From Octopus sinensis (taxonomy: Eukaryota): DNA of 64,000 bases. Shown here one piece after another: positions 1 through 64,000 of the stretch. The notes beneath the pieces are model-generated. The model was not told where the DNA came from and did no database searches. It worked only from the letters and a program-made list of their open reading frames with translations. The DNA is taken from assembly GCF_006345805.1 (NCBI RefSeq), contig NC_043000.1:70494001-70558000 (forward strand), given 5' to 3'. The first letter of the stretch is position 1. Every line of letters begins with the position of its first letter. Position numbers and translations under genes: made by a program.

Positions 1-522
1 CGTGCAGAACGGTTTCGTCGCTCTGACCGCATCTCGGGCAGGTCGGCCCCGTGTTTCTCGAGCCGTGTCTGTAGAGCTTATTCCGAACGGGTAGCGCTTC
101 TCGGTAGCACTGCCAGGCCAGGGATCTCTGGAAGTTGTCCATGGGCCCTGGCCCGAAAGTCGTCCTGAACAGGCGGGTCAGGTATTCCTCGTCGACGTCC
201 AGGTTCGCCCCGAGCTCATCGTCGTACCTCCCCTATAGAATGCTTTGGTTGTGTTGAAGTCACTCAAGGTCGACCAGGGACGGCAGAGTTGCTTGAGAGC
301 AACGCGACACTCGCGATGCCATTCGCCCTTCCTCGGCCTCTTTTTGATCCACGACTGCAGTTCGGTCATGGAAACGAGCTGCAGGAAAGCGTGCCTCACA
401 AACGGTGACCACACCTGTTCACCGTCGTCTACGTAGAGCCTGAGATGTCGCAGTCTCAGCGCGTGTCTGCGTATCATCAACCACGGCATGCCCAGTCCTC
501 CTTTTAACGGGAGTTGACAGCA
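1..522 (-). mobile_element. Tx1/L1-like LINE fragment (copy 1 of a ~1349-bp tandem unit, cut by window edge)
   Basis: Essentially identical to 1350-1871; abuts (AGAT)n. Confidence 0.7.
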
Positions 523-708
<186 letters not shown>

Positions 709-1871
709 TGTTTCTTTATTAGCCACACAGGGCTGCACACAGACGGGACAGATTACAAAGTAGAGCTTTTCTTTTTAGGGGAGAGAAGAAAAAAGAAGAA
801 AAAAGAAGAAAAAAAGAAAAGAAAGAAAAAAGAGAAAAAAAAAGAGGTGTGTTAGGTTTTCGATCAAAAGGGATCGTAAAAGGGAAAGAAGAAAAATAAA
901 ACAAGGGAAAAAAAGGTAAAAGAGAAAAAAAAACGATCACTAGGGATCATGTATCTCAGTGTCATGGTGTAAAGCGTAAAGGGGGAAGCAGATAAGGTTA
1001 TCCGTGGGAAGAAAAGCCGACGGAAAAGACCACGGTAACCTCGGTCAATGATGTTACATGTACCACATTTTTTTGCAAGTAGGTAACCCTTTGTTTTAAA
1101 TTTTCTTAAGTTTTCATTTAAGTATCACTTGTGTCTAAGGAGTAATAGTCAATGTAATTCATTAATTAAATTAATTATTTACGCAAGTTGATTATCTCAT
1201 AATTAGTTGATCCATACCTAAGCATAATTAGTTGATCCATACCTAAGATTATGAAAATAGCTCTTCCTTCCCGTTTGAAGGAAGGACACGTGACAGCAGT
1301 CGTTCGACATAAGCCCACAGGTCGGAAATTGTTGGACACTGCACGAGTGCGTGCAGAACGGTTTCGTCGCTCTGACCGCATCTCGGGCAGGTCGGCCCCG
1401 TGTTTCTCGAGCCGTGTCTGTAGAGCTTATTCCGAACGGGTAGCGCTTCTCGGTAGCACTGCCAGGCCAGGGATCTCTGGAAGTTGTCCATGGGCCCTGG
1501 CCCGAAAGTCGTCCTGAACAGGCGGGTCAGGTATTCCTCGTCGACGTCCAGGTTCGCCCCGAGCTCATCGTCGTACCTCCCCTATAGAATGCTTTGGTTG
1601 TGTTGAAGTCACTCAAGGTCGACCAGGGACGGCAGAGTTGCTTGAGAGCAACGCGACACTCGCGATGCCATTCGCCCTTCCTCGGCCTCTTTTTGATCCA
1701 CGACTGCAGTTCGGTCATGGAAACGAGCTGCAGGAAAGCGTGCCTCACAAACGGTGACCACACCTGTTCACCGTCGTCTACGTAGAGCCTGAGATGTCGC
1801 AGTCTCAGCGCGTGTCTGCGTATCATCAACCACGGCATGCCCAGTCCTCCTTTTAACGGGAGTTGACAGCA
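709..1871 (-). mobile_element. 5'-truncated, internally deleted Tx1/L1-like LINE between two (AGAT)n tracts
   Basis: Minus ORF 1249-1491 has a zf-RVT-type motif (AWQCYREALPV...CPRCGQSDETVLHALVQCP). Minus-strand AATAAA at ~715-720 is followed by a (TCTA)n tail. Confidence 0.7.
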
Positions 1872-1873
1872 AG

Positions 1874-1971
<98 letters not shown>

Positions 1972-2042
1972 GTAGACAGACAGACAGGTAGACAGACAGG
2001 TAGACAGACAGGTAGATAGACAGGTAGATAGACAGATAGATA
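1872..2042. repeat. (AGAT)n/(AGAC)n microsatellite
   Basis: Seen directly. Confidence 0.95.
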
Positions 2043-4162
2043 TTCGGTTAGGGTTGATCTGGATCTAAACAACATAGACATCATAATGTGTAATATGAAA
2101 AGCAAGGCAGCTATTTCTAATAGGCCTAAATGGCAACCTACCGTCTTACTGTTGGCTTGTGTAGCTTTAAATACAAAGCACACGCAAGGACTCTCTCAAG
2201 AATGCAACCAAATCTCCCTGAAATCATATTCTGGCGTCTTAGACACAAATATCTGAAACAAAGAACTCTGTTTAATCAGAGCTGACCTAGTACTAAACAG
2301 TAACAGTAAAAATGACAATAGCAGTAAAATCGGAAAAAATATACAAATGGTTTACCAGAATCATCAGTCTTTCTGCTGCTGGTGCAGTTGCTCTCGTCTT
2401 TGCTGCCATCGTCTTAGTCTTGAATGAACAGGTAATCCCATCTTAAACTTCTAAATTTTCATTTATTTATTTTTTTCTTTTGTCTCAATGTGTTCTTCAA
2501 TTCTAAGCATATTATAGTGAGTTTGGGTGCAACTACCTAATAGCCCTCGCTGTACACGTAGTCCGATGTTAACTTCTTAACCTGCATTCTTTACACTCGC
2601 TCTTAACAAGCTTTGTTGGTATTCCAGTCAAAAATTAAACACACTCTTATTTCTGTAATTTAGTAATGCAAAAGTTGGGTTGAACAATTACATTTTTCGG
2701 CATAATCTTCTTGCTTTTCATTGCACTTCTTCCAGCTATCCACAAGCTTGCTTATTCCATTGGAGAAAAAGGTTTTCTGCTGCTCGCGCAGCCATTTATG
2801 GGCCATCTGCCGGGAAAGATTGTAGATACATGTCGCTCAGCTAGCTCAACATACTGGAAAGAGTTTATGTATCAAAAGCAGTCTTTTATAGGATACAAGA
2901 AAAAGATTCTAGAAGATTAAATCACATCATAGCTTGACGCTGATAGGTTGCTTAATAGAACCATCACGTGAAACTACTGTGGTTCGGTCGTGGTGTCTCA
3001 CCAATTATCCAGTTATTAGGTTTCGAATCACTGCTACACTACCTACACAACGAAAAAATACTCAAAAGAAAATTCCACATGCATATGCGAAGATAGTAAG
3101 CTCTGACCCTTATAATATCTGTCTCTAGATGTTCGATTTCTTTGAAAATCTTATTCGTCCACAAACATCCTAAAATCACATTCACAGAAAATAGTATCAA
3201 CATCAATACTTCGTCACCCTAAGTGCTACCGAGAAGCAGACCACCAGATATAAATGCAAAGAAACAGCATTTGTCATGCTTCAAATCCACCTCTGCTCTG
3301 GCTTCTACCATAATCTACAAGCAAACAGCAAAAGGCTGGACAGTGATATAAGCCCAACGCGTCCAAGCTGCAACATTTCACCTCAAGCGATATACCGCTT
3401 TATAATCTATTGCAATAAACTATTATGCGCGGTATATCCTCAACTATATGGAGATGTATGTAAATACTCGATATGTGGATCGTGCCCTGTCATTTGACCG
3501 ACTAACTGAATTCCTTAGGTTTATTCAAACGGGGCTGACTGAAGCTACATAGCAACTAATAGCCAGAGTACATTACTTATGTGGTAATATTTTCTCTTGT
3601 CGATGGTTATTGATTCCATCGTATCACTGTTTACATATTGAATGTGAAAAACCATATCAACCAAAATTGATTTGAATCTTATATACTTTAAAGAATTATG
3701 TATTTACTGTCTGATATTAAAAACATAATATCAGATCATTCTGTATTTAATTTTTGACCACGTTTCTATTACCTCCTTACACTAACTGGCTTCTAAAAGG
3801 ATATTTATCTTTTAAAATTGCTGTCTCCCATTATCTTCTTCCGTCACTAAAGCCGATGCCTTCAATTTAATGAAAATGGATGTCACTTAGTTTTTGAAAG
3901 CCATTCAAATATAGAACAATAATTGTCAATCCTAAATTTATCAATCACAAGTGTCTTTGCAGAAAAATCAATAATTGTCTATACAAGGAAATCTTTCAAA
4001 TTCGTTTTCAGATAAATACGTCTTTATTTGCCAGAAAGAACATTTTACCTTCTGAAAATTTTTTTTTTATCTTCGTAACAAGAGATTATTATTTGGAGTA
4101 AGATTGTTTTAATTTTTTTTCTACTCACTTCTAAAAGATTTGGTTGCCCTAAAAATAATTAA

Positions 4163-4246
<84 letters not shown>

Positions 4247-4248
4247 TA

Positions 4249-4280
<32 letters not shown>

Positions 4281-4507
4281 TCATAATTAATCAATATAGG
4301 GTGGCAAAAAATTTTGTAGAATCTTTTGCCACCAGCGGCCTAGTGGAAAAAATTAAATAGTCATAGACCATTTTTAAGTTCAACATCACAATCAAGGAAC
4401 GGCCATAATAGGCCATTCACCCACTAGAAATAACAGCCAAAGCTTCAACCGCAAATAAAAATCAATTCCGTAAACCAGGAGAAAATTAAAAAAACATTTA
4501 CCCTGTA

Positions 4508-4614
4508 ATTTCTTATACGATGCACCGTTTCATCTACTGTTTAATGGTAAACTAACCTGATTAAATTAAATCAAGCCAATCTTCCATAGGCCCTTAGATT
4601 CATCAGTAAGAAAT
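4508..4614 (-). ncRNA. Type I hammerhead ribozyme, copy 1
   Basis: Minus strand reads ATTTCTTA-CTGATGA-ATCTA..(long loop)..TAGAT-GAAA-CGGTGCATCG-TA^TAAGAAAT. Stem I is 8 bp, stem II 5 bp, stem III quasi-palindromic, GUA triplet. Predicted cut between 4516 and 4515. Confidence 0.88.
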
Positions 4615-4994
4615 AGCCAAGTCGGAACAGATATTTTCACGAGGCATTTCCGACCCTGCCAAGGCAATATCTGACCTAAAATTTTCAAATCATCGCACTC
4701 GCGCCAAATTTATCGGCAGCAAATAAATATAAGCCGTCGATTCCATTACGGAATTAACCAGAAAATTCATAATTAATCAATATAGGGTGGCAAAAAATTT
4801 TGTAGAATCTTTTGCCACCAGCGGCCTAGTGGGAAAAAATTAAATAGTCATAGACCATTTTTAAGTTCAACATCACAATCAAGGAACGGCCATAATAGGC
4901 CATTCACCCACTAGAAATAACAGCCAAAGCTTCAACCGCAAATAAAAATCAATTCCGTAAACCAGGAGAAAATTAAAAAAACATTTACCCTGTA

Positions 4995-5101
4995 ATTTCT
5001 TATACGATGCACCGTTTCATCTACTGTTTAATGGTAAACTAACCTGATTAAATTAAATCAAGCCAATCTTCCATAGGCCCTTAGATTCATCAGTAAGAAA
5101 T
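4995..5101 (-). ncRNA. Type I hammerhead ribozyme, copy 2
   Basis: Same core and stems as copy 1. Confidence 0.88.
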
Positions 5102-5481
5102 AGCCAAGTCGGAACAGATATTTTCACGAGGTATTTCCGACCCTGCCAAGGCAATATCTGACCTAAAATTTTCAAATCATCGCACTCGCGCCAAATTTAT
5201 CGGCAGCAAATAAATATAAGCCGTCGATTCCATTACGGAATTAACCAGAAAATTCATAATTAATCAATATAGGGTGGCAAAAAATTTTGTAGAATCTTTT
5301 GCCACCAGCGGCCTAGTGGGAAAAAATTAAATAGTCATAGACCATTTTTAAGTTCAACATCACAATCAAGGAACGGCCATAATAGGCCATTCACCTACTA
5401 GAAATAACAGCCAAAGCTTCAACCGCAAATAAAAATCAATTCCGTAAACCAGGAGAAAATTAAAAAAACATTTACCCTGTA

Positions 5482-5588
5482 ATTTCTTATACGATGCACC
5501 GTTTCATCTACTGTTTAATGGTAAAATAACCTGATTAAATTAAATCAAGCCAATCTTCCATAGGCCCTTAGATTCATCAGTAAGAAAT
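5482..5588 (-). ncRNA. Type I hammerhead ribozyme, copy 3
   Basis: Same core and stems; one substitution in the stem II loop. Confidence 0.88.
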
Positions 5589-5964
5589 AGCCAAGTCGGA
5601 ACAGATATTTTCACGAGGCATTTCCGACCCTGCCAAGGCAATATCTGACCTAAAATTTTCAAATCATCGCACTCGCGCCAAATTTATCGGCAGCAAATAA
5701 ATATAAGCCGTCGATTCCATTACGGAATTAACCAGAAAATTCATAATTAATCAATATAGGGTGGCAAAAAATTTTGTAGAATCTTTTGCCACCAGCGGCC
5801 TAGTGGGAAAAAATTAAATAGTCATAGACCATTTTTAAGTTCAACATCACAATCAAGGAACGGCCATAATAGGCCATTCACCCACTAGAAATAACAGCCA
5901 AAGCTTCAACCGCAAATAAAAATCAATTCCGTAAACCAGGAGAAAATGATATATATATATATAC

Positions 5965-6472
5965 ATATAAAACTGTAGTTGTGTGAGTGTCTGTCCCCTT
6001 CGATTTAGATTCCTAACTCCTCCCACATTTTGCGGTGCAGTTTAACCAAATTCGGGTATCTTATAGTCGTGATTAATATCGGGCCCGTCTGGCTATTAGC
6101 GCGCGTCTACGATGAGTCTACGATTTTTAAAATAATTTAACATCATTTTTTATTCCATTTTAATGCATAATTTTTCGTGTCGATGGCGGCGGTGTTGGCG
6201 TCCACGCTCAAACACCTGCACCTGTGTTTGCTTCTCCCCCTTCTTCCCTCCCTCGTGAAGCTGTGGGGAAGGGAGTGTAAGCAAATCAACGTCGTAAAGC
6301 GTTGTCAAGGAGACCAGCGTTCTTTTAGAACAACGACTTCATGGCTTGAAGACACCAAAACAGAAATGGCTAAGAAAGCCCGAATTGGCATCTATAAGGG
6401 AAGTAACTCTCTAAAAATGCTTATATAGTTATTTCCCTTACAAACCCGAGCAACGCCGGGCGATACTGCTAG
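5965..6472 (+). mobile_element. Non-autonomous Helitron-like element
   Basis: 3' GC hairpin CCCGAGCAACGCCGGG followed ~8 nt later by CTAG|T; 5' end merges into (TA)n. Confidence 0.7.
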
Positions 6473-6517
6473 TATATATATATATATGAAATAAAATTAA
6501 AAACAGAACACAAAGGA

Positions 6518-6606
6518 TATCGCAGTACACGTGTTTCAAGCTTTATAAATAATTCGTTCTTACATCTGATATAAAAGATGGTTTAAAGCTCTCTTCAGCC
6601 GCAAAC
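6518..6606 (-). ncRNA. Minimal type I hammerhead in a ~260-bp (TA)n-flanked element (6488-6744)
   Basis: Minus strand reads TTGCGG-CTGAAGA-GAGCTTTA...TAAAGCTT-GAAA-CACGTG-TA^CTGCGA; palindromic stem III. Confidence 0.78.
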
Positions 6607-6741
6607 ACTGTTATTCCAAAGAGTTACATCACACTATAAAAAATATTAAAAGTACATGTAGTATTACCCATTATAATAGGTATATCATATCTCCCTGAAA
6701 AAGTGTATTTGTAAAATTTCCTGCCCTAAATTTACAGTACC

Positions 6742-6788
<47 letters not shown>

Positions 6789-6940
6789 TGTATGTATACA
6801 CACACACATAAATACATACTGGATCTAGGTTAGAAAGTGGCTCTTTCTCTATTGGCAAAAAATCTTGAAATAAAACTGAATAATGACACACATACATACA
6901 TTTGGAAGTGTAAGTAACTTTTTCATACACACTTTAAAGA

Positions 6941-7058
6941 GGAGTAAACTGGAAATAAAGTAGGAAATAGACAGGAGTAAACTGGAAATAAAGTAGGAAA
7001 TAGACAGGAGTAAACTGGAAATAAAGTAGGAAATAGACAGGAGTAAACTGGAAATAAA
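6941..7058. repeat. 33-bp minisatellite, ~3.6 copies
   Basis: AGGAGTAAACTGGAAATAAAGTAGGAAATAGAC repeated. Confidence 0.9.
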
Positions 7059-8065
7059 CAGTCACTGCAATAGTACACTTCACTTCAAATACAAGGGATC
7101 GTGTTCTGTCTGAATTTTCCTTAAATTCTGACCAGACAATTCAATGAAATTATCGAAGTAACCAGTGACAGAGGTTTTTTTTAGTACACGCGAGCACACA
7201 CATAAACACGCACGCATAAACACACACAAACACGCATTAACGCACAGACACATATGCATTTGCATACACACCGACACGCACTTACCGATGCGTGCGCGTG
7301 CAAGCACTCGCACGTATACACACACCACGTTTTGGAAGAGAAATTGCTACAACAAAATAAACAGAAGTAATCTGATAAAGTAACGATTGAAGAGAACATG
7401 ACAGTAAAATAGAGAGTAAGACTTCGTATTTTATAGCTAACCCAGTGTTTCTCAGATTATATCCCGCAATGGTTGATATTAACTTTCATCATGTGATAAA
7501 ATAGATACCTGTATTATATTGACTTAGTTCAATCAACTATACTTATATCCACATTACAAAATGAAATTTTCCATTATGCACAATCGAGAAATCCATATCA
7601 CCATCGGCAGCTACATAAACTACAACAACTACCGTTAAATATGTTTGACGAGTTTCCCAATTCATTCATAACCATGAAACATACTGAATTTCATTAATCT
7701 ATAATTTCAAATCATTTGTTGAACTGATTCTTTATCTGCCTCTAAGCATTTCACACAAATACATGAATACTAACATCGAAAAGATATTTCATCCCAAAAA
7801 ATTACTTGAATGGAAACAGACAGAATCTATTGCAAATTCAATTACAGAAAGAAACAAGCAAAATTATATAAATTTACTATAACCAGAATTTTCATTTATA
7901 TTGTTAATGAAATTTAAAATAATAACAATATACAAATTAGTTTTACAATCTTGATTCATTTTTATAAAAACAAATTAACTAGAACTTTCTTTTCCTGGGA
8001 ATATTCTTTATATCATCTTCATTACCATCGTTTTTGTTTTGTACATATGCACGTATACACAGTAA

Positions 8066-8360
8066 TCTCTATATATAAAAATGAGAATGTGTGTTTGTCT
8101 ATCTGTCTGTGTGAATCTCTAAAACTCAAGAACTACACAACCGATTTCATTCAAATTTTATACATGCCTTACTTAGAGTCCATATAGTGTAATGGGCCAA
8201 AATATTTTCAACTTTTTGCCTAATGCGAGCCCAGAGCAATCTCTTATATCTTCCACTATTTCAGTATTACGTGTCAAAAGTGAAACAATAATATCTCTCT
8301 ATCGTAATGTCAGATACTTTTACTTTAATAGTTTCACTATTAATACTGAAACTATTAAAG
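8066..8360 (+). mobile_element. Helitron-like 5' fragment
   Basis: A|TCTCTATATATAAAA start followed by GTCT/GTGT simple repeats, typical of invertebrate Helitron 5' ends. Confidence 0.45.
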
Positions 8361-8421
8361 TGAAACTATCATCTCACATATATACAGGCATACATATAAT
8401 ATATTATATATATATATATAT

Positions 8422-8500
<79 letters not shown>

Positions 8501-8514
8501 TAGATGTTTATGTA

Positions 8515-8770
8515 TACGGGACGCATCCGAGGTGCAGCAACATCAAAGGAAGATTAACCGGGAAGATAGCTTTCGTGTGCGGCAGATGCACAGGGGTAAT
8601 AAACACCACAGATACTCAGAAAACAGATTCCATCACACTCCTGGGGAAGAAACTAGAAGTAGTTGATAGCTTCCGCTACCTAGGTGACCAAGTTAGTAGT
8701 CGGGGGGTACTCTGAGAGTGTAACCACTAGAATAAGAATAGCCTGGGCAAAGTTTAGAAAGCTTCTACCC
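8515..8770 (+). mobile_element. RTE-clade LINE fragment
   Basis: Similar to the RTE copies at ~31700-31900 and ~58570-58770 (KLEVVDSFRYLG...RIRIAWAKFRKLLPLL). Confidence 0.7.
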
Positions 8771-9156
8771 CTGCTGCTGCTGCTACTACTACAGCCAATG
8801 ACCTACTGCTACAACTCCAACCACTGCTGCTGCTGCTGCTACAACTCCAACCACCACCATCACGGTCGCTACTACTACGACCAACAGTCACTGTTACTAC
8901 TGCTATTTCGGCCACCAGTCATTTTTCACAATTACAGCCAACGAATCTAGTCAACGCACAAGACAGCCATATGCTCACACACGTACACACACAAAACACC
9001 ACAACTTGAACTCTGTTGAGACTAGTAAGAAACAATTATGAAGTTTTTTATTACACTTTTAAAAACTTTTTGAGAAGGTTCGTTTTTTCAAGAAGAACCG
9101 AAACATGTAAAATCTCTAAGATTATCTTATATAGTGGCGTTTTCAAACTTCTTTTT

Positions 9157-9207
<51 letters not shown>

Positions 9208-9210
<3 letters not shown>

Positions 9211-11142
9211 ACTGATAGGAATAAGCAAATATGGTTTGTAATCCCCTTTGGTAAGCAGATTAGAACTAACCTCCCCCTCATGTTTAGACAAGCCATCGCC
9301 AATAACTTCCCCAGAAATTCCAAATATTACTCCACGGTTAACTCACATAAAGTTAGGATAGCTTTCTCCAACACTAAAAACCTCGCCCAGATAATCGCCT
9401 CCCATAATAATAGGCTACTTACTAAGACCCTATCACCTTTTTCCGGAGGCACAGCCTCTTCCGCTCCCGGTTTAATGCTCAGTAGGAATAATTATAGTAG
9501 TAATAATGATATGAGAGCCAGTACAGTGACACATAATCTCAGCTCCAGCCAGGGAGTACCCACTAGGGGTATAGTTATAAATAGGGGTGTTGTGGTTGAT
9601 GGTAACAATGGGAGTAGGGTAGAGAGCCCCTTTAGCATCCCCAGCATCATTTCCCGCAATAGCAGTACCACGGGCAGTAGCAATGACAGCACTCTGATAG
9701 ATAGTGGAGAATCAGGGGTTATTCCTATAGTTAATAGTGACGTAGTGGAAAATAGAGTAGTAAGCGGCTGCAGGTCTCGGAACGAATATAGTGACAGGAA
9801 CGCAGTTCTAATTTCAGAAACCAATCCTAGCAGAGTAAGATTCACGTCGGCGAACTCCAAGATCAAAAACGCCGTCTACCAATGCAAGGTTTACACGGAC
9901 TCAGATGCCTTCACTTATATAGGGGCATCATCCTCAAGATTGTCTTTGCGTGTCTCCAACCATTACGCAACTTTTCGGGACGTGAACAAGCGCCAGACCA
10001 CGGGACTCAGTAAGCTAATATGGCGACTGAAGGATGCGAACTTAAGCTATAGGCTGGAATGGTCAATTTTGTCGGTGGCCCTCCCATTTGATAGGGGCAG
10101 AAGACAGTGCAACCTTTGTGTCTCCGAACTCTTCCATATTTTGTTTGCCAGAGGCCGGATGGTAAACGGGCTCTTACAGTCGGCTTTTCGATGCCCCCAT
10201 TGGCGGCGTTACACTTATCTGGCCTTTAAATAGCGTTTATAAATAAGACCGGCACCCATAGCCCTTGGTAACAAATTCTGAAATAGATTTTAAGATATCT
10301 ACAATTAACCACTGCAAGGGAAATTACTCCTGTAAGACAAACGGGGCTTGTTTTTTCACAGCGGGGGGTTCCTTATCAAGGCAGGCTTAGATGAACACAC
10401 ACACACACACATAAAACATAATATATATATATAATTTCTTTATTTTTTTTCTTTCTGCCACCCAACGGTTATCACGGCAGTAGCCACTGACAGCCGAACG
10501 ATCAAACGCACACACGTACACAAAAAATGTTTTCTACCCCTACGCCAACACACACATATATAGAACAGTATACACACACACACACACGTCTCTAAGTAGA
10601 TTTTTTCTCGCCCCTTATAAAACATCCAATATTCTTTAAATAGTCAGAACTTTATTCTCGGTCACAAAGAACATCTATACACCCTCACCCACATGATTGA
10701 CCGATGCCTGACCTGTTGAATTCTTCAGCCACCGGTTCTCAACATACACTGATAAACAGTTTCGCCATGGGCTCTTAGGAGCACAGTTCGATTTGTTTTT
10801 TGCTCTGCCTCTGTTCTGTTTTTGTTTTTCCAACGGATTTCCTTTTTTCTTCCTGAAGAGAAAGACACAATATGGTCCCATTATTCAATCGGATTTTGGT
10901 AATTTGTGCCTTTCGAAACACGTGTAGAATGAAATAAAACGATTTCTGTTCAATCTGCGTTCAGCTCCATTTCTTCAATTCACCAATAATGTTTTAATTT
11001 CAATTATCCGCACCAACGCACGGTTGCAACGCCAGATGGTTGTACCTCCAACCGTGCTGTTCACTGCTGTGATTTTTGCTACTAAGGTATCGGTTAAACT
11101 TTTGATTAATCTACTACAAGATTATTCATCTTTCTATTTCAC

Positions 11143-11143
<1 letters not shown>
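9208..11143 (+). mobile_element. 5'-truncated Penelope-like element in (TA)n, with GIY-YIG endonuclease (open frame to 10233) and 3' hammerhead
   Basis: AVYQC..TYIGAS..RVSNHY..TGLSKLIW..W.IL..CNLC motif series matches a PLE GIY-YIG domain. Both ends abut (TA)n. The ORF start at 9016 only reads through the TA tract. Confidence 0.8.
10845..10934 (+). ncRNA. Minimal type I hammerhead (PLE 3' region)
   Basis: TTCTTC-CTGAAGA-GAAAGACACAA...TTGTGCCTTTC-GAAA-CACGTG-TA^GAATGAA; predicted cut after 10926. Confidence 0.78.
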
Positions 11144-11208
<65 letters not shown>

Positions 11209-11576
11209 GGTATGTATGTATGTACAGAAACCATTCCCACACTCTAAACTACAAAGCATGATCCAAAAAGAAGAGCAAGTCGACATTATTGGGTGCATTT
11301 GCAGTCACGGGTTTTATATCAGAGTGTCCCTGGTGATTCGGAGAGGGAGGCACAAGACCGTGATGGATGGAGGAAGATAGCGCATGATGGTAGTTCAAGG
11401 TTTGAGAGGGAGAGGGTGAAGTATGAGAAAGTTAGGAGGGGGGCTTAGATGCAAGGAACTTGTGAAAAGTGAGAGAGTGTTGCTTTTTGTGTGTGTGGTT
11501 TGTGTGAGGAGGTTTTTGAGTCGTGCAGGCCTGGTTAGCCATCAAATATCTCACAGAAATTGACCCATGATAAACA

Positions 11577-13398
11577 GTGATGTGGCTACTAAAATTCACA
11601 AAAGAATGTACGAAATGTGGAAGGGTGTACCTCTCAGCTGGAGGTCTGAAAAGACATGTTAAGAGAGTGCATATGGTAGCACCTGTTTCTTCTGCCAGTA
11701 CAGTTGTCCAATATGTAATAAAATTTGTAAAAGTTTGGCTGGACTTAAAAGACATGACATCAATAATGAATCATTTCAGTAAGTCTTTTTGGCAATGGCT
11801 TTTCTCGTGTAAAGAGTTTGAAAGCAAGGTTTGTCGGGCTCTTTATAAAATGACAGGCTATACAGTGGAGAAACTGGGTAAATTATCAAGCTCAGTATAC
11901 GATATAGGAAAAGATTTATTTGGAATAAAAGAGAATATCCGACTAGAGAAAGGAAAGTATGGACCAAGCAGGAGGATCAGAAAAATGCAGCAGTTGAGGA
12001 AGGAAAAGTCCGACTTAAGAAAGCGATGGAGATGTGCTGCACTAGATGAGAAACCTGGCCTTGCGCTGCTGTTTAACGAGTTGAAGAGGAAATGTCGTTA
12101 TGTGCAACGACATATCCGCCAATATGAGCGTCGAAAGGAGAGTAAAAGGACTCGGGGGTAGTTTCTGAAGGACCCGTACGGGTTTACTAAGAAGCTGTTC
12201 ACTGAACCGAAGAGTGGTACTTTATCATGCACTAAAGAAGAATTGGAAGCTCATATCAAGGAAACCTACAGCGATCCGCACCGTAACCAGCCGCTTCCAC
12301 CTCTATATGGGCTAAATCATCTCTCAGGACCTGATATCGAATTCCAGATTGGGGACATCAGGGAGAGAGAGGTGAATGACTTCGTAAGAAAAGCTAGAGC
12401 AAAGAGTGCCCCAGGAGGTGATGGCGTCTCATATAAAGTCTACAAGTACTGCAATCGTCTGCGAAAGAAACTCTTCGTCCTACTCCGACAACTGTGGCAC
12501 GAGGAGACTATAGTAGAGGATTGGTGTAAGGCAGAAGGTATATACCTGCCGAAAGAGGCCAATGCAAAGACCATAAAACAGTTTAGGCCGATATCCTTAT
12601 TGAATGTGGAAGGCAAGATCTTTATGGGAATTCTGTCGAGGAGAACAGTGACATATTTACAGAGTAACGGATATGTTGATGAATCTGTTCAAAAGGCCGG
12701 AATCCCCGGGATCCCTGGATACGTTGAACACTGTTATTCGATTTGGAAAGCGATCCAGGACGCCAAACAGAACAAGAAAAGTCTGAACGTGGTATGGCTC
12801 GACCTAGCTAACGCGTATGGTTCAGTGCCATACGAATTACTAATAACAGCCATGGACCACTTCCACATTCCTGACAAAGTGATCAAAATAATGAGGATGT
12901 ACTGTGACAGTTTCGAAATGAGGTTTACAACTGGAAATTTTACAAAACATTGGCACCGATTGGAGGTTGGCATTGCTGCTGGCTGTACAATATCTGTCAC
13001 GTGGTTTATCTTAGTCATGGAGTTGATTTTGAAAGGTGTAGATTTTTCGGAACAAATCGCCCATGTACAATCGCCTAAGAAAGCCTTCATGGATGACGTG
13101 ACACTTCTAGTTACAGATAAACAAATCATGCAGAATGCCCTCTTGAGATTAGACGAACTTGTAAGGTGGTCAAGGATGCGATTTAGAGCAAAAAAGTCGC
13201 GTAGTCTGACATTTGTTAAGGGAGTGCAGAAAGAATTTAAGTTTCGAATATCTGAAGAAAGCATTCCAACAGTCAAGGAAGAGCCCGTCAAGAGCTTGGG
13301 ACGAGTATACGCTGGAACATTGTCAGACAGAAGTCGTGGGATTGAAATTATGAAACAGGCCGAGTCTGGGTTATCAGCGATAATTCGAAGTTACCAGG
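11577..13398 (+). mobile_element. HERO-like (RLE-type) non-LTR retrotransposon: N-terminal C2H2 finger plus RT, one in-frame stop, interrupted by mariner
   Basis: Motifs CTKCGRVY..GGLKRHVKRVH, KSAPGGDG, FRPISLLNVEGKIF, QKAGIPGIPG, WLDLANAYGSVP, GCTISV, AFMDD. ORFs 11577 and 12243 are in the same frame, split by TAG at 12159-12161. Confidence 0.8.
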
Positions 13399-13400
13399 TA

Positions 13401-14204
13401 CGAGGGGCGTTCAATAAGTAATGCCCCTGACCCACTTCCCATAGGGGTAGAGCAACGAAAGTTGGGATAGTTATTAGTCTTTTTCTACATAGGAACCACC
13501 CAGAGTCACGCATTTCTCCCATTGTTTGATGCAGCTCTGGAGGCCGTTTTTGTAGAAGACCCCAGCTTGGTCCCCCAACCATGACGTGACTTCAGAAATC
13601 AAGGCTGCATCATCTGGGGAACTCTTTCCTTTCAAAAACAACTTCATGGCTGGGAAGAGGTGAAAATCAGAGGGTGCAAGGTCAAGAGAGTAGGGGGATG
13701 GGGGAGGAGTTCATAGCCATACGCCTGTGCTTCTGATCTGGCGACACGCGAGTTGTGGACCGGAGCGTTGTCCTGCAGGAGGAGGATGCCTTTGCTGATC
13801 TTGCCCCGCCTCTTGATTTTGATAACTTCTCTTAATTTCCTCAAAAGTGAAGCATAATAGGCTCTTGTAATTGTGGTACCCTTTGCCAGGAAATCTGTCA
13901 TCACTACTCCGTCCTGGTCCCAGAAGATTGTGAGCATGACCGTGCCAGCGGAGGGCTGCACCCTTGCCTTCTTTGGAGGAGGTGAGTCACGGTGCTTCGA
14001 CTGCATTGATTGGGCTTTGGTCTCTGGATCATAGTGATGGACCCAGGTTTCATCCTGTGTAATCAGTCTTTTGAAAAATTTTGACTAATCTTCTTGGCAC
14101 ATCTCCAAATTCACCCTCGAGCACTCGACGCGTTCTTGCTTCTGGAAAGGTGTGAGCAACCTGGAAATCCATCTGGCAGATACCTTTTGCATATGCAAAT
14201 GGTC
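13401..14204 (-). mobile_element. Partial inverted mariner copy (3' part, one TIR)
   Basis: TA|CGAGGGGCGTTCAATAAG TIR; reverse complement of ~14775-15579. Confidence 0.9.
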
Positions 14205-14287
14205 GTGACAATGCTACTTCGTATATTAAAAGTGGCCACCCAAGTCGCGGGTACAAGCCGAACTGCAAGCACCAAATTTTATATTTA
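14205..14287 (-). mobile_element. Inverted continuation of the HERO-like ORF
   Basis: Minus strand encodes KYKIWCLQFGLYPRLGWPLLIYEV, which plausibly continues ...LPG at 13398. Confidence 0.75.
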
Positions 14288-15579
14288 CGAGGGACGTTCA
14301 ATAAATAATGCCTCTGACCCACTTGCAATTGTTTGATCTAGCTGAAATTTTGCATGTACAATCATTTATATCTCTATAGAGTAAGTGGCAAATTACAGCA
14401 CTGAATTAATTGTGGTTTCTGATTTACAGATGTTTGAACCGAGTCATGTGTTAAATGGAGCCTGTTGAGTGTCGAGCAGTGATCCGGTTTTTGTATTTGA
14501 AAGGACGCACACCACGGGAGACTTTTGATGAAATGAAAGTAACTTATGGTGATGATGCCCCATCATATGACCTTGTAAAACGCTGGCATCGTGAATTCAA
14601 ACATGGTCGGAACTCTGTGGAAACAGCTCCCAGATCTGGTCGCCCCCTTCTGCCATTGATGAGGCATCTGTTCGTCAAGTTGAGGCTGTCATTTTGGAAG
14701 ATCGACGCATAACTATTCGCCAAATAGCCCATGAGGTCAAGATTAGTACCGGGTCTGTGGAAACTATCATTCATGACCATTTGCATATGCAAAAGGTGTC
14801 TGCCAGATGGATTCCCAGGTTGCTCACGCCTTTCCAGAAGCAAGAACGCGTCGAGTGCTCGAGGGTGAATTTGGAGATGTGCCAAGAAGATTAGTCAAAA
14901 TTTTTCAAAAGACTGATTACACAGGATAAAACCTGGGTCCATCACGATGATCCAGAGACCAAATCCCAGTCAATGCAGTAGAAGCACCGTAACTCACCCC
15001 CTCCAAAGAAGGCAAGGGTGCAGCCCTCCGCTGGCAAGGTCATGCTTACAGTCTTCTGGGACCAGGACGGAGTAGTGATAACAGATTTCCTGGCAAAGAG
15101 TACCACAATTGCAAGAGCCTATTATGCTTCACTTTTGAGGAAATTAAGAGAAGTTATCAAAATCAAGAGGCGGGGCAAGATCAGCAAAGGCATCCTCCTC
15201 CTGCAGGACAACGCTCCGGTCCACAACTCGCTTGTCGCCAGATCAGAAGCACAGGCGTATGGCTATGAACTCCTCCCCCATCCCCCTACTTTCCTGACCT
15301 TGCACCCTCTGATTTTCACCTCTTCCCAGTCATGAAGTTGTTTTTGAAAGGAAAGCGTTTCCCAGATGATGCAGCCTTGATTTCTGAAGTCGCGTTCAGG
15401 TTGGAGGACCAAGCTGGGGTCTTCGATAAAAACGGTCTCCAGAGCTGCATCAAACAATGGGAGAAATGCGTAACTCTGGGTGGTTCCTATGTAGAAAAAG
15501 ACTAATAACTGTGCCAAGTTTCGTTGCTCTACTGCTATGGGGAAGTGGGTCAGGGGCATTACTTATTGAACGCCCCTCG
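14288..15579 (+). mobile_element. Full-length (~1.29 kb) mariner, irritans/Himar-like, transposase pseudogenised
   Basis: TA-flanked TIRs CGAGGG...CCCTCG. Transposase from 14455 (HTH, WIPRLL, QD..WVH, QDNAPVH, PDLAPSDF) has frameshifts and stops. Confidence 0.92.
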
Positions 15580-16047
15580 TATGTATGTATGCGCGTGTGT
15601 ATGTATTCTGCATATTCATGTCTTTGTGTGCGCATGATTGTATGTGTGAGGGAGATGTATTTGTGTATGTACCCCAGTCTCCTTGTGTGTGCATATTTGA
15701 GTGTATCTATGAGCATGGTTTTTGTGACTATGTATGTGCGTCTGTTATGTATGGATGTATCTCCATGTGTTTTTGTGTGTATGCATATGGTCATGTGTTT
15801 TCGTCTCCTTTTGTATGTGTATGAGCACGCGCGTGTGTATGTGTGGTTGTGTGTGTGTGTGTGTGCTTGTCTGCCCATATTATCTATGTACCTATCTATC
15901 TACTTACCTTTGTGTCTATCTTTTTACCTACCTATATATATGTATAATTAATTTTTTAAAAACGGAGAAAAAAGACAAGATAAAACAATGTGAGGACGTA
16001 ACTCATGCAAAGTATTAATAAGACGCTCAGAGAAGGAAAAGAGTGGT

Positions 16048-16084
16048 TGTTTTACGTTTCCAGCATAGCTCTTCTTCAGAAACA
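16048..16084 (-). ncRNA. Minimal hammerhead, probably degenerate
   Basis: TGTTT-CTGAAGA-AGAGC-TAT-GCTG-GAAA-CG-TA^AAACA; the stem II closing pair is mismatched. Confidence 0.5.
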
Positions 16085-16930
16085 GGAGACCTAGGAAATT
16101 CCAAAGGAAATGGAAGAAGGAGGGAAAAAATCGCCAACAGTCCATGTGTAGTTACATTTTTGAAATAACCGAAAGTAGATGGACAAAGAGAAAGTGCTTT
16201 CTGGGACAGGAGAGTGTGAAGAATCGTTGGTATCTGTGTGTGTGTGTGCGCGCGTGTGTGTGTGTGTGGTGGCATGTGTTTGTGTGATAGCGTGTGTGTA
16301 TGGTAGCGTGTGTGTGTGTGTGTGTGTGAGTAGCCCATTGTGAGTGTAAAACACTTGTTAGTTTTACATATGTTGTTGGGCATATTGTAAAAGTTTTGAC
16401 AGAGCATATGATAGTTAATTCACTAAAGCATATGAGTTAAAGAACAAAGTATTAAAATTCGCTTTTCCCTTCAGTAAACACATTCTCTCTCACCCGCCTT
16501 GTCCCTGTCTCCCATTCTCTCTCTCTGTCTTGAGCATAGGCTCGAAACATAAAAGACTTTCTCACCTCCCCAAGCATCAAACTAATACACCTGTTTGTTG
16601 TTTATACACCTGTCTTTGTCTTTTGTTTTTCTGTAAATTTCAACTATATATATATCTATATATATAATAAGGGTTTTTTGCAACAAGTTGCTTAAACCAC
16701 ATACCGAAAATATTAGAAATAGCAGTCAAAGGACTACTATTTCTTTTACTACAAAAATAAGTCTCCACAAACAACAATATTTGTAACTCACATATGGCAA
16801 AGGAAGAAGAAAGAAAGACAACGAAACCACACATTATATAAATGTTTACTGAATATGGTCCTTTTCCATACCGAAATACTACTAGGTGAAATTTATTGAT
16901 TTTATTAAATCAATTATATTTCACCCTTTA

Positions 16931-16980
<50 letters not shown>

Positions 16981-17324
16981 TATGTATATCATATGTATGT
17001 ATAGTAATGTATCATATTTAATATATACACACTGTTGGTAGGTCATTTACTGCAGTATTTGTCCTGTAAGGGGAAACATTAACCGATATTCAAGTCAACA
17101 TAATAATTTTCTGAAAGTTACACCTTCTCTGTAAAAGTTTAACTGTCCTGAAATCAAAAATAAAGCTGTAATCCTCAGGTAAGCTGAAGCCAAACTTTTT
17201 CTTTTTTTGCGTGAGAGAAAGAGAAGTGATTATAAGATAATGAAGCACGAGCAGAAATAGTAAAAGAAATTTTTGTCCAAAGAAAGAAAAGAATGAAGCT
17301 TTTAGCACTTACTGTGCATACATT

Positions 17325-18750
17325 ATGAATTTTCCAACTGAACTGAATGACAAAGTGAACATGAAACAGAATTTCTCTAAACAAGAATTGAAAAACCTAA
17401 ATAATCTACAAAAAGACATTGAAATTGCAATTAAAGTAATCAATAAAAGTAATGCTGTTACCATGGATACAAATTATTATAAAGTATTTGTACTTAAAAT
17501 GTTAAAAAATAATTATGATGAAAAAAGCAACAGACAATTATAAACAGTCAAATATAATTGGAAATCTACAACTTTATTTAATATTACTGCAAATATTTGA
17601 CTCCTAAAGAATTTGAATGTATAAGCAACGTCAGATGCAAAAGCAACAATTTCTAAAATACTCATAAACAGAACTATAATTGACACTTGTAAAGCTCTAA
17701 AACCAAATACATCAAAATAACATCTTCAGGTGAGTTAAAATTAAGACTGATTATTGAAGACACTGTATATGAAACACGCTAAGTATTTTTTAAAAATTAA
17801 TTGTGGTTCTACATAAAATATATAGAAAGTTTTATTCAAAGGGATCTAAAATTACTTAATTCCTTCCAATGAACCAAAATACAATTAGTTACCATTGTTA
17901 TTATTAATTTATTCACTACTATCCTGCACATTTATGGAGCCAGTGCAATCAAACACCAATTTGAGTTGCCAGAACACATGAAGAAAACTACATTGTTGAC
18001 GGATTGAGATTCATATTACAAAACAATTATTTCATGTTTTATAACTTATCTTACTGACAATTGTGTGGTAGATAACCATGAGAAAAAATGCATCACAAAT
18101 CCACATATGTTTGGAAACACATTTTACACATATTTTAAAAGCAACTAGAAAAGATATCTAGATCAGTGTTTCATTTTATGGCAAGATAATCTTGACAAAT
18201 TTATGGAATTTAAAAATCTTGTTAACAGCATAAACAGATTTATGGAATTGAAAAGTCTTGTTAACAGCATAGACAGATTCACAGAATTGAAAAATCTTGT
18301 TAAAAGCATAAACTATAACTTTAAATTGACGTTGGATTTTAAGCGTGTGAAAACAGGAGGAAAGACAGAAACAGACATCCACTATAAGCCTATGAATTCG
18401 AAGCCATGTCTTCTCTTCACATTATATCATCCTATCAAATCCTACAGAATGTGGTCAATGATAGAAGAATTTGAAAAACTTATTCCAAAAGCATTTCCAA
18501 AAAATCTAATTACAAATGAAATCAAAAGGATAAAATGTATACATATTCAAGAACTAAGGATGGTAAAAATTGAGAATAAAATTTTCCCACATGCATCAAC
18601 AATTAACCATAGAAATGCCAAATATTTTAAAATACATATATAAAAATTCATTGCATATGAAGATCAAGAAATCAAAAAGTTCTGGAATATCAATATATCA
18701 TCAAAAGCAAAACATTGAAAAATATACTTAGGCAAAAAGTTCATAACAAG
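17325..18750 (+). mobile_element. Decayed Penelope-like RT remnant with an internal 39-bp triplication (~18190-18315)
   Basis: Remnant motifs IAIK..NKSNAV..M, LKLRLII, TDIHYKP; many stops. Confidence 0.6.
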
Positions 18751-19411
18751 TTTCAAAGCACGTAGTTAAACAAATTACAGTATACTTTAATAATGAGAAA
18801 TTTCTTTAAATTCTGTTAAATGAACAACATCTTCCTAATTTTAAAGTATTAGCAATTTATAAATACTAAGATCCAATTATAGATCAACAATCAAATCAAA
18901 AACAAAGCAAAAAAAGAGCTTAAGAAATATAAGCCTAATGGTTTGCTTGATAATTACTGTGAATAATTGCTAAAAAGAACATTTTTAGGCAAGGACAAAT
19001 GTTACAGACTGTAACACTTCTTGGAATGGGTAGGTAAGATATTAAAAAGCAAACTATTCATTTTCCTAAGTCCAAAAGTATAAACCGAATGATATCAAAT
19101 GTAAAAATATGAACAGGACAAATGAGTTGTGCATTTTCATCTTCATTTTGTTTACATCATATAACTTATAGAGAATATTTCACCTAGTTATAAATGTATG
19201 CAATTGTGTGTGTATGTGTTTTGGGTGTGTGTGTGTGTAAATATATGTGTCTGTGTGTATGTAAATATATATGTCCCTGTGTGTTTGTGTTTGTAAAAAC
19301 ATGACTGCAGAGATTTTATGTTAACATGAAGAAGATAAAATCAAATATTATGAAAGGGAATATTAAATATTTTAGTACTATACTTTCAATAAAAAGTAGA
19401 GTATTAAAATA

Positions 19412-19950
19412 TATAATCATTTACATTCGATAGATATTTGTCCTCATCTTGTTTGTTGATAACACAACATTTCGGCTGATATACCTATTTCTTTACTACT
19501 CACAAGGGGTTAAACACAGAGAGGACAAACAAGGACAGACAAACGGATTAAGTCGATTATATCGACCCCAGTGTGTAACTGGTATTTAATTTATCGACCC
19601 CGAAAGGATGAAAGGCAAAGTCGACCTCGGCGGAATTTGAACTCAGAACGTAATGGCAGACGAAATACGGCTACGCATTTCGCCCGGTGTGCTAATGTTT
19701 CTGCCAGCTCACCACCTTATACCAGCTTGCCGCCTTTCCCAGCTCGCCACCTTCTCAGCTGATATATTCTCCAGCCTTCATCAGGTGTCTTGGAGAAATT
19801 TCGAACCTGGGTTCTCATTCCTAAGGTATGCCCATGGGCATATGGTGCAGTGGTTAAGAGCTCGGGCTACTAACCTCAAGATTCTGAGTTTGATTCCAAG
19901 CAATGACCTGAACAATAACAATAACATTAACAATAACAATAATAATAATA

Positions 19951-19987
<37 letters not shown>

Positions 19988-20110
19988 CAACAACATTGAA
20001 AAATATCTTAGGAATGAGAACCCAGGTTCAAAATTTCCCCAAGACACCTGAAGAAAACGTGTTAACAACAAACAAGATGGGGACAAATATCAGTCAAATG
20101 TAAATAATTT
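19412..20110. mobile_element. Fold-back element with inverted arms and (AAT/AAC)n centre; left arm interrupted by a SINE
   Basis: 19417-19470 and 19783-19827 are reverse complements of 20005-20110. The arms carry hammerhead remnants (GACAC-CTGATGA-AGGCTG..CAGC(C)-GAAA). Confidence 0.7.
19487..19752 (-). mobile_element. tRNA-derived SINE
   Basis: Minus head GGCGAGCTGGCAGAAAC...GAGTTCAAATTCC (A/B boxes); same family as 39095-39290. Confidence 0.75.
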
Positions 20111-20583
20111 CTCATCTCTTAAATATAGAATGGTAAAATATATAATATTTATTAAGCTGAATATTCAAATTTTGTTATGCTAATTTTCCTTCTCCAGTTG
20201 TTAAAAAAAATTTGAACTATGAAATTGGAAACTGTTAAAATTAATAACCAGAAAATGAAAATTATTGCTTGTTTTTTGTGGGGTTTTTTAAAATCCTGAA
20301 AGCTCATTAGAAGAAATCTGCAACAAGACAGATGAAATAGCTAAGTAGAATAAAGAAAAACATCAATAAAATTGGAAACACTGATGAATTAGTTAAACAG
20401 AAAAGGAAAACACAAAGATAAAACTTAAGATATTTTCTTTACAGATTTTTATGGAGCGGCTACCTTATAAAAATTGCATAACAACTTTTCCAATTTATGT
20501 AAACATATACTCAGGATATTGTTACATGAGTTCGAGTTGTTTTCAGTCTACTTTATTTTTTAAGCAAAGATGGATGTACAGTA

Positions 20584-20639
<56 letters not shown>

Positions 20640-20689
20640 TGTGTGTGTAGTTTTTTCTACTGTTTCCAAGTGAAAATAAAGATTTACCA

Positions 20690-21050
20690 TTGCTACCATT
20701 TTGCTCTAATCTCCAAACATATTTCAAAAATCTGTTAGTAAATTTCCACTTTGTGTTAACCAATGAGTGTTTGTGCAAGTAAATTCTCATTTTAAATTTA
20801 TTTTTTGTTAACCCTATGTAAGATTTGGGCTGTGAACCATCACCATTCAATTTTATCTTGGTACAGTATACCAATAAAGTGGCAAAACTTCCTTTAAGCA
20901 GGCAGTTAATAGAATATCTGCACTTTCATCTGCTCTCGATTTTGACATGTTTAGCTTTAATTAAACTGCTGAAATTTTTGGCAACAAAAGTAAAAACTAT
21001 AATATAATTTCCATTAAAGATCTTAAGACACCTATGTTCTTTATTGAAAC
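20690..21050 (-). mobile_element. Penelope-like GIY-YIG remnant
   Basis: VYCTKI...SYIGLTKNKFKMR...H motif. Confidence 0.6.
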
Positions 21051-21329
21051 AAAACAGTTAAGTGAGACCAACTTAGGAAACTTCTGGGCTATATCTATCC
21101 TAACATTATATCACAGAATTTTTCTCTTTCTATTTCTATGTTTAGGAGATACAAACTGAGGTAAATATTCTATTCTTCCTAAAAATCCACTTCTACTAAA
21201 TATTTCATTCTAAAAATGTGTATCTTTTGCAAACGTATCTGTATCTGAGGTTAGCCATTATACACACATGCACACACATACACATACACACACACACACA
21301 CACTGGCAAATTCACTTACAAGTGTCTTC

Positions 21330-22240
21330 TAATAGAGGACACTTGCCCAAGACTAATAAATATTTTGCCCAAGTTTGTGACCATGCAATCAACAACATAA
21401 TCAAGTTAGCTAATGAACATAAGGAGAGGTATGAAATAAGAGCTGATACAGATCTCTCCCCAAGGAGCATTGGTAAAATCTATTTATCAGAAGAACAAAA
21501 TAAAAATATGGATCAGTTCATTAAGAAGATAGTACATAGCTACTTGGCAAGAAAAATACAAACCATAGAAGTGATTGAATATGTCAAGTGTTTGACATAG
21601 AGTACCAACAAATTTCTGCCATCCCACTTTGAAGGTTACATTCATGCAATCCAAGAACAAGAGAACCCTACTAAATACCTACAGCATAAAAGGCTGAAAT
21701 ATTTAACAGACATAGTAGGCTGTGCAAAACCAAGACTGAAGACATCAACTACATTATTTTCCAACTGCGAGAGAATGATGAAGTGACCAGAACAGTCTGG
21801 AACAGAATAACAAAACAGAAAATACCTACAGATGAAGCTAACTATATTGAGACGGATGTGTCAAAAGAATATTCATATAACTTAAAAATTAAAACAGCCA
21901 CCATGTTAAAATACAACTGGCCAGATATTATGTAGGACCACAAGGAAAAGATATGCTGTGTTGCCCTCCGAACACCAATGGGATTAGAAAAATACAAGAG
22001 AAAGAGGACATCTATGGACTATTGATAAGGAGTTTGCAAATCCTGTACTCAAGATATACTTTCAGCTTTATACCTATTATTATTCAAGCAACAGGATACA
22101 TACCAACATGAAGGAGCAAAGTATGGCTGAACTTAGGATCTTGGGGAGATAATGCAAATCCTTAATTCATACACAACAAATAATCACGATATGTGAGACT
22201 TATAAAAATCTACAAGATCTTCTTAAGATTTAAAGGATGA
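21330..22240 (+). mobile_element. Decayed RLE-type (R4/Dong-like) LINE 3' fragment
   Basis: EGYIHAIQEQE, remnant CCHC (RLCKTKTEDINYI), WPDI, IPIIIQATG. Confidence 0.55.
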
Positions 22241-24654
22241 TGAACAAAGACAAGATAATTTCCTTCACAACCTTGCTACCAAGCATGGGCAATCAAAATT
22301 TCTTCTAAATTAAAAAAGGGAAGTGAATAAACAAACATACATACGTGTAAATAAATGTATATGTGTGTGTGTGCTGGTGTGGTGTGTGTGTGTGTGTGTG
22401 GTGTGTGTGTGTGTGTGTGATATCTTGTATCTTATTTGCATCAAATTACTTTACATGTTATGTTACGAGGAAGGGTTTGTTATTTCAAGTAGTAACCATT
22501 TCTTGGCAATGTTTGATATACAGGTTTGGAGAGTGAATGGATGTTGTGAGAGAAATCATGGAGGCATTTGTGTAAGCAGTATATACTGATGTGTAGACAC
22601 TTCTGGTATTGACAGGTGATTCAGTTATTTTTTCAACGTCACTTCAATCTTATGATCAAAAACATTCCAAATATGGGCATTCCATCTTTTTATAGGTATT
22701 TAGGACTACATTATTCAATGCTTCCCTTTCCTTTCTTTGAAAACAGTAGTGTTATTTGAGGGAGATGCTATTTCTAGCAGTTTAAACGACAGTATACAGA
22801 CTCTCTCGTTGGTTAGTCAGGAGATACGGAAAATATAGTTAGTGGAGGTACAGTCAATGATTCAAAAATCGGAATGATAAGTTTGCAAGAGTTTAATGTA
22901 AAATATTACAAGCTGTTACCCACCAACTATTTCATGTTCCTCTTGCTACCTCCCCTTCACTTTCTCACTACATTTAACCTATTTATTCAACACTCAATAA
23001 ACATTTCATCTTTCTCCTCTTCCTCATGGCAAAACAATTTAATCCACTTTGCAAGCATATTTTACTTCTACAACTGACACTTCTCTCTACTACTAAACTA
23101 CTTACCACATTCACAAACCCATCAAAACCATCTTCCTCATTCTTCCACTCATCATTTTTTCCTGGATCTTGCTCCTTTAAAAAACCCGTACTAAATATTT
23201 TGCCTGGTTATTCCTATCCTTTGGATTTCTTTCCCGCCCAGCATTTTTTTTTTTTTTCGCATAGCCACCAATTTAAACTACACATCAACTAAGACAGCCA
23301 ACAAAAATATGGCCACCAACCTTCATATTGTGACAAATCAATTTGTTTTAATCCTCCATGGAAAATTGTTTTAACATCCATCTAATTGTGAAGCATTTGC
23401 TTGGTAATTCAGTGATTCGAACTCAAAATTTCCTGTTTAGATTCTCATATATTGCAGGTCGAAAATGCATTTTTTAAATCCATTCTAGTTTTCTTCTCTG
23501 CACAGCATCGCATTACATATCTAAATATTGTTTATAGTAGAGCAGTTTAATAGATTTTCTGATATCTCTTGGTCAACTCTTTTGATATTTCTTTTATTTG
23601 GGTTCCAATTTAATCTGAAGTAGAGAATTATTAAACCAGCAGAACATAAGTCAAGGGGGAAGTCTCTCTATGATTGTTACACCTGCTAAAATAGCAGCCA
23701 AATTTCCATCAAATCACTGTATTTCTCAAATAGTGGTCCAAAAAGTGTGATATAGATATTTAAAAGTATAATTTAAAGTTTTAGAAATTTTATATGAAAA
23801 AGGTGTTATTCATGATTTCATTACATACAGTTATGAATAATAAAGCAAGGTAAGTTATAATTTTCTGTATGCTCTTAGTTTTTTTAATATCTCATGCACA
23901 ACACAGTGTGAATCAGAAGTAGTGAACTAACTATTAATTCTATAATTCTACAGTTCACTCTCGTGGCTAAGGTTGTCTTATATTTAAATTCTTTTCAGTG
24001 TCTTTTGTTGTTTATTTTAACTCAAAGTGAACTGGTAATGTTTTTATTTGATCTCCAAAGTACCACGAAGTTAGAAAGATTCTGAAAATGGAGTCCTAGA
24101 AAGAAAGGGTGGTCATATTTGGAATGCTTTTAATCATAGATCTGCTTGATCGGGCTTGTGCTAGGGGAAAACAAGGGCCTCTAAAACTTAATTTTTGTTT
24201 CGTCTTGTCTTGTTTTTATAGAAGTGGCACTCATCAATAATAATGTGGATCTTTTATTCGAATAATATATCTGAATTAAGCAACACAAATAAAATTTCTT
24301 GCTATTTGATTTTCCTGTTTCTAGTATTTGTTACGAACATTCTACGAATAACGAATAGCTATAACAAATACGAGACAGCAAACTCCAATAACAGGGAAAT
24401 AACTCTTTTCCGTATAAGGGGAGCTAACTTACTCCTATGCCTTTCACTAACTTACCTCTGAATTTTTCATTCTCATGAATTACTCGAAATAAACACACAC
24501 ACACACAATATATGTGTGTCTGTGTATGTGTTTGTTTTGCAAGGTTCTTCATGCGAAATCGTGTGTTACAACAGATATTGTTATATGTGGTGATAGTCAT
24601 CTTTTGCCAATTAAACACATGCACTATTTATTTTCACTTTAGCTTTATTTTTAT

Positions 24655-25250
24655 TGAATGAGATGTAAACAGTAACTGCTCGACAACGTAAAGTATACTA
24701 GCCATCTCAATATAGCTAACCACTAAGGGTGGGTGTTACTGTAGCTTTTAGCCCCAGGAGATCATCGTCTCCAGCTGGCTTTAGGCACACTTTCTATGCG
24801 CTTATGGTATTTGCAAAGGGAGGTCATCCCTCTCTCGTAAACCTAAGTGATACGCACGGACTGCAGTTTCTAGGTATTTGCCTGTCTTCGACGTACGGCA
24901 ATCACCGGTTTTCGATGAAGGGAGATCTGTTTGCAAATATTTATTTATTGTTTTTCCAGTAACTCCCGTCACTGATTTCGAAAAACTATCTGCAAGCAAT
25001 AATAAATCTCTGAATGAGATGCAAACAGTAACTGCTCGACAACCGGTGATTGCCATACGCCGAAGACAGGCAAATACCTAGAAACTGCAGTCCGTGCGTA
25101 TCACTTAGGTTTACGAGAGAGGGATGACCTCCCTTTGCAAATACCATAAGAGCACAGAAAGTGTGCCTAAAGCCAGCTGGAGACGATGATCTCCTGTAAC
25201 ACCCACCCTTAGTGGTTAGCCATATTGAGATGGCTAGTATACTTTACGTT
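24655..25250. repeat. Long inverted repeat (~210-225-bp arms, 130-bp spacer) plus a 33-bp direct repeat
   Basis: 24685-24910 is near-perfectly complementary to 25041-25250; direct repeat at 24655-24687 and 25011-25043. Confidence 0.92.
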
Positions 25251-25714
25251 TATTTTTATTATTTTAGTTTCTTTGTCAAAACGCTTCCAAATAGAATAAG
25301 AACAAGAGGAAATACGTGAGATAAAGATTCGTCGAAGAGGTCACAGAATATGTGACGAAAGCGATTTGACACAAAGAAACTAAAATGATAATAATAATAA
25401 AGCTGGAGTGAAGACGAAATAGATAGTGCATGTGTTGAATTGGCAAAATATGATCATCCCTAAGTATAACAATATCTTTTACTTGTTTCATTTGACTGTG
25501 GTCATGATGGGGCACAGCCTTGAAGGATTTTAGTCAAACAAATCAACACTAGGGCTTTTTTTTTTTTTTGAAGCCTAGAACTTATTCTATCGGCCTTTTT
25601 GCCAAACTGCTAAGTTATGGGAAAGTAAACACACCACCACCAGTTGTCAAGTGGTTATGGGAGACAAACACAGACATAGACACACACACACACACACACA
25701 TATATATACTACTA

Positions 25715-26698
25715 CAAGGGTAAAGGTGATGCATTAGATACGGATAACTACAGAGGTATCAAGTTATTGGATCAGGTAATGAAAGTCATGCAGAGGGTTA
25801 CAGCCCAACTAATTCGGGAGAGAGTTAGTTTAGACAAGATGTAGTTTGGATTTGTGCCAGGGAAAAGCACCAATGATGCTATATTTCTGGTAAGACAACT
25901 GCAGGAGAAATATCTAACCAAAGATAAACCTCTGTACCTGGCTTTTGTTGACATGGAGAAAGCCTTCTATCTGGTAGTCAATGCAGAAACAAGGGATAGA
26001 TGAGTGGTTAGTGAGAGCTGTACATACCATGTACAGTGATGCTGTCAGTAAGATGAGGATTGGCAACGAGTATAGTGAAGAATTCCAGGTAGGGGTAGGA
26101 GTCCACCAGGGATCAGTCTTATTCATCATAGTCCTCCAGGCAATAACAGAGGAATTCGAGATAGGATGCCCCTGAGAGCTTCTCTAAGCTGATGACCTTG
26201 CTCTAATAGCTGAGTCACTATCAGAACTAGGGGAGAAGTTTCGGGTGTAGAAGCAAGGTCTAGAAACGAAGGGCCTTCAAGGTCTTAATAAGTAGGAAGG
26301 CAAACAAATCACAAATCCCTTCAGGTAGATGGCCCTACTTGATCTGTAGAAAAAGCTTAGGTAGAAACTCTATAAGATGTACCCAGTGTAAGCTATGGAC
26401 ACATAAGAGGTAAAGCAATATCAAAGGAAGGCTAACTGGGAAGATAGATTTTGTGTGTGGCACCATTCAAGAATGGTCGTTGCCAGTGCTGCCTGATTGG
26501 CTCTCATGCCAGTGGCATGTAAAAAGCACCCACTACACTCTCAGAGTTGTTAGTGTTAGGAAGGGCATCCAGCTGTAGAAACCTTGCCAGATCAGTTTGG
26601 AGTCTGGTACAGCCTTCTGGCTTGCCAGTCCTCAGTCAAACTGTCAAACCCATGCCAGCATGGAAAGGGAATGTTAAACAACGATGATGATGATGATG

Positions 26699-26700
<2 letters not shown>
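25715..26700 (+). mobile_element. RTE-clade LINE fragment with 3' (GAT)n tail
   Basis: NYRGIKLLD, STNDAIF, LYLAFVDMEKAF, GVHQGSVL, ADDL; stops and frameshifts. Confidence 0.85.
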
Positions 26701-26732
<32 letters not shown>

Positions 26733-27019
26733 ACAGTTTCCGCCTACCAAATCCACTCACAAGGCTTTGATCACCCAGTGACTATAGTAAAAGACACTTG
26801 CCCAACGTGGGACTGAACCCAGAAGTATGTGGTTGAGAAGCAAGCTTATCACACAGCCACATCTCTAGAATTTGCAATTAAGCTGTTGAAATGTGAAGCC
26901 TACGGTTTAAGTACTCCTAATTTAAATGTTTATGAATAGAATTAACTTAGTGAAGTCCCTGAAGCTTGGCAATACTGAGTAGATGAGTCACCGATGCTTT
27001 GTCAGTACTGTGCTTGAAG

Positions 27020-28644
27020 TGTAGGTGTGTGGTTGTGTACTAAGTTCACATATTCCAGTCCCTTTCGTAAAGCCAAGAAACTGTATAAACATCGCAAACA
27101 ACTTTTGCAGTGACTTAACATTCAAGTCACAAAGACAGTGTTTCACGCTATTGATTAAGAAGTACTATGTGCATTATTTTGATTGCAAAGTGGGTAACCA
27201 GGATAAAATCTGGGCCCCCTTATGTGTGTTGTGTAACCTGTCAGGCTTCTCACTGCATGGTCCAAAGATTCACACCATATGCCTTTTGTCATCCCAATGA
27301 TTTGGAGAGAGTCCAAAGATCACACTTCAGATTACTACTTCTGCATGACAAATATACAAGGTATAACATCAAAATCCAAGCATACTGTAAAATATCCTAA
27401 TTTACAATCTACTATGAAACCAGTACTTCACAGTCGACACTTACCTGTATCTGACCCTCCAAAACAAATGACAGTGACAATGAGTCAAGTGATGAAGTGT
27501 GGAGAAAGAGCCTAACTGTGTGGGATTTGAAGTTGTTGAAAAAGCAAGCTGATCCTCTTGGTTCCAGGTTAAATGGCTGGAATCTTCTCCAGAAAGAGAA
27601 CAAAGTTAGTTTTTATCATGCTTGGCATTGTAATTTTGCAAATTCTTTTATCACTTGAGGATGGTGTAATGTTTTGTAATGATGTATATTCTGTAATAGA
27701 GGAACTTAATCATGAATATAGCACAAATGAGTGGTGTTTGTTTATTGACATCTCAAAAGTAAGCTGGAAAGCAGTTTTACTCCACAATGGAAATAAGTTT
27801 CCTTCTGTTCCTCTGGCCCATGCAGCTAACATGACAGAAACATATGAGAGCATAAAGCTTCTGTTGCAAAAAATTAAGTATGAGGAACATAAATGGAATA
27901 TTTGTAGTAATCTAAAAGTTGTGGCACTTTTACTTGGAATGCAGGTGGGTTACACCAAGTTTTGTTGCCTCCTTTATCTGCTTCCTTTGCATATGAAGCT
28001 AGGATTCATAAAGAATTTTGTTAAAGGTATTCATGTATTTGGAAACTAAATTTTCAAGAGTAAGTGATGCAAAAATTAAAGCGGGTATTTTTGTTAGGCC
28101 ACAGATCAGGGAGCTGATGAGAGACCAAGAGTGTGATGAAGATATCAATGATGTTGAAAAATCTGTGCATTTAAGAAAGTTTACAGAGACTTTGGGGGGA
28201 ATCATAGAGCAGATAACTTTTCTGACATGGTGAAAGACCTACTGACATCATACAACACCTTGGGATGCAATATGAGCCTAAAATCCACTTCTTGAATTCT
28301 CACTTAGACTTTTTCCCTGCAAAAATCTTGTAGCTGTCAGTGACAAGCATGGCAAAAGGTTTCAGCAGGACATTCTGAACATGGAAACTCGGTACCAAGG
28401 AAAGTGAGGCTCTTCTATGTTGGCTGATTATTGTTGGTCACTAATGTTGGCTGATTATTGTAGGTTCCAGAAGCTAAATACAGTAAAAAAATCATACACC
28501 TCTATGTTAATTACTTAGTCACATAAAAACCATGCCCAATAGAAAAATTCTAAAAACGGTTTTCAAATCTGCATTAAAAGTACTATAAAGTTCACTTTCT
28601 TTAGTTCATAGGACAGCAAAAAGTTTGAGTTTTGTTCACCAGTG
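27020..28644 (+). mobile_element. Chapaev3-like (CMC) DNA transposon, decayed
   Basis: QDKIWAP, PMIWRE..DH..DYYFC, LFID.SK.S.KAVLLHNGN, PLHMKLG, GIFV.PQIR, SHLDFFP, VSDKHG.RF; right end ...TTGTTCACCAGTG. Confidence 0.7.
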
Positions 28645-30279
28645 TAATCAATCCAATAAACTTTCTAGATTCAGCAAAATTTATTTCTATCCACTTATCT
28701 TTATAGACACAAGTTCCTTTGACATTTGTCCATATTTGGATTATTTCCAGGAGATTTGGATTCATGAACAATATAAATGAGGAAAGAGCTGAATCACAAA
28801 ATCTACTTGCAAAATGGCAAGGTCCAAGCTGTTGATGTAAAACATTGTAGGATGGAATTCTTCTTGTGTCCTTTCAATTGTGTTCTTCAAAGATGATACA
28901 ATACTAATTGTTTGCTTCATAAAGATGATGCATTAAATAGTATCATTGCATCATCTTCAAATGTTTTAGTAAATGCTATTAGAGATCTTTGCCAAGCAGT
29001 ATGGGATGAGGTCATGAAAGCTGACCTAAAGATGCTGTGCCTTACAGAGGAGATGATAATGGATTGGGAGGGCTGGTGCTCTTTTATACTCAAGAAGACC
29101 TGCCCATAGTAAACGGAGCACCTACCCAAAACCTGGTCATGGAATCTCACCATGTTGTGTGCACTAGGGATAAAAAATTTTATAACTCCATAGTCCTGTA
29201 TCATATTCTGATGAGATTTCGCTGGAAGACAATGAAAATCAATGCGTTTTTTTGTATTTTTGTATTCAATCAAAAAAGTTCACCCATGACTAACTTTGAA
29301 ATTTTTATACTTTGTTGCATTTGGATGGATTTTCAAATACTAGAACCCTGATAGAATAAACCAAAATGGGCAAAAGATCTAAAACATTTAATTCATAACT
29401 GTTAAAAGGACTCTGTTCTGCATTCCAGAACAATAAAAATAAGGTAAGTCATATAAAGTCAAATTAATCAATAGTCAAGTTGCAGCAAGTCTAATAGAGA
29501 GAATGAAACACAATGGCAGGTTGGCTTTGTTCTTGTATATAGCATGTAGTTCTTGCATAACCTTAATTGCTCGCCCACAACATTAATTATTTCTGCTGAT
29601 GTTTAGTTTTGATGTCTTTTGTTTCCAATGATTTGTCAAGCATTTCAAAGAAATCTTGTAGGGTAGTAAGGCTTGTGATAGCTCTGCATAATCTTCAGCT
29701 CTATACACTTGGTCACTGAACCGCCCAGTCATATAAGATGAACTGGCAGACCATCTGCAATCTCTCACATGTGGCATGAGGTAAAATGCAAGGAGGGTTA
29801 AGATTGCTTGCGAATTCCACTGGCATTACTGCTCTTCAGAATTTTGTGAAACTAGATGAAAGGTGTGTCTCCCTTTTCATAGAAGAACCTGAAGGCACAG
29901 GTTAAGTGGAACAGAAACTTCATATCATTTCTCCAACCAGCATGATCTTCAATGATGAGTTCCATTCTGGAAGGAGCCTTGGAGTACATTACTTGTCATG
30001 AATTTTTTGACAAGAAAATATTTGATGTTGAGTGAATTGCTTGCACCTGCTAACTCCTCATCCATAACAATGCGTAGGATTCTGTCCAAGACATAGTGTT
30101 AGCAGCTCAGAAAGTGTGGCTTGTCATAGCCTTTACTGAAAAAATTTCTCTGCAGTCTAAGCACTATCTCACTCTTTTGTCCTGTATTCTCACTTGTCAT
30201 ATCAGCAATAATCATCAAAATTGTGCCCCACAAGTGAAATTCATCCAAGACACTTTTCAATCCTTCTGGAAGTTCCTAT

Positions 30280-32400
30280 GGAATAACCTACTGAAGGCTA
30301 CAAGTGAAATCTGTGTTGGGGCAAAGTCCCGGCTAGACCAAGGGTGACATGGTGGTGAAACAAGGAGGTAGACAATGCTATAAAAGCAAAGAGACAGGCC
30401 TGGAAAGACTGGGAAAATGGTAGAAGCAGAGAATTATATCAGGTAGCCAAAAGGGCAGCTAAGTGTCAGGTTTACATAGCAAAAAGAATAGCTGAAGGTA
30501 AGAGATTTGCAAATGTTCTACAGCATGAGGATCAGAGGCATGAGGTGTTCAAGATTGCAAAGCAGTGTATCAGAAATATTAGGTGGTAGGTGAGAAATGT
30601 GTGCAAATGGATAATGGTATGTTTGCACTTAGTGACTCAAAGAAGAAAGATGCATGGCTGTGTTACTATGAAAGGTTACAAAATGTAGAAAATAAATGGG
30701 AGAAGGAGATTCTACCAAATATCGAACCAATTCGGGGACTAGCCATCAGAGTTGATAGCAGCATAAAAGATAAAGCAATTAAGGATATGAAGACAAGGAA
30801 AGCCCCTGGGCCATCAGGAATCACTGCTGAGATTATTAAAACTTCCAGTGGTGTAAGATACAGCTAAGTCACCTGTATAGTTAATCAGGTTATTCAGGAA
30901 GGCACCATCCCCAATGACTGGTGTAGTAGTATCATAGTTAGCTGCTACAAGGGTAAAGGTGATGCCTTAGATAGAAACAACTACAGAGGGTACTAAACTG
31001 CTAGACCAAATTATGAAAGTTACTGAGAGGGTTATAGCTTAATTAATTAAAAATAGAATTAAACTTGATGTACCTGGGGAGAGTACCACAGATGCAATCT
31101 CCCTAGTGAGACAGCTGCAGGAAAAGTACTTGGTCAAAAATAAGCCATTGTACTTAGCATTCATTGGTCTGGAGAATACTTTTGACAGAGTTCCTTGCTG
31201 TTATAAGGTTATCTCTAAGGAAGTTAGGAGTAGAGGAGTGGCTTGTTAGAGCTATCCAAGCCATGTACAGTGATTTTTCCAGTAAGGTGATAGTCAACCA
31301 TGAATACAGTGATGAATTTAGAGAACAGGTAGAGGTTCACCAGGGCTGTTCTCAGTTCAGTCATATTCATTATAGTCCTCCAGGCCATAACAGAGGAATT
31401 CAAAACTGGGTGCCCATGGGAACTGCTATATGTTGATGACCTTACTCTTATTGCAGAATCTTTAACAGAACTGGAGAAGAAATTCCAGGTATGGAAACAA
31501 AACATGGAATCAAGGGGCCTTAAAGTTAACCTAACAAAGACTAAAGTTGTTGTTAGTAAGAAAGAAGATAAAGCTCTCTTTCCATCAGGTAAATGGCCCT
31601 GCTCAATATGTAGGAAAGGAGTTGGAAGAAATTCCACTCACTACACCCAGTGTAAACAATGGACAGATACCAGGTGCAGTGGAATCACTGGTAGATTAAC
31701 AGATAAAGTCGTCTTTGTATGTGGCAGATGTGCAGGAACAATAAGCACTAAGAGCACAAGGGCCTTAGAGTCTCTCAAATGCTAAGGAGACTCTCTTGAG
31801 ATTGTAGACAGTTTGTTACCTAGATGACCAAATTAGCAATGGTGGAAGATGATCTGAAAGTACTGTTTCTAGAAAAGGATTGAGTGGAGGAAGTTCAGAG
31901 AGCTATTACTTCTGTTGGGAACAAAGGATTCTTTCTCAGAGTGCAAGGTAGACTGTATGATGCTTGTGTGTGAATGGCTATACTCCATGGTAGTGAGATA
32001 TGGGATCTGAATGCAGAAGACATCCATAGACTAGAAAGAAATGAAGGTAGTATGCTCCATTGGATGTGCAACATCAGTGCGCATGTACGACAAAGTGAAA
32101 ATGTATTGAGAGAAAAATTGGGCATAAGAGGAATCAAATATAGCATGCAAGAGAGAAGACTACATTGGTTTGGTCATGTGATGCATATAAATTAGGACAG
32201 CTGCATAAAGAAATGCTGATCACTGAAAGTGGATGATACTTGCAAAAGTGGGAGACCCAGGAAGACATGGGATGAGGTGGCAAGGGCTAATCTCAAGATG
32301 TTGGGCCTCATGGAGGAAATGGCAATTGACCAAGATGCCTGGTGATATGAAGTTCTTAAGAAGATATGCCCACATCAGCGAAACTGAGTTCTAGAAGCAC
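30280..32400 (+). mobile_element. RTE-clade LINE, decayed
   Basis: KAPGPSGI, LLYVDDL, GLKVNLTKTK, WPCSICRKGVG, ERRLHWFGHV. Confidence 0.88.
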
Positions 32401-33329
32401 TGTATGTACCACCCACATTTATCAAGAAAACTTTTCACATACCCTACCACAACAAACCAAACTACATCTCTTCCTTGCATTTCCACTTCATGCACTATGC
32501 TTACCTCTAACTCCCCAATCCTGTCCTCTTGGCTCTGTTTCACTGTATCATCGCTCTCTGCTAGCCCTGACCTGTGTGTTTCACCCACACATCCTGTCTC
32601 ACTGCATCATTGCTATCTCCCAACCTGTATATTTCACCCACATGTAACAAGAAAACTTTTCACACACCCTACCTCAACAAACTAATCTACATCTCTTTTC
32701 TTCCTCACATTTCCTCTTTCATACACTATGCCTACCTCTCACTCCTCAATCCCTTCCTCACAACCTTGTTTCTCTGTATCATTTCTATCTAGTTGCCCCC
32801 ACCCCCACTCTATATATACCAAGGTTTTCACCACTCACTTCTCCACCCTGCTCTGTACTCTCTAATCCTACTTGTTTGGCAATATCCTGTCACTTATATT
32901 ATGACCGTCGAACCTCAAGGGTATGCCCTGGCACTTATCTCCATCTATATTTCTCTCTTCTTTTACTCTGTGAGTATGCCCGGCACTTTGCTACCATCTT
33001 TGCAACCATCCCATTTATACCCTTGTGAGTATGCCCGGCACTTTTTCACCATCTCTGTCCTGCTGTCTTCCACTCTCTCCCTCTCCGTGTCCAGCATTTC
33101 CCTCAGATTGGGCAACCATGTATCTCCTTTGTGGCAGCACACATGTTTCTGGCTCTATTCCTGATCTCTCTCTCTCTCTCTCCAGTTAACCTTGTACCTC
33201 TCTCTGTCCAGGTAACCTTGACATCTGTTTCTGTTTCTCAATCTCACTATAACCTTTCATCATCTGACAAAAGATCACCTCCTCCAATGACCCCTTCTGT
33301 TTCAGTCTCTCAAAAGATTTTTGTCTCAC

Positions 33330-33640
33330 AAGTTACTTGGTGACCCTGTCAGTGCAAGTGCCATTTACAAAGCATCCAGTCCACACTGTAAAGTGGTTGG
33401 CATTTGGAAGGGCATCCAGCTGTAAAAACCTTACCAGAATTGATCTTGCCTGTACTTGTGCCACATAAAAAGCACTAAGTCCACTCTGCTGAGTGGTTGG
33501 TGTTAAGAAGGGCATCCAGCTGTAAAAATCCTGCCAAAGCAGTCACAGAAGTCTGGTGCAGGTTTCTGCCTGGCTGGCTCCTGTCAAACCATCCCACCCA
33601 TGCCAGCATGGAAGGTGGATGTTAAATGATGATGATGATG
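33330..33640 (+). mobile_element. RTE 3'-tail/SINE fragment ending in (GAT)n
   Basis: GGAAGGGCATCCAGCTGTA...CCATGCCAGCATGGAA...GATGATGAT, shared with ~26550-26697 and ~59580-59730. Confidence 0.7.
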
Positions 33641-33789
33641 TATGCATGTGTTTATATGAGTGTTGCATACATCTAAGTGTATGCCTGTGTATATGCGTGT
33701 ATGGGGGTGCAATATATATGGAATACATATATATTTAAATCTATAAATATCTAAACCTTGCTTTCTAGTTATCCTGTTCTCTCTTCCTG

Positions 33790-35930
33790 GAATTCATGAT
33801 GTGCATGGAAGTTACAACTTTGGCTCTAAGAATAAGGTGGGGAAAAGGATGCTGGAGTTCCGTAATGCAAATGATCTCATGATCTGCAACACTAACTTCT
33901 GGAAATCAGCCAGCCACCTGATCGCTTATTAGTCTGGTTGGCACATAAGTCAAATTGATTACATCATCACCAGACAATATAATAAACAGATGCTCACAAA
34001 TGCAAAGCCTTTCCCAGGTGAAGAACACACAACTGAACATAGAGTACCAGTGAGTAATTTCAGAATTAGAGCTAGAAGGACTCAGATAAATAAACTCAGC
34101 AAACCAACAGAAATTTAGAGATATTCTAAAGGAAGTTTCTGATGAGAAGGAGGAGTTGGAGATATATAACTTAGAGGACAGTTAAAAGATACTGTGGGAC
34201 AACCTACTGAGGGCTATAGACCAATTCTGTGGCAAAGCCCCAGCTAGGTTAGGGTGACATGATGGTTGAACAAGGTTGTAGACAGTACTATTAAAGTAAA
34301 GAGACAGGCCTAGAGAGATTGGAAAAAAAGGTGGAAGTAGAAAATTACATTGGGTAGCCAGAATGGAAGCTAGATAACAGGATTACACAGCAAAAGGAAT
34401 AGCAGAGAGTAAGAAATTTGCCAATGTTCTACAGCATGAGGTTTTCAGGATTGCAAAACAGAGAGAATAGAGATGTTGTAGCAATTAAGAGTATGAAGAC
34501 AGGGAAAGCTTCTAGACCATCAGGAATCACTGATGAGATGCTTAAAATATCAACAACTACAGAGGTGTCAAACTGCTGGAGCATGTCATGAAAGTTACAG
34601 ATTTATAGCTGAATTGATTAAGAATAGAAGTAAACTAGATGAGATACAGTTTGGTTTTGTGACTAAGAAGAGTATCACAGGTGCCATCTTCCTAGTGAGA
34701 CTGTTGCAGAAGTATCTGGCTAAAAGTAGACCATTGCACATAGCTTTAATTGACCTGGAGAAAGCTTTTGACAGAATACTTTGTTCTGTTATCTGGTGGT
34801 CTTTAAGGAAGTTAGGAGTAGATGAGTTAAAGCTGTACAAGCCATGTACAACAGTGCTGCCAGTAGGATGAGATTCGGCTATGAATACAGTGAGAAATGT
34901 AATGTATAAGTAGGGGTTCACCAGGGATCAGTTCTCATCCACTCTTATTCACCATAATCCTTCAGGTCATAGCAGAGGAATTTAAAATAGGCTGCCTGTG
35001 GGAACTACTAAATGCTGATGAACTTGCTCTTGTTGCAAAATCTATAGCAGAATTGGAGAAGAAATTCCAGGTATGAAAGCAAAACCTGGAATCAAAAGGC
35101 CTTGAAGTTAATCTAGCAAAGATCCAAGTTGTTGTTAGCAAAGAAGTAGATACGACTCTCTTTCTATCATGTAAGTGGTCATGCTCAATATGTTGGAAAA
35201 AATTCCAATCATTGTACCCAGTGCATGTAATGGACACATAAGAGGCGCTGTGGAAACACAGGTAAGTTAACAGAGAAAGTTGTCTTCCTATGTGGCAGAT
35301 GTGCAGGAACAATAAGTAGTAAGGACACAGGGGCGTTAGACTCTTTCAAATGCCCAGTAGGCTTTCTTGGGGTTGAAGATAGCTTCTGTTACTTAGATGA
35401 CCAAATTAGCAGTGGTGGAGGATGTTCTGAAAGTATTGTTTCTAGAAAAAGAATAGGATAGAATAAGTTCAGAGAGCTATTACCACTGTTAGCAGCAAAA
35501 GGACTCTCAGAGTGAAAGGCAGATTGTATGATGCTAGTATAGCAACAGCTATTATACTTCAGAGTAGTGAGATGTGGACTCTGAATGTAGAAGACATGAG
35601 TAGACTTGAGAAGTATGAAGCCAGTGTACTCTGATTGATATGCAACATCAGTGTGCATGTACAAAAAAAGTACAAATGTGCTGAAAGAAAAGTTGGACAT
35701 AAGAGGAATCAGTGTAGCATGCAAGACAGAAGACTATGCTGGTTAGGACATGTGTATGAATGAAAACAGCTATATAAAGAAGTGCTGATCACTCAAAGTG
35801 GATACCCTACCAGGAAGACATGAGATGAAGTAGTGAGGACTGATCTCAAGATTTTGGACCTCATAGAGATGACAACAGACCAAAATGTTTAGCAATATAA
35901 GATTCTTGAGAAGGCCCACCCACCAGAGCG
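33790..35930 (+). mobile_element. RTE-clade LINE, decayed (APE end through RT)
   Basis: ICNTNF, QIDYII, IDLEKAFD, GVHQGSVL; many lesions. Confidence 0.85.
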
Positions 35931-35943
35931 AAACAGTTTAGAC

Positions 35944-36975
35944 ACCTCATAACTTTTTTATATTTTAGAATTTTCAGAAAATTTTTTTGCAAATTTGTGG
36001 GAATTCATACGATTATGCATTTTTTTTTTCTCCACTCCTTTTTTTCCTAAAATTTCTACTCTTTTTCGAATTGTCATTTGTTTCTGTTTATAATTTCAAA
36101 ATAATTTTTGAAATCCAAATTCAAAAAGTTCAAGATATTTGCGCATACGCATGGCCTATTATAGATTCTGGAACGAAGCAAACCATGTAACCAGTATTAA
36201 CTTTGTTAGCTTTTGGTATTTTCAAAAATTTTGCAAATTTGTATTCTACACAATGAACCTCGCACGATTATGCAAAAAAAAAAAAATTCGGGATTAAATT
36301 CCCCCCTCCCACAAATCCTTACGGATCCTCAAATTAGACTTAACCCATATTGATTGAGAACCTGAAGTCATTGCTGGGATTTATCCAGTGATTTTTTAAA
36401 AAGTTATGTAAAAGATATTTTAATAGCATACTTTTTGGTTAGTAAATGTATATTTCTTTTCTAACATACTCACATTCGTTTGGCAGGTAGTGTGTATAAA
36501 TTTAAATTACACATTTTTTTTTTTGCTTTAAATCCCAGAAATGGATCACCCTTGGACGCATCACCATTCCATTACATGTATTTATGTGGAGAAAAATATT
36601 CGAAAGCATCAATACATGTCAAAGTGACAGAGAAACGAGGAAGGTAATCGTGGGATGTGCTAGAAACAACAGCCAAATCTCCCGTTTGAAATTATATCAA
36701 AAGGGAGATTTGGCTGTTGTTTCTAGCACATCCCACGACTACATTCCTCGCTTCTCTGTCACTCGGACAGAAATAAATGGCAAATTCGAACTGTCTGTAT
36801 TTTAAAACTATGATTTTTTTTTTTAATCGAGAGAAAGTGGAAATTTTAGGGACAGGGCAGAGAGTTTGGATGATTAAAAAAATTACTTTTTGCACGATCG
36901 TTTGAATTCCAGTGTTTAGAACACACATTCGCAAAAATTTTCAGAAAATTCCAAAAATTAAAATGTTATGAAGGG
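35944..36975. mobile_element. MITE-like element with imperfect long TIRs
   Basis: CCTCATAACTTTT..AGAATTTTCAGAAAATTTTTT at the left end vs AAAAATTTTCAGAAAATTCC..ATGTTATGAAGGGTTA at the right end. Confidence 0.5.
36623..36763. repeat. ~140-bp near-perfect hairpin (MITE-like)
   Basis: AGTGACAGAGAA..AAATCTCCC and GGGAGATTT..TTCTCTGTCACT arms of ~60 bp. Confidence 0.85.
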
Positions 36976-37238
36976 TTATATGGGGTGCATAAACCAAGAT
37001 ACCGCCAAGGAAACTTACTTATAATTATTATATTCATTAATATTTATATGAAGTTTTGGCGATGTTTCGATTTAATTTCGTTTCATGCCAAGGGTTTTTA
37101 TTCTCAATTTGTAAAAGGTCTTCGTAAACATTTCTCAATAACGTCACATGGTACAACCGGACATGACCTATTACCAAATCTCATTTCCGTTTGGCTAATC
37201 TCGAACAAGTGAATTTTTCAACGTGATCGTATGAGAAG

Positions 37239-37260
37239 ATCCTTTTACTTCTTACTCCAT
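37239..37260 (+). promoter_or_regulatory. TCT initiator / 5'TOP tract of RPS8
   Basis: ATCCTTTTACTTCTTACTCC lies ~20 nt before ATG G|GTGAGT, the standard ribosomal-protein gene start; +1 probably C37242. Confidence 0.75.
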
Positions 37261-37261
37261 C

Positions 37262-40200
37262 ATGGGTGAGTATCTGTTTTTCTTATCCTTTAAAAATCCT
37301 GCGGAATCCTACGCATGTTTTAGAATATCTAACTGGTAAATTTGATATTGTTGAATTATAATCTTATAGATATAATTCTTTTTTGATATTTAGTTTTTTC
37401 ATATATATTTAAGGTAGTTTTTTTTTTTAATTCATTACGAGTAATGCTTTTTCGATTAATGCCTCGTGATCTTATCTAAGGCGGAAAATATTTAAGTTGA
37501 ATTGTGTGTGTACATAGCACTGGATTTGCCATGTCAAGAAAAACGTTTTTTATTGTACTCGTGCACACGTGCTTGTAACTGTTTCAAGAATTTGCCGATT
37601 CTAATTATATATTTTCTACAATGTCTTCGTAAAAAAAAAGGGGGGGGGGCGCACATGGGATTTGATAAATTTTGCAATACTAGCTTGAAGTAGAATTGTG
37701 TTGGCAGTGTAACGATATCACATCAATGGCTGACTTGGTCAAATACACAAATCCAAATACGTGTATATTACCTCATTTTATCAATAATCTGAAGAAATAA
37801 TTCGCCTAATATTAAACCATTTTTATCAGCATGTAAGTTAGTAATTTTTTTGTATTACCACTATTTCTCGTACACAAACATCAGTATTCTTTCGATTCAA
37901 ACAGCATAGTTGTCACGATCAACTACGCTGTTTGTAACGAAGGAATACCCAAACATCCTTTTTTAGGTGGTGACATTTTCTGGCCACAACTACTTTTAAT
38001 GATCTATAATAGCAATGTGCTCTAGTGGAAATATTAGTTTCAACTCGTCGGTGACTACTATATTAAACAGTCGTGAAGTGGAAACATTGCATAGCTATGT
38101 AACTTTCATTACCTTTTCTTGTAAATGGAAAAATATATTTTATACAGGTTCCTTTCAATTTGCCTATGCGTCTAAACTACTTTAGTTCCCAACGCATCTA
38201 CGTAGCTATAGAAAGGGGGAGGTAATCGAGTTCGGTAGATTTTTTTTTTTTCCGTGCGTCTTAACTTTGTAGAAAATGGATGTTTTTTTAATGAAATTCT
38301 CTACAAATTTACCTAGGACTATGCAGATTCCGAGGACATGGATTTTCTGGCGTGAGGGGCAATTGGGGATTATTTTTGTGAACTGCTCGCGGGTGTTTCT
38401 GAACAAGTCCATATTTCATTTTCTGTTTTGTGCAATCCGTAGATTTCTACCACACACACATATCAAACGGGGAATTGTTCCAATCAATATCATGTTTATT
38501 ATAGAGATTATGTAACAAATTATGCTTTACGCTTCTATATTTAACTGCCTGTATATGGGGAAAAAATTACGAAAAACTTCAAAATTTTAAATGGGGGTAC
38601 AAATCTGAGTGTGAACTGTAAAAACATCGTTACGTGGATGCATCGGGACCTCTGTATTTAAGTAGTGCTCTGTAGGCTGTAGGAATAATCTTTTAAATTT
38701 TCACAATATCGGTGCTGCAAGTACTGATTCAGACTGAATTTTCTCAATTTTTCAGGTATCAGTCGTGCGAATTGGCATAAGCGAAAAGCGACTGGGGGTC
38801 GTAAGGTTCAAATCCGCAAGAAGCGGAATTATGAGCTTGGCAGACCGGCTGCCATGACAAAGGTAAGCAGAGCTTATTTGTAGCTGTCCTTATTCGACCA
38901 TGTGAATGTATGTTGTTAGTTCTACTAACAACGTATATTCTATGTGATTATTTTCTAGCTGGGGTCCAGAAGAGTTCACACAGTAAGAACCAGAGGTGGC
39001 AACAGAAAATTCCGAGCTCTTAGACTAGACACAGGCAACTTTGCTTGGGGATCTGAAAGTAAGTATAATTTTCAATATTCTGTTTGGATAAGATGGCGAG
39101 CTGGCAGTGTCGTTATTGTGCTGGGCATTTCATTTCCTCTGTCTTTGCGTTCTGAGTTGAAATTCCGCGAAGGTCGACTTTGCCTTTCGTCCTTCTGAGG
39201 TCGGTAAAATAAGTACCAATTAAACACTGGGGTGGATGCAATCGACTTAACCCTTCTTCGAAATTGCTGACTTGGGGCCAAATTTAAAAACCAATATTTT
39301 GTTTGAATACAGTTGATTATGTAAAAGATCTAATGAAAGCTAGATAAAACATCTCGGGAGAACAGGTATGCTTTAATGGGTTGTGTTTTCCTTCTATTCT
39401 GTTGTTTCAGCCTTGGAGCTGTGGCCATGCTGGGGTTATATTTTGACTCAATATTAAAATGTGATTCTGTATAAGTAGTTTACTTCCCAACCACATGGTT
39501 CCGGTTTGAAGTTCTCTCTCCACGTCGCCCCCAATTGTCAGCGCGCGCGTTTTTCTTCATAGTCGTTTACTGCACATTGTTTTACACCTATACACTTTTT
39601 TCATTTTTGTGACCAAGAAGTTGGTTTTTCGGAGCCTGTGAATATTCCGAGTCCTCTCCCCTCCCGTTTTTGTTGTTTGCCTTCAAATTTGGTTATATGT
39701 AATTTTTTTATGCTGAGCGTATTTACTTGTTTCAGAGGTTTGATAAATTTTACACAGAAAAGATTTGGGAGCTGGCATTTTGTGTAATGACAATACACAG
39801 CTTTTAAACAACGGAAGTTCTAATGATTTTTCTAAAAAAATTTTCACCACAGCCTTTGAAATGATGTAAGATGGCATGTTTTTATGAAAAATTTTGGATC
39901 TTTTCCTTTTGAACGGCACATCTAGTTAACTAAACACTTTAAAACTTCGTATCCTGGTAGAATGTGTCAAAATAAAACATTTTTTCTCTTGGCTTTCTTG
40001 AGAAAATTGTAATTTAACGTAGTTTAATTTTTCGAGCTAAAGTCATTTGCTGCGTCTAAAACTGGGACATCCTCCCAAAATTAGCCTTTCGTTTTTTTTT
40101 TCTTAATTGTTTACGCGTGTCTAAAATTATTCGTTCTAGCCTTTCGTTATGTATACGTACGGAAAGCGTGTGTATAATGTTATAAAATTTTGTTTGTTAA

Positions 40201-43200
40201 TTGTTTAAATTTTTCCATTGCTTTCGTTTTTTTTTTTTTTGTTTTTTTTTTTTTTTTCTTAATTGTTATCCTTAAATTAATTTGACAAGAGAAAAACGAA
40301 TGGCTAAAATTTAGGGTTAGTGACAGGATGTTTTCTCAGTTTTGGATGCAGCAAATGATTTTAGCTCAATTAGAGGCAATTGAGTGGTTAAAATTCGAAA
40401 AATTAAACTGCGTTAAACAACGAATTACAATTTTATCAAGAAAACCAGAAGAAAAAATGTTTTATTTTGACACATTCTACCAGTATACGAAGTTTTAAAG
40501 TGTTTAGTTAACTAGAAATTGTGTTGACATGTGCCGTTCAAAAAGAAAAGATCCAAAATTTTTGTAAATTTATATTTTTGCACCTCCTTCCTGACCATCC
40601 CACTTGGGGTCAATTTTCACCTTATTTTTGTGGGGGAGCCTTTTCAGTAAAAAAAAAAAAATTGTGAATATTTCCAGACAGAAAGGTGTGGTCTAAGGGA
40701 AATTTGCTGTTTTTAGCATATATATATATAACTGCCTTCCTCGTTTCTTGGTCACTGAATTTGATGTTTTTCAATATTTTTTCCCATGTAGTTCAGTGGA
40801 CAACACAAAAGCTTGGCTCCTTACTATGGGAACATGCACTAATATGTCTGTCTTATTTGGTTAAAATGCGTTTGACTTGGTCATATAAACAAAAGGTGTA
40901 AAGCAGCTTCCTCTAAACGAATATGACAAAAAGATGTGCATTCGCGAAAGGACTCGGGGAAAATTCACATCGTGAATGTTCCGGGTCTAACCCGGACTCA
41001 AAAAGAAAATAGTGTAATAAGTGTAAAACTTGTTCTAAACAATTATCAAGAACATACACACACCCAAAGAAAAATGGTTGGTTCAAGGCAGGTGTGCATT
41101 GAACTGAATTTAAGCCTTTCGTTACTAACCCGGCTGAAAAAATTTTTGGTTCATAATACCAACCTGGCCAAGAGAACCTAATGTTATTTAAATGCAAATT
41201 TGAACCCAAATCTCATTGGTACATTCGTTAAAACACGTGATTCCACTTTGTAAATAGTTGGGTTATAGTATCTGACATTGCTTAACGTTATATCTCAGTG
41301 AATTTTGGGAGATTTTTTTTTTTTTTGGCATCGATTTTTCTTCAACTTTGAAAATGTATAGGAGTTTCATGTTATCAAGCAGTGATTCCAAATTTAAAGC
41401 TTTTTCAATGGAAAATAGGGAGATATCGAGAAAAAGAATGAATGAGGTACAAAAGCACGTGGTGTACAATAATGAATAGGATATTTTTTTTTTATCCGAA
41501 ATTGAAAGCAGTGATTCTGAAGAAACTGAAAGCGGCGACCGCAAAGACGATTTTACATCGGAATGAGGTAAAAAAAACAAAAATGTTTCTTTAGCAATTT
41601 TTCTGAGGAGACAGTCTATCCATAGTCTTTCTTAGGAAGCGAAACCATTAGACATTTATTTTTTTTCAGTATGTTTGTTTGAAGTGGTCCCTGCGGAAAC
41701 AAACACGAATTGTGGAATCAAAGTTTGGAAAATTTGTGAAGCAAATACTGGGTACTGTTGTAGATTTAGTTTTTATACAGGGAAAATAATGTTAGTCAGC
41801 ATGTCCTAGGGAACGATGTGGTCTGGAATTTATCACTTCCTTACCATAACCAGGGCCGTGTATCAGTTCTTGACCAATTTCTTTAGTTCGGTCAAACTTG
41901 CTGTGGATTCCAGTATTTCAGTTTATTCCACCTTTATGGTACACCTGTTGTGCCTTAAATTCAACTGATGATCTAGTGATGGGCACAATTCTTTATCAAA
42001 ATTTTGATGCATACCTAATTGAATATTAGCTGATGCTTAACCCTTTCGTTACTATATTTCTGACCAAAATACACCCCTCATGAGTTTCAATTAAATTCTA
42101 AAATAATCATGAATTTAGGCGTGTTTCATTAAATAACTAACTTTTTTACTTATCAACATTTTAATGTGATATTTGGAACATAATTAAAGGAAGGGTTCTT
42201 AATCAATTCTATTGCATAACTTTTGACTCAAAGTGACTTTAATTACAGGTAAATTGAGCAAAAGGTAAAAATATTAAAATTTTAAATTGAGCAAAAGGTA
42301 AAAAATAAAAATTTTGTTTACACATCACTATAGAAAATGAATCATCAGCTAATATTCAAATGGGTATGCAACAAAATTTTGATAAAGAAGAATTGTGCAC
42401 ACCACTAGATCATCAGTTGAATTTAATGCACAAGGTGGAATAAACTTTTAATGCACAAGGTGGAATAAACTGAAATACTGGAAACCACCGCAAGTTTGAC
42501 CGAACTAAAGAAATCGGTCAAAAAATAATATACGGCCCTGGTTATGGTATGGAAGTGATAAATTCCAGACCACATCGTTCCCTAGGCCATGCTGACTAAT
42601 ATTATTTTCCCTGTATAAAAACTAAATCCACGCAGTACCCAGTAATTTGCTTCACAAATTTCCCGAACTTTGAACCCCGATTTTGGGTTTGTTTACAATC
42701 TGCGTAAGTGCGTTTCCACATTGATCGCTTCAAACAATAACTTCCAGACCACATCGTACCCGAAGCCATGCTAACTAACATTAGTTTCCCTGTATAAAAA
42801 CTAAATCCACAACAGTACCCAGTAATTTGCTTCACAAATTTCCCAAACTTTGAACCCCGATTTTGGGTTTGTTTACAATCTGTGTAAGTTTGTTTCCACA
42901 TTGATCGCTTCAAACTAGCATACTGAAAAAAATAAAAGTCTAATGGTTTCACTTCCTAAGAAAGGCTATAGATAAACTTTATCTCCTCAGAAAAATTGCT
43001 AATAAAAACATTTAAAAAGTTTTTTTTACTTCATTCCGATGTAAAATTGTCTTCGCTGTCGCCTTCGCCGCTTTGTTTCTTCGGAAGGCGCTGCTTTCAT
43101 TTTCGGATAAAAAAATATTCATTATTTTGTACACCACGTGCTTTAGTACCTATTTCATTCTTTTTCTCGATATCTCCCTATTTTCCGTTGACAAAGCTTT

Positions 43201-46200
43201 AAATTCGGAATCAATGCTTGATAACATGAAACTCCTATCCATTTTCAAAGTTGAAGAAAAATCGATGCCGTAAAAAATGTGGAAAAAAATCTCCCAAAAT
43301 TCACTGAGTTGAGATATCACTTCAAGCAATGTCGGATACTATAACTTAACTATTTACAATGTGAAATCACATGATTTAACGAATGTACCAACGAGATTTG
43401 GGTTCAAATTTACATTTAAATAACAATGGGTTCTAACGAAAGGGTTAAACAAAATTTTAATATTTTTACCTATTGCTCAATTTACCTGGATTTATTAAAG
43501 TCACTTTGAGACAAAAGGTATGCAATAGAATTGATGGATCTTTTCCTTTTGAATGGCACTTTTCAACATTTCTGTTTAAGTAAACACTTTTAAACTTCGT
43601 ATACTGGTAGAATGTGTTTATAAATCATTTTTTTCTTGGCTTTATTGAGAAAATTCTATATGTTGTAACATATTTCGGCAATTTTAACCAATCGCTTACG
43701 TCCATTCTGTGCATAATGAATATGTCCCTCCTTTAAGAAACAGATTGGGTTTATTTACATTTGTGAAGAAAAAAAACCCTCACCCTAGATCTAAAATAGA
43801 TTGAAATGCAATAGATCGAGACACTGCTACGGAAAATGGGATTTTTTCCTAGCGGTGTCAAATGAAAATGTCACCCATAATTATGGCCCTAGTATCGATC
43901 TATTGCATTTCAATCTCTCTTAGATTTAGGGTTATGGGGTTGGGGAAGGGTATCTTTTTTTTCTTCACAAATGTAAATAAACCCAATCTGTTTCTTAAAG
44001 GAGGGACATATTCATTATGCACAGAATGTTATTTACCTAAATGGACGTAAGCGATTGGTTAAAATTGCTGAAATGCTCGAAATTTAAAACGAAATATCTT
44101 ACAACCTATAGGATTTTCTCAATAAAGCCAAGAGAAAATGATGTTTTATAAACACATTCTACCAGTATACAAAGTTTAAAACTTTTTAGTTACCTAGAAA
44201 TTATGTTCCAAATATCACATTAATATGTTGGTAGGTAAAAAAGTTATTTAATGAAACAAGCCTAAATTCATGATCATTTTAGAATTTGATTGAAACTTCA
44301 TGAGGGGTGTATTTTGGTCAGAAATATAGTAATGAAAGGGTTAAATAAGCAAGAAAGATGTTATCAAAGTAAAGGCCATAGCATCATCTTTATCTGTTGT
44401 GGTTATTATTATTATGGAGTTGAATGTGTGTAGTGAAGTTATTAATATCAATATATTAACCAACACCATTGAAGTGAAATAATAGTTTCTATACTTATGG
44501 TTTGGCACTGCTGAATTGAGTCAAAGACTATATAATACAATATGACCTCCCCCAAACAGTAACCCTTGTGTTTAAAATCTCCGTAACAAAAAGAAGAGGG
44601 GCTGTTTGGCTATGGACTACATTGATCTTTTCATGTTGTGGTTAAGCCAAAGAGCTTGCTCAATTCAAGTAAACTTATGAACCAAAGGTAGCCTAGCCAT
44701 GACCATCTCAATGGTTTTCTTTCTTTTGTCAGACATGGCTGTGTGGTTAAGATGGTTTCAAGTTCAGTTCCACTGCATGGCACTTTGGGCGAATGCCTTC
44801 TACTCTATCTGACCAGTGCCCAGTGAGAAAATTTGGTAGATAGAAACTGGAAGTCTGTTGTATGTGTGTGTCTTTGTACCACCCTCACTACTTGACAACT
44901 GGCATTGGTTTGTTTGGATCCCTGTGACTAAAAAGTTCAATAGAATAAGTACCAGAGTTTAAAAGAATAAGCATTGGGGGCGATTTGTTCGAGTAAAATC
45001 CTTTAACTCTTTCATTACTATATTTCTGACCAAAATACACCCCTCATGAGGTAAAAATATTAAAATTTTGTTCAAACATCACCATAGAAAATGAATCATC
45101 AGCTAATATTCAAATGGGTATGCAACAAAATTTTGATAAAGAAGAATTGTGCACAACAGATGTACCATAAAGGTGGAATCCACCGCAAGTTTGACCGAAC
45201 TAAAAAAAAAAAAAAACGGTCAAAAACTAATATATGGCTCTGGTTATGGTATGGAAGGGATAAATTCCAGACCACATCATTCCCTGGGCCCTGTTGACTA
45301 ACATTTTCCCTGTATAAAAACTATATCCACCATAGTACCCAGTATTTTTTGCTTCACAAGTTTTCCGAAATTTGATTTCCCATTTTGTGTTTGTTTACAA
45401 TCTGCGTATATTTGTTTCCGCATTGATCACTTCAAACAACTTCCAGACCACATCATACCCTAAGCCATGCTGACTAACATTAGTTTCCCTGTATAAAAAC
45501 TAAATCCACAACAGTACCCGGTATTTGCTTCACGTGTTTCCATGAATGTACTAAAGAGATTTGCTCTGATATTCTCATTTAAATATGAATAGGTAATTAA
45601 GGGCAGCTTGGTCACATGAACCAAAATTTTTTGGGGGCGGTTTGGTAACGAAGGGGGTTAATAACACAAACTGTCGGCATAAAGAATTAAAAAAATTAAA
45701 GAGTGGCAAGTTTTGTAAATAGGGACATGAATATTTAAGAGAATTTGCAGCATGTAAGATGTTTGTAACCAATTCCAGAACAACAAAAGCCGTTACTTTC
45801 ACTGCAAAATTTAAATTTCGTTTGTGTCTACATATTTTTGGTCTTTGAAACCATGGTAAACTAGTGTTGCATCTCTTGTCAGTGAACAAGTCTCGGTTTC
45901 AAAGCAACAAAAATATCGACATTGAAATGAGATTTAAATGTTGCAGTGAACCAACCATTTCTCTTTGTGTGTGTGTTCTTGATAATCGTTTCGAACAAGT
46001 AGTTTTACACTATTTTTTCTGTTTTTCCGACACGTCAAACACTATAGGGCCATGGACTGAAAGATGTGAATTTTCCAAGGCCTCTCCCCCCACCCTCTCC
46101 ACGAGCACGCATTTTTTTGTCATTCATTTAGAGGAAGTTGTTTTACACATATTACACTTTTTTTTTTTTAATGACCGGGTCAAACACTTTCGTTTGACCA

Positions 46201-49200
46201 AATTTGCAAGCTTTAAAAGTTTAGTTATTAATTTATTGCAAAAAATTTATGTAAATTGGTTGGTGTTAGGAAGGGTATCCAGTTGTAAAGACCCTGCCAA
46301 AGCAGACATTGAAGCCTGGTATAGTCTTCTACCATGCAAGCGAGAAAAACATGTTAAACAATAAGTAGCATACAAAACTACATCAATATACCAAATTTGA
46401 AATTAATTGGAACAAAGTTGAAGTGAAACACAAACAGAAAACATCTGAGATATACTTGTAAATTAGTTGAATGACTTCAGTGCATTTATTAACATGTGAT
46501 GGTAATATAACTGGTTAAGTTTATAATAGATAAGCTTGTAACATTTTCAAATGAATATTGAAAGTAATCTGCAGATGATGAAATCTTTCACGATGGTCTT
46601 CATTACTCTTTGCTGCTGAAGTTATCCAGACCTGATGCAGTATTGCTTTATATAGCTTTCAGAAATGAATGTGTGGAGTTAGAATACCTAGCATGTGTGT
46701 ATAGTTTCTGAGAAAGTATATAATTTTGCTTCACTGACAAGATTTCACCTTGTCTGAAAAATGTATTATTGCATGTTTATTGTAAACAATCAAGTATACC
46801 ACCTATCATCTTTGGTATCCTTTCATTGTTACGTTCACTTTTAAATTTTTACTATTCTAAGTGTAAATTGAAATATCTGATTCAAGCATTGTTGAGACTG
46901 TTAGATACCAAATCTGAAGTCTATATAATTTTCAAGAATTAGAATACCACAATTTTGTAGAAAATAAATTATTTCATAATGCATTAAGTATACATCAGGG
47001 TGTATGGTCTTTGAATGAGAAGGATACAATTCTTGATTAATTAGTGGAAATATTCTAGTGAATTAGTTTGATGGCTTCTATTATTTTCTTAAGACATGAG
47101 TTGGTGACTTAATTGGTATGGTTTATAATAGATGAGCTTGTTACATTTTCATATGAATGTTGAAAGTAATCTGCAGATGATGAAATCTTTCACGATGGTC
47201 TTCATTACTCTTTGCTGCTGAAGTTATCCAGACCTGATGCAGTATTGCTTTATATAGCTTTCAGAATTGAACATGTGTGGCATGGACAAGTATACAATTT
47301 TGCTTCACTGACAAGATTCCATCATGATTGAGAAATATAACATTGTAAACGAAGAGGTATACCACCTATCATCAAAAATAAGTGTTGACAGGTACACTAG
47401 TCAATTTTATTCTCTTTTTTGGAATCACTTGCCACTTTCACTAAATTTTTCCATGTACACTGAAATGTCTGATTTTAGGAAAGTCTGCTTATTGTTGAGT
47501 CAGTCACTAGGATACCAAGTCTGAAGTTTATATAATTTTCAAGAGTTTAGACACAACACTTTTTTTAAAATAAATTCTTTCATAATGCATTGATTCTATA
47601 TTAGAAAGAAATTAATTGGGATATACGGTCTTAGATGTTGATACAATTCCTGAATAATTAGTGGAAATCTTTTCTGTTTGCCTTCAAATTTGATATATAA
47701 ATGTAATTCTTCGAACTGAATTTGGTGGTGTTCACATCTGAGATATGCTTGTAAATTAGTTTAATGACTTCAGTGCATTTATTAACATGTGATGGTAATA
47801 TAACTGGTTAAGTTTATAATAGATAAGCTTGTAACATTTTCACATGAATGTTGAAAGTAATCTGCAGATGATGAAATCTTTCACGATGGTCTTCATTACT
47901 CTTTGCTGCTGAAGTTATCCAGACCTGATGCAGTATTGCTTTATATAGCTTTCAGAAATGAATGTGTGGAGTTAGAATACCTAGCATGTGTGTATAGTTT
48001 CTGAGAAAGTATATAATTTTGCTTCACTGACAAGGTTTCACCCTAATTGTCTGAAAAATGTATTATTGTATGTTCATTGTAAACAAACAAGTATACCGCC
48101 TATCATCAAAAATGTGTTGTCAAGTTCACTTGTCAATTTATATTATTCTCTTTGGAATTGTCACATTCACTACTAAGCTTTTACTATTCTAAGTATAAAT
48201 TGAAACATCTGATTCAAATAATGTCTACCCATTATTGTTGAGTCTGTTGGATACCAAATCTGAAGTTTATATAATTTGTAAGAGTTAAAGCACCTTACAT
48301 TTACTAAAAATAAATTAAGTATACATTGGGATGTATGGTCTTTGGATGTAGAGGATACTATTCTTGTCCAATTAGAAGTAATATTTTGGTGAATTAGTTT
48401 GATGGCTTCAATGCTTTTTTTTTTTTTTTTAAACATGAGATGGTAACTTAATTGGTATGATTTATAACAGGATTTCATATAAATATTGAAAGTAATCTGC
48501 AGATGATGAAATAGTTCACGATGGTCTTCATTACTCTTTGCTGCTGAAGTTATTCAGACCTGATGCAGTATTGCTTTACATGATCTTAACCCTTGCACAT
48601 TCGGATTGTTCTATCAAATGTAATGCTTGTGTGTTCAGATTGCTTTGAATTAATCATGCATTATCTTGCAGCTTCAAAATTTCAATGATTGTTTGTTTTT
48701 TAGAATGATATTGTAGTGTGGGTATGAGGAGATATGGCATTTAAACCAACCAGTTTCTGGCCTAACACCTACTCTACAGTTTCATTCTATAAGTAATATC
48801 ATAATCTCATTATTACTTGATAATGCATAATTGATTAAAAAGTGTGAATAAACAAGCGTTGCATTGACAGTAATCTGAAGATAGAATATTATGGTTAGTT
48901 TAAATGTTGGAGTTAAAGATTAAGTTTGAAAGTGGTATTAAGATATCACATTGTTTACTGAATGATATTTTTTAGTTCTATGAGAGGTGAATATAGGTTC
49001 TGTGTGGTATTGATCATATGCATGCAATTTCTGTTTAGTCAGTTGCATAGCTTTCACTTGAGTAACAGGTTTTATGTAATTTATAATTTATATTTGATCC
49101 ATTAAGCTGGGGGGTTGTTTTGAGGACTTGTGTTTTATTAATTTTACACTTTGTGAATTACTTCATAGTATTTGCTGAATTTATACGTTTCTAAACAGTT

Positions 49201-52200
49201 CAGTTTCACATATTGCATCACCTTAACATTTAGGGAATAATTAGGATACAGGTTTAACCATTTTGATATCAACCAGTCTGAGACTGCTGCTGGTTCTGTG
49301 ATACAAACTTGTTTTAAATTTAAGTTAATATCTTCCATTAAAACCTCTTAAGTGTATTTAAAAATTTCATTAATTTGCAGGCATCACCCGCAAAAGCAGA
49401 ATTATAGATGTTGTATACAATGCCAGTAATAATGAGTTGGTAAGAATGAAGACTTTGGTAAAAAGTTGCATCGTAACAATTGATGGTACTCCTTTCCGAC
49501 AATGGTATGAAGCTCATTATGCTCTGCCTCTGGGTAGGAAAAAAGGCGTGAAATTGGTAAGTAATCTTGTACCCTGGACTTACAATGTTGAGTTTGACAT
49601 CACCAAAGTTAAAATGTGGTTGTCATTGTGTTCTGTGATTTGTAATGACAGTTGAGTTACATGGCTGCACTTATGCTGATGAGGCATCTGAGAGATTAAG
49701 TTTCTTCAAGTATTCGAAGCATTTCAGATTTTTGACATTGATGTAGTTTTGTAGTTTCGGTGGTGGTGCCCCAGCATGGCCGCGGCCTTCAAGCTAAAAC
49801 TTTTTTTTTTTTTTTTTTTTTTTACGGATGGTGATGAAAAAATTGCAGTAATTTTTATAGTAGTTAATGCATTGCAGGCATTTGCAGTTATGTAATTTGA
49901 AGCCTATCAGAAGTCTTTAAGTGTTATTGTTTGGATAGAGATTGCATAATGAATAATTTAACCATCTTTTGGTTGAAATTTAGTGTACAATTTTCAAAAT
50001 TCTGATTGTCTCTTTTGTGGCAGTCATGAACAGAAGTGGTTTAGCTATCTTACATTAGCACATATAACCAAGCATTGTTTACACATGGTAACTGGTAACA
50101 TTTAATTAGCTGACTTACCCAATTTATAGTGTATCTTGCAGTTTTTCATACCTGAACAAAATTATGCTATACTATAAGTAGTATCTTATCTTGGCATCAA
50201 TAAATGAGCCTGCAGAGGTAAAAATCTACTGCCACAATTCCATTTATTCCTTCATTTAAGGCAAACCCGAGTACTTTCTGCATGTTGAATGTGGGTGACA
50301 AACTTGATACAGTGCTTTAAAATTTTCATAGTCACTCAGGTTTATAATGTTTCAATCAGTTGCATCTTAACTTTTCGCAAATGTTTTATAAATACAATAA
50401 ATTTGTATGTGTGTTAAAAATTAAAAGAAAATTTGAATGTTTCAGATTCATTCACTCTCCTTCCCAGTCATTTCAATCCACCAAATAGAGTTGGTGGGCA
50501 ATGGCCAATTGAGTGTAAACATTTCAATATTATGAGCGCCGACTGTTGTGGCAGTGTTTTCCCTCATTTAGTACAGGTATTCCAGCAAGGAAATATTTCC
50601 TGGAATCCTCTTCTACCGAACCTCATTTCCATTGGCTCCTGTGTTTTCTAGGAATATTTCATTTTGTCCCCTATTTATTCACATCAAATCTGCCAATTTG
50701 GAGAGGATGCACAACCAATGTTATTTCTCCGCAGGAATAGCACCAATTTAGGTACACATGTTGTGACATTTCTATGTGTAAGGCTAGAGAATTCCTGCGT
50801 TCTGATGTATGTTTTATGTTAATAAAATATACTATAAAGCAATATGTGCTGTCGGGTGCTATACCACTTTTGTTTTGTATTCAAGGTCAGGATCATGCAA
50901 AAACATCCAGATTATCCTGCTATTAAGTTGATGAAAGTGAAAAAAATTTGTATAGCAACTGAGGTCAAAACTAAAATTTGATTATTACCTTTGGGATCTT
51001 GTGATTTATAAGGACAGTTTTTACATACCTGCATTGTTGTATATCATGGCTGACTCTGTACAGGGAATTGTAGTATTCATTTGGAAAGAGATTGCATGAT
51101 GAATAATTACGCCATCTTTCGGCTGAAATTTAATGTTGTACAATTTTTGTAATTCTGATAATCTCTTTCCAATTAAGAATTATGGTAAGGTAGTTGACTA
51201 TTTGAATATGAATTTTTTTTCTTCTTATTTCAGGTGAGTGTTCTTGGCTCTCTTTGCTTAGATCATTTTCAAAGAATCCGTTTTTATATTTTGTCACAAA
51301 TTAGATATGTGTAACTAGTAACAGCAGGAAGGCCTAAGTCATTTTCTTTTACTAGTTAGATTATACTACTTATACACAGAGCAGGGTTTAATATGGTGTC
51401 TAGTCTTAGATCTTGTGACTTCATATATTTTTGTATTTATTTTGCAGATAGTTTCTATAACACTCTTACTACTTGTGATTTGTAGTGGTTCAATAAATTA
51501 CTGGGATTTTTTTGAAAATCAATATTGTTATATCAGGGAATTGAGCATGTTTGGAACAGAACTGATGACATAAGTATTACACTGGTTTTTGGATGGAGAC
51601 TTTATGATAATTTTTTTAAAGCCATCTTTCAGCTGAACCAGAATGATGTATAATTTTCCAAATTCTGATGGTCTCTTCCAAATAGTATAAAATTTTATGC
51701 TAAAGGTAGAACTTAGTAGTCACTTTATATTGTCCTCAGTTTCCTGTGTTGCATTAAGATAGGAATTTGTTTACGGGTCAACTGAATATATATTAGATTC
51801 TGTTTTGTATATTGTTACAAGAGCTTTTGTGTTTTATGGCCAATGAGGTTGTCTCCAAATTAAGGGGGGAAATCATCTTTGTTTATACAAATACATGTTT
51901 GAAATGTCTGTATAGTTGCCGAAAGCAGAATGATGACCATATATATATGCTGTAGTAGCTAAATGTTTAGCTATGGTGCCAGTATGTCATAGTTACACTG
52001 ATTGCTTTTTGGTATATTTTTCTTAAACATTTCTTCCACAGTTGACTGTTTGTTTGCCAAAAGCAGAATGATGAACAACAATGCTAAATGTTTAGTCTGA
52101 TGCCAGTTTGTCATAGTTACACACTGTGTTTGGTATGTTTTTCTTAACATCTCTTCCTCCACAGTTGACCAGTAGTGTGATATTCATTTGTTTGAACCAG

Positions 52201-55200
52201 AAAAGATTTGTACTTTATTTATACAAGTACAATTTTATTTGCCAAAAGCAGAATGATGACCATATATATATGCTGTAGTAGCTAAATGTTTAGCTATGGT
52301 GCCAGTATGTCATAGTTACACTGACTGCGTTTGGTATAACTCTTAATGTTTTTCCTCTCCTCTTCCTCAGTTGGTGAGTCCTTTATTGAGGATGCAGAGT
52401 AAGTTTCATCCAGAAATATTACCTTTTGATTCAATTGTAAGTTAGATGTCGAGGACTCCATTGAATATAGATGGCAACAATGATTTTTGTTCCTTTTTTG
52501 CATAAATATTCTGAAATATTGTTCACATTTGATATGGAGAAACTGTACAATTGGCATGGAGGGTTGTGCATATCATTACTTCACCATTTTTCTAATGTCT
52601 GGGTGGTGATTGATAGAAATCTGTTTTGTGTATAATAATTGTGACCTGGTTGAGTGTATATTTTGTTTATAACCTTTGTAGACTGAACAAGAAGAATCTG
52701 TTCTTAACAAAGTGCGTTCACGAAAGAATCAAAGAAAATACACATTACGGCGTAAGACAGCTAAAGTTGAGCCAGCTCTTCAAGAAGAATTCATGACTGG
52801 TCGATTATTAGGTAAGTATTATTTTGCTTGTGTCAGTCATTGAACTGCAACTATGCTGCAGTACCTCTTTGAAGAGTTCTTTTTAGTTGAACAAACTTCA
52901 CTGCTTATCAGTCTCTTACATTTTTATTTTGACTGAGTCACTAATTTACTGGAGCATAGGATATGTACACCAGTTGCCAAGAGATTGAGTCAAGTAGGCA
53001 GGCACACAGGTGCATATTTGGTATCACGTATCTATAGAGCAACTGAGGTCAACAAATCTAATTGTTAGCATTAGAGTTTTGTAAAAGGGCAATTGTGTTA
53101 ACCCTTTCGTTACTAACCCGGCCGAAAAAATTTTTGGTTCGTAATACCAACCCGGCCTAGAGAACCTATTGTTATTTAAATGTAAATTTGAACCCAAATC
53201 TCGTTGGTACATTCGTTAAAACATGTGATTTCACTTTGTAAATAGTTGGCTTATAGTATTCGACATTGCTTGATGTGACATCTAGATTTTTCTTCAACTT
53301 TGAAAATGGATAGGAGTTTCATGTTATCTAGCATTGATTCTGAATTTAAAGCTTTCTCAACGGAAAATAGGGAGATATCGAGAAAAAGAAAAAGAATGAA
53401 TGAGGTCTTAAAGCACGTGGTGTACAATAATGAATGGGATGTTTTTTTTTATCTGTTAACCGAAAGCAGTTAATGGAGAGACAGCAAAGACGATTTTACT
53501 TCGGAATGAAGTAAAAAAAACTTTAAATGATTTTATTAGCAATTTTTCTGAGGAGTTAGTTTATCTATAGTCTTTCTTAAGAAGCAAAACCATTAGACTT
53601 TATTTTTTTCAGTATGCTTGTTTGGAGCAATCACTGTTGAAGCAAACTGTTTCGCAGAATGTAAACAAACACAAAATGGGGGGTCAAAGTTTGGAAAATT
53701 TGTGGAGCTAAATACTGGGTACTGTTGTGGATTTAGTTTTTATACAGGGAAAATGTTAGTCAGCATGGCCTAGGGAACGATGTGGTCTGGAATTTATCAC
53801 TTCCATACCATAACCAGGGCCGTATATTATTTTTTGACCGATTTCTTTAGTTCGGTCAAACTTGCGGTGGTTTCCAGTATTTCAGTTTATTCCACCTTGT
53901 GCATTAAATTCAACTGATGATCTAGTGGTGTGCACAATTCTTATTTATCAAAATTTTGTTGCATAGCCATTAGAATATTAGCTGATGATTCATTTTCTAT
54001 GGTGATTAAACAAAATTTTAATGTTTTTACCTTTTGCTCAATTTACCTGTAATTAAAGTCAATTTGAGACAAAAGTTATGTAATAGAATAGATTAAGAAC
54101 CCTTTCTTTAATTATGTTCCAAATGTCACATTAATATGTTAAATAAAAAAAGTTATTTAACCCTTTCGTTACTATATTTCTGACCAAAATACACCCCTCA
54201 TGAGTTTCAATTAAATTCTAAAATAATCATGAATTTAGGCTTGTTTCATTAAATAACTGTAACTTTTTTACTTATCAACATTTTAATGTGATATTTGGAA
54301 CATAATTAAAGGAAGGGTTCTTAATCAATTCTATTGCATAACTTTTGACTCAAAGTGACTTTAATTACAGGTAAATTGAGCAAAAGGTAAAAATATTAAA
54401 ATTTTAAATTGAGCAAAAGGTAAAAAATAAAAATTTTGTTTAAACATCACTATAGAAAATGAATCATCAGCTAATATTCAAATGGGTATGCAACAAAATT
54501 TTGATAAAGAAGAATTGTGCACATCAGTTGAATTTAATGCACAACAGGTGTACCATAAAGGTGGAATAAACTGAAATATTGGAATCCACCGTAAGTTTGA
54601 CCGAACTAAAGAAATCGGTCAAAAAATAATATACGGCCCTGGTTATGGTATGGAAGTGATAAATTCCAGACTACATCGTTCCCTAGGCCATGCTGACTAA
54701 TATTATTTTCCCTGTATAAAAACTAAATCCACGCAGTACCCAGTAATTTGCTTCACAAATTTCCCAAACTTTGAACCCCGATTTTGGGTTTGTTTACAAT
54801 CTGCGTAAGTTTGTTTCCACATTGATCGCTTCAAACTAGCATACTGAAAAAAATAAAAGTCTAATGGTTTCACTTCCTAAGAAAGGCTATAGATAAACTT
54901 TATCTCCTCAGAAAAATTGCTAATAAAAACATTTAAAAAGTTTTTTTACTTCATTCCGATGTAAAATCGTCTTCGCTGTCGCCTTCGCCGCTTTGTTTCT
55001 TCGGAAGGCGCTGCTTTCATTTTCGGATAAAAAAATATTCATTATTTTGTACACCACGTGCTTTAGTACCTATTTCATTCTTTTTCTCGATATCTCCCTA
55101 TTTTCCGTTGACAAAGCTTTAAATTCGGAATCAATGCTTGATAACATGAAACTCCTATCCATTTTCAAAGTTGAAGAAAAATCGATGCCGTAAAAAATGT

Positions 55201-55988
55201 GGAAAAAAATCTCCCAAAATTCACTGAGTTGAGATATCACTTCAAGCAATGTCGGATACTATAACTTAACTATTTACAATGTGAAATCACATGATTTAAC
55301 GAATGTACCAACGAGATTTGGGTTCAAATTTACATTTAAATAACAATGGGTTCTAACGGCCGGGTATGGCCGGGTTGGTACTTTGAACCAAAAAATTGTT
55401 CGGCCGGCTACAGCCGGGTTAGTAACGAAAGGGTTAATGAAACAAGCCTAAATTCATGGTTATTTTAGAATTTAATTGAAACTCATGAGTGTATTTTGGT
55501 CGGATATATAGTAATGAGAGGGTTAAATACCTGCATTGATGCAAATCACGGCTGACTGACTGTACGGAGAATTGGGATATATTTGTTTGGAATAGAGATT
55601 CCATGATAAATATTTAAGCCATCTTTCAGCTGAAATTTAATGTTGTACAAAATTTTGATGGTCTCTTTCCAATTGAATGAATTAGAAATGTGGTGTATCT
55701 GCATGAGTAGTTGTTTGGCATAACCTGATTTAACTTTGAAGAATTTTGATTATATAGATTCATGTTTCACTATAAATTTGTGTAGTGCCATTGATAAAGT
55801 GATTTGTTGAACAATCTAAATTGGGAAATGTATTTTTTTCTGTTTATTAAGATTTTTTTGTGTTTTTTTTCTTTGCAGCGAAAATCACTTCACGACCAGG
55901 TCAATATGGTAAATCTGATGGTATTGTACTTGAAGGAAAAGAACTTGAATTTTATATGAGGAAGATCAAGGCGAAGAAAGGGAAATAG
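37262..55988 (+). CDS. RPS8: 40S ribosomal protein S8 (eS8), 6 exons, 208 aa; join(37262..37265,38756..38862,38959..39058,49381..49556,52682..52811,55879..55988)
   Basis: Spliced 627 nt gives [16 protein letters not shown]...ELGRPAA...[22 protein letters not shown]...[15 protein letters not shown]...[10 protein letters not shown]...[22 protein letters not shown]...KKGK*. All introns are GT-AG. Coding exon sizes 4/107/100/176/130/110 match the vertebrate gene as I recall it. Confidence 0.97.
38756..38862 (+). CDS. RPS8: RPS8 exon 2
   Basis: tttcag|GTATC...ACAAAG|gtaagc; (G)ISRANWHKR...AMTK. Confidence 0.96.
38959..39058 (+). CDS. RPS8: RPS8 exon 3
   Basis: ttctag|CTG...GAAA|gtaagt; [15 protein letters not shown]...WGSE. 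Confidence 0.96.
39095..39290 (+). mobile_element. tRNA-derived SINE in intron 3
   Basis: GGCGAGCTGGCAG...GAGTTGAAATTCC..GTCGACTTTGCCTTTC..AAGTACCA. Confidence 0.75.
39896..40554. mobile_element. MITE with long TIRs (GGATCTTTTC...GAAAAGATCC)
   Basis: Arms complementary over >100 bp; a related copy starts at 43536 and runs to ~44200. Confidence 0.8.
41114..44340 (+). mobile_element. piggyBac-derived non-autonomous element (host copy, intron 3) containing nested insertions
   Basis: TTAA flanks; (C)CCTTTCGTTAC...GTAATGAAAGGG ends; transposase remnant [24 protein letters not shown] at ~41713-41787. Confidence 0.8.
42041..43444 (-). mobile_element. Same-family piggyBac element inserted inverted at TTAA
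   Basis: TTAA|CCCTTTCGTTAC...CGAAAGGG|TTAA; near-identical to 54161-55433 apart from internal duplications and a subterminal deletion. Confidence 0.88.
45007..45657 (-). mobile_element. Deleted copy of the same piggyBac-derived family
   Basis: TTAA|CTCTTTCATTAC...GTAACGAAGGGGG|TTAA. Confidence 0.75.
46569..46640 (+). ncRNA. C/D snoRNA, SNORD35/snR73-like, copy 1
   Basis: Terminal stem CTGCA/TGCAG (extends to AAAGTAAT/ATTGCTTT), C box ATGATGA, D box CTGA. Guide TTTCACGATGGTCT pairs with 28S AGACCGUCGUGAGA and resembles U35 TCTCACGATGGTCT. Confidence 0.85.
47171..47242 (+). ncRNA. SNORD35-like, copy 2
   Basis: Identical to copy 1 while the flanks diverge. Confidence 0.85.
47862..47933 (+). 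ncRNA. SNORD35-like, copy 3
   Basis: Identical to copy 1. Confidence 0.85.
48497..48568 (+). ncRNA. SNORD35-like, copy 4
   Basis: Three substitutions; boxes and guide core intact. Confidence 0.82.
49381..49556 (+). CDS. RPS8: RPS8 exon 4
   Basis: ttgcag|GCATC...AAATTG|gtaagt. Confidence 0.96.
49937..50013 (+). ncRNA. SNORD51/U32-like, degenerate copy A
   Basis: C box ATAATGA, guide ACCATCTTTTGG, D box CTGA. Confidence 0.55.
51081..51172 (+). ncRNA. C/D snoRNA, SNORD51/U32/snR39-like, intact copy B
   Basis: Perfect 13-bp stem TTGGAAAGAGATT/AATCTCTTTCCAA, C box ATGATGA at 51096, guide CCATCTTTCGG + D' CTGA pairing with 28S CCGAAAGAUGG, D box CTGA at 51155. Resembles U51 TTGCATGATGAATAA..CCATCTTTCGGCTGA. 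Confidence 0.88.
51589..51682 (+). ncRNA. SNORD51-like, copy C
   Basis: ATGATAA, GCCATCTTTCAG-CTGA, D box CTGA, GAGAC/GTCTC stem. Confidence 0.65.
51922..52008 (+). ncRNA. C/D snoRNA, SNORD46 (U46/snR63)-like, copy 1
   Basis: C box ATGATGA at 51930. The 3' end TGTCATAGTTACA-CTGA matches human U46 as recalled. Guide pairs with 28S GUAACUAUGAC. Confidence 0.88.
52055..52134 (+). pseudogene. SNORD46-like copy 2, D box disrupted
   Basis: C box and guide retained, but it ends TTACACACTGT instead of TTACACTGA. Confidence 0.6.
52240..52336 (+). ncRNA. SNORD46-like, copy 3
   Basis: Body matches copy 1; C box at 52253, D box at 52321. Confidence 0.88.
52682..52811 (+). CDS. RPS8: RPS8 exon 5
   Basis: ttgtag|ACTGAA...TTAG|gtaagt; [10 protein letters not shown]...FMTGRLL. 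Confidence 0.95.
53102..55522 (+). mobile_element. piggyBac-derived element (host copy, intron 5)
   Basis: TTAA|CCCTTTCGTTACTAACCCGG...GTAATGAGAGGG|TTAA. Confidence 0.85.
54161..55433 (-). mobile_element. Same-family piggyBac element inserted inverted at TTAA
   Basis: TTAA TSD at 54157-54160 and 55434-55437; intact TIRs. Confidence 0.9.
55587..55672 (+). ncRNA. SNORD51-like, copy D (intron 5)
   Basis: ATGATAA, GCCATCTTTCAG-CTGA, D box TTGA, terminal stem; upstream flank similar to ~51025-51080. Confidence 0.6.
55879..55988 (+). CDS. RPS8: RPS8 exon 6 (coding part)
   Basis: ttgcag|CGAAA...AAATAG; [17 protein letters not shown]. Confidence 0.96.
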
Positions 55989-56109
55989 TTGTCTCAAGTG
56001 GGGTGTCGCCTATATTTTGGGGAAATCGGGAGATTCCTTGATCTCCTGCTGTGAGAGTGGTCATTCTTTCTGTTGGAATGCCTGTCAGAGATATTACAAT
56101 AATTGGGCA

Positions 56110-56115
56110 AATAAA
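56110..56115 (+). terminator. RPS8 polyadenylation signal
   Basis: AATAAA ~120 nt after the stop, followed by a GT/T-rich tract. Confidence 0.75.
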
Positions 56116-57164
56116 GTACAATTGTTAAGCGGTATGATTCTCTTGTAATTATTTGGCATCAGTATTCCTTTAACTCCTTATTTAAGCCAGCCATATCTGG
56201 CTAAATCAACCTACCTGCTTTTTGTTGAAACTGGCCAGATCTGCCTCCTCACACTTATCCTACTCATTGCCATATTTCTAACCAAAATACATCCCTTGTG
56301 TGTTTCATTTGATTTCTAAAATAGTCAAAAGTTTAGACTGGTTTCATTTTTAAAAAAATATTTCTCATCATGTTAATGTGATCTTTTGGAGAAAATTTAA
56401 CGAAATGTTCTCAACCAATTTCATTCCATAATTTTAGTCTCGAAGTGACTACTGTTAAGTTCAACAAAATATAGAATTAAGTTTTGTTAAATCATTACTA
56501 TAGAAAATGGGTTATTAACTAATATTCAATTAGATATACAACAAAATTTTACTGTGGAAGAATTGTGCACATTACTGGATTTATCAGCTGAATTTAGACA
56601 CAAAAGACATGTGTATCATAGGGGTATAAATAGGAGGAAATACTGGAATTTCTCTAAGGAAACCAAGAAAATAAAATACACACCAGCTGGATGAAATGAA
56701 CTCCTACAGAAACCTACAATAATGATTTACAAAAGAAGTTAATCAAAATTCGTAACTCACCTTACAGGCAAGCTAAAATTATAGATAGACAATAAAAATG
56801 AAGTGAATTTGAAAATATTTATAAAATCAAATCCTACGATATTCCTGTCATGAGAATATGTAAAGCACCCTGCTCTACATAATGCAACCTTGCAGAATGC
56901 ACATTAGTTGTTTCAGCAGACCTTCCACTGGGGCCCTTCCTTTTTTTTTTTTTTTTTTTTTATGCTGGAAATAGTCTAACGGTTTTCTCTCCTGGTAAGG
57001 ACTGACTCTTCACAAAAATCACCGTAAGAAAGTTTTTAAGTTCTTGCTCCATTGAGGTGCAGTTTTCTTTATCGCTGTCATTGGGTTTCTGACTCACTGC
57101 TTGACAGAATAAAGCTGGTGTCCATTTTTTTGTCAGTGGATACCCAGAAGACGACCTGCAAACC

Positions 57165-59730
57165 CAAGATGGGTTTGGAGACTTAAAGATCCTGCTGACG
57201 GACAAAGGTTTAGAGACATATTACTTGGGGCCTTTGACGAAGTAGAAGACAACTGGAGGTTCCTGTGGGACAACCTGCTAAGGGCCACCGACCGGCTCTG
57301 TGGATGGTGCAAAGCCCCCTCTCAACCCAAAATACCGTGGTGGTGGGGCAATGTTGTCGACAAGGCTATTTAGACAAAAGAAACATGCTTGGAAGAACAG
57401 TGGTAGCAGGAAAGTGTATCAGACTGCCAGAAGGGAAGCTAGGAGGCAGGTTTATTTGGCCAGAGTGGAGGCAGATAAGAAATAATTTGCCAATGTTCTG
57501 TGCCATGAGGACCAAGGACTTGAGGTATTTCGTAATGTGGTAGGAGAGAAATGTGTTCGCATGGATGATGGTTCACTTGCGCTACATGAGGATGCAAAGT
57601 GAGAGGTTTGGAGACGCCATTATGAAAGGTTGCTGAATAAAAAAAAATGAATGGGAGAAAGAGTCTGCCAAATGTCGACCCAACAGTTCCTTGGTAGTTG
57701 AGGCAATTAGAAGCGTGAAGGCAGGGAAAGCTCCAGGCCCATCAGGAATTACTGCAGAGATGCTCAAAATATCTGCTGGTGTCGGCTATAGCCTAGTCAT
57801 CTGTATAGTTAACCAGGTGATTCACGAAGGAGTCATACCCGATGACTGGTGTAACAGGTTAATAGTCAACAGCTACAAAGGTAAAGGTGACTCCCTAGAT
57901 ACAAATAATTACAGAGGTATCAAGCTGTTGGATCAGGTAATGAAGAATGTTACAGAGGGTCAACTTGGACGAGATGCAGTTTGGCTTCGTGCCAGAGAAA
58001 AGCACCACTGATGCCATATTTCTGGTGAGACAGCTGCAGGAGAAATACCTAGCCAAAGATAAGCCCCTGTACCTGGCTTTTGTTGACAGGGTCCCTCGAT
58101 CCCTTATCTGGTGGTCAATGAGGCAACTAGGGATAGATGGTTAGTGAGGGCTGTGCAAGCCATGTACAGGGATGCTGTAAGGTAAGGGTTGACAACAAGT
58201 ACACTGAAGAATTCCAAGGTAGAGGTTGGGGTTCAGTCCTCAGCCCCCTCCTATTTATCATAGTCCTCCGGGCAATAACAGAGGAATTCAAGACAGGATG
58301 CTCCTCTATGCTGACGACCTTGCTCTAATTGCTGAGTCACTGTCAGAACTAGAGTAGTTTCAAGTGTGGAAACAAGGATTAGAATCGAAGGGCCTTAAGA
58401 TCAACCTAGCTAAAACCAAAGTCCTAATAGGTAGGAAGGCAGGCAAACCACAAATCCCTTCAAGTAGATGGCCCTGCTCAATCTGTAGTAGAGGCGCAGG
58501 TAGAAACTCTGTAAGGTGCACACAGTGTAAGCTATGGACACGAGGTGTAGTAATATCAAAGGAAGGCTAACTGGGAAAATAGTTTTTGTATGTGGAAGAT
58601 GCTCGGGAGCGATTTAACACTGAAAATGCACAGTGACCAACTTCCGCCACATTCCAGGGAGAAAAACTAGAAATAGTTGATAGCTTCCGCTATCTAGGAG
58701 GGTGTGCTGAAAGTGTAGCTGCTAGAATAAGCATAGCTTAGGCAAAGTTCAGAGAGCTCTTACCTCTGCTGGTGACAAAGGGCCTCTCGCTCAGAGTAAA
58801 AGGTAGACTATGATGCATGTGTACGAACAGCCATGCTACACGGCAGTAAGACGTGGGCTGTGACTGCTGAGGACATGCGTAAGCTCGCAAGGAATGAAGC
58901 CAGTATGATCCTATGGATGTGTAATGTCAGTGTGCATACTTGACAGTGCAGGTACCTTGAGAGAAAAGTTGGACCTAAGAAGCATTAGATGTGGTGTGCA
59001 AGAGAGATGACTGCGCTAGTATGGATGAGGATAGCTGCATGAAAAAGTGCCACGCGGAAGAGGAAGACCTGGGATAATGTGGTGAAGCACGACCTTCGAA
59101 CATTAGGCCTCACGAAGGAAATGACTCGAGATCGGGACTTTTGGAAATATGCTATGCTCAAGAAGACCCGGCAAGCCAAATGAGACCGTAACCTGTGGCC
59201 TATGCCAGGAGCGTGATCAGCCCGCGTATGCATACCTTTCCTTCTTTGGTCACTAAACTCTGCTTGTGAAGACCTGTTGAGGCAAGTGATATCAAAATCA
59301 ATTCAATGACTGGCATTCGTGCTAGCAGGGTGGGTGCAAAGAGCACCATACGAGTGTGAACGTTGACAGAGCGGCTATTCGAGTATGATCGTTACCAGCG
59401 TCGCCTTGCTGGCACTTATGCCTGTGCTAGTAGGGTGCCAAGAGCACCATCCGACCGTGATCGTTGCCAGAGCAGCCAACTGGCTTCCGTACCCATGACT
59501 CATAAAAGGGCACCATTCAAGCGTGATCGTTACCAACGTCGCTTCACTGGCACATGTAAAAAGCACCCACTACACTCTCGGAGTGGTTGGCGTTAGGAAG
59601 GGCATCCAGCTGTAGAAAACTCTGCCAGATCAAGATTGGAGCCTGGTGTAGCCATCTGGTTCGCCAGACCTCAGTCAAAATCGTCCAACCCATGCTAGCA
59701 TGGAAAGCGGACGTTAAACGATGATGATGA
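57165..59730 (+). mobile_element. RTE-clade LINE, 5'-truncated, with repetitive 3' UTR and (GAT)n tail
   Basis: KAPGPSGITAEMLK, NYRGIKLLD, STTDAIF, YADDL, WPCSIC; tail ..CGTTAAACGATGATGATGA. Confidence 0.9.
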
Positions 59731-60496
59731 TTACAAACTTCAAAAGAGTTGATAAGAAAATCTCTAAAAATTCACAAAGTTAATATATCCCATTGGTCAA
59801 TGTTGGAAACTGTAACTCATTTGTTTACGAAGTGGAATCAACATGTTTTCATGAATGTATTAATACACTGATATTCTCATTTAAATATGAATGTGATTGC
59901 GGGCAGTTTGGTGAAGAAAAGGTTAATCCAAAAGTAAATTATTCATAAAAATCTTGAAGCTATGAGATAATACATAGTTAATTCAAAACTAAGTGACTAA
60001 ATAAGAATTGCATCTAACAGAGTAATCTAAATTCTAAAGGGTTAAGGCAGTGATTCTCAGCTGGGAACCACTCAGGCAAAATATTAAATTGGAGACCTAC
60101 AAAAGTATATCAAGGATCCATGAACTTACGCAATATTGCAAAAAAAAAAAAAAACAAGTATATAAAACTAGCTTTTAACCCTTTAGTATTCAGATTAATT
60201 TGTGAGTGTAATGCTTATTTATTCACATTGTTTTGAATTAATGGTGTGATTGCTTATTTCTAGAATGACATTTTAGGGTAGGTGTAAGAGGCCAGTTTGA
60301 ATACTAAAGGGTTAAATATCAAATTACTTTGAGTGTCGAATAGATTACCCATGACCCGTTGGGTCAGCTGGAAAGTCTGCATTTCCCAGCAAAGGAGTTT
60401 TGTTTCATGGGTTTTTCTTTTCCAGATTATTTCACATGATTTCAACGTATGTGACACTGAAATCATGCGTAAATGACACCTTTCCCCAGAAAAGGA

Positions 60497-60612
60497 AAGA
60501 CTTGGCTGCTATTTCTTGCACGCCCTGCTACCATGTAACAGGTATTTTGAGTCCTTTATCACAAATAGCTGTTACTTGGTAGCAGGGCATGTTTAATAGC
60601 AGCCAGATCTTT
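60497..60612. repeat. Hairpin/MITE-like inverted repeat
   Basis: TGGCTGCTATT..GCCCTGCTACCATGTAACAG pairs with CTGTTACTTGGTAGCAGGGC..AATAGCAGCCA. Confidence 0.7.
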
Positions 60613-61556
60613 GGAGCTGAGATACATTGAATGCACTTAGGAAAACGTTTTTGTAATTGTATTCCCTTGGGGAAGCTTTTGCTCTGACTCTCAGAACTGT
60701 TATCTAGATCAGCTGGTTTTGTTCATTAATTTCCATTAAAAAGATTTTAAGTGAAGATTAGAGAGAGTGCCAACTTACACATACCTGAAGTCATGTTCAC
60801 TCACTCATTCTCTCCTGCACATGTACATATGAAAATGTATGCATGTGTATTGATGTGTGTACATATGTATACATGACAACACACCCCTTCACTCACTCTA
60901 TTTCACATGTCTATTTCATATATATGTACATACATCTTTCACTTTAAAGCAAAATAAATAAATAAAAAGGTTTATGGAAATTAACGAACTCCAGAGAGTC
61001 AAAGCGAAAATTAAGATAAAATATATACTATTTCTGAGATATTTTGGGTACACACAAACATCTCTTTTTTTTTAATGGTTGAGAACCACTGCTTTAAAGA
61101 GCCAACAAATTAAGTGTTCACTCAAGTATAAGATGCAAATATTAGATGTGTATAAGCTGCCTTGCCACAGTTGGAGATGTGAGAATAGTCAGAACTTGTA
61201 CTAATCTGATGACTGTTCTGGTTTAGTAAAAGAGTGAAGAGGCCTTGGGAGTACTCTGTACGATTGACCAAATATATTTAGCCACTCAATATGAAAATGA
61301 GGTGTAAACCTTTTAGCATGCAGATTATTCTGTCAAATGTAATGCTTACTTATTCACATTTTGGATTAATATTGAGGCTTCAAATTTTCTGTGTGATTAT
61401 TTATTTTTAGAATAGCAATGTAGGATAAGTGTAAGAGACCAGATCTGGCCAGTTTAAACATGAATATCTGGGTCAGTTTAAATGCTAAGGGATTAAGCAG
61501 CATTATTGCTATTATCATAGAATTGTCAGAGATACAACTGCTTTTATTTGTTTCTG

Positions 61557-62155
61557 TTCTGGAATGAATATCTCATTTGTAAAATGACTAGTTCTGCTTA
61601 TCTTATAAAATATTTAATTTCCAGAATCAAATGGGAAATGTTCCCAGCCCAATTTCAGAGGTAGCCTGTGTTTATAAGGAGTGGAACATGTGAAAATTAG
61701 AATGACAAAGTTTTTGATGGTATGAAGTAATTTAAGAAATTTGGAACCAAGAAACTGATTTCTAGACAAAATGACGTATGAATTTCCTCTCCTATAAAGA
61801 GCTGTATTCTAAGAGACAAAGTGAAAGACAATGATAGAAATGATGTCACTTCACACTTACTGCTCTAAAGATTTCTCCTCAATGGCTTTCAGGTCATTTT
61901 TCAACTTCAATACATTTTCACATATATTCCTGGTGAAGCATGATCCAAACTAAATGTCAGGAAGGGTTTTCTTTCCCCTAAGATGATGAAAAGCTGGGTA
62001 ACATATGTAACCTTAATGATGAGGCTAAGTACTGCTTCTATTCTGGAATGAGTATCTCATTTGTGAAATGACTAGTTTTGTTTATCTTATAAAATATTTA
62101 ATTTCCAGAATGAAATAGAGAATGTTCCCAACCCAATTTCAGAGACAGCCTTGTG
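61557..62155. repeat. Dispersed ~115-bp direct duplication (61557-61672 and 62041-62155)
   Basis: TTCTGGAATGA..TCTCATTTGT..AATGACTAG..TTCCAGAA..CCCAATTTCAGAG present twice. Confidence 0.8.
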
Positions 62156-64000
62156 TTAGTGCATTATGTAAAACCAGCTATTTGGGTTATTTTGAATTCT
62201 GTAAAGTTAAATTTATAGTTACTCCATGTCCTAAAGAACCATATATATATACAGTAGTACTTCGAATTTTGAGCAACTCTGATCATAAATAAATCGTGCT
62301 TTGTATGTATATATATATATAGATATATAAAAAGCACAATTTATTTATGATCAGAGGCGTTCATAAACCGAGGTGCTATTGTATTAAATGAATATGAGAT
62401 AAAGTAAAATTCATTTATGATCAAAGTATGAGGTTCTACTATATATGTATATATATATATACAAGTTTTTTTTTTCAATCCATTTGAAATGGCAAACCAA
62501 TGACATTGAATCAGTATTGCATCTATTCATCATTGCAATGTTTGGAACTACATCAGCTGGAGGAAGTGCACTATTGTTGATCAGAAGTTTTTGAGTCAAC
62601 AAGGAAGATTGTAGCTAGAATATTTTTCAAATCAGACCTCTTTTGGGGAAAATAAAGCTTAATATAGTTGACTACCTGATTCTAAATAAGTAGTTGGAAT
62701 GCATGTCTGTAGGTCCAATTCATAGTTACCCTGAATCCTAAATAACTAGAAGCTATGGCAACAATTTAATATATTGATTAGCTAATAATTGCCATTAAAA
62801 TGAATGTATTTTGAATATCAAAATTTCAGTTTATTGTAAAGATTCATTCCCAAGATGCATCTTCCTTTTCACCAGGGGTTACAGTCTTAATACCAAAACC
62901 TATTTTAGCATGTCAATCTTCTGCAAATATTTAGAGAACCAGTTTTTCATCCATAGGTTTTTGTTATTTCATGAACATTTGACATTTATTAAATGTTTCA
63001 AGTAAAAGATAGTATTTTCACTCTACATATTGGGAACTGCTGGCCTAGACCAAATAGTAAATGTAAAAATATGAAAAGAGAGAAGATGCAGAAAAGGAAT
63101 AATTAACCCTTTAAGCATTCAGATTAGTCTGTCAAGTGTAATGCTTATTTTATTTACATTGTTTTGAATTTGTCATGTGTTATCTCATGGCTTTGAGATT
63201 TTGATGTGACTTTTTTAGAATGAGGATATGTGAATTTGACTATAAAACAAGTAAAACATTAGCTGGCTTAAAAATGCTAAGGGTTAATAAAAATGTTTCT
63301 TGGATGTTGTGTCCAACATTTATCTGGCTGACTCTTTCTGCCATAATTTTCCCTAATGTTTTTTTTTTCCCCTCACACCACTTCGTGGGGTTCAGTTTCG
63401 CTAGATTGGTTTTCACCATTTTCCAACTCTTCTTCAACTAGGTTCCTTTTAACTGACTGATTGCATGGTACTTTTTTAACCAACTCTCATATTACATACC
63501 CTAGGACCAGTGTACTCAGTTTACTCTTTTTCACTATACATTTAATTCTTGCGCCTAGTTTTACTTATTTCATTTCTACTCCATATGTGTTATATCAATG
63601 GAGAAAGCTTTCTACACTTCTTTCCAATCTTCTCGCATTCAATGCTTGTTTCTCTACCTCACAATATTATTTTTCTTCTATTCTACTCTTCACCCAGAGA
63701 GAGGGAGAAACCCTTTACTGTTGAAGTAAAGCTTCCTGAGCTTTTTTCCACCCAGTTTTTATAAAACACACATCTCCCCTTTGTACTGCAAGCAAAGTTG
63801 TCGATCAATCCATATCAAGCATTCCCATTTCACTGACAGCAGTAAGATCTTTCCTTCTCTCCTAAGACTTTTGTCTAAGTTAACTTCAATTTTTCTGATT
63901 TTTTCTGTCAACTATCTCATTGGCATACCTATTTTAGCACAGACTAGTTTAAATTCTTGGTATAGGCTTGGTGAACTGTAAGCAGCTGAGAACTGAATCC

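Follow-up and report, generated by a model that had tools for sequence, protein, structure and literature searches.

In intron 4 of the octopus RPS8 gene, a strong splice acceptor directly abuts a strong donor a short distance behind an intact C/D snoRNA copy (B2), and we see about an even chance that this composite site (site 1) serves some RPS8 transcripts as a zero-length ratchet point, with the protein unchanged and B2 released in its own lariat. A second composite site (site 2), in which 3 nt separate acceptor and donor, is likely the same kind of retained acceptor plus donor, used rarely or with its products degraded, because any use would add a leucine or a premature stop. Both sites lie in the window, that is, the whole 64,000-nucleotide stretch of Octopus sinensis DNA that was analysed. 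The purpose of recursive splicing in animals is under debate; the usual explanation is that it helps with very long introns. If the reading of site 1 is true, a ratchet point positioned to supply a snoRNA with its branch point would give recursive splicing a concrete job in a 3-kb intron of a housekeeping gene, and would be one way for an animal to keep several snoRNAs in a single intron.

RPS8 intron 4 and its snoRNA copies

The host gene is RPS8, on the + strand. The placement in phase-0 intron 4 of this gene, proposed in the first-pass annotation, was borne out: the translation of exons 4-6 is identical to the Octopus eS8 entry P0121, and the exon 4-5 joint was found in RNA contigs of 4/4 runs. 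These contigs had been assembled from four runs of four studies (probable RNA, library type and tissue unspecified); 14 of the 20 listed runs were judged probable RNA, all of them available as contigs without raw reads, and assembly drops rare forms. The relevant parts of the gene are:

47359..47391, + strand, 3' end of a piece of intron 3, not annotated, with a joint to exon 4 in two of the four runs
49381..49556, + strand, RPS8 exon 4, phase 0, last codon Leu (TTG)
49557..52681, + strand, RPS8 intron 4, 3,125 nt, multi-snoRNA
52682..52811, + strand, RPS8 exon 5

The intron 3 piece is located between SNORD35-like copies 2 and 3 and is followed by GT at 47392; its joint to exon 4, seen in contigs of two of the four runs (two studies), has GT-AG ends. 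Judged from this piece, RPS8 does appear to splice within a multi-snoRNA intron. On the assumption that the piece starts at the acceptor at 47265, it contains a stop.

Intron 4 carries the following snoRNA copies, from 5' to 3':

49630..49700, + strand, tentative family A C/D snoRNA, 11-nt match to 28S, at the finder's threshold
49938..50012, + strand, family B copy B1, C box broken in the window, guide with one change
51090..51165, + strand, family B copy B2, intact, snoMe28S-Am982/SNORD51 clan
51597..51674, + strand, family B copy B3, C box and guide both decayed
51923..52007, + strand, SNORD46-like copy C1, intact, stem 7 bp, 11-nt guide to 28S
52061..52130, + strand, SNORD46-like copy C2, 13-nt deletion, D box lost
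52246..52330, + strand, SNORD46-like copy C3, intact, C box 52253, D box 52321-24, stem 4 bp, 11-nt guide to 28S

The C box, D box, terminal stem and 28S guide pairing are all present in B2, C1 and C3; in B2 the boxes are found at 51096-51102 (C) and 51155-58 (D), the stem has 10 bp, and a 13-nt guide pairs with the 28S of this genome. The C box of B1 is restored by an A>G change in contigs of all three runs that cover this copy. The best Rfam scores were 36.6 bits for snoMe28S-Am982 (SNORD51 clan; gathering score 49) and 26.3 bits for SNORD46 (gathering score 40), and no match at the gathering score was found anywhere in the window; the family names are supported at this sub-gathering level and should be taken as look-alike labels. 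A decayed family A look-alike lies at about 50966-51033.

Two composite splice sites

Splice-site strength was scaled on 68 acceptors and 65 donors from this genome, most of them chosen automatically as the best-scoring sites near Pfam exon matches. The elements of the two composite sites are:

51194..51198, + strand, candidate branch point for site 1, predicted from a yUnAy match with its A at 51197, 39 nt downstream of the D box
51209..51239, + strand, site 1: pyrimidine tract, AG 51232-33, abutting donor 51234-39; boundary 51233|51234
52346..52379, + strand, site 2: candidate branch A 52346, pyrimidine tract, AG 52369-70, TTG 52371-73, donor 52374-79
52371..52398, + strand, 28-nt exon as an alternative, bounded by the second strong donor (52399)

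The first-pass annotation had described an AG directly abutting a GTRAGT-type donor at 51234, and an AG, TTG and a donor at 52374, and both descriptions are correct; it had missed the second strong donor at 52399. The acceptor of site 1 ranks at the 91st percentile and its donor at the 97th percentile of those of this genome. With a score of 16.2, this acceptor is much stronger than the true acceptor of exon 5 (9.1, only the 37th percentile) and closer to exon 4, so the spliceosome should see it. The pyrimidine tract and YAG of site 1 are directly followed by a consensus donor, as in ratchet points, whereas site 2 has a 3-nt gap. Joining of exon 4 to site 1 would regenerate a donor, leaving the mRNA unchanged, and the end of exon 4 combined with the site 1 donor scores 8.6-9.2, near the median real donor (9.4). 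The end of the AG is 75 nt from the D box of B2, and among the four family B copies in RPS8 it is the intact one behind which the composite site stands. The yUnAy motif is the branch point consensus. A downstream cryptic-exon donor for exon definition is a ratchet-point feature from fly and human work; in the 30 nt scanned from site 1, no other strong donor appeared. From this anatomy, and from the distance of 70-88 nt that this snoRNA keeps to the true exon 5 acceptor in most of the other RPS8 loci counted, we infer that site 1 is a retained acceptor that may act as a zero-length ratchet point.

The mechanism that we propose starts from snoRNA duplications in place, which would have lengthened intron 4 until 1.5 kb separated B2 from the true exon 5 acceptor, while an acceptor would have remained at the ancestral spacing behind B2. 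Exon 4 would join site 1, with a regenerated donor like that of intron 1 in strength, and a second step to exon 5 would produce the normal mRNA. The predicted branch point position fits splicing-coupled C/D snoRNP assembly. A human study (PMC10234308) placed distance to the branch point no higher than 23rd among the 34 predictors of snoRNA expression, which counts against our explanation.

Site 2 differs in several respects. Its acceptor and donor rank at the 66th and 48th percentiles. The end of its AG is 46 nt from the D box of C3 and its likely branch point follows that box by only about 22 nt; with this predicted branch point, the site is too near its snoRNA for the mammalian spacing rule. 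Inclusion of the TTG exon would preserve the frame and add one Leu, and the extra Leu is absent from 4/4 cephalopod eS8 entries. The donor at 52399 scores 9.9, the top of the intronic scale; the 28-nt exon that it defines would shift the frame so that exon 5 is read into a stop (52684-86) located about 125 nt upstream of the last junction. The earlier claim that the protein would be unaltered or altered by a single residue thus holds for site 1, which is neutral, and must be amended for site 2, where either a Leu or, via 52399, a premature stop would result. Likewise, the suggested stepwise splicing remains plausible for site 1 on the grounds of ratchet anatomy, spacing and the intact copy, and is weak for site 2. 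A UGC motif close upstream of the acceptor is a mark of Srrm4-type neural microexons; none is present in the 40 nt upstream of the site 2 acceptor, the nearest being 42-44 nt upstream, within the snoRNA stem. Segments 1 and 2 of intron 4 contain snoRNAs, whereas segment 3 (308 nt, after site 2) gave no Rfam match, no unusual fold (z 0.23) and no sign of an H/ACA snoRNA. A search for site 2 elsewhere in the genome found no further copy. The idea of an ancestral TTG exon was unsupported, as the break in other RPS8 genes falls between the same two codons.

In total, five internal acceptors stand behind snoRNA copies, and three of them have no donor. These are a weak acceptor downstream of B3 (first base after AG at 51740, 15th percentile) and the acceptors of C1 (ending at 52041, 22nd percentile) and C2 (ending at 52164, 32nd percentile), both followed by TTG. 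The retention of acceptor plus TTG without a donor in C1 and C2 had been noted before; the coordinates 52041 and 52164 are right for the G of the AG, and the first base after it is 52042 and 52165. Since C2 is dead and has nevertheless kept its acceptor, acceptor retention alone is no proof of selection. The 7 nt that come after the C1 acceptor are identical to the spliced exon 4-5 junction; this match was set aside, as the same bases resemble the flank upstream of snoRNA copies.

We scanned for composite pairs, defined as an acceptor of at least median strength with a GTRAGT-level donor within 3 nt, with thresholds set with both sites in view. Two pairs, site 1 and site 2, were found in 681 kb of sense sequence, none in 681 kb of antisense and none in 120 kb of other DNA. 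They are the only strong acceptor-donor pairs with a gap of up to 3 nt in the 1.48 Mb scanned, and with none elsewhere the rate is at most about 2 per Mb (<0.01 per 3.1-kb intron). The two sites are real motifs, and a chance origin is unlikely.

RNA contigs, other RPS8 loci and other snoRNA hosts

In the contigs of 4/4 runs, from which assembly drops rare forms, we found no joint of exon 4 to 51234, 52371 or 52042/52165, no extra-Leu joint and no 28-nt exon joint, although decay could hide the 28-nt form. Intron contigs run unbroken through site 1 in the three runs covering it and through site 2 in all four. The same contigs kept a joint at the far weaker donor 47391 (two runs) and a 0.14% substitution variant (one run). 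A minor joint in run X10 (depth 25.5 versus 18,150) decodes to a one-base substitution in the last codon of exon 4 and does not represent the microexon. Contig depth is flat; a greater depth of intron 4 contigs relative to the ends of introns 3 and 5 was not used, since contig depth cannot rank gene parts. Site 1 is unchanged in the three runs that cover it, and these differ from the window at <0.5% of intron positions.

A family B snoRNA, a guide for 28S methylation, occupies the orthologous intron in 9 of 14 RPS8-bearing metagenome contigs (among the matches listed, of 87). Counted by hand among the matches listed, the distance from snoRNA to the real exon 5 acceptor is 70-88 nt in seven of eight eukaryotic RPS8 loci and about 190 nt in one. 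Inspection by eye of 10 other RPS8 intron 4 sequences revealed no such composite site. A captured copy of the present stretch on another contig (C12), about 93% identical, also has AG|GT at site 1; it carries 8 extra, A-rich nucleotides ahead of the AG and differs at donor position +4, and the host-gene version is stronger on both. When set against the RPS8 intron starts, the DNA after each donor showed no homology (best P 0.03 in 30 comparisons), so an origin of the donors from a duplicated exon and intron start is unsupported.

A home-made C/D finder, which is insensitive, partly since the rDNA copy used is diverged, was run on 25 gene regions and gave 25 sense and 14 antisense matches, with credible clusters only in RPS8 and in two genes that we take to be RPL7A and RPS12 from PF01248 matches and recognised exon sequences. 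In RPS12 and RPL7A, introns that contain 2-3 or more C/D copies lack a composite site, so the notion that a multi-snoRNA intron needs such cuts finds no support. Genome-wide, a C box-D box-AG|GT pattern matched in 39 rows at 32 places, versus 5 for the reversed control. Twenty of the 31 places other than RPS8 were scanned with Rfam and none had a credible snoRNA; the remaining 11 comprise two repeat copies of a scanned place and nine without a locus, represented by their first 80 letters only. A genome-wide rule for composite sites behind snoRNAs was rejected, given RPS12 and RPL7A and the lack of another credible place among the 20 scanned. The scope is narrow: one gene so far, with two other clustered host genes of the same genome devoid of composite sites.

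Competing explanations and known systems

The two sites might be relics, the acceptors copied with the snoRNAs and the donors remnants of lost internal exons; there would be little use of either, the intron would leave whole, and the snoRNAs would be trimmed out, like those of the other clustered introns. The missing joints in all four runs agree with this, as do the three donorless acceptors, one of them behind a dead copy, and the RPS12 and RPL7A clusters, which manage without composite sites. However, the comparison with RPS8 intron starts means that recent duplication does not explain the donors, which would then be old, yet both match the consensus; and an unused acceptor of the 91st percentile upstream of a real one of the 37th is hard to explain. 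We consider this account rather improbable. Less probable still is a service to the mRNA, in which the site 1 donor rescues transcripts caught by a duplicated, over-strong acceptor and site 2 supplies a 28-nt poison exon leading to NMD, for autoregulation or to uncouple snoRNA from protein output. The strength of donor 52399, the position of the resulting stop, the stop in the intron 3 piece if it starts at 47265 and the many NMD isoforms from human snoRNA hosts (PMC4233243, accessible part) all fit such a role, but the 28-nt joint is missing from 4/4 runs, though decay could account for that, and the ancestral spacing of site 1 behind an intact copy is left unexplained.

Two further explanations carry very little weight. 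A tissue-specific (e.g. neural) 3-nt microexon adding Leu to eS8 would keep the frame and use splice sites of median strength, but neither the contigs (4/4 runs of unspecified tissue) nor the cephalopod proteins contain the Leu, and UGC is missing from the 40 nt before the acceptor; we regard it as highly improbable. Chance matches in AT-rich intronic DNA are the least credible: the intron was picked post hoc and the thresholds were chosen knowing both sites, but two sites in 3.1 kb, located 46 and 75 nt behind intact snoRNAs, stand against none in the remaining 1.48 Mb.

The preferred reading, site 1 as a ratchet point, has its closest parallel in fungal snoRNA-cluster complex introns with exons of 0-1 nt, namely snR57-55-61 and snR41-70-51 (PMC3596301, PMC5033589) and S. 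pombe SPNCRNA.445 (10.1101/226894). As far as the accessible parts of these reports describe them, in both systems a C/D snoRNA is followed by an acceptor that abuts or nearly abuts a donor, permitting 5'-to-3' stepwise removal, and the candidate exons in RPS8 intron 4 have 0 and 3 nt, against 0-1 nt in fungi. The fungal hosts are non-coding and polycistronic, whereas the octopus host is the protein-coding RPS8, in which frame matters. Unlike in fungi, the RPS8 segments hold several copies, some of them dead, and the last segment yielded no snoRNA; the arrangement probably arose by duplication, as opposed to the loss of exons from a non-coding host, and stepwise splicing in RPS8 is a prediction. 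That an animal coding gene independently evolved the fungal solution, with a retained acceptor gaining a donor, recursion keeping the snoRNA at its ancestral branch-point distance and a second site trading mRNA for snoRNA output, is a tentative suggestion that we would put on the doubtful side. Non-coding snoRNA hosts in fungi have been described with this layout; for an animal coding gene, our literature search, with subscription papers mostly outside its scope, found no report of snoRNA-linked recursive sites.

Site 1 also resembles Drosophila and human ratchet points as described in the accessible parts of PMC2773006, PMC10156609 and PMC6110457, with an intronic pyrimidine tract, AG and consensus donor, and an unchanged mRNA. 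Fly ratchet points are concentrated in very long introns, whereas the RPS8 intron has only 3.1 kb, although human lariat data show a wider range; and unlike fly and human ratchet points, site 1 is tied to the position of a snoRNA and is known here from sequence. Multi-snoRNA host genes undergo alternative splicing with NMD (PMC4233243), and two snoRNAs in one intron can form sno-lncRNAs (PMC4234469, PMC11028025). In the accessible parts of these sources the sites involved are ordinary alternative exons and acceptors, as opposed to a zero-length exon in a coding intron, but extra splice sites between co-hosted snoRNAs are common to those hosts and RPS8, where NMD-type by-products would include the 28-nt exon and the piece of intron 3.

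Splice-signal pairs and snoRNA copies in RPS8 intron 4

RPS8 is encoded on the forward strand, with its exons placed as follows.

RPS8 exons (window positions, strand)
ends at 37265, +, exon 1
38756-38862, +, exon 2
38959-39058, +, exon 3
49381-49556, +, exon 4
52682-52811, +, exon 5
starts at 55879, +, exon 6

The translation of exons 4-6 is identical to the octopus eS8 entry P0121, and the exon 4-5 joint was found in contigs of all four probable RNA runs. Family B (snoMe28S-Am982/SNORD51 clan) has four copies in the gene, three of them in intron 4 (phase 0, 3,125 nt) and the fourth in intron 5. Intron 4 also contains a tentative snoRNA of family A and three SNORD46-like copies (C1-C3), and intron 3 contains four SNORD35-like copies. 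None of these intronic snoRNAs reached the Rfam gathering scores. Terminal stems and both boxes, C and D, are present in the family B copy B2 (51090-51165), in C1 and in C3, whose guides of 11-13 nt pair with 28S rRNA of the same genome.

The motifs described in the first-pass annotation were confirmed at their positions: in site 1 an AG (51232-51233) directly abuts a donor (51234), whereas in site 2 an AG (52369-52370) and a donor (52374) are separated by TTG. With weight matrices trained on 68 acceptors and 65 donors of the same genome, the acceptor scored at the 91st percentile in site 1 and the 66th in site 2, and the donor at the 97th and 48th, respectively, while the true exon 5 acceptor reached only the 37th. 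Across 25 gene regions (681 kb, sense strand), the two sites were the only pairs to combine an acceptor of at least median score with a GTRAGT-level donor at most 3 nt away, and no such pair was found in 681 kb of antisense or 120 kb of other DNA, under a single threshold set picked with both sites already known. A chance origin of the two pairs is unlikely; these internal splice signals are real and not random. The same scan revealed a second donor at 52399, so that a 28-nt exon is possible at site 2. The DNA 3' of each donor showed no homology to RPS8 intron starts (best P 0.03 in 30 comparisons), so the donors do not stem from a recent duplication of an adjacent exon boundary.

Several features of the snoRNA copies were also observed. 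The four near-identical SNORD35-like copies (46570-48572) arose by tandem duplication of units about 600-700 bp long. An A>G change at 49948, present in contigs of all three covering runs, restores the C box of B1 and represents either an allele or A-to-I editing, the runs having no matched DNA. The bodies of C1 (51923-52007) and C3 (52246-52330) are identical and their flanks different, and a version of C1 captured on another contig, C12, looks like C2; together this suggests that C1 was overwritten from C3 by gene conversion. Related elements of ~2.4 kb with inverted ends lie in RPS8 introns 3 (about 41100-43500) and 5 (53080-55530), and one of the same type adjoins duplicated snoRNA copies in an RPL7A intron (L149, about 6840-8400). 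Such elements may contribute to snoRNA duplication.

Position and age of site 1

A family B pattern scan of metagenome contigs yielded 91 loci, with RPS8 on 14 distinct contigs; in nine of the 14, a family B snoRNA lies in the intron after identical Lys-Leu codons. The pairing of family B with this RPS8 intron, seen in diverse eukaryotes (loci L080, L090, L100, L111, L119, L081, L123 and L120), is an ancient host association. Counted by hand, the distance from the D box to the true exon 5 acceptor was 70-88 nt in seven of eight countable RPS8 loci and about 190 nt in the remaining one. In the octopus, site 1 lies 75 nt and the true exon 5 acceptor 1,523 nt past B2, the most intact family B copy; site 1 would thus sit where the acceptor was ancestrally. 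A branch A is predicted 39 nt past the B2 D box; mammalian work gives 40-50 nt as the efficient snoRNA-branch point distance, a factor ranked low by a genome-wide reanalysis (PMC10234308). Only a weak acceptor was detected downstream of B3 by the weight-matrix scan, and none was evident by eye behind B1 and B4. Because no internal composite site (an acceptor abutting or nearly abutting a donor) was seen by eye in 10 other RPS8 intron 4 sequences, this feature of site 1 looks lineage-specific.

On C12 (G000:C12:49505088-49515624; L012, L013), seven tandem units ~1.8 kb apart each carry a captured intron 4 piece (51059 up to 51993, about 93% identity) whose B2 snoRNA looks intact; the final unit continues into DNA recognized by eye as LINE-like. 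Six of the seven copies reach site 1: AG/GT is kept in four and the AG is altered in two, and all six have an A-rich 8-nt insertion 5' of the AG and a non-consensus donor +4 base. Since AG/GT is kept in C12 copies, site 1 predates the capture; in this comparison, unpolarised by an outgroup, the host-gene version is the stronger one. RNA-run contigs aligned to the window showed no trace of C12-type variants.

Consequences of using site 2

Comparison of C1-C3 bore out the earlier remark that the SNORD46-like acceptors persist while the donor is confined to C3: acceptor plus TTG terminates all three copies, the dead C2 included. The idea of a cut that leaves the product unchanged did not hold for site 2, whose use would add either one Leu or 28 nt with a frameshift, the latter leading to a stop at 52684-52686, ~125 nt 5' of the last junction. 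The extra Leu occurs in none of four cephalopod eS8 entries. The probable branch A, ~22 nt past the D box, is too near the snoRNA for the mammalian rule. We take site 2 to be an exon that is seldom used or linked to decay, rather than a protein-neutral ratchet point. NMD-linked alternative splicing is described for human snoRNA hosts (PMC4233243).

RNA evidence and alternative readings

RNA was compared in four runs from four studies, as assembled contigs only and with library type unrecorded. The proposed intermediate junctions did not appear, as none of the four contig sets, which drop rare forms, joins site 1 or site 2; intron contigs are continuous across site 1 in 3/3 covering runs and across site 2 in 4/4. 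Given that a joint at a far weaker donor survived in two runs, these data are mild evidence against frequent use. However, the absence of joints is not decisive, since contigs lose rare forms and poly(A) data are ill-suited to the analysis of recursive splicing (PMC10156609). The surviving joint (two of four runs, two studies) has GT-AG ends and connects 47359-47391, which lies between the second and third SNORD35-like copies of intron 3, to 49381 of exon 4; the donor of this piece is very weak and only its 3' part was placed. This suggests that RPS8 splices within a multi-snoRNA intron, the piece likely being a poison-type exon. Alternatively, the joint could reflect an allele carrying a DNA deletion with 3-nt microhomology.

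One RPS12 intron holds three intact C/D copies (home-made C/D finder), and RPL7A has introns with two and three (finder and eye); the splice-signal scan detected no composite site in them. Genome-wide, 39 rows at 32 places matched the C box-D box-AG|GT pattern, versus 5 for the reversed control, but none of 20 other pattern places scanned had a credible snoRNA. Octopus multi-snoRNA introns therefore do not generally need such cuts.

In anatomy, site 1, a candidate ratchet point, is like those of fly and human introns (PMC2773006, PMC10156609, PMC6110457). Fungal hosts undergo stepwise splicing with zero- or one-nucleotide exons between snoRNA introns (PMC3596301, PMC5033589, 10.1101/226894), but those hosts are non-coding, and site 1 differs in host type. 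Our literature searches turned up no animal coding gene described as having a zero-length exon linked to a snoRNA, and no passage on such an exon was found in PMC13736004. That site 1 is a functional ratchet point tied to a snoRNA is about an even bet; that the sites are relics is a serious, if less likely, rival. The phenomenon is so far confined to one gene, and its use at the RNA level is putative.

Two further observations concern the assembly. At L137-L138 (G000:C18:17527001-17547000), a 28S rDNA copy is broken by an R2-like retroelement, presumably at the usual R2 site, and the 18S there is about 2.6 kb. Small unplaced contigs (G000:C1618, C9737, C8459, C1794 and others) carry a 1.67-kb 18S and intron-poor CCT, Nop and L7Ae genes, which suggests DNA of another eukaryote within the assembly.
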